Shown here in pieces: positions 1 through 64,000 of a stretch of 64,000 nt of DNA. A program made the translations under genes and the position numbers. The stretch's first letter is position 1. Every line of letters begins with the position of its first letter. Below the pieces are notes generated by a model. That model ran no database searches, was not told the origin of the DNA, and saw only the letters and a list, made by a program, of their open reading frames with translations. The DNA is from Macrostomum lignano (taxonomy: Eukaryota), in NCBI GenBank assembly GCA_002269645.1, contig NIVC01000413.1, positions 434,001 to 498,000 on the forward strand. The letters run 5' to 3'.

Positions 1-240
1 GTTACTCTATAGTTGACCATCAGGTCACTCTATAGTTGACCATCAGGTCACTCTATAGTTGACCATCAGGTCACTCTATAGTTGACCATCAGGTCACTCT
101 ATAGTTGATCATCAGGTCACTTTATAGTTGATCATCAGGTCACTCTATAGATAACCATCAGGTCACTCTATAAGTAACCATTTAGGTCACTATATAGGTT
201 TTAGGTAACCATCGAGTCACTCTAGACTTAATCATCAGAT
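1..240. repeat. 23-bp minisatellite (GTTGACCATCAGGTCACTCTATA) in PK intron 3
   Basis: Tandem copies decaying rightwards; internal hairpin TGACC-atca-GGTCA. Confidence 0.9.
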
Positions 241-292
241 CACTACATCAGGACATTAGGACAGGTAATCCAGAATCACCCCCAAAGCTCAC

Positions 293-3200
293 CTTGTAGG
301 AGCCGAGCGTCAGGTTAATGCGGGCAATATTCATACCCCGCACAATCATACGACGAATCATTTCAGGCGTTTCGCAAGACGGTCCTTAAAACGAATAAGA
401 AAATAAATTCACATATAGATCGAAGAAAAATATCTCAACATACTACTGAATCATGGCTGATTAAGTAGCATAGTAAGTAGCATACGGGAGTTAAAAATAA
501 CCAGCCTGAATATAGTAGGAAAACCTGTAGAAAGTTTGGAAGCCGGCCAGAAAAAAATTCCAGAAACCGAACTGGAACTGTGCCGGGATTTTGCTGCCCA
601 GTCTTTCCGCCCGCAACATTGGGAAGAATGCAGTTGGGGATAAATTAAGGGACTGAACGAAGATGGGAAACGCGAGCGTGCAAGAGCGTACGTATTATCA
701 TTTCACCCAAAAGTTGGCCTACAAGGGCGGTTACCGATCCCTTTCCCATCCTAGCACAGCAGTGCAAACTCCAAGCCGGCGATATATCAAGTATTATAAT
801 CTTAATAAATCAATTCTGACAATATAATAGAAAGCATTGAAAAAATACATTCACAAGCACGATTAGAAATCGTTCGTCAAAAAATGATATTAGTAAATAT
901 TTTATATCGAATATAGAATTTCTGTTAGCATAGGAAATAGAAAATGTAGAACATTTATTCTTTACTTTGCTAGTTATAATACTAGTACAGTCAGATACTA
1001 TAGACTTTATCTTAGACATTTAGTAAATGCTGATTGGTTGCTCAGTAAATTATATAGATTAAAAGTTCGCTGACACAATATTTATTTTCCTGACACCCTC
1101 TTCCATTACCTGACACCTCATTCGTTTCCCTGACGTACCCTCTCCTATTCCCTGACATCCTATTAATTTACCTGACACCCTGTTCGTTTCCCTGACACCC
1201 TGTTCGTTTCCCAGACACCCTATTCATTTCCCTGACACCCTATTCCTTTACCAGACACCTCATTCGTTTCCCTGACGTACCCTCTCCTATTCCCTGACAT
1301 CCTATTAATTTACCTGACACCCTGTTCGTTTCCCTGACACCCTGTTCGTTTCCCTGACACCCTGTTCGTTTCCCTGACACCCTGTTCGTTTCCCTGACAC
1401 CCTGTTCGTTTCCCAGACACCCTATTCATTTCCCTGACACCCTATTCCTTTACCAGACACCCTATTCCTTTACCAGACATCCTATTCATTTCCCTGACAC
1501 CCTATTCATTTCCCTGACACCCTATTCATTTCCCTGACACCCTATTCCTTTACCAGACACCCTATTCCTTTACCGGACATCCTATTCATTTCCCTGACAC
1601 TCTATTCCTTTACCAGACATCCTCTTCATTTACCAGACACCCTATTGATTTAGCAGACAACCTATTGATTTCCCTGACATCATATTATTCATTTCTCAAC
1701 ACTGATATAGACTCACCCAGCGTGCACATGATGCCGGTGACGCGAGGATAAATTGGCAAATTATCGATGTCTAATCGGCACAGGTGAGTCAGCTGAGTCT
1801 CACGGCTGTGCATGATGCGCGACTGCGTGTTCATTCGATAGTAGCCGGGCATGGAGCTGCGGAGGGACACGGGGATAGATATGGGATGCGTGATTTGGGG
1901 AAGCATGAACATCTTGTCTGTCTGACTGTTTAAAGATTTTAGCACTATCTTTATATCTATCTCATTCTAACTCTACCTCTATCTCTATCCCATTCTATTT
2001 TTACCTCTCTATCTTTATCCCATTCTACCCCATTCTATTTTTACCTCTCTATCATCAAATTCTATCTTTACATCTATCTCTTTCCGATTCTATCTCTACC
2101 CCTATATCTCTATCCCATTATATCTCTACCTAGATCTATCTACATCCCATTCTATTTTTACCTCTCTATCATCCCATTCAACTCTACATCTATCTCTTTC
2201 CGATTCTATCTCTACCTCTCTATCTCTATCCATTCTATCTCTACCTCTCTATCTCTATCCATTCTATCTCTACATCTATCTCTATCCCATTCTATCTCTA
2301 CATCTATCTCTATCCCATTCTATCTCTACATCTATCTCTATCCCATTCTATCTCTACCCCTCTACCTCTATCCCATTCTATCTCTACCCCTCTACCTCTA
2401 TCCCATTCTATCTCTACATCTATCTCTATCCCATTCTATCTCTACCCCTCTATCTCGATCCCATTCTATCTCTACCTCTGTCTTTACCTGTATCTTTACC
2501 TAATTCGATCCCAATTCTACATATTTCTAGTTTTAAAATTCTATTTGTCCCTTGATGTGATTATATTCATCCAATATCTATATTTATATTTCCTCTATCA
2601 GATAAAAAATTTAAATACGTGTAATTTAAATCTAACTTGTTAATTAACAAAAGTAGGTGACAAACAAAACAGAGCCGAACAAAAATATTTGCAATAGACA
2701 AAGAAAGCTAAACAATATTCTTCGGTGCTACTGTTCAGGAGAAAATATCCATTACCCTTCCCTGTCGTATCTTATGCATCGCTATGTATGTCAGACTGCG
2801 CACCTTGCAGACGCTCCCTACCCCCGCCTGACTCATGCCATCCCATTAGCTATATCCTTTGCAGGAAAAAAGGCGTGGATTTTATTTTACTACACTGCAC
2901 ATTCACTGATTCAGCCGGGCAATAAAGTGCATGCAACAGTAATGGCAGAAACTGGCTATATCAACATGTGCACCTATGTGTATTACTTAGCTTGTACAAG
3001 TTATAGTAAATCTCCGCAATGTTTAGTAGACTGCAGACAAACAGTCGATATTATATGTGTGTTTAGGTTAAAGTTCTTTGCGAACTTTTTATGCACGCTT
3101 CTAAAAACTGGGGATAACGTATACTTCCTGTTTCTGAACTTGGTAAAGTAATTATCCTATCCTAGTACGGGAGCTGAGTCATGCTTTGAAATACGTCAAA

Positions 3201-3942
3201 TAACATGATACTAGCACACGAAATAATGCTGCAAGGCCAAGAAATGAGGATCTGGGAGGCTGGCCCAGCAACTGAGGATCTGGGAGGCTGGCCCAGCAAC
3301 TGACACTCTGGGAGGCTGGCCCAGCAACTGACACTCTGGGAGGCTGGCCCAGCAAATTACACTCTGGGAGGCTGGCCCAGCAACTGACACTCTGGGAGGC
3401 TGGCCCAGCAACTGACACTCTGGGAGGCTGGCCCAGCAACTGAGGATCTGGAATGTTGGCCCAGGGATCTGGGATGCTGGCCCAGCAACTGAGGATCTGA
3501 GAGGCTGGCCCAGCAACTGACACTCTGGGAGGCTGGCCTAGCAACTGAGGATCTGGGAGGCTGGCCCAGCAACTGAGGATCTGGGAGGCTAGCCTAGCAA
3601 CTGAGGATCTGGGAGGCTAGCCCAGCAACTGAGGATCTGGGATGCTGGCCCAGTAACTGAGGATCTGGGAGGCTGGCCCAGCAACTGACACTCTGGGAGG
3701 CTGGCCTAGCAACTGAGGATCTGGGAGGCTGGCCCAGCAACTGAGGATCTGGGAGGCTGGCCCAGCAACTGAGGATCTGGGAGGCTGGCAACCCACACAA
3801 GACTTCAGCAGAACCCAGAACGGTCAGAACGTCTGCTAAATCCGAGAGCCGCTCACCTGGACACCTTCGACAGGGTGGGCGTCGGCAGCGTCAGCTGTAC
3901 ACCGCCGAACTGGAAAGCGTGGCTCGAGTCGTCTTGTTGCAT
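293..3942 (-). CDS. PK: Pyruvate kinase family protein, 5' part (exons 3942-3857, 1856-1717, 384-293); continues beyond the window start
   Basis: Spliced translation MQQDDSSHAFQFGGVQLTLPTPTLSKVSSSMPGYYRMNTQSRIMHSRETQLTHLCRLDIDNLPIYPRVTGIMCTLGPSCETPEMIRRMIVRGMNIARINLTLGSYK matches the PK N-terminus (human PKM [25 protein letters not shown]...MIKSGMNVARLNFSHG). All junctions are GT-AG with consistent phases (2, 1). Confidence 0.85.
1086..1680. repeat. 20-bp minisatellite (CCCTGACACCCTGTTCGTTT and variants) in PK intron 2
   Basis: Direct tandem repeats visible. Confidence 0.9.
1945..2510. repeat. Pyrimidine-rich TCTA-derived repeat (~28-bp unit) in PK intron 1
   Basis: Repeated TCTATCTCTACATCTATCTCTATCCCAT-like units. 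Confidence 0.85.
3233..3790. repeat. 28-bp minisatellite (GCCCAGCAACTGAGGATCTGGGAGGCTG) in PK intron 1; same family as 18785-20345
   Basis: About 20 tandem units, including the ACTGACACTCTG variant also seen in the MRCK intron. Confidence 0.95.
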
Positions 3943-4320
3943 TTTGTTTGTTTTACTAGTTGCTGTGGTGTAGTTGCCGACTTAAAAAAGTTAAGTTTTT
4001 AGCTTGCAACGCAATACAAAACATGCAGTAAAGTTAAAGGAAATTATTTATGTAATATTCAGTTCAATTTCTGTCATACCCACTTTTACCTGTCACGTAT
4101 TTAATCATCATATGAACTAAGGTGCCTGCCAGTTTAACTAAACTCTCGCTAATGATCGATCACTAACGCTATTGAAATAACAACAGAAGTAGCCGTAATA
4201 ACTTTTACAATACTCCATATATGCAATACAAACAATCGTTAAGGAGGAAGCTGGCAGGAACTAAGGCTTGTTCGGACACTTAGGGGAGAGGAAATGAAGT
4301 GGCTCGGACAGTCAGGGGAA

Positions 4321-4488
<168 letters not shown>

Positions 4489-4689
4489 GTGACCGTTTGG
4501 GAAATATCCCAGCGGCGTGTGCGTTACGCATGCATCTGCCTGTCTGTCTACAAGGATAAAGGGTTGACAGGAAAAGAGACCTACAGTATACTGCGTAGCT
4601 AGATCAAGGAGATCTTGACTAAGAATCTGGAGTACCAACTTTGTCCAAACCACATATAACTGCAAGGCTGCAAAGCTACAGAGCAATCA

Positions 4690-4920
4690 GTGTTGCTCAG
4701 ACAACGCTGCTAACTTTGGGTTCGATTCCCATGGGATTCTCGCGCGATTCACAGCCATCAGGGCCAACCCCCAAGACACAGAGAGTACACATTAGAAAGT
4801 CAAAGGGCCGATGTACACCCTGTGTGAGAATTTGTATGGAGTGTGCAAATGGAGTCAGCGGAATGTGCAAGAATTGCCTCAGCGCTGGTTCTTGAGACGA
4901 TGTCGCCAAAGGCGTTGATC
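4690..4920 (+). mobile_element. tRNA-derived SINE-like element, family B
   Basis: B-box GGTTCGATTCC near 4719, then GATTCACAGCCATCAGGGCCAACCCCCAAGACACAGAGAG...TGTACACCCTGTGTGAG, shared with copies at 29310, 42290, 52190 and 55293. Confidence 0.65.
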
Positions 4921-7200
4921 CAAAATGCGTCAGAGTTTACTGTTTGGTGGAATCGACGATTATAAAAATAATGTAGCTATATAGTCTGAGATAGTTTCGC
5001 AGAATTTTCAGAAACGTCTTGTTTACGACGTAAATTTCTTTCGAACTCAGCTTATCATCCATCACTCAGATGCTACAGTTTTAAGTGAGACACGTAGAAT
5101 CTATACGGATTTTGTAAGCAGAACCAACTTATGAAATGGTTCTGTAGTGTTAGTCTTATCGTGTCATGAAAATGAGGGTCTGGGAACAACTGGTAGTTTG
5201 GATTATGGGTTCAAGGCCTCCTTGGCTAGGCTTATGCTTACCTGACGACAAAGCAGACTATTATAATAGATATTATTATTACTATTACTAAACCCGGTAA
5301 CGACTAATGAGAAAAGAAACCATGGGGGATGAAAAAACTCTGCGTGTGGGACGAAAAGTGGACGAACGAAAAGCAAACTGACTGAACAACATTTTTTGTG
5401 CACTGCGGTTCAAATCCCAAGAGAGGGGGGGGGGAATCCTGAAACAAATGCTTGACTGGAAAAAATAAAGGAAGAAAGGAAAGTGTCTGCGGCAGATATA
5501 TATGAAGAATTTGGTTTAGATGAATGGAAGCCATATAAGAATAAAGCCCGGGAATTGCGGCTGTCGCATCTGAGGGGGAAAACAGGTGAAAGAAAAAATT
5601 CAAATTGGCTTATTAGTCTTCCTAAGCATCTCTTTTTTTCTAGCGGAATCCTATAATTAAGCATTCTCAAATTCGGCATGCAGCAAAAAACTCGTCAGAG
5701 ATACTTAACGATGCAGTTGCCATTGGATACTCACAGCAAGCCGAGCTTTGCACCGAATTCGAGCAAGCAATGGCGGGTGCAGACTCGGGGGGGGGGAAGA
5801 GAAACGAATACTGACTTGAAACAGAACAGGAGAGACAGGGGTGAAGAGACAGGATCCAGCATAGGCCGGACAGGTAGCCGGGGAGACGAGAGCAGGGATT
5901 AGAATTTTCTCTATCCACTGAAGCTCCCATCCTCCAAGGCTGCACATCGAATGTCCCCAGATTTTCATCCCTGAGAGAGGGTAAGAGATGCGAGCAGGTT
6001 ACACTTGCGAGTAAATCCCGGAATCGAACTTGAAGACTTGCGTTCGGGGACGGAAAGGAAAAGGCAGACATAGAAGGTAACTTACCTCTCCGCTCGGAAC
6101 TGGAGGGAGGGGTTTGACTGTCAGGTGCACGTTTTCTTTTTAGGACAACCTCGGAGCACACATTAAGGGTGCCAGGTGTGCAGCGGCAAGCTCAACTCAA
6201 GCTGCCTGCCTGTACCTTTTCCTAATTTAAAGTGAGATCAGGACGAGGAGACGGGGCAGACTCTAGGAGTGAGAAGGAACTCTTCTCTGACGACGACCGA
6301 ACTCAAGATCTTGGCAAGCGAAATCTATCTATTCCATTCAGTTGAAAAAAGAAATACCCGAGTCCATCAAGAGCAACAAGGTAAGATTGCTTGCATTGTT
6401 GAATTTGGCACTTTTCTGCAAATTTCTAGCAACCGTTTGATTAGCCTTAATTGTGCCAAGAACCGCATAGCTTTCTGGATAAGCATGCCATTAAGAAACA
6501 TTGGCTACGATTTCATGTCAATATTTAGCATACACAGCAGCAGCTGAAAAAATGGTGCCAAGACAGTTTTATTAAGGAATGACGGATGCAAGAGAACTGT
6601 TTAATACACGAATTATGCAGTGCAGCAGTTGAACACTATTGCTAGTTGCCATATTGACAGTATAGCACGAGGGTTGTAAGAAAAGTTTCGTGTATTGAGG
6701 CATAGCCTGGTTTTAGACCTACGAGTACTCGTAGCTGACAAAACAAAGGTTTTGCCACAAACAATTTCATATATAAAGAGCTCGTAGCTCCAGTTTACGG
6801 CTCGTATGGCTCGTAGCCATCAAGTCATAAGGGTGGAAAATTCTTCCGCATCGGCCATGCTCACCGGACCTCAGCCCATGGGACCTTTTCCTCTTTCCCC
6901 TTCAGTTCAGCATGGGGGAAGAGATGAACTGTGCGCCTTAAGGCGGTAATCGCGGCTGTGGCAAACAATGGCAAGCTAGGGTGCTGGCATTGAGGGGCTC
7001 GTGTGGCGTTGGCAGACATCATGCTGCATAATACTCTCATCAGAATGCCATCTGATTTGGATTGAAGACTAAATTGAATTGAATTCGCTGTAAATATTCC
7101 GAGCAAAGATCGATTTTTGTGGAACTTCTGTTCGCTTATCATTTCAGAACGGTTTTCAAGGTTGACAAACTACCTTACAGTCAAAAACACACGTATAAAA

Positions 7201-7692
7201 ATGGTACTATTTCTATGGGGATCAAGTCTGAAACAATTCAGCAGACGCGATCGACACCTGTACTACACCTGCCACGCTCTGCTCTTAATTAGCATGGCTG
7301 CTATGGCAATTGCACTCCTAACCATCATAATTATCTCTCTGACTGTGCAATCGCCCTACATAGGAGCCGCTGCTCGTCAGTTTACTAACAATCTACGAAT
7401 TGGTGCCATTCTGGCCGTTGGTTTTTGCAGTTTAGGCCTGGCAGTGTCCGCCCTTGGCACCAGATGGATTGCTGGCAAGAATCGAATCGGACTAGTTGTA
7501 CTGGCGGACGAAGACAGCGACGGTGGACCAGAGGACGACAAGATGGTAATTAACAAAATGAAGACTAATAATAACAAAGTTGGAGATATTGACGCCGAGA
7601 GCAAGGCACAGCGGACTGCTGGTACGGAACCGACTAATGTTGTCTACTACGAATTGGTTGCTAAGAGCAACGGAATGAAGTTCGGCAAATAA
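7201..7692 (+). CDS. Orphan protein (163 aa) with two predicted transmembrane helices
   Basis: Non-repetitive ORF, ATG in AAAATG context, two hydrophobic segments (ALLLISMAAMAIALLTIIIISLTV; IGAILAVGFCSLGLAVSALG), acidic linker and charged tail. No family recognised. Confidence 0.55.
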   Translation: MVLFLWGSSLKQFSRRDRHLYYTCHALLLISMAAMAIALLTIIIISLTVQSPYIGAAARQFTNNLRIGAILAVGFCSLGLAVSALGTRWIAGKNRIGLVVLADEDSDGGPEDDKMVINKMKTNNNKVGDIDAESKAQRTAGTEPTNVVYYELVAKSNGMKFGK

Positions 7693-7877
7693 TCAACGAA
7701 ATGAAAATATCTCTTCGTCCATTAACATTAATAACTGTCATGCAATCTTCTTTGGCGAATGGGATGAAAATCAATTTTAGCTCGTAAATCCCAAAAATTA
7801 CGGGAAATTATGAGCAGGATAGATCGATTCCCTTGAAATTTGTTAATGCATCACAAAAAACAGGTAGACTCAGGAAG

Positions 7878-8395
7878 GAGCTAGCTGTGAGGGCTGGGTT
7901 AGGATAGGGGTTAGGTGTGTGAGGGCTGGGTTAGGAAAAAGGTGGTTAGCTGTGTGAGGGCTGGGTTAGGAAAGGGGTTAGCTGTGTGAGGGCTGAATTA
8001 AGAAAGGGGTTAGCTGTGTGAGGGCTGGGTTAAAAAGGGGTTAGCTGTGTGAGGGCTGGGTTAGGAAAAAGGTGGTTAGCTGTGTGAGGGCTGAGTTAGG
8101 AAAGGGGTTAGCTGTGTGAGGGCTGGGTTAGGAAAAAGGTGGTTAGCTGTGTGAGGGCTGGGTTAGGAAAGGTGGTTAGCTGTGTGAGGGCTGGGTTAGG
8201 AAAAAGGTGGTTAGCTGTGTGAGGGCTGGGTTAGGAAAAAGGTGGTTAGCTGTGTGAGGGCTGGGTTAGGAAAGGTGGTTAGCTGTGTGAGGGCTGGGTT
8301 AGGAAAGGGGTTAGTTGTGTGAGGGCTGGGTTAGGAAAGGGGTTAGCTGTGTGAGGGCTGAATTAAGAAAGGGGTTAGCTGTGTGAGGGCTGGGC
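7878..8395. repeat. 31-35-bp minisatellite (GTTAGCTGTGTGAGGGCTGGGTTAGGAAAGGG)
   Basis: Tandem G-rich units containing GGGTTAG. Confidence 0.9.
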
Positions 8396-9189
8396 TATGA
8401 GGGCTCGAGTGAATGGGTAAGGAAGCGAGTTGTCTGATTTTTTAAGGTAAGAAATACTACTACTTTAGGATGCTACTATGCTACTATTTTTGCTACTATT
8501 GTGCTACTATTATTGTCAAGAACTCCGTCCCAAAAAGCAATACTGCATAGCTCGTATAAAACCCTTTAATTCTAAACTGTCAGTGACACTTTCCATTTAC
8601 AAAATCGCTTGCCACACCAGCCGCAGTAAAATCGAAACTACTCGTACAATGTTTTTTACACAAAGTCGCACAGATTCTTAGGCTAGCTGTGAAAAAGCTC
8701 TTTTCCTTATTTTGTTTTATAGCTTCGTGAAATTTTGTATATCTGTCGATAATGCTAACCTTAAAACGCTGTCGACGTAGTTTACGAATCAGTTTCTTTC
8801 TTTTTTTAAAAAATTCAATGTAAATTGCAGACAATATTAATCGAATTGTCTCGCACTAAATTTGAGATTCAACCTATGCTTGTCATCGTAGTGTCCGATG
8901 TTTTTACAATGCAAAAAGCTGATGAAAATAACATTATAATGCCCAAACCCACATAGATTGTGGAAAATATAACCTGACTGAAAAAACGCTGGTCCACTAA
9001 ATTTACCTTTAGTTAGTCCTGTTGTTTCCCGAAAATTTGTGTTTTCTTGAGCTGAATTTCGCTACTTAAAAATTCTTTGTTTACATCACTTTGTTGAATT
9101 CTATTTGGGACTTTTTTAAAAACGCCAAAATGGGGCTAAAAGCTTACAGTCATTATAGGGGGGATTTAGGACTTTCGCCCACCTATACC

Positions 9190-9990
9190 TGTGGGACCTG
9201 GGACTCTTATCCGCCCACCTATAGGATCTGGGACTCTTATCCACCCACCTATAGGGTCCGGGACTCTTATCCGCCCACCTATAGAATCTGGGACTCTTTA
9301 TCCACCCACCTATAGGATCTGGGACTCTTATCCGCCCACCTATAGGATCTGGGACTCTTTATCCACCCACCTATAGGATCTGGGACTCTTATCCGCCCAC
9401 CTATAGGATCTGGGACTCTTATCCGCCCACCTATAGGATCTGGGACTCTTTATTCACCCACCTATAGGATCTGGGACTCTTATCCACCCACCTATAGGGT
9501 CCGGGACTCTAATTCGCCCACGTATAGGATCTGGGACTCTTATCCGCCCACCTATAGGATGTGGGACTCTTATCCGCCCACGTATAGGATCTGGGACTCT
9601 TATCCGCCCACCTATAGGATCTGGGACTCTTATACGCCCACCAATAGGATCTGGGACTCTTATCCACCCACCTATAGGATCTGGGACTCTTATCCACCCA
9701 CCTATAGGATCTGGGACTCTTATCCACCCACCTATAGGATCTGGGACTCTTATCCGCCCACCTATAGGATCTGGGACTCTTATACGCCCACCAATAGGAT
9801 CTGGGACTCTTATACGCCCACCAATAGGATCTGGGACTCTTATACGCCCACCAATAGGATCTGGGACTCCTGCCCACCAAACTATGGGATCTGGGACTCT
9901 TATCCGCCCACCAATAGGATCTGGGACTCTTGCCCACCAAACTATGGGATCTGGGACTCTTGCCCACCAAACTTTGGGATTTGGGACTCT
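9190..9990. repeat. 30-bp minisatellite (CTGGGACTCTTATCCGCCCACCTATAGGAT)
   Basis: About 26 tandem units; source of the WDSYPPTYRI ORFs. Confidence 0.95.
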
Positions 9991-10797
9991 AACTACCATA
10001 TCAAACAACTTATATTAAAACTCAAAGAAATAAACAAGACAAAGAGTCACTACTAGTAATTATATAATAATCGAAATTGCAACTGAAAAAGCCACGTATA
10101 CATATAAATATGTATATCATTATCGTAACGAATAATAAATAAATAGAGATCGAGTTAGAAAAGGTATAGAAGGCGGGCCAAAGTATTTGAATCATGAAGT
10201 TATTATTAATTATTAGTTACACGCAGTTAATATAATCAGATTTATAAACACATACATGTAAAGTGACTGGCTAACAGAACACTAAAACAAACCTTGCAAA
10301 GCACGCCGAAATTTTTACTGAACTTTTATTTATTTTACTGAATGATATCTTTAAAAAACACACAAAACAGCACATTAAAACCCTACAAAATAATAACTGG
10401 TTTATTTAGCACGAAGGTCATAGCAATGATGTACAATACGCTTCTTTCTAGTGTGCAAATATTACTAACTACCAGACACGCTAAAAAAGGCATTTAAATC
10501 GTTAATAATTCAGACAACAACATGTAATTAGTAAGCAAAATAGGTGACAGTATTTCAATCTACTACTACAGAAACATATAAGCAAAGCATTAGAGACTGT
10601 GTTACATGTACTCAGACAGACACAAGAGTAAACAAAATGAATCAAAGTTATTTTATACAACTATTATTATATAGATTGCATGCAATACTAAATTTATAGT
10701 GCATTTATCACACAGTGGCATGCATTTGAATGTCTAATTCTAATAACAACTAGCTAATAACGCATGTTTTTCATTTTATTTAGTAAATTGAGCTTTC

Positions 10798-12182
10798 AAT
10801 TTAAGACACAGCCTACCATATTTAACCCATGCTTTGATCATTGTCTATGGCCAAACCCGTGTATTGGGGAGAGCATTGAATTAAAGACACAGCCTACCAT
10901 ATTTAACCCACGCTTTGATCATTGTCTATGGCCAAACCCGTGTATTGGGGAGAGCATTGAATTAAAGACACAGCCTACCATACTTAACCCATGCTTTGAT
11001 CATTGTCTATGGCCAAACCCGTGTATTGGGGAGAGCATTGAATTAAAGACACAGCCTACCATACTTAACCCATGCTTTGATCATTGTCTATGGCCAAACC
11101 CGTGTATTGGGGAGAGCATTAAATTAAAGACACAGCCTACCATACTTAACCCACGCTTTGATCATTGTCTATGGCCAAACCCGTGTATTGGGGAGAGCAT
11201 TGAATTAAAGACACAGCCTACCATACTTAACCCATGCTTTGATCATTGTCTATGGCCAAACCCGTGTATTGGGGAGAGCATTGAATTAAAGACACAGCCT
11301 ACCATACTTAACCCATGCTTTGATCATTGTCTATGGCCAAACCCGTGTATTGGGGAGAGCATTAAATTAAAGACACAGCCTACCATACTTAACCCACGCT
11401 TTGATCATTGTCTATGGCCAAACCCGTGTATTGGGGAGAGCATTGAATTAAAGACACAGCCTACCATACTTAACCCATGCTTTGATCATTGTCTATGGCC
11501 AAACCCGTGTATTGGGGAGAGCATTGAATTAAAGACACAGCCTACCATACTTAACCCATGCTTTGATCATTGTCTATGGCCAAACCCGTGTATTGGGGAG
11601 AGCATTAAATTAAAGACACAGCCTACCATACTTAACCCACGCTTTGATCATTGTCTATGGCCAAACCCGTGTATTGGGGAGAGCATTGAATTAAAGACAC
11701 AGCCTACCATACTTAACCCATGCTTTGATCATTGTCTATGGCCAAACCCGTGTATTGGGGAGAGCATTGAATTAAAGACACAGCCTACCATACTTAACCC
11801 ATGCTTTGATCATTGTCTATGGCCAAACCCGTGTATTGGGGAGAGCATTGAATTAAAGACACAGCCTACCATACTTAACCCATGCTTTGATCATTGTCTA
11901 TGGCCAAACCCGTGTATTGGGGAGAGCATTGAATTAAAGACACAGCCTACCATATTTAACCCACGCTTTGATCATTGTCTATGGCCAAACCCGTGCATTG
12001 GGGAGAGCATTGAATTAAAGACACAGCCTACCATATTTAACCCACGCTTTGATCATTGTCTATGGCCAAATCCGTGTATTGGGGAGAGCATTGAATTAAA
12101 GACACAGCCTACCATATTTAACCCACGCTTTGATCATTGTCTATGGCTAAACCCGTGTATTTTGGAGAGCATTGAATTTTAG
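10798..12182. repeat. 81-bp tandem repeat (~17 units) with an open 27-aa Cys-rich frame
   Basis: Unit translates as KTQPTILNPCFDHCLWPNPCIGESIEL; near-identical copies. Confidence 0.95.
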
Positions 12183-13266
12183 ACATTGAGCAGTTCTAAA
12201 GGGTTTTGACCATAGAAAGAAAGTAGAATTGATTTACAGTGGCTTATAATAAGTGCTAGAATTCTTAAATAAAATGAAAAAAAATGTTATATAACAATTA
12301 CACTAATAACCTGAATGCTGATTTTCTATTAGTTTCTATCAGCATAAACAAATCATTCATTAAGCACAAATTTACTACACTATATGGATATGAGACAATA
12401 CAAAATTGCACTGATATTTATAGTGTTTAAACAGTAGTAGAGAAAGGGTACAGACCTGCTAACCAGTACTTGGATATTGCAGTCCGCTGTGCTTTAACAT
12501 AAAAGATAGGCAAAAATTATAGAAAAAAACTACTTTTAAGTTACTTACTAAAACGAATAAATTATGTTTTGATATTTTAAAAACAATAAGTTTGTGATCT
12601 TGGCCAATCAAGGCCCTAATCATAATTGATAAATACTGTAAATGAGCATTATATAAGCTGGTATAGTCGGCAAGGATTAGAAAACCAAAAAAAACTTTTA
12701 GTCATGTTAGTTTCATAAATAAAAAGCTACTAATTATCAGGTAATTATCTAATTATCTACAGCTTAAATTAATTTTCATAGCAATAAAACAAAAACAGCG
12801 AGAGTAAATGTTGTTTTCTTTTAGCAACGAAAACAAGAAAAATGGAAATCGAAAATTGCAAAATTCGCTTCACCAAATTTAACGTATCACAATTGAACTA
12901 ATATCTTAATAATTACAGATTTTAATTGTTTACGCTTCGGCTTAACCACAACAAATATCAACCGAATATCGAAATTTCAGCATAAAAAAACAATTTTGCT
13001 AAAAAGGAAAATTATAAAATAGCTTATAAACACTCACTTGTAATCATATGTAGGTGACAATTTAACTGAAAATAATTTGCTTAACGCCTCATTGCCAATG
13101 ATTTGTTGTTACTGCATATGCAGGACACACGCGTCAAATTGTACAATTTATTAGAGAAATAAAGTCCTACTAGATAACCAAAAACAACAACACAAACAAA
13201 TCATTATAATCTAATAGCAAAATAACCGTGCAAAAATTTAAATATCGTCCAATTAGCGTTGGCAAA

Positions 13267-13840
13267 GCCTCCGCTATTAGACATCCCCATCAGCTCAATC
13301 TGAGCAGTTCTCAGCCTCCGCTATTAGAGACACCCCATCAGCTCAATCTGAGCAGTTCTCAGCCTCCGCTATTAGACACCCCATCAGCTCAATCTGAGCA
13401 GTTCCCAGCCTCCGCTATTAGACACCCCATCAGCTCAATCTGAGCAGTTCTCAGCCTCCGCTATTAGACACCCCATCAGCTCAATCTGAGCAGTTCTCAG
13501 CCTCCTCTATTAGACACCCCATCAGCTCAATCTGAGCAGTTCTCAGCCTCCGCTATTACACACCCCATCAGCTCAATCTGAGCAGTTCCCAGCCTCCGCT
13601 ATTAGACACCCCATCAGCTCAATCTGAGCAGTTCCCAGCCTCCGCTATTAGACACCCCATCAGCTCAATCTGAGCAGTTCTCAGCCTTCGCTATTAGACA
13701 CCCCATCAGCTCAATCTGAGCAGTTCTCAGCCTTCGCTATTAGACACCCCATCAGCTCAATCTGAGCAGTTCTCAGCCTCCGCTATTAGACACCCCATCA
13801 GCTCAATCTGAGCAGTTCCCAGCCTCCGCTATTAGACTCA
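13267..13840. repeat. 46-bp minisatellite downstream of MRCK
   Basis: GCCTCCGCTATTAGACACCCCATCAGCTCAATCTGAGCAGTTCTCA x~12; internal hairpin GCTCA-atc-TGAGC. Confidence 0.95.
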
Positions 13841-14404
13841 AAGCAGTCAATCTTTCACTGTATAGCTTAGAACCAATCAACCTTAAACTTTAATAGTAAA
13901 ATTAAAATGGCAAAATTAACGTAGTCCAAAATATCTGTATCCGTTTAGTAGAAAAAAAACTAAAATATATTCTGCTTAAACTGCGCACTAAAATGTCGTG
14001 CTTGATATTTTTTCAATTCGTTTTTCTATACCTCCTACGCCTATGCAAGCTAATCCTGATCTACAATATTCCTAAATGTGTCAATAGACAACCAGTACTA
14101 TTAGCATCGCCAAAAAAGGTAATGGGAAGGCAGAGTTCTGTCTAACAAAGTCTACCAAACAGATGCCAAAATATAAAAGTACACGCAGACATAAACATAT
14201 TAGTATCAATTAGTATCGTGCCGCAGTGTCCCAGAACAGAAAAGGCAACTGGACAGATGTCAGGCCAAACACGCACGCACAAATACATGATAGAAGACTG
14301 CTTAATTGGATGATTTATATATATAAAATCGTTTTCATACACTGGAAGGCATGCAGTTATATAGTGACAATGGTTACAGGCTGTTAAGGATAAGCATCTA
14401 CCGG

Positions 14405-21523
<7,119 letters not shown>

Positions 21524-23649
21524 GCTTTATTAGATTTAAACACCGCCTGTGGCACACTAGATATTTAATAATAAGGAAGGCACTAAATTACTGTTGACTA
21601 AACTAACGTTGACAAACTTTTTTTTAATATCGAATTGCGCGCCGCTAGCAACTAAATTGGCGTTTTGGCTGCGCAATATTTTTGAGTAAACTGCAATATC
21701 ACATGTGGCACTGGAATGGGAGAGGCCAATGATTAAAGCATGCAGTAATGTATACAAAAAATAACTAAAATACAAAAAACATTTAGGGATCTCACCTTAT
21801 AAGCTTAAGTTTACTTAATAGTCCATAATTGTCCCCTTGCTTGTCTCTTGTTCTCTCCTATCCCAGGTCCAATTTTTGTACCTTTTTCCCCAAATTCAGC
21901 TTCCTGGTGTCAATGTGAGCAGAATGACATATCATTTGTGTAGATAGGTTACTTGGGCTTCACTTTATGATCTAAAGTTGGCAGGCCCTTTTGTATGCAT
22001 CTAGCATATATAAGGTCTTTTGGCTACAATCTATTTTAGTATTTATAGCCTACCTTATTGACTATTGTCATAGAATTAAAGAAGTATGATAACAACTTAG
22101 AAAAAGTAGACTGATTTAGCTGCTAATATAATTAAAACAGAAGTGACAATTTAGGTTAGAGCCATAATGCAAAAGTCAGCATTTATACTAACCCCCAATT
22201 TCAAATTTAAATTTATAAAAGAAATTTTGAGTGACAAAATGGTCATGTATAAAATGACTAAATATTAGAATGTCTAAAGAATAAAAAAATAAGAAATATC
22301 CAAGTACCAAGGTACTAGACTTTAAAGGTTTGTACTGTAAATTTTGTTTTGATATTGTTACTACTAGCTATAATAATACTTTTTTTACTGAAATAAACCT
22401 GTAAATGATTGTTTGCATATAAATCATAGCATTTTGATAGAAACTAAAAATATAAGAAATGTGTCATATTTATAATTCTAGAACCAAAAATGGCATACCA
22501 CATTGTGATTATCTAGGTATAACTAAAATGCTATAAATAAAATAACCATTTAGACACTACTTTGCTTTAAGTTAAGACTATATACCATCGCTTAGATCTA
22601 AACATTATATTTAATTTATTTTTTCAAATATCAAATATTAAATGGGAGAAAATCTGGTTAAAAATTATTTTGTATAGTGCCAATTAGTCTACTACTTTTA
22701 TCTATAAAAGTACAATATAATTATTTTATTTATCCAAAAATATGAAATATGACATTATTATAAATTTATCACACTTAGATTATTGCACTTGATGAATAAA
22801 AGATTATTGCACTGAATAAGTAAATGATTATTGTACTAGATTAGTAAAGGATTATTGCACTAGCTGAGAAAGTGATTATTGAATCAATTGAGGAAATTGT
22901 TGCATTAGCTACTTGCTATCTAGTAGATGCTTGCTATCTGGGAGATGCTTGCTATTTGGGGGATACTTGCCATCTGGGGGATGCTTGCTATCTGGGGGAT
23001 GCTTCCTTTCTAAGAGATATGCTTGCTATTAGAGGATGCTTGTGGCTTAAGGGATTCTTTCAATTTAGGAGGGATGCTTACTATCTTTGTGAGGACTTTA
23101 TTTTGTTGTATCTTTTTGATACTTTTAGAAGCAAGAGATTTATAGGAAGCATCATTGTCAATGACAATTTTACTCAAATAAGGAAATTCAAAAAAGGAAT
23201 TTCTAACAAAAGATTTTTATATAAGGGGTGTGCAATAAGTTTCTGGATGTGCAAAGTGGAAAATGAGATATACAATTTGGCATAACAAGTGTTACTTATA
23301 ATATATATATATATATATATATTATATACGCTTGTGATTGTATTTCTGCAATTTTAGACAAATTTGCTTGATAATGCCCCTGCAACTTACCATTCATACA
23401 AAAATAGCATATCTCACTAACATAGATAATTTAAAATGGAGCTCAACAGAGGTCATTGCAAAGCAATGATTTAGTATAGCTATAAAAGTGGTTCAAGGTA
23501 GCAAAAGAGCTTTGAGTGACTTTAAGTGGCTTTGAAAGACCTTCTGGGACTATAGTTTTAGAGTGGTTTGGCAAATTTTGATGTGGCCAATGGAGTCTAG
23601 ATGATAAATAGTGCAGCAATGGCCCTATTTCTATAGCAAGCAAAGAGAA

Positions 23650-24700
23650 TATTGCTGCTATTCAGGCATTGTTAGGGGATTATACCAGGGTAATTGTTAT
23701 TTAAATAGAGACAGAAATGGGGATCTTATTGGGAGCCATCTGCATTATCCTACATTTAAGGCTAAACCTAAACAAGATTACTATATACTAGGTGCTTTAT
23801 CATATTAGAAAGGATAAAAGGAGGCTTAGATGGCTTTGTGTCATGCCTCAATAGACTCAATGGTGGTTGCTTAAACTTAATCTAAGAAATTATCAGTGAC
23901 AAATCCTGGATCTATAGTTTTGGCCTAGAGACCAAGTATAAATAGTAGTTGGCCTAGTGGACATTAGTTAGAAGCACTTTACCATTGAAGCTGCAATAAA
24001 AGCATAGTGTGGCATATGCTTGGGCACAACCTAGGGATTTACCCGGCTGTTTCTATTGGCAACACACACATGTAGGTCACTATTAAATGGAATAGTAGTC
24101 AGATGACTACTCTTAGCCAATAGCAACTTACATGTGTGTGTTGCCAATAGAAACGGCCAAGTGATTCCCAAGGTTGTGCATGCATGGTGTGGCAAAGCAG
24201 ATATTGGCCATTTTTAAGACAAAAGCTGGTTATCTAATGACTATGCCACTTGTGCAACAGTGCATAATCACTAGCAATATATTAATTGCAGTAGTGCTAA
24301 ATGCTCTCTCTAATTTCTACCCAAGGACTTGAGCTCAGGGTGTGTGTTTTTATCTTGTATTATAACAATGCCCTTGCCCACAAGTCTAGACAAGTACTTA
24401 GCCAATTCCTGGCTAAAAAACATTTAAAAACTTGGATATCTATCCTATAATATAGACCTGACCTTATGCAATTTCTTTATGTTTTTCTTCAAAAAAGTGA
24501 AAAGATGCATATTGCATTTGTTATTTATTGCCAAATGCTACAATTGAGGCTTTCATTAGGCATGTTGAGGAAATGCCAAGTTTAGAGTAGTAGTAGCTTC
24601 AATGGTTTGAAAGTCAGTTCAAATGGTTGGAAAGGATGCAATAGTACATAGACTTTTTTGGAAAGTATCTTAAAAATGTGATTATTAATTGCTCTCTAAT
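23650..24700 (+). mobile_element. Highly decayed mariner transposase remnant, interrupted by a hairpin element
   Basis: Broken translations resemble mariner motifs: GAICIILHLRLNLNKI, EIISDKSWIYSFGLETK (cf. IITGDETWIYxYDPETK), LYYNNALAHKS (cf. LHHDNAPAH), YRPDL (cf. YSPDL). Many stops and frameshifts. Confidence 0.5.
24024..24179. mobile_element. 156-bp near-perfect palindromic element (MITE-like hairpin)
   Basis: Left arm GCACAACCTAGGGATTTACCCGGCTGTTTCTATTGGCAACACACACATGTAGGT pairs with the right arm; inner AGTAGTC-agat-GACTACT. Confidence 0.7.
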
Positions 24701-25449
24701 CTAATTATTTTAGTTTGCGCATCTAGAAGCTTATTATATATTCCTTATAGAATTTTAAGTTTTACATAAAAGGTTATCATATTTTTTTAATTATCAATGA
24801 CATAATAAATATAATTACATTGACAAAACATTAGATTTATAGGCCTAAGTATATATACTATACCCCATAGTTCAAATCATGGTAGGAATACACTAGAATG
24901 AAAATTTGAATTGTTTTAATTATACAAGTTTAAAAAAATAAAAGTTTGTATATATGCCAACTTTTAAGATGAAAATGGGTTTTGGAGCTAAAACTCTTAA
25001 AAACTCTCAAAAAATTCTCAAATGACACTTTTAGCACAAAAGGCGAAATCCAAAAATTGGGGGCAAGTTTTATGAAAATTTGTTTTTTGGCAATTTGAAA
25101 GCAATAAAGCTATAAAATAAATTTATTTAAGTTTTTGAAAGGTAAAAAAGTTTATAAAAGCACAAATTATTTATGTATAGCTTTATTTTTAATAAAATGA
25201 TTTGTTAAAATGGTAAGTTTAATTATGACCTAAAATGACTCATGAAAATGATAGAAAAGCTATATTAATGTATTTTATTAACTTTAACTATCTTATAATG
25301 TTACACTCTATGATTCTACAACATATTTAACATTATTTTTAAGGGTTTATTTGTTTATCACTTTCATTACTCCTGACAACGTGTATTTTGTAGAGTTTGT
25401 TTGCAATAAATTGTATTCAACGTAAGTTTATTATTTAAACATACAATTT

Positions 25450-25785
25450 CCCATAAGGATCAGAAAATTGCATTTTACTCAGCTTCTACTAAAGCAATTT
25501 GGAAAATTCTTTTTTTTCCTGCATACATGCCACAGTGTAATTTCATTGTTCTTTGTCGCTTAATAAGCATAAAGGAAGCATTTGATTTGGAAGCTGGGTA
25601 ACACATTGGAATTCCTATAAGGATTAGAAAATTGCATTTTACTCAGCTTCTACTAAAGCAATTTGGAAAATTCTTTTTTTCCTGCATACACGCTGCGATG
25701 ATATATGTTTTAGTGTAATTTCATTGTTCTTTGTTGCTTAATAAGCATAAAGGAAGCATTTGATTTGGATGCCGGGTTCACATTT
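25450..25785. repeat. Tandem duplication of ~165 bp
   Basis: ATAAGGAT(C/T)AGAAAATTGCATTTTACTCAGC...GCATTTGATTTGGA occurs twice in tandem. Confidence 0.9.
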
Positions 25786-28512
25786 TGTGGTACCATTTTT
25801 TACCCAAAATTTTTAAGTCTAAATATAGGCATAGGCATATAACAAACACTAATACCATGCAAGTTGATATTTAAATGAAAGAAAACAACTTAAAGATTAT
25901 TCTGCAACAAGGAATTAGTGATATATTTACTTTTAGAGAAAGAAGTTTGTTAGCAAACTTTGCACTTTAAATAAGTATAAATTTTTGCAAGTTTATATAG
26001 TTTTAGAAAAACTTTGAAATCTTTAGAAATACTTCATCTTTTTGAATTGAATAAAAAGTAAAACATAGATTACTTTCTGTTTTGTATATAATAAAAAAAT
26101 TAGCCTTCTCTAAGGCCTACAAGTCTTAAAATTAATTGTTTAATAATGAAAAAAGTGAAACAAAAAATTGCGAATTGGTCAACTCGGACTTTTAAAATGT
26201 TTTTTTATGTTTTTTTCTTATTTATTCAACGATTATAAAGCATGAAAACAAAAGTTTTTATCTAGAACTATTTTTAAAGACCTATCTATCTTTCAAAAAC
26301 CTTTTTTAGATATATTACTTTCTATCAAATGTCCGCAGATTTGTTTTACCATTTTATCCCATGTTTTTGGATTTTGCCAAAATATTGCTTTTTAATTAGC
26401 CTAGGCCTACTTTTTGTTTGAGTAGGTTAATTCATTCATTCAAGTGAACATATTCTAGGAAATCAGAATAACCTTGAACTAAAAAAACAAATCAATTTGG
26501 CATAGCCTACTTGCCCTACTTAGTCCTTTCAAAATCACTTCTAACAATTTTCATGGTACATACTTAAGTAAGTCAAGCTGTAAAAACTTCTTATTAATCT
26601 TGCCCAAATTTTCTTGATTCCTAAAACTTACTCCTGACATGGTTAGGAATCTGAAAAAAACACTCGGGTCCTAACCAAGTCACAACCAGGATCAGAATCC
26701 CAGTTGGGCTCTAGTGTGCACCCAGCATGATCCAGACTATGGTAGCCATTACTTACCCTGGTTTAAGTAAGTGATAGATACCAAGGTTGTCATCAGCAAG
26801 GTAAAAATATGTCAGAATTTTCCAGCATAAAGGCCACCTTCTGGACTATGATAAGCTTATTATTATATGACACTTTTAATTATTAGCTATCATAATATTA
26901 TATATTATTAGTAATATAGCCTATAGGCTACAGATAATAAGAGTAGCAGTAGGCCTAGGCCTAAGCCAAATAAATTTGAAAATGTGATGTGATAACAAAC
27001 AAATTCAGATAAAAAATACACCATTATAAATAAGCAGATAGATTTTTCTAGTCAAGTTATATTTTCTTGCCATGAGGCTACTGAGGCTATGACAATAGTC
27101 AATATTTATAATTTTTATTACTCATGACTCATGAGTTTGACTGACTCGCCGATCCAATATTTTATATTAAGCATTTTATTAGAAACAGGCATAATAAAGA
27201 TACAGGAAATAAATACTTTAAACTTAGTTTTACAAACCAGCAGCAGCAAACAATCACAGCAATAATTTTACATTTTTGCAAAATCGAATATACTGTGTAA
27301 AGTTTTTACTGCTTGCGTCATTTATTTTGTTTTAATACAAAGTCAACTCAAGTCGAATAAACATGATATACTACTGCAAATGAAACGTAAATTGTTCAAA
27401 TATGGCTCACTTTCTATTTTTGTGGTTGTGTCTAATTCTTATTTACATTTTAGGCACCGAAAATCAAACTGGGGCACCGAAAAGCACAGGCGCTGAAAAG
27501 CGTAGACACCTAAATGTACATGTGTAGCTATATAGCTGCAAATAAAATATGACGTCCGTATTCGTCTAGAATTAGAGTTTTTGATTAAAACTTTAGAGTT
27601 ATTTTAAACTGGAAACTTTAATAAAACCAGTGGTCCCTGATTAAAACTTCTGTATGTCGGAAATTCAATTTTAACCACATTGAGTCGGACAAAAATCGTC
27701 GTTTATACCAAGGACGACTAAAGTAACGTATATTAAATGGTCCTTGGTTTATACATGTAGTTGGCTCGTGAACAGGTTCTGTTAAAAAAAGTGCAAAAGC
27801 CAGCCATCGCTATAGATGTTTTTTACTACATGTACACTAGTATGATATTCTGTATTCATGTACATGTATACAAGGAGAAAAAGAAAAAAGAGCAAAGAAG
27901 AGATCTTTTCTAATACTCAACTGCTGAAATTAAAGTAAGTGTCATACATGTAGCTACATGGTACCACATGTACATGTACATGTACTTGTACCTGTAATCT
28001 CCTTTATCTTCAATCACAATGCAGAATACCAGTGCAAGCAGGATTGAATGCAGCTAGCTGCATTGATTGAACCAGTAAATTATTTTACTAAGTATAAACG
28101 GCCTCGACTAGAATTAATAAGACAATCGATTCGATTGGATAAGTATTGAGAATGATAAAATTTCTAACTGTAACACTACTTAAGTTAAAAGTAGATTTAC
28201 TACAGTAAAAAAATACTTACATACTATATGCATGTGCACTGCACATGTGAATATCATTAAAATGCACGTCAATATTCTTGATTTCAGAGTAAAAAAACAA
28301 CAGGAGTAAAAAAGTGACCCAAGTAACAATTCAAAACAGAAAAAGTAGAATGAAATTGAAAAGAATTTTGTTTATTTATAATCAAATAAAAGCTTTTTAA
28401 ACAAATAAAATGCAATGGCCGATAAAATGCGCAAACAAAATTTAAAATAAATAAAGACATGCAGATGGCGATGAATCACAAATAAGATGACAAAGGAGCA
28501 AGAATCTAAAAG

Positions 28513-29145
28513 TTATTTATTTTCGCTTCGATCAGTCACTAAGCTGCTTTGTTGGACTTCTGCACTCTTTCGCTCATCTCTCGATCGATTCAATCGATAC
28601 GAGTAAAGGGTATCGAATCCCAGCGAAACCAAATTGTCAAACGTAACTCTCAGGCGGGTTGGCAGAAAATAAAAGTTAAACACCTGAGCGGCTGTCCAAA
28701 CCGTGGCCTCGTACTTGTAAATTGTGAGACCGGACTCAATTAGATCGTCGCGTACCTCTTCTAGCGTAGACTTGCGCAATAAGCCCAACGCCAGAACGTA
28801 CAACGTGATGTACAATGGCGAGAAAAAGACCGTGTCAAACAGTAGCTTATAAGCCAGAGAGCGGCCCGTTCTACCAACGAAACGCCGGTCCAAGTACAGG
28901 TACCAATAGTGCGACAGCGGGCCCAGCATCAGGCCGCACAAGCTGATGGTGGCCGTGCGACTCCAGCTGTGAGTTCGCCTATCATTATTGGTCGATTCCA
29001 GTCGCTGGCTGATGATGTCGCCGAGGCAGGAGCTGACTCCGCAGATAACGCAGTTGGCGGCTAGGAGGTGACGCGTCAGCAAACGGTTGGCTCTGCGACG
29101 ACTCAGCCGGTAGACGGCTCGGAGACGGCCGAAGCGACGGAACAA
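28513..29145 (-). CDS. MPV17L2: Mpv17/PMP22 family protein, MPV17L2-like; single coding exon beginning at a splice acceptor, start codon not in the exon
   Basis: Family motifs GDIISQRLE, WSRT, GPLSHYWYLYLD, KLLFDTVFFSP, WTAAQVFNFYFLP...RVTFDNLVSLGFDTLYS; Arg-rich N-terminus. The first codon is TTG, preceded by TTTCAG. Confidence 0.88.
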   Translation of the reverse strand: MFRRFGRLRAVYRLSRRRANRLLTRHLLAANCVICGVSSCLGDIISQRLESTNNDRRTHSWSRTATISLCGLMLGPLSHYWYLYLDRRFVGRTGRSLAYKLLFDTVFFSPLYITLYVLALGLLRKSTLEEVRDDLIESGLTIYKYEATVWTAAQVFNFYFLPTRLRVTFDNLVSLGFDTLYSYRLNRSRDERKSAEVQQSSLVTDRSENK

Positions 29146-29309
29146 CTGAAATTGTAGGATTTCGTAGAATGATTAGCTCGAATGCCTTTACAATTGAGAG
29201 CTTAGCGCGGCTTAAAGGCTTAGAGGGTCATCAACTAATCCAGAGATTTCAGGGTGTCTGACCACATATTTTTGGAGTTACGTAACGTAAGAGTTTCTTT
29301 GTTTTCAAG

Positions 29310-29640
29310 AGGCTTGTGCGGGCACCCCGGAGAAACGAGGCCTTTGGCAACGTCGTTTAACAACCAGTGCTGACGTTGACTTCTGAGCACGTACAAGCAG
29401 ACACTGTACACAGGCACGGACTCATACACACGCTCACACAGGGTACAGCGGCCCTGACTATCTAATCGTCCAGCGTGTGCCCTCTCTGTGCCTTGGGGAT
29501 TGGCCCTCACGGCTGTGAATCGCACCACAGCCGCCCGGGTCATTGTTTTTCGAGCACGAGCCCCAAATGAATGTGGCGCTGCGCACGGAATCAAACCAGG
29601 GGTCGTGGCGTGAGAGTCAGAGATGCGTTTACCTGCCACT
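29310..29640 (-). mobile_element. SINE family B copy
   Basis: Minus strand GGTTTGATTCC B-box, then GATTCACAGCCGTGAGGGCCAATCCCCAAGGCACAGAGAG...GTCAGGGCCGCTGTACCCTGTGTGAG; its 3' end matches the 4880-4910 tail. Confidence 0.7.
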
Positions 29641-30324
29641 TTTGTCTAGCCTGTGAAATTTTCTAATAAAATTACAGTAGCTAACGCAAACTGACCCGTA
29701 TATTATTCCGGTTCCAGACTAAGGTTACTTAAAAAACGAATATATAGTTAAAAAAGTATTTTCTAGAACACATTAATATTCATAAAACTTAAGGTCATTT
29801 AAAAAAATGTTTTTAATTTTCAAACATAATTTGACGATAAATCATCGATGTAACATGTTAACAGTAATAACAACAATAATCATAATCGTATGAAAAAGTA
29901 ATACAAATCACAGAAATCAAAACGACATAGTAAATAATTCGGTTAAACTCGACTTAACATAATGAGATGAGATTGAAACCTTCAGCGAATACAGACTAAT
30001 TTAAGCGTAAAATTGAGTAGGAAGTTTATCCAATCAGTTATGCAAGGACTTTATGTGGTTAAATAATAAAAATTGACGAACCCAGTAGACACTATCAGGT
30101 ATCAATAAGTTAATCAAGTGATTTTGTAAAACAAAAACGTTATGGCATGAACTTCTGTGACATACGCCATGTACATGACAAAATTAATATCATCATAAAA
30201 ATGGTGCTATAAGTGCGAAACACAATTAACATAATCTATCGAGTTAATGGCAATAGGTTAGCGCTTTTATCCAATTTTTTGGCTGAGAATTTTCAGATGA
30301 TAAAGGACTTTAAGTATCTCACTC

Positions 30325-30912
30325 AGCATCTTCAGACTAAAGGGCTGCAGTATCTCAGCGTCTTCAGACTGAAGGGCTCCAGTGTCTCAGCATCTTCAGA
30401 CTGAAGAGCTGCAGTGTCTCAACATCTTCAGACTGAAGGGCTGCAGTGTCTCAGCATCTTCAGACTGAAGAGCTGCAGTGTCTCAGCATCTTCAGACTGA
30501 AGAGCTGCAGTGTCTCAACATCTTCAGACTGAAGGGCTGCAGTGTCTCAGCATCTTCAGACTGAAGGGCTGCAGTGTCTCAGTATCTTCAGACTGAAGAG
30601 CTCGTGTCTCAGCATCTTCAGACTGAAGAGCTCCAGTGTCTCAGCATCTTCAGACTAAAGGGCTGCAGTGTCTCAGCATCTTCAGACTGAAGGGCTGCAG
30701 CGTCTCAGCATCTTCAGACTGAAGGGCTGCAGTGTCTCAGTATCTTCAGACTGAAGGGCTGCAGCGTCTCAGCATCTTCAGACTGAAGGGCTGCAGTGTC
30801 TCAGCATCTTCAGACTGAAGAGCTCCAGTGTCTCAGCATCTTCAGACTGAAGAGCTCCAGTGTCTCAACATCTTCAGACTGAAGGGCTCCAGTGTCTCAG
30901 CATCTTCAGATT
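30325..30912. repeat. 32-bp minisatellite just downstream of the VPS8 stop
   Basis: CAGCATCTTCAGACTGAAGGGCTGCAGTGTCT x~18; internal CTTCAG-a-CTGAAG palindrome. Confidence 0.95.
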
Positions 30913-30998
30913 GAGACACTCATCAATTATGATTTAAATAGATTTTCTTAATTTCGATACACACAGATAGTTTACAAGTGTCTGATTGAATCTCAGAG

Positions 30999-49140
<18,142 letters not shown>

Positions 49141-49525
49141 AACATAAATATACAACAGGAATATTACACCGATTTACAAATATTACTGCGACTACAGGAT
49201 TTTAGCTACTTTACAGATTTGTTTTCGCAGACAAATACGTTACAGCAATTCAGGATCGACGAAAAGGTAACTATTCTTGGAAAAGTCCGACAGGATTGGA
49301 AACTGTATTCGTGCCATTTTTGATACCGCGTATAAGAAAACAAAACATTTAAATTGGATGTCGAATATAAAACGCTAGCAGGCTAAATAGTGCATTAACT
49401 ATTCAAGGCTGAAACATTTATTTATTTCTAATTTTGAGTTTAGTAACTGCTAGCGCATAGCATTAAGGATTATATATAAATAGCTAAACAGATCGCCTTC
49501 TGGGTGCTTTAAAGAGCTTTATGAA

Positions 49526-50220
49526 GAATTTCTTTGGAGTTATGAGCTCTGCCCTACCTGCCCGGTCCATCCTGCTCTGTCCTTGGTCCATCTGCTGGCT
49601 CCTCTGGTTGTCTCCCTGCTTTTGCGTCTTGGCTCTCATCTCTGACAGTGGATTGGAGTCCTGGGAAGGATGTTCGTCCCGAATCGGAGAAAACCGGCTG
49701 AGTCCGGTTTCCTCTTGCTCCTTGTGCCCCTCCCCCCCCTTGGCCTGGCCCCCAATAATGAGCTGGATAGGCGATACCCTTGGGTTTGTAGCCGGTAGGC
49801 GGTCTTCCTGCCTGGAGTCTCGCCCTCGGAACAAGCCTTCCAGACTCTCCAATAATCAAGCCCTTTCCAAGACTTCTGGGTTTCCCCGCTCTTGGACAGC
49901 TTTTAGTAATAATTCCAATTCTGTTTTTTCGCGCACTCCTGAGGACTTGTCTGCTGGGGGGTGGCCTGGGTGGACTCAGTCCTTGTACCGTCCCTGATTC
50001 CACTAATATTGGGTTGGCGGTGTCTTGTACCGTAGGCTTGAGGTCCCTTTGCTCTCCCCTGGCTTATGTCAGGGCCCAATTCACATGGTTCTCGGTCTTC
50101 CGAGGAGGGTATCTCGGGTCCACGAAAGTGCCCTAGGAAAGAGTGCCCCACTAGCGGCAGAGCCCCCCCCCCCCAGGGCTGATCCGCGGGTAAGCCCAGC
50201 TTCCCACCCCGTTTAACAAC
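49526..50220. other. GC-rich island bounded by a 15-bp direct repeat; probable retroelement-derived insertion
   Basis: AAAGAGCTTTATGAA at 49511-49525 and 50221-50235; abrupt composition change against AT-rich flanks. Confidence 0.45.
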
Positions 50221-51086
50221 AAAGAGCTTTATGAAACGTTTAAAATTTAAATATACTATTTATTTATGTTAGGATTAATTAAAAAACGATAGTTAAGTGT
50301 AATACCTGCGATTAGTATTTATTGCATACGCATACGAATATATTATATCTATAGTAGTGTACTTCGTCTTTCTCTGGTGCCTTATTGTTTGTGTTATTCT
50401 TATTGTTGACTTGCGCAACTGCATGTATATTCATGTACATCACCTACTGCCAGAATTAAGGCAGCATTGCTTGGGCGCATCAGCCCCAAAACAGAACAGT
50501 GATCTGACATTTCATCCTGTTTTTCCTTTTTCCAGGAATCTCCTCGGCTTGCATCAGAGGGCCATTTATTATTTTCTGAGATTTATTCTGAATTCGCTGG
50601 GTTGGCTAACAAACGTCATATACACATACGTACATGCACTTATTCGATAATGGCCCTCAAACGGTCCTCAAAAAATGTGAGAAATGTTTATAACCTGACC
50701 GATGATGCTCATACTGCAATCAAATCTAAACCCGTATAATTTTGTAGCCAACTAAGAAATCTTTAGATGAGTGATTTTCGCGTGTCCATATAAAAGCTAT
50801 ATAAAATGAGAGCGGAAACTTGCAACGTGGCGTGGTTGCTAGGCAAATGTCGGGAATAAGAGATTCGTGGCAAACATATCATCGCAGGGGATGTGTAAAT
50901 TGTGCTGCACAGTATACACACAATTGACGGTTCCAGATAGCTACGGTTAAGTTCAGGCCTTCACGGTCTGATTCCATACATACTGCCTGCTCATCATAGG
51001 TTCACCAGCAGCAACAATCTAGCTTATACACGGCTCAAGGACTACTAATTAAAGTAGATTAAGCCTTAATTTCCAGTCATTCTTCA

Positions 51087-51207
51087 TTTTTATTTTAGAC
51101 GAAGAACGACCGCGCAACAAGTTATACTCGTAGCTCACGTTTGCACAGCCAAGCCAAGCGATGACTCGTCAATTGAAGCTTGAGCCGGTCCTCCTTGGAC
51201 TCACTTG
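51087..51207. repeat. ~120-bp dispersed repeat, copy 1
   Basis: TTTTAGACGAAGAACGACCGCGCAACAAGTTATA...CACGTTTGCACAGCCAAG...TTGAGCCGGTCC...TTGGACTCACT; matches 54071-54192. Confidence 0.85.
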
Positions 51208-52189
51208 GACTTAGACTCACGAAGCCAAACACCAGGTGCTATTTCTGTTTACATTAGCAGCATTCTGACGCCAGAGGTCACCTAAATAGTACAATATACA
51301 TGTTGGCTCAGACCCTGGTGCTGGCGGGGGTGTTGGCTCAGACCCTGATGCTTTGCTTCCCTTCAAAATGGAATGGCGCCCCTTCAAAATGGAATGGCGC
51401 CCCTTCAAAATGGAATGGCGCTCCTCAAGTGAAATGGCGCCCATCCCAAAAGACGGTCTGATCCCTTTCATGCTATACTCAGCAACATTGAAAAGTCGCC
51501 ACCCTTTGCCCCAGTGAGCAGTGTCCATCGACCAGCGTCTATCACAGGACCAACCCATTTGATATTAATGCTTAAAAAACAATTAAAACCGGGCGGAAGC
51601 TTCAATCCATCCAATATTCGCCCTCCGCTCTTCCCAATCCCTCCTCACCCAGCCCAGCTCTGTGTCGCGTGGCGCAAGTTGCGTCACTCAAAAGTCAATA
51701 ACTGAGCTGGAATATACTGAGCACTCTCAAAGGTGGCAACTTTTTAATGTTGTTGAGTATAACTCTGCTAACGTTGGAATGCTTTAAACCATGGGAAAAT
51801 ATGCAAGGACGTTGCCGCTTACAATTAAACGGAGCGAACCATCGGAAGGTAAGATAATGGGATTTGTGCTGAAAAAGGAAAACTACCTTTCTTGCAAATG
51901 CATACTGCAGATACATGCAAAACTGACATGCAGCGACAATTATGTAACTTGTCCTTACCTTAGTTGCCCATGGCTTTAATCACCGATAATTTATCCAGTT
52001 TAAATTAATTGCTTCAAACGATATATTGCATCAGTGGCAAAAGTACAAGTGGAGTGATTGCGTAATAAAACTAAACTAATAACCATTAGATGTTTATCAT
52101 ACAGAAAAAGTTTTTTATGATATTTTCAATGCATAAATCAGCCTTAATTGGAAGATTAATTTCAAAATTGCAAACGCCCCAGCGTGCAC

Positions 52190-52345
52190 GCACTTTCACA
52201 CAGGTGCTCAGCACGAGGGCCCCGTCGACTCACTTACGGCATGTACACTCTCTGAGCCTTGGGGTAATAAACTGGCCCTCACGAGTGAAGGCAATTAACC
52301 TGCACGATGGACTTGCGCGACAGCCAATAGCGTCAGAGCTGGGCC
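52190..52345 (-). mobile_element. Partial SINE family B copy
   Basis: Minus strand GTGAGGGCCAG...CCCCAAGGCTCAGAGAGTGTACATGC...CCTGTGTGA matches the family core. Confidence 0.5.
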
Positions 52346-52391
52346 ACTTCGCCACCCCAAACCAATGCTGCGACTGAAGAACTTTCTAGTC

Positions 52392-52430
52392 TATAAAAGC
52401 AGGTAAAAATTGACTCACTCAAACACAAAA
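52392..52430 (+). promoter_or_regulatory. Candidate TATA box and initiator of the PAN-domain gene
   Basis: TATAAAAG at 52392-52399, TCACTC about 30 bp downstream, then a 5'-UTR intron (GTAAGT at 52510 to CCTGCAG ending 52710) and AATAAA at ~53164. Confidence 0.55.
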
Positions 52431-52718
52431 TCATCTCAGGATCGGTTGCAAAATACTACAAGCGTAATTTCTAGTTTATTATTACCGAGAGTCAACCACA
52501 AAAGCTTGGTAAGTTTCTGTCAATCTTTGTTTGCTCTTGTAATTACTTTAGATAGGTCTTTAAGATTAAGAAGGCCATTTAAGCCTACACTTGACCGGCT
52601 CTAAACCACTTTCAGAACAACCACTTCATGGTCCTAAATTCCAGGAATATCTTTAAGCTTTTATTCATTAATATTTAAGGCGTCCTTTCATCGCAATTTA
52701 AATTTCCTGCAGAGCGCA

Positions 52719-53039
52719 ATGATGGCCGGCCGTATCAGCTCGTTGAAGGTTCTACTGGTGTTCGCGGGTCTCCTTTGCGCCGTGTCAACTCAAGTAGAGG
52801 CCCGACGCATCCGCTGGAACGGCAACTGGGCGTTCGGTTGCGACTTCTACAACCGCGATCTGAAGAATGAGCGGATGCCCGGCGAGCAGTGCGGCGGCGC
52901 CTGCGCCCGAACGTACCGCTGCACCCACTTCGCCTGGACCCGCTACAACGGCGGCACCTGCTGGATGAAGTTCGGCAGCGTGACTAAGAGTGACGCCTTC
53001 TCAACCGGAGACAACACGATGGTGTGCGGCGTTGTCTAA
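52719..53039 (+). CDS. Secreted single PAN/apple-domain protein (106 aa)
   Basis: Signal peptide (KVLLVFAGLLCAVSTQVEA|RR); six-Cys apple pattern CDF..DL...CGGAC.....CTHFAWT...GGTCWMK...C; strongly C/G-ending codons. Confidence 0.85.
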   Translation: MMAGRISSLKVLLVFAGLLCAVSTQVEARRIRWNGNWAFGCDFYNRDLKNERMPGEQCGGACARTYRCTHFAWTRYNGGTCWMKFGSVTKSDAFSTGDNTMVCGVV

Positions 53040-54070
53040 AAAACTGAACTGTTGCAGCCCCGATCCGAGCCAGGTTCTACGACTGTTTTAAGACTCTCGG
53101 TAACAGCTGTGACACTTGCTAATTTTTACTGTTTTAACAAAATAATCCTGAATAATCTAAACAAATAAACAGCATCGGTAAATTTTATCGGCTCTTGTAA
53201 TCGATAAATTAAACAATAACTATTCGACTTTTTTAAGTGCAATTTCTCTATGAAGATAAAATTCAAACCATAAATCAGATGATGCATAAATTAATCCAGC
53301 TTGTTTATTTATCAGTATGTAAAATAATTAAACAATATCCAGCTTAAAAAGCAAATTACAAGTAGTATATATAACGAGAGTTACGAGTGAAGCAAAGACC
53401 TGACCAGACTGTACTATAATGTATTATAATAGACTGCAAAACCAAAGACAATTGATGCACAGATAATAGCATTAGTGAGCAGTGATGTAAATTTAATAGG
53501 CAATTAACCCAGTTTACCATCATGAACATAAGAGCTTAGAAATTAAGTCTGTAATAATATTACCAATCACCAATAATCACTCGCTCTGCAAACATTAGTC
53601 TGGCTTTGTTAATTTATTATAAAGCAGGTGGAGAGTTTTAATTTAAATTAGCGAATGTCGTTCTATAGCCTTAGGAGTTAATATAATTTAGTTCCGGTCC
53701 CCTAATGCACCCTATTATAGTAGCAGCTCCTCTGAGCTCCGAGTACGCACACACACACTGATACGCGCGCAGTCACACGGCTGTCATGGGCGCGAATCTT
53801 GTTGGAATGGGTATATTTTGAAAAATCGCAATTAAAACTCGCAGCTTGCCTACTAACTGCCTCAAAAGAGTAGTATAAATTGCGCATGAACGCTAAATTA
53901 CGAATTTCTACAATTATACGCTCGTAGATCATACATGGGTAAGGGCTACCAAAAGTTGAAGGTTGATCGAACCTGACAGCTCAACCTGGCCCAAAGATGT
54001 CGATTTACGTCGTACCTGCAAGTGGCGTTTCTTTGTTGGTGATGAATCCGGCCTAATACATGCTTACAGG

Positions 54071-54192
54071 TTTTTATTTTAGAACGAAGAACGACTGCGC
54101 AACAAGTTATAGCTCACGTTTGCACAGCCAAGACAGGCGATGACTCGCGTCAATTGAAGCTAATTGAGCCGGTCCTGCTTTGGACTCACTCG
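54071..54192. repeat. ~120-bp dispersed repeat, copy 2 (same orientation as copy 1)
   Basis: Homologous to 51087-51207 with small indels. Confidence 0.85.
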
Positions 54193-55292
54193 GGTAGAGA
54201 GCCGGACGATCTGGCTTGGAGGTTATCAGCCAGCTGGCAGTCCTGAGAGCCGGATGGCGGCCGCATGGTACTGGGTCAGCTGCAACCTCACTGTGGACGA
54301 CTCTCTCTGTGGGGCTACAATGAACCGAATAATGCTGGAGACGAAAGAATTCACTATTTTCATAATTACATTAATCTACTTTGCCAAGGCTGAAGTAGCT
54401 TCGAATTTCAAGTGTTTGAAGAATTTTCATATTTCTATGTAGAATAACTTAAAGATTTAATTTCAAAGATAATTTGAAAAACAAACATTTTTCGGTCTGC
54501 TTAACTTGTATAATATTTCAGCTGATTATGATTCTGCAGCTAAATGTATGTGGCTGCTGTAATAATTACTTGAATCTCCGGCAATTGTTCCTTGAAAGTA
54601 GTGCATGGTGCGTAGGATCCTTGAACAGGTGAATATTAATTTACAAAGGCAAATCCATGGCATTTCATTTCCATGCTTGCCGATCCAACAACTAACAGCA
54701 AAATCAACAGCAACAACAACAACAACAACAACAACAACAAAATAACGACATTAAGAACAAGCAAGTAGAACAACAGTAGCAACTAAACATATAACCACTA
54801 ATAGCAACAATAGAAATATACATGAAGCTACAACAAAATAACAGTTAAAATAACAATAAACACAAAAACAACAACGACACCAACAACAGAGACAACAACA
54901 ATAATAATAAGACATTCACACTGTCATCAAGGTTTTTTGAAAGAAAATGACAACGTCAACAGCGCCACACAGGGCACGCCTCAAAGCTTGAGCCTACTCA
55001 AACAACAGATCAGACAGTCAACAAAATGGCGAGTGCGCGCCTTGTCCTCTCCGGTAGTATGGGCTGTTTGCAGCCACGGCAGCAGGCTGCAGGTGCTTCA
55101 AGGTTTGAAGGTTTGAAGCTCTGACCTTGAAGGTGCTTCAACCTGCCGTTTTTTGCTCATATAGCGTCCAAGTCTTAGAACAACAGGCTCGCGGACTTCA
55201 GGTTGTAAAAAACAGTTTAATCCTAAACTTGAAAATCATATTATTCATTCAGTAGTATATTCTACAGAATCGCTTTCTAACTTAGGGATGCC

Positions 55293-55480
55293 CTAGCCTA
55301 GTGGTTTAGTGCAACGCTCTGATGTCCCAGCGGCCCAGGCTCGATTCCAAGTGCAGTCACATTAATTTGAAGCTAAATTGGAATCTCGGCTTGGCTTTTT
55401 GGTCATGCAACTGACGCCCTTGAGGCCCAACCACCAAGGCACAGTGAAGTGTACATGCTGCGCCAGAGTCCCGTGACCCT
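55293..55480 (+). mobile_element. SINE family B copy with tRNA-like head
   Basis: A-box-like TAGCCTAGTGGTTTAG, B-box-like GGCTCGATTCC; body matches 42445-42600. Confidence 0.75.
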
Positions 55481-55989
55481 AACTAACTAAAAATATCTAA
55501 ATCATCGGGTAATGTTGCCACCTAAGAATAACAAATTTTGCAGTTTAGATTCTTACTTAAGTGCCAAGCAATTATGTCAATTCAAATTCGCACAACTGTT
55601 TCAATAGAAAATATCGGTGCAACTGGGAGCCGAGTTCGGCCTAATAAACAGCCACGAAAAATTAATATTCAGAGACAAACGTGAAAAAGTTAGCTCGCAA
55701 TCCTAAATTAGCATTCGAAAGTAGCTTTATAACAAAAAAATCAAGGCCAAATAGAATTTTCAGAACTTGAAAAATTTAAATGAGAAATCATAAATTAAAA
55801 CATTTAATAAAACACACCAGTTCTGAACTTTACTGCGTTTTTCGCGATGCAGATTTTCACGTTTTATATCATTGAATTTCTGCCAACTCCGAGGCCATTA
55901 GAGTGCTGTTTTAAATAATTTAAAAGTGTCAGATGCTCATCTGGTATCTGCAGAACCACAGAATGTACCTACTCGTAGAATGTATGAAC

Positions 55990-56420
55990 AACTGCAGTAG
56001 AAGGATATTTCTGTAGTCTATTACCGTGCCTGAGTCGGGAAGAAAAATGTTTCTGTAGTTTATTTCCGTACCCAAGTGGGTAATAAAAACGTTTTTGTAG
56101 TTTATTTCCGTGCCCAAGGAAATAAAAACGTTTCTGTAGTTTATGGACCAGCGCAAGTGGAAAATAAATACGTTTCTGTAGTCTATGGCCCAGCCTAAGT
56201 GGGGAATGAATACGTTTCTGTAGTTTATGGCCCAGCCTAAGTGGATAATAAATACGTTTCTGTAGTTTATGGCCCAGCCTAAGTGGGGAATGAATACGTT
56301 TCTGTAGTTTATGGCCCAGCGCAAGTGGATAATAAATACGTTTCTGTAGTCTATGGCTCAGCCTAAGTGGGGAATGAATACGTTTTTTTAGTTTTGTGTA
56401 GGTCGGGTCCAAGTGGGAAA
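55990..56420. repeat. 42-bp minisatellite
   Basis: TTTCTGTAGTTTATGGCCCAGCCTAAGTGGGGAATGAATACG units. Confidence 0.88.
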
Positions 56421-57220
56421 TGAAGAAATGAAAAATACTAAAACACCAATACTTTTCATATCGTTGTTTTATTTACTCCATTCTAGTTTATTTGAATTTG
56501 AAGTTGAAGTTGAAAGGCGTCTAATTGAATAAACAAGACTTATTAAAATGTTGAAGTAAAGTTATTTAAAATGGCGCCAGGTTCCAGGGGTTATAAATAA
56601 TAGCGTTATCCATTAAAAGTCAAATTAATACGCATTTTATAGGTTGGCTTATTCGACTTATTTAATTTTGCGGGCAGCTAAGCTGAGAAGACAAGAGAAA
56701 GTTTTGAGTGTTTTAGAACTAACTCAAGTCAGAACTCTTTAGAGACATGCTATCTGTAAAATAATGAAAAGTATATGTAAGTGGATTAAAAAGTATGTGT
56801 TCGATGGGTATGTGTTTAAATGGGAAGCATTTTGACTCTTGGTAGGGTTATGGCTCAGGTTAGGGCTATGGTTTAGGTTAGGATTACGGTTTATAGGCTA
56901 GGGTTTTAGTTCAGGTTATGATTATGGTTTAGGTTAGCGTTGTGATTTAGGCTAGAACTTAGATTTTAAGTTAGGTTCGATAGTTGATTTTTGGTCTGTC
57001 AAATTTATCTTTTAATGATGACGTAGCTTAAAGTTATATTTGAAAGGTAACCTTTCGAATAAATTTGTTATACATACATGTATAGGTATTTTTAAAGGTA
57101 TGCTTTTTCGAGAAATACACGTGCCATTTTGCTAGATTTGCATAAATCTGATTGACATATCAATGGGACTAAAACGGTACGAAAACGGGACTTCGATGAA
57201 AAAAAATATAGATTTTAATA

Positions 57221-57810
57221 CGAGGAGTGTCCAAAAAGTATAATGGGAATTTCCAACTTAACTTATAGTTGAATTCCTGAGATAGACGAATGGCGCTGAC
57301 GTTAAATGAAAGCGGCTTCAGCTATCTATAACTTCTGTCCAATCTAGTACTGTGACCCTAGGTATAGCTTACAGAAAATGACTTTAATCAACCCGCCGAT
57401 GCTGCACCATGACAACGCCCGACCACACACGGCTTCAAGGACACTGAAGGCAATTCGACGCATTAAGATTGAACTCTTGCCTCACCCACCTTGCTCTCCA
57501 GCAAATTTTTGTCTTTTTCCGAGGCTGAAGGAGCTGCTAAGAGTCTACACCAATCGCACTTCCTTGAAGAAGAGGTTCGGCGCCTCCTTATTTATGCGAT
57601 TCCCAAGGAGCAGTACGCGCATGCCATTGATTCACTGATTCACTCATTCAAATGCGTCAACTGCAACGGTGACTACGTGGAGAAGGTTTCCATCCTCAAC
57701 GACAAGGATATTTGAGTGTGACTTTGACTATCATGTTTAGAACTTTTAACATTTAACGTCAGCGCCATTCATCTATCTGAATCCAACTATGAGTTAGGTT
57801 GGAAATTCCC
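57221..57810 (+). mobile_element. Internally deleted mariner element carrying only the transposase 3' end
   Basis: TA-preceded left end CGAGGAGTGTCCAAAAAG; ~65-bp inverted subterminal repeat (GGGAATTTCCAAC.TAAC...ATGGCGCTGACGTTAAATG); motifs LHHDNARPH, PHPPCSP, GDYVEK; the right terminal ~25 bp is missing. Confidence 0.8.
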
Positions 57811-57869
57811 GAGAATAACGAGAATATCAACATGTGCCTATGCGGGCACATGTTAAACTATAGTTTTAG

Positions 57870-60800
57870 TCATTCAGTATTCTGTTCATCAGCTAGCAGC
57901 ATAGCGTACAGCTGTTTATCCGCCATGCAGCCCTTCATAAATTCCTCTCGAGACAGCACCCCGTCGCCATTGTCGTCCATTTTTTCGAAGATTTCGACGG
58001 TTCGATCTTCCGGCGACATGTCCACGTTGGACTCGTCGGCGCCAAGCATGCTGTAGATGGCCTGTTTGGTTGGGCAGGTTGCCGGGTGGAAACCACACTG
58101 AGGTTTTTTATTAGACTCAAGCAAGGTTTTCAGGTGCAAAATATGAAAACAAAGTTGATAGCACCCAATTTCGGTTACAAAAATTTATGTCAGAAGCTCG
58201 AAGATTGATGTCAGGGGTGTGGTATCAAGATTGATGTCAGGGGTGTGGTATCAAGATTGATGTCAGGGGTGTTGTGTCAAGATTGATGTCAGGGGTGTGG
58301 TATCAAGATTGATATCAGGAGTGTACTAAGCTTGATGTCAGGAGTGTACCAAGATTGATGTCAGGGGTGTACCAAGATTGATGTCAGGGGTGTACCAAGA
58401 TTAATGTCAGGGGTGTACCAAGATTGATGTCAGGGGTGTACCAAGATTGATGTCAGGGGTGTACCAAGATTGATGTCAGGAGTGTACCAAGATTGATGTC
58501 AGGAGTGAACCAAGATTGATGTCAGGGGTGTACCAAGATTGATGTCAGGGGTGTACCAAGATTGATGTCAGGGGTGTACCAAGATTGATGTCAGGGGTGT
58601 ACCAAGCTTGATGTCAGGAGTGTACCAAGATTGATGTCAGGAGTGTACTAAGCTTGACGTCAGGAGTGTACCAAGATTGATGTCAGGAGTGTACCAAGAT
58701 TGATGTCAGGGGTGTACCAAGATTGATGTCAGCGGTGTACCAAGATTGATGTCAGGGGTGTACCAAGATTGATGTCAGGGGTGTACCAAGATTGATGTCA
58801 GGGATGTACCATGATTGATGTCAGGGGTGTACCAAGATTGATGTCAGGGGTGTACCAAGATTGAAGTCAGGAACCCCCAAGACAGATATCAGGAGCACAA
58901 AGACAGACGTCAGAAACACAAAAACCTATCCTGACGCCAAAAAATTCCCACCTTGATAATCTCAACCATTTCAGACTTTTCAATCGTCCCATTTCCGTCG
59001 ATGTCGTACATCTGGAAGGCCCACTCCAGCTTGTCCTGCGGCTTGCCACCCGAAGTGATGTTAATAGCTAGCAGGAACTCTTTAAAGTCAATTTTGCCCG
59101 AATTGTCCTTGTCGAATGTGCGAAACACGTGCGTGCAGAACTGTTCCGCGTCGCCGTCGGGAAAGAAGCCGGAGTAGACTTCGATAAACTTCCGCTTGCT
59201 CAGCTGGCCTGATGGACAGTCGCGCTGGAATGAGTTTCAGAGTTTCATGCTCAGCTGGGTTTAATGATGTACAGCTGACTCAAGTAGAAGTGGGCGCCCC
59301 ACTCAAATGAAAATGGCACCCTGCACTCAAATGAAAATGGCACCCTGCACTCAAATGAGAATGGCACCCTGCACTCAAATGAAAATGGCACCCGCTTTCA
59401 AATGAAAATGGCACCCTGCACTCAAATGAAAATGGCACCCTACTCAAATCAAAATGGCACCCTGCACTCAAATGAAAATGGCACCCGCTTTCAAATGAAA
59501 ATGGCACCCTGCACTCAAATGAAAATGGCACCCTACTCAAATCAAAATGGCACCCTGCACTCAAATGAAAATGGCACCCGCTTTCAAATGAAAATGGCAC
59601 CCTGCACTCAAATGAAAATGGCACCCTACTCAAATCAAAATGGCACCCTGCACTCAAATGAAAATGGCACCCGCTTTCAAATGAAAATGGCACCCTGCAC
59701 TCAAATGAAAATGGCACCCTACTCAAATCAAAATGGCACCCTGCACTCAAATGAAAATGGCACCCGCTTTCAAATGAAAATGGAACCCTGCACAGGCTGC
59801 ACTCAAATGAAAATGGCACCCTACACTCAAATGAAATGGCAACCTGCACTCAAATGAAAATGGCACCCTACTCAAATCAAAATGACACCCTACACTCAAA
59901 TGAAATGGCAACCTACACTCAAATGAAAATGGCACCCTACTCAAATCAAAATGACACCCTGCACTCAAATGAAAATGGCACCACACTCAAACAAAGATGG
60001 CACCCTGCACTCAAATGAAAATGGCACCCTGCACTCAAATGAAAATGGCACCCTACTCAAATCAAAATGGCACTTTACACTCAAATGAAAATGGCAACCT
60101 GCACTCAAATGAAAATGGCACCCTACTCAAATCAAAATGACACCCTGCACTCAAATGAAAATGGCACCCTACACTCAAATGAAAATGGCAACCTGCACTC
60201 AAATGAAAATGGCACCCTACTCAAATCAAAATGACACCCTGCACTCAAATGAAAATGGCACCCTGCACTCAAATGAAAATGGCACCCAGTCAAATAAAAA
60301 TGGCACCCTACTCAAATGAAAATGGCAACCTGCACTCAAATGAAAATGGCACCCTACTCAAATCAAAATGGCACCCTACACTCAAATGAAAATGGCACCC
60401 TACTCAAATCAAAATGGCAACCTGCACTCAAATGAAAATGGCACCCTACACTCAAATGAAAATGGCAACCTGCACTCAAATGAAAATGGCACCCTACTCA
60501 AATCAAAATGACACCCTGCACTCAAATGAAAATGGCACCCTGCACTCAAATGAAAATGGCACCCAGTCAAATAAAAATGGCACCCTACTCAAATGAAAAT
60601 GGCACCCAGTCAAATCAAAATGACACCCTACTTAAATCAAAATGGCACCCTACTCAAATAAAAATGGCACCACACTCAAATAAAAATGGCACCCAGTCAA
60701 ATCAAAATGAAACCCTACTCAAATCAAAATGACACCCTACTCAAATGAAAATGGCACCACACTCGAATGAAAATGGCAACCCAGTCAAATAAAATAACAA

Positions 60801-60962
60801 GAACCAGGGGTTCTCATAACTCGTAAGTTACATGTACACTATACTCACAGTGAATCCGCGATACCATAGTTTAATCTGTTTCTTAGTAAATTTAGTATTG
60901 GACAAAAGAAACTGCATGTCCTCTTTTGGCAGCTTCCGACGTGGTCCAATGATGTTGCCCAT
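57870..60962 (-). CDS. Neuronal calcium sensor (neurocalcin/hippocalcin/NCS-2-like), 192 aa; exons 60962-60849, 59224-58952, 58061-57870
   Basis: MGN N-terminus (myristoylation Gly2), WYRGF..DCPSG non-functional EF1, canonical loops [36 protein letters not shown]; two phase-0 GT-AG introns. Confidence 0.93.
58200..58872. repeat. 23-bp minisatellite in NCS intron 2
   Basis: GATTGATGTCAGGGGTGTACCAA units. Confidence 0.95.
59298..60790. repeat. 22-24-bp minisatellite with a 93-bp higher-order period in NCS intron 1
   Basis: CACTCAAATGAAAATGGCACCCTG units; the CCCGCTTT variant recurs at 59391, 59484, 59577, 59670. Confidence 0.95.
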
Positions 60963-61159
60963 TGGTTTTCAAGCATTGGAGTCAGTGTTACTAATCAAGT
61001 AAATAGCGTCTACACCAGAGTTCACAGCAATAGTTATACAAATATCCGAGCTCGCACACGCTTTTCATTGGAACAAACTCAACGAATCAGATCAACTCAA
61101 ATGGGAGAAATTTACTAAATCAGACGGAGGTTTAGTGCATGCACGATCACTAGTCGTTT

Positions 61160-62052
61160 GAGGACCTCTGAGAGCACCTGGACTGTAGTTTAATGCAGTC
61201 CGATTAGCATAAGGACCTCTGAGAACACCTGGACTGGAGTTTAAAACAGTCCGGTCTGCATAAGGACCTCTGAGAACACCTGGACTGGAGTTTAAAACAG
61301 TCCGGTCTGCATAAGGACCTCTGAGAACACCTGGACTGTAGTTTAATACAGTCTGGTCTGCATAAGGACCTCTGAGAACACCTGGACTGGAGTTTAAAAC
61401 AGTCCGGTCTGTATAAGGACCTCTGAGAACACCTGGACTGGAGTTTAAAACAGTCCGGTCTGTATAAGGACCTCTGAGAACACCTGGACTGGAGTTTAAA
61501 ACAGTCCGGTCTGCATAAGGACCTCTGAGAACACCTGGACTGGAGTTTAAAACAGTCCGGTCTGCATAAGGACCTCTGAGTATAACTTCAAGGACTGGAG
61601 TTTAATACAGTCCGGTCTGCATAAGGACCTCTGAGTATAACCGCAAGGACTGGAGTACAGTCCGGTCTGCATAAGGACCTCTGAGTATACATGTAACTGC
61701 AAGGACTGGAGTTTAATACAGTCCGGTCTGCATAAGGACCTCTGAGTATAACTGCAAGGACTGGAGTTTAATACAGTCCGGTCTGCATAAGGACCTCTGA
61801 GTATAACTGCAAGGACTGGAGTTTAAAACAGTCCGGTCTGCATAAGGACCTCTGAGTATAACTGCAAGGACTGGAGTTTAATACAGTCCGGTCTGCATAA
61901 GGACCTTAGAGTATAACTGCAAGGACTGGAGTTTAAAACAGTCCGGTCTGCATAAGGACCTCTGAGTATAACTGCAAGGACTAGAGTTTAATACAGTCCG
62001 GTCTGCATAAGGACCTCTAAGTATAACCGCAAGGACTGGAGTTTAAAACAGT
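61160..62052. repeat. 51/55-bp minisatellite upstream of NCS
   Basis: GGACCTCTGAGAACACCTGGACTGGAGTTTAAAACAGTCCGGTCTGCATAA switching to a 55-bp variant near 61570. Confidence 0.95.
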
Positions 62053-62671
62053 ATACTGCTGTTCATTTCTTCACAACACTCCAGGCAATATAAATATTGT
62101 AGAAACATTCTAACACAATGTGTACATGTAGTTTAATAAGAATTTTTGTGGTGGCTCCGGGTCCAAAAGTCGACTGATTCCCTTACACCCCTTAGCAGGC
62201 CTACTAGGAGCAGGAGAGTCGCAGAATCGAGGGTAAACTGCAGGGCTTGGGTTGCAGCAGGGCGTTATAGAATATCAGTTATAGCTAGCATGGACTGCAA
62301 AGAGGGGTTGGGGAGCAGAAAACGGAGGGAAAGCTATCGTTAAGCCGCGCTCACTCGCATCCATTTTCCTTTTTTGCATGGGCTCCATTTCTCGGCTTTC
62401 ATTCCCAATGCCTTATCGACACCAGCTACGAGCTTCCTATAGCAGTAGTGTGTTCTGTGCGGGTGTGTATGTTTGCAAACCACAGCCTGCTGTTTCTCGG
62501 GCAGTTCCGGTTGGAAAGAACATTTTCGCTCAGGAATCCGTTTCCTGATCCCGATCCCAATCTTCTAAATCTCTTTCCTTTAGCAATGGTTTGTTCGGAT
62601 TTTTTGTTTGCTCTTTGTAAAACATACAGCAGTGCAATGCGAATTTGGAGACGGATATAGAAGCATATGGG

Positions 62672-62740
62672 GCTGAACTATTGATGAAGCCAAGCGGCAA
62701 CACGTCTGACTGTCGTGCCAGAGTGCCCGGGTTCGATTCC
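62672..62740 (+). other. tRNA-like head (probable SINE 5' end or tRNA-Asp-derived pseudogene) abutting a (TCTA)n tract
   Basis: AGCCAAGCGG A-box-like motif, CTGTC loop, GGTTCGATTCC B-box; the anticodon arm is non-canonical and no acceptor stem is evident. Confidence 0.4.
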
Positions 62741-62741
62741 T

Positions 62742-62802
62742 GTCTATCTATCTACATGTATCTGAGTATTTATCTATCTATCTATCTATCCATATATCTA
62801 TG

Positions 62803-62851
<49 letters not shown>

Positions 62852-62964
62852 GTCTATCTATCTATCTATGTATCTATTTATCTATCTATGTATCTATCTA
62901 CCTATCTATCTGTCTATCTATCTATCTATCTATCTATCTATGTATCTATCTACCTATCTATCTG

Positions 62965-62997
<33 letters not shown>

Positions 62998-63088
62998 GTA
63001 TCTATGTATCTATCTACCTATCTATCTGTCTATCTATCTATCTATGTATCTATTTATCTATCTATGTATCTGTCTGTCTATCTATCTA

Positions 63089-63120
<32 letters not shown>

Positions 63121-63190
63121 TCTTATATCTATGTATCTATCTATGAATCTATCTGTCTGTCAAACTATCTATCTTCCTATCATCTATCCA
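62742..63190. repeat. (TCTA)n microsatellite
   Basis: Source of the YLSI ORFs. Confidence 0.97.
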
Positions 63191-63870
63191 TCTATAATAA
63201 AAGTACTTCACTTTTAAGAACTAAATGTGCACGGAATCCAGCGTAAAAAGTGACCACTTTGTTTACAGTGAGTTGACACACATCTGGTGTTTTAAGGATC
63301 TGTGGTTTAAACCCAATCGGCCTTATTGGCAACTGTATACGAGTTACAGGGCAGTCTCCGCAGCAAGTGCGGAAGTTGAAGTACGCCACATATCGCAATA
63401 AACTAAAAAGAAAGATATTGCAACGTGGACAGCTACGGGGGCCATGGAACGCCGCCAAAATCCGATCAAGCTTATTAACAAAATGCCGGACGAAAAGAAT
63501 AATAGGACAGAATTGGATTGAAGTTGATTAAATCTCCCGTATATTGAGCTATTATTGAATTATAACAGCTATGGGGCGGTAACTTCCTGAGAAATCGGCA
63601 GTCCAGTCAACAGCATTGGCTCATAAATCCCTATTGAATAGCATATAAAGAGCTTAGTTAAGACTTATACATAATGCTATATTCCACTATTTACGCATAA
63701 GCAAAGTTTTCAAAGAACTTGCTGATTAAGTTTTTTCCCCAGACTAGATAGAAGCGAAATATTCTTCTATAGTTGAATTTGTAACGGTCACACACCTGGG
63801 ATTCAATATATACAGGGCTATAAAAAGTGTATAAAAATATTATTGTTATTACAACTACTAATACTATAAT

Positions 63871-64000
63871 GTAGCCTAGTGGTCAGAGCGTCGGATCATG
63901 AATTAAAGGTCGGGGGTTCGAGTACCATCACACTCGGAACAATTTGTGCCCTTGAGCAAGACACTTTGCTCTGGATTGCTTCAGTTCACCCAGCTGTAGA
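63871..64000 (+). mobile_element. CORE-like SINE family A copy, truncated by the window end
   Basis: GTAGCCTAGTGG, GGTCGGGGGTTCGAG, TGCCCTTGAGCAAGACACTT...TTGCTTCAGTT; homologous to 20819-21037. Confidence 0.8.

What the first reader, a model, noticed from the sequence alone, without database searches (positions are those of the whole stretch)
28513..29175. MPV17L2-like gene has no start codon of its own: in frame for a spliced-leader-donated AUG
Seen: the ORF's first codon (TTG, 29145) directly follows a strong acceptor TTTCAG. An in-frame TAA lies at 29175-29173 with no ATG in between, and the first in-frame ATG (GLMLGP) would delete the Arg-rich leader and the first hydrophobic helix. Known: flatworm spliced leaders end in AUG, and this AUG can act as initiator Met. 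Inference: trans-splicing here would give M-LFRRFGRLRAVYRLSRRR, a plausible mitochondrial targeting peptide, so translation would depend strictly on SL addition. I found no convincing phase-0 upstream cis exon by eye.
Basis: partly seen in the sequence, partly recalled or inferred. Interest (0 to 1): 0.85.

Follow-up and report, generated by a model that had tools for sequence, protein, structure and literature searches.

The report
Flatworm gene borrowing its start codon
A conserved, expressed mitochondrial-type membrane protein gene (MPV17L2-like) of the flatworm Macrostomum lignano has no usable ATG of its own and almost certainly takes its start codon from the AUG at the end of the trans-spliced leader, a mechanism known in flatworms since 2006, so this is a clean new example rather than a new phenomenon.

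Summary
On the minus strand, a 210-codon ORF (29145-28516, stop 28515-28513) opens directly after TTTCAG. An in-frame TAA lies 10 codons upstream, and the first in-frame ATG is codon 74.

The window is Macrostomum lignano Mlig_3_7 (NIVC01000413.1). The protein is an Mpv17/PMP22 family member, and its best named relatives are all "mpv17-like protein 2".

- Two diverged gene versions (three assembly copies) share the ATG-less architecture.
- The coding sequence diverges about four times less than its flanks and has no indels.
- Eight of 25 invariant family residues lie upstream of Met74.
- The N-terminus is already full length compared with 104 relatives.
- No upstream ATG exon is shared between the gene versions.
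- GenBank annotates all three copies as 5'-partial, one starting exactly at the first base after the AG.
- The gene is expressed.

The M. lignano spliced leader ends in ATG, and the published trans-acceptor motif [T/C]TNCAG matches this site. SL-donated initiation is therefore the best explanation (about 0.8), but I could not see SL-bearing reads. The mechanism is established (Cheng 2006; Echinococcus ESTs). Novelty is a new member of a known kind, and interest is modest.

The parts
29146..29151 (-). Splice acceptor TTTCAG immediately 5' of the ORF; proposed SL trans-splice site (junction between 29146 and 29145)
   Evidence: Sequence. It matches the published M. lignano trans-acceptor motif [T/C]TNCAG and is identical in all three genome copies.
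29173..29175 (-). In-frame TAA 10 codons upstream of the ORF; it closes the frame in any unspliced RNA
   Evidence: Translation. Conserved in L001 and L002.
28516..29145 (-). Single-exon coding sequence of the MPV17L2-like protein, 210 codons with no initiator ATG (211 aa with the SL Met)
   Evidence: Pfam PF04117 at 1.7e-14. Best named relatives are 'mpv17-like protein 2'. AlphaFold pLDDT is 91.2 with six helices. Divergence from the other gene version is 7/633 with 0 indels, against 4.4-4.7% in the flanks.
28513..28515 (-). Stop codon TAA
29077..29145 (-). Arg-rich N-terminal leader (LFRRFGRLRAVYRLSRRRANRLL), predicted helix 2-25, ahead of the first hydrophobic helix
   Evidence: 10 Arg and 0 Asp/Glu in the first 32 residues; the first acidic residue is at position 44. 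Helix H2-25 in the model. Identical in both gene versions over the first 24 codons.
28927..28929 (-). First in-frame ATG (Met74). Starting here would remove helices 1-2 and cut helix 3.
   Evidence: Eight of 25 invariant family columns (L27...G71) lie upstream of it.
28983..28985 (-). First ATG of the exon in any frame. It is out of frame and opens an 18-codon ORF, so it would act as a decoy for scanning ribosomes if the SL AUG were absent.
28371..28376 (-). AATAAA polyadenylation signal 137 nt after the stop
   Evidence: sequence
29465..29641 (-). 177-nt insertion specific to this copy. It carries the only consensus-donor phase-0 ATG mini-exon candidate (29543-29511 + GTGAGG) and is judged a decoy.
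   Evidence: Absent from L001 and L002, whose ORFs are intact.
30322..30914 (.). 32-bp x 18.6 tandem array in the VPS8 to MPV17L2-like spacer (possible outron or intercistronic region)
   Evidence: Copy number differs between gene versions.
30999..31001 (-). Stop codon of the upstream same-strand VPS8 gene, 1853 nt before the acceptor

Best explanation
This is the functional, single-exon Macrostomum lignano orthologue of MPV17L2, an Mpv17/PMP22-family inner-membrane protein.

Proposed mechanism: its pre-mRNA is SL trans-spliced at the TTTCAG acceptor (junction 29146|29145). The 35-nt leader ...TTATTGCATG is joined in phase 0, and the leader's terminal AUG becomes codon 1, giving M-LFRRFGRLRAVY... 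(211 aa). Without the leader, the frame is closed by a TAA 10 codons upstream. Scanning ribosomes would then first meet an out-of-frame ATG, followed by Met74, which would yield a protein lacking two and a half helices. Synthesis of the full protein therefore depends on trans-splicing.

Shown here: the sequence architecture, its conservation in both gene versions, the family assignment, N-terminal completeness, expression, and 5'-partial RNA-based gene models.

Inferred: that the SL is actually joined at this site, that its AUG is used, and that the Arg-rich leader targets mitochondria.
For: 1. Species and SL. The window equals NIVC01000413.1 of M. lignano. The SL is CGGTCTCTTACTGCGAAGACTCAATTTATTGCATG followed by GTAAG. 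Between 30% and 39% of genes are trans-spliced, with enrichment for conserved genes.
2. The acceptor TTTCAG fits [T/C]TNCAG and lies in phase 0.
3. There is no ATG between the upstream TAA and codon 74.
4. Invariant family residues L27, N31, S39, G42, D43, Q47, R63 and G71 precede Met74. Met74 lies inside helix 61-88 of a model with pLDDT 91.
5. The ORF has 30 residues before the conserved Asn, against a median of 27.5 in 104 Met-starting relatives, so only the Met is missing.
6. The two gene versions differ at 7/633 positions in the CDS with 0 indels, against 4.4-4.7% plus many indels in the flanks (Fisher p = 1e-4; pN/pS 0.25). Both lack an ATG.
7. No phase-0 ATG exon candidate is shared. 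The window's candidate sits in a copy-specific insertion, and the candidate in the other copies is stopped by a TAA here.
8. All three GenBank/UniProt models are '(partial/Fragment)'. P0006 (Mlig006061.g1) begins at exactly the first exon base. The annotation pipeline sets 5' ends from trimmed SL reads.
9. The gene is expressed, with baseMean about 120.
10. There is precedent: the flatworm SL AUG is used as initiator, and Echinococcus cDNAs require it. For Macrostomum, the final ATG of the SL has been flagged as a start codon.
Against: - No SL-containing read, cDNA or peptide for this gene could be examined. The exact M+ORF protein is not in the 15-billion-protein collection.
- The motif alone cannot tell trans acceptors from cis acceptors, and parasitic flatworms share acceptors between the two modes.
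- Two of the three annotated CDSs start 9 and 27 nt inside the exon rather than at the AG.
- The SL AUG context (T at -3, T at +4) is not a strong Kozak context.
- The amphipathic moment of the leader is no higher than in shuffles.
Confidence: 0.8

Rival explanations
1. A cis-spliced upstream exon supplies the ATG and is joined to the same acceptor in phase 0. It would lie in the 1.85-kb spacer, inside VPS8, or further away, and the annotation simply missed it.
For: One consensus-donor candidate exists in the window (29543-29511 + GTGAGG). The other copies have a weaker one (ATG...GTAACT). The acceptor motif does not distinguish cis from trans.
Against: Neither candidate is shared between the gene versions: one is in a 177-nt copy-specific insertion, and the other is broken by a TAA in the window. 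The N-terminus is already full length relative to homologues. Three independent RNA-guided models, plus a later Mikado model that matches the fragment at 100%, never extend upstream.
Confidence: 0.08
2. Translation starts at a near-cognate codon without any donated AUG. Candidates are TTG 29145, CTG 29106, TTG/CTG/ACG 29082-29074, or ATC 29160, on a trans-spliced or unspliced RNA.
For: Six in-frame near-cognate codons lie between the upstream stop and residue 27. The first codon of the ORF is itself TTG.
Against: Near-cognate initiation is normally inefficient. A consensus acceptor placed exactly at the ORF start in phase 0 would then be an unexplained coincidence (about 2-3%). If the SL is added, its AUG is the first AUG and is in frame, so scanning ribosomes meet it before any of these codons.
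Confidence: 0.04
3. The locus is a decaying or truncated gene. Either it is a retrocopy or pseudogene that lost its ATG, or only the 138-aa product from Met74 is made.
For: The gene is intronless, which is unusual when the species averages about 5 introns per gene. It has no ATG.
Against: Purifying selection is evident: 0 indels, pN/pS of 0.25, and divergence four times below the flanks. The first 24 codons are identical between gene versions. No other M. lignano protein appears among the top 120 hits. The gene is expressed. Met74 lies inside a helix, and starting there would drop 8 invariant residues. There is no SL remnant or poly(A) tract at the borders.
Confidence: 0.04
4. Assembly or annotation artefact: the true start codon is lost through a sequencing error or mis-assembly.
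For: M. lignano assemblies are repeat-rich and redundant.
Against: Three separately assembled contigs give the same junction sequence over more than 100 nt, with the same in-frame TAA.
Confidence: 0.02

Closest known systems
Schistosoma mansoni trans-spliced mRNAs that use the SL 3'-terminal AUG as initiator Met (Cheng, Cohen, Ndegwa & Davis 2006, J Biol Chem 281:733; seen here only through citing papers)
   Same: A flatworm SL ending in AUG is joined in frame to an ORF that lacks its own AUG, so the leader supplies codon 1 of a conserved protein.
   Different: The species is a free-living macrostomorph and the gene is different. Here SL addition and use of the AUG are inferred, not shown experimentally.
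Echinococcus granulosus SL-bearing cDNAs (PMC3510090)
   Same: 143 of 187 SL clusters are full length if the SL ATG is used. In 4 of 8 listed cases the SL AUG is required to match conserved N-termini, which is the same argument made here.
   Different: Those cases rest on sequenced SL-cDNAs. This case rests on genome sequence plus 5'-partial gene models.
slORFs in nematodes, Oikopleura and trypanosomes (slORFfinder, PMC9851317)
   Same: The start codon is created by the SL.
   Different: Those mostly use near-cognate NUG codons inside the leader and often produce alternative ORFs. Here a canonical terminal AUG would initiate the main conserved ORF.
Animal MPV17L2 (Mpv17/PMP22 family, PF04117); the mitochondrial inner-membrane role is from general knowledge
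   Same: There is a Pfam match. Identity to proteins named mpv17-like protein 2 is 34-39%, with similar length and a basic N-terminal segment before the first hydrophobic helix.
   Different: Relatives encode their own Met. This gene is intronless and has no ATG. Localisation is untested.

Membership tests
Flatworm mRNAs initiated at the spliced-leader 3'-terminal AUG | The species has an SL whose last three bases are AUG, followed by a GU donor | tested here: met
   The M. lignano SL is ...TTGCATG followed by GTAAG (PMC8629364). No SL gene lies in the window.
Flatworm mRNAs initiated at the spliced-leader 3'-terminal AUG | A consensus trans-splice acceptor at the 5' edge of the ORF | tested here: met
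   TTTCAG at 29151-29146 matches [T/C]TNCAG and is conserved in all three copies.
Flatworm mRNAs initiated at the spliced-leader 3'-terminal AUG | [quoted passage not shown] | tested here: met
   The junction is in phase 0: ATG|TTG TTC CGT gives MLFR.
Flatworm mRNAs initiated at the spliced-leader 3'-terminal AUG | No genomic in-frame AUG can give the conserved N-terminus | tested here: met
   There is a TAA at -10 codons and the first in-frame ATG is at codon 74. Invariant residues start at residue 27, and the N-terminal length matches homologues.
Flatworm mRNAs initiated at the spliced-leader 3'-terminal AUG | SL-bearing transcripts map to this acceptor | not testable with these tools
   Only indirect support is available. 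The RNA-guided models are 5'-partial, one starts at the first exon base, and the pipeline cuts at SL peaks. The exact M+ORF protein is absent from the collection.
Flatworm mRNAs initiated at the spliced-leader 3'-terminal AUG | Translation actually starts at the SL AUG | not testable with these tools
   This needs N-terminal proteomics, ribosome profiling or reporters.
Mpv17/PMP22 family (PF04117), MPV17L2 subgroup | Pfam domain above the gathering score | tested here: met
   54.1 bits against a cut-off of 27, E = 1.7e-14.
Mpv17/PMP22 family (PF04117), MPV17L2 subgroup | Closest named relatives are MPV17L2 rather than MPV17, PXMP2 or MPV17L | tested here: met
   Every RefSeq- or UniRef-named hit in the top 120 is 'mpv17-like protein 2'. 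UniProt names A0A267GKQ8 'Mpv17-like protein 2 (Fragment)'. No explicit tree against the paralogues was built.
Mpv17/PMP22 family (PF04117), MPV17L2 subgroup | Compact helical membrane fold | tested here: met
   AlphaFold gives pLDDT 91.2, pTM 0.79 and six helices. Hydrophobic segments lie at 23-46 and 98-124.
Mpv17/PMP22 family (PF04117), MPV17L2 subgroup | Mitochondrial localisation or presequence | tested here: inconclusive
   The leader is Arg-rich and free of acidic residues, but its hydrophobic moment equals that of shuffles. No targeting predictor was available.
Downstream gene of an M. lignano operon (Ustyantsev & Berezikov criterion) | A same-strand upstream gene with a repeat-adjusted spacer of 1 kb or less | tested here: inconclusive
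   VPS8 ends 1853 nt upstream on the same strand. Subtracting the 593-nt array and the 177-nt insertion leaves about 1083 nt. One copy is named '.g2' of its transcriptional unit, and there is no AATAAA within 400 nt of the VPS8 stop.

The most novel reading that the evidence does not exclude
SL-AUG-dependent initiation may not be a rarity in this early-branching flatworm lineage. It could be a systematic class of genes, with many of the '5'-partial' proteins in the Mlig_3_7 annotation being complete ORFs whose only missing codon is the SL AUG. Under this reading, production of a mitochondrial inner-membrane factor (MPV17L2) would be obligately coupled to trans-splicing, and the coupling would be maintained in both gene versions after genome duplication.
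Probability: 0.45. Interest if true: 0.4.

Novelty: new member of a known kind. Interest (0 to 1): 0.3.

Why it matters
The finding corrects three database entries (PAA51230.1, PAA86611.1/A0A267GKQ8 and the window's own model). They are labelled partial or fragment but are probably complete apart from a leader-supplied Met.

It also gives a clean test case, in a transgenesis-capable flatworm, for obligate dependence of a conserved protein on the SL AUG. In addition, it suggests a simple rule for re-annotating M. lignano genes: an ORF that opens in phase 0 at an SL site.

It does not reveal a new mechanism.

Tried and rejected
- **Exact look-up of M+ORF.** I looked up both alleles and the Met74 product in the protein and contig collections, hoping for SL-bearing transcript assemblies. 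Nothing was on record.
- **VPS8 C-terminal ORF search.** This was meant to learn whether VPS8 is '.g1' of the same transcriptional unit.
- **Supplement searches for the gene ids.** Three M. lignano papers gave nothing on SL status. A fourth gave expression only.
- **Rfam, tRNA and SL-sequence scans of the window.** There is no SL RNA gene, and no tRNA-derived element could be assigned to the 177-nt insertion.
- **Upstream mini-exon candidate 29543-29511.** Rejected because it is specific to this copy.
- **The 15 repeated 'MLRHWSPS' + GTCTGA candidates.** These lie in the 32-bp array. I rejected them because the donor is poor and the copy number varies.
- **Hydrophobic-moment test of the leader.** It did not exceed shuffles, so the claim of mitochondrial targeting stays compositional.
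- **Cheng et al. 2006.** The paper itself is not held and is cited only through other papers.

Full report
**1. Observation**

I read the minus strand of 27800-30400 and translated 29175-28510.
- The frame opens after TAA (29175-29173) and reads SFYEILQFQ.
- At 29145, directly after TTTCAG (29151-29146), it continues LFRRFGRLRAVYRLSRRRANRLL... for 210 codons to TAA (28515-28513).
- No ATG lies between the upstream TAA and codon 74.
- The first ATG of the exon in any frame is out of frame (28985, an 18-codon ORF). The first in-frame ATG is 28929-28927.

**2. Identity of the sequence and the gene**

- The ORF hits Pfam Mpv17_PMP22 at 54 bits, E = 1.7e-14.
- Its only near-identical relatives are three Macrostomum lignano entries.
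- The locus fetched for one of them is contained in the window, so the window is NIVC01000413.1 of assembly GCA_002269645.1.
- A profile search returned 162 relatives. Every RefSeq- or UniRef-named hit is 'mpv17-like protein 2', and UniProt uses the same name for the M. lignano entry.
- An AlphaFold model built on 68 sequences is confident (pLDDT 91.2, pTM 0.79) and all-helical: H2-25, H27-53, H61-88, H94-123, H128-160 and H163-208.

**3. Is the missing ATG real and is the gene functional?**

- Three contigs carry the gene. L001 and L002 are identical to each other in the CDS, so there are two diverged gene versions (window versus L001/L002).
- All three share the acceptor, the upstream in-frame TAA and the ATG-less ORF.
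- Between the two gene versions the CDS differs at 7 of 633 positions (4 synonymous, 3 non-synonymous) with no indels.
- The flanks differ at 4.4-4.7% and carry many indels. Fisher p = 1e-4 and pN/pS is about 0.25.
- Eight of the 25 invariant family columns (L27 to G71) lie upstream of Met74, and Met74 sits inside helix 61-88.
- The ORF has 30 residues before the invariant Asn, against a median of 27.5 (interquartile range 20-34) in 104 relatives that begin with Met.

The N-terminus is therefore complete except for the initiator, and initiation must occur upstream of residue 27.

- The gene is expressed. A 2026 RNA-seq study lists mikado.scaf3480G5 with baseMean 119.9. It matches the 210-aa fragment at 100% and belongs to a cluster of three copies on the large chromosome.
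- As a control, the neighbouring kinase gene has an ordinary annotated ATG at 21523.

**4. Where can the start codon come from?**

- The M. lignano SL is CGGTCTCTTACTGCGAAGACTCAATTTATTGCATG followed by GTAAG.
- Between 30% and 39% of genes are trans-spliced, with enrichment for conserved genes.
- The top motif at trans-acceptors is [T/C]TNCAG, and TTTCAG fits it.
- Joining the SL at 29146|29145 puts its only ATG in phase 0, giving MLFRRFG...
- The genome annotation pipeline trims the SL, including its ATG, from reads and transcripts and cuts gene models at SL peaks. This explains why all three GenBank proteins are '5'-partial'.
- One of them (P0006, Mlig006061.g1) begins at exactly the first base after the AG. 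The other two begin 9 and 27 nt further in.

This evidence is indirect but derives from RNA data.

**5. Rival: a cis exon**

I enumerated every ATG...GT phase-0 mini-exon in the 1853-nt spacer back to the VPS8 stop.
- Only one has a consensus donor: 29543-29511 followed by GTGAGG. It lies in a 177-nt segment (about 29641-29465) that is absent from the other gene version.
- The best candidate in the other version is interrupted by a TAA in the window.
- The repeated candidates in the 32-bp array have poor GTCTGA donors.

No candidate is shared between the gene versions. Near-cognate initiation (TTG, CTG or ACG codons), pseudogene status and assembly error are each possible but poorly supported; see the rival explanations.

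**6. Context**

- VPS8 lies upstream on the same strand and ends at 30999.
- An MRCK-like kinase begins 7 kb downstream.
- One copy of the gene is named '.g2' of its transcriptional unit.
- The repeat-adjusted spacer is about 1.08 kb, borderline for the published operon criterion of 1 kb or less.

Whether the gene is transcribed polycistronically with VPS8 or from its own promoter remains open. Either way, trans-splicing would be needed.

**7. Comparison with what is known**

- That flatworm SLs end in AUG, and that this AUG can act as initiator Met, has been established since Cheng et al. 2006 (cited).
- In Echinococcus, 143 of 187 SL clusters are full length when the SL ATG is used, and some require it.
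- For Macrostomum, the final ATG of the SL has already been flagged as a start codon.
- I found no paper that describes this gene, or that quantifies SL-AUG use in M. lignano.

This is therefore a new member of a known kind.

**8. Mitochondrial targeting**

The leader has 10 Arg and no acidic residue in its first 32 residues, and it is predicted to be helical. Its amphipathic moment equals that of shuffles, and no targeting predictor was available. I treat targeting as plausible by family and composition, not as shown.

**9. Verdict**

Direct SL-read evidence is still needed.
- The mechanism is already known.
- Interest is about 0.3, mainly as an annotation correction and as a tidy test case in a flatworm where transgenesis is available.

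Noticed in passing
window 30322-30914: A 32-bp x 18.6 tandem array (93% matches) lies between the VPS8 stop and the MPV17L2-like acceptor. It occurs nowhere else in the window. On the gene strand, each unit carries a CTTCAG-T-CTGAAG palindrome, an ATG and an acceptor-like CTTCAG. Copy number differs between gene versions by 30- and 36-nt indels.
   Followed up: partly
window about 29465-29641: A GC-rich 177-nt segment is present only in this gene copy and is absent from L001 and L002. It has weak similarity to window 4744-4842, so it may be a fragment of a dispersed repeat. ARAGORN and Rfam found nothing in it.
   Followed up: partly
L001 5992, L002 6001, L003 10001 (window 29145, 29136, 29118 equivalents): The three GenBank CDS models of the same gene start at +0, +9 and +27 nt from the acceptor, and all are flagged partial. 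The 5' ends of near-identical copies look arbitrarily truncated, probably because of multi-mapping reads.
   Followed up: partly
window 30600-30998: There is no AATAAA or ATTAAA within 400 nt downstream of the VPS8 stop. The MPV17L2-like gene, by contrast, has AATAAA 137 nt after its stop. This is compatible with VPS8 read-through or polycistronic transcription, but it does not prove it.
   Followed up: no
window 44070-44429 and 44768-45529: Two further satellite-like arrays lie near the 5' part of VPS8. The second has a 15-bp unit that gives open frames on both strands (GAKAP, LVLKP, STRGF repeats).
   Followed up: no
window 46347-46946 (+): An ORF carries a Mos1-type transposase HTH_48 domain (E = 4.7e-8). 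It is likely a mariner-family transposon remnant.
   Followed up: no
window 22000-28000: A 6-kb stretch with only 30% GC lies between the MPV17L2-like gene and the MRCK-like kinase start (ATG at 21523, minus strand). The coding parts of the window have 45-58% GC.
   Followed up: no
window 31002-31466 (-): The last VPS8 ORF is low-complexity (Ser/Ala-rich). It found no protein at E <= 1e-5 in the 5.8-billion-cluster database, even though a VPS8 gene is called there. VPS8 is also not among the called genes in the L001 and L002 copies.
   Followed up: no
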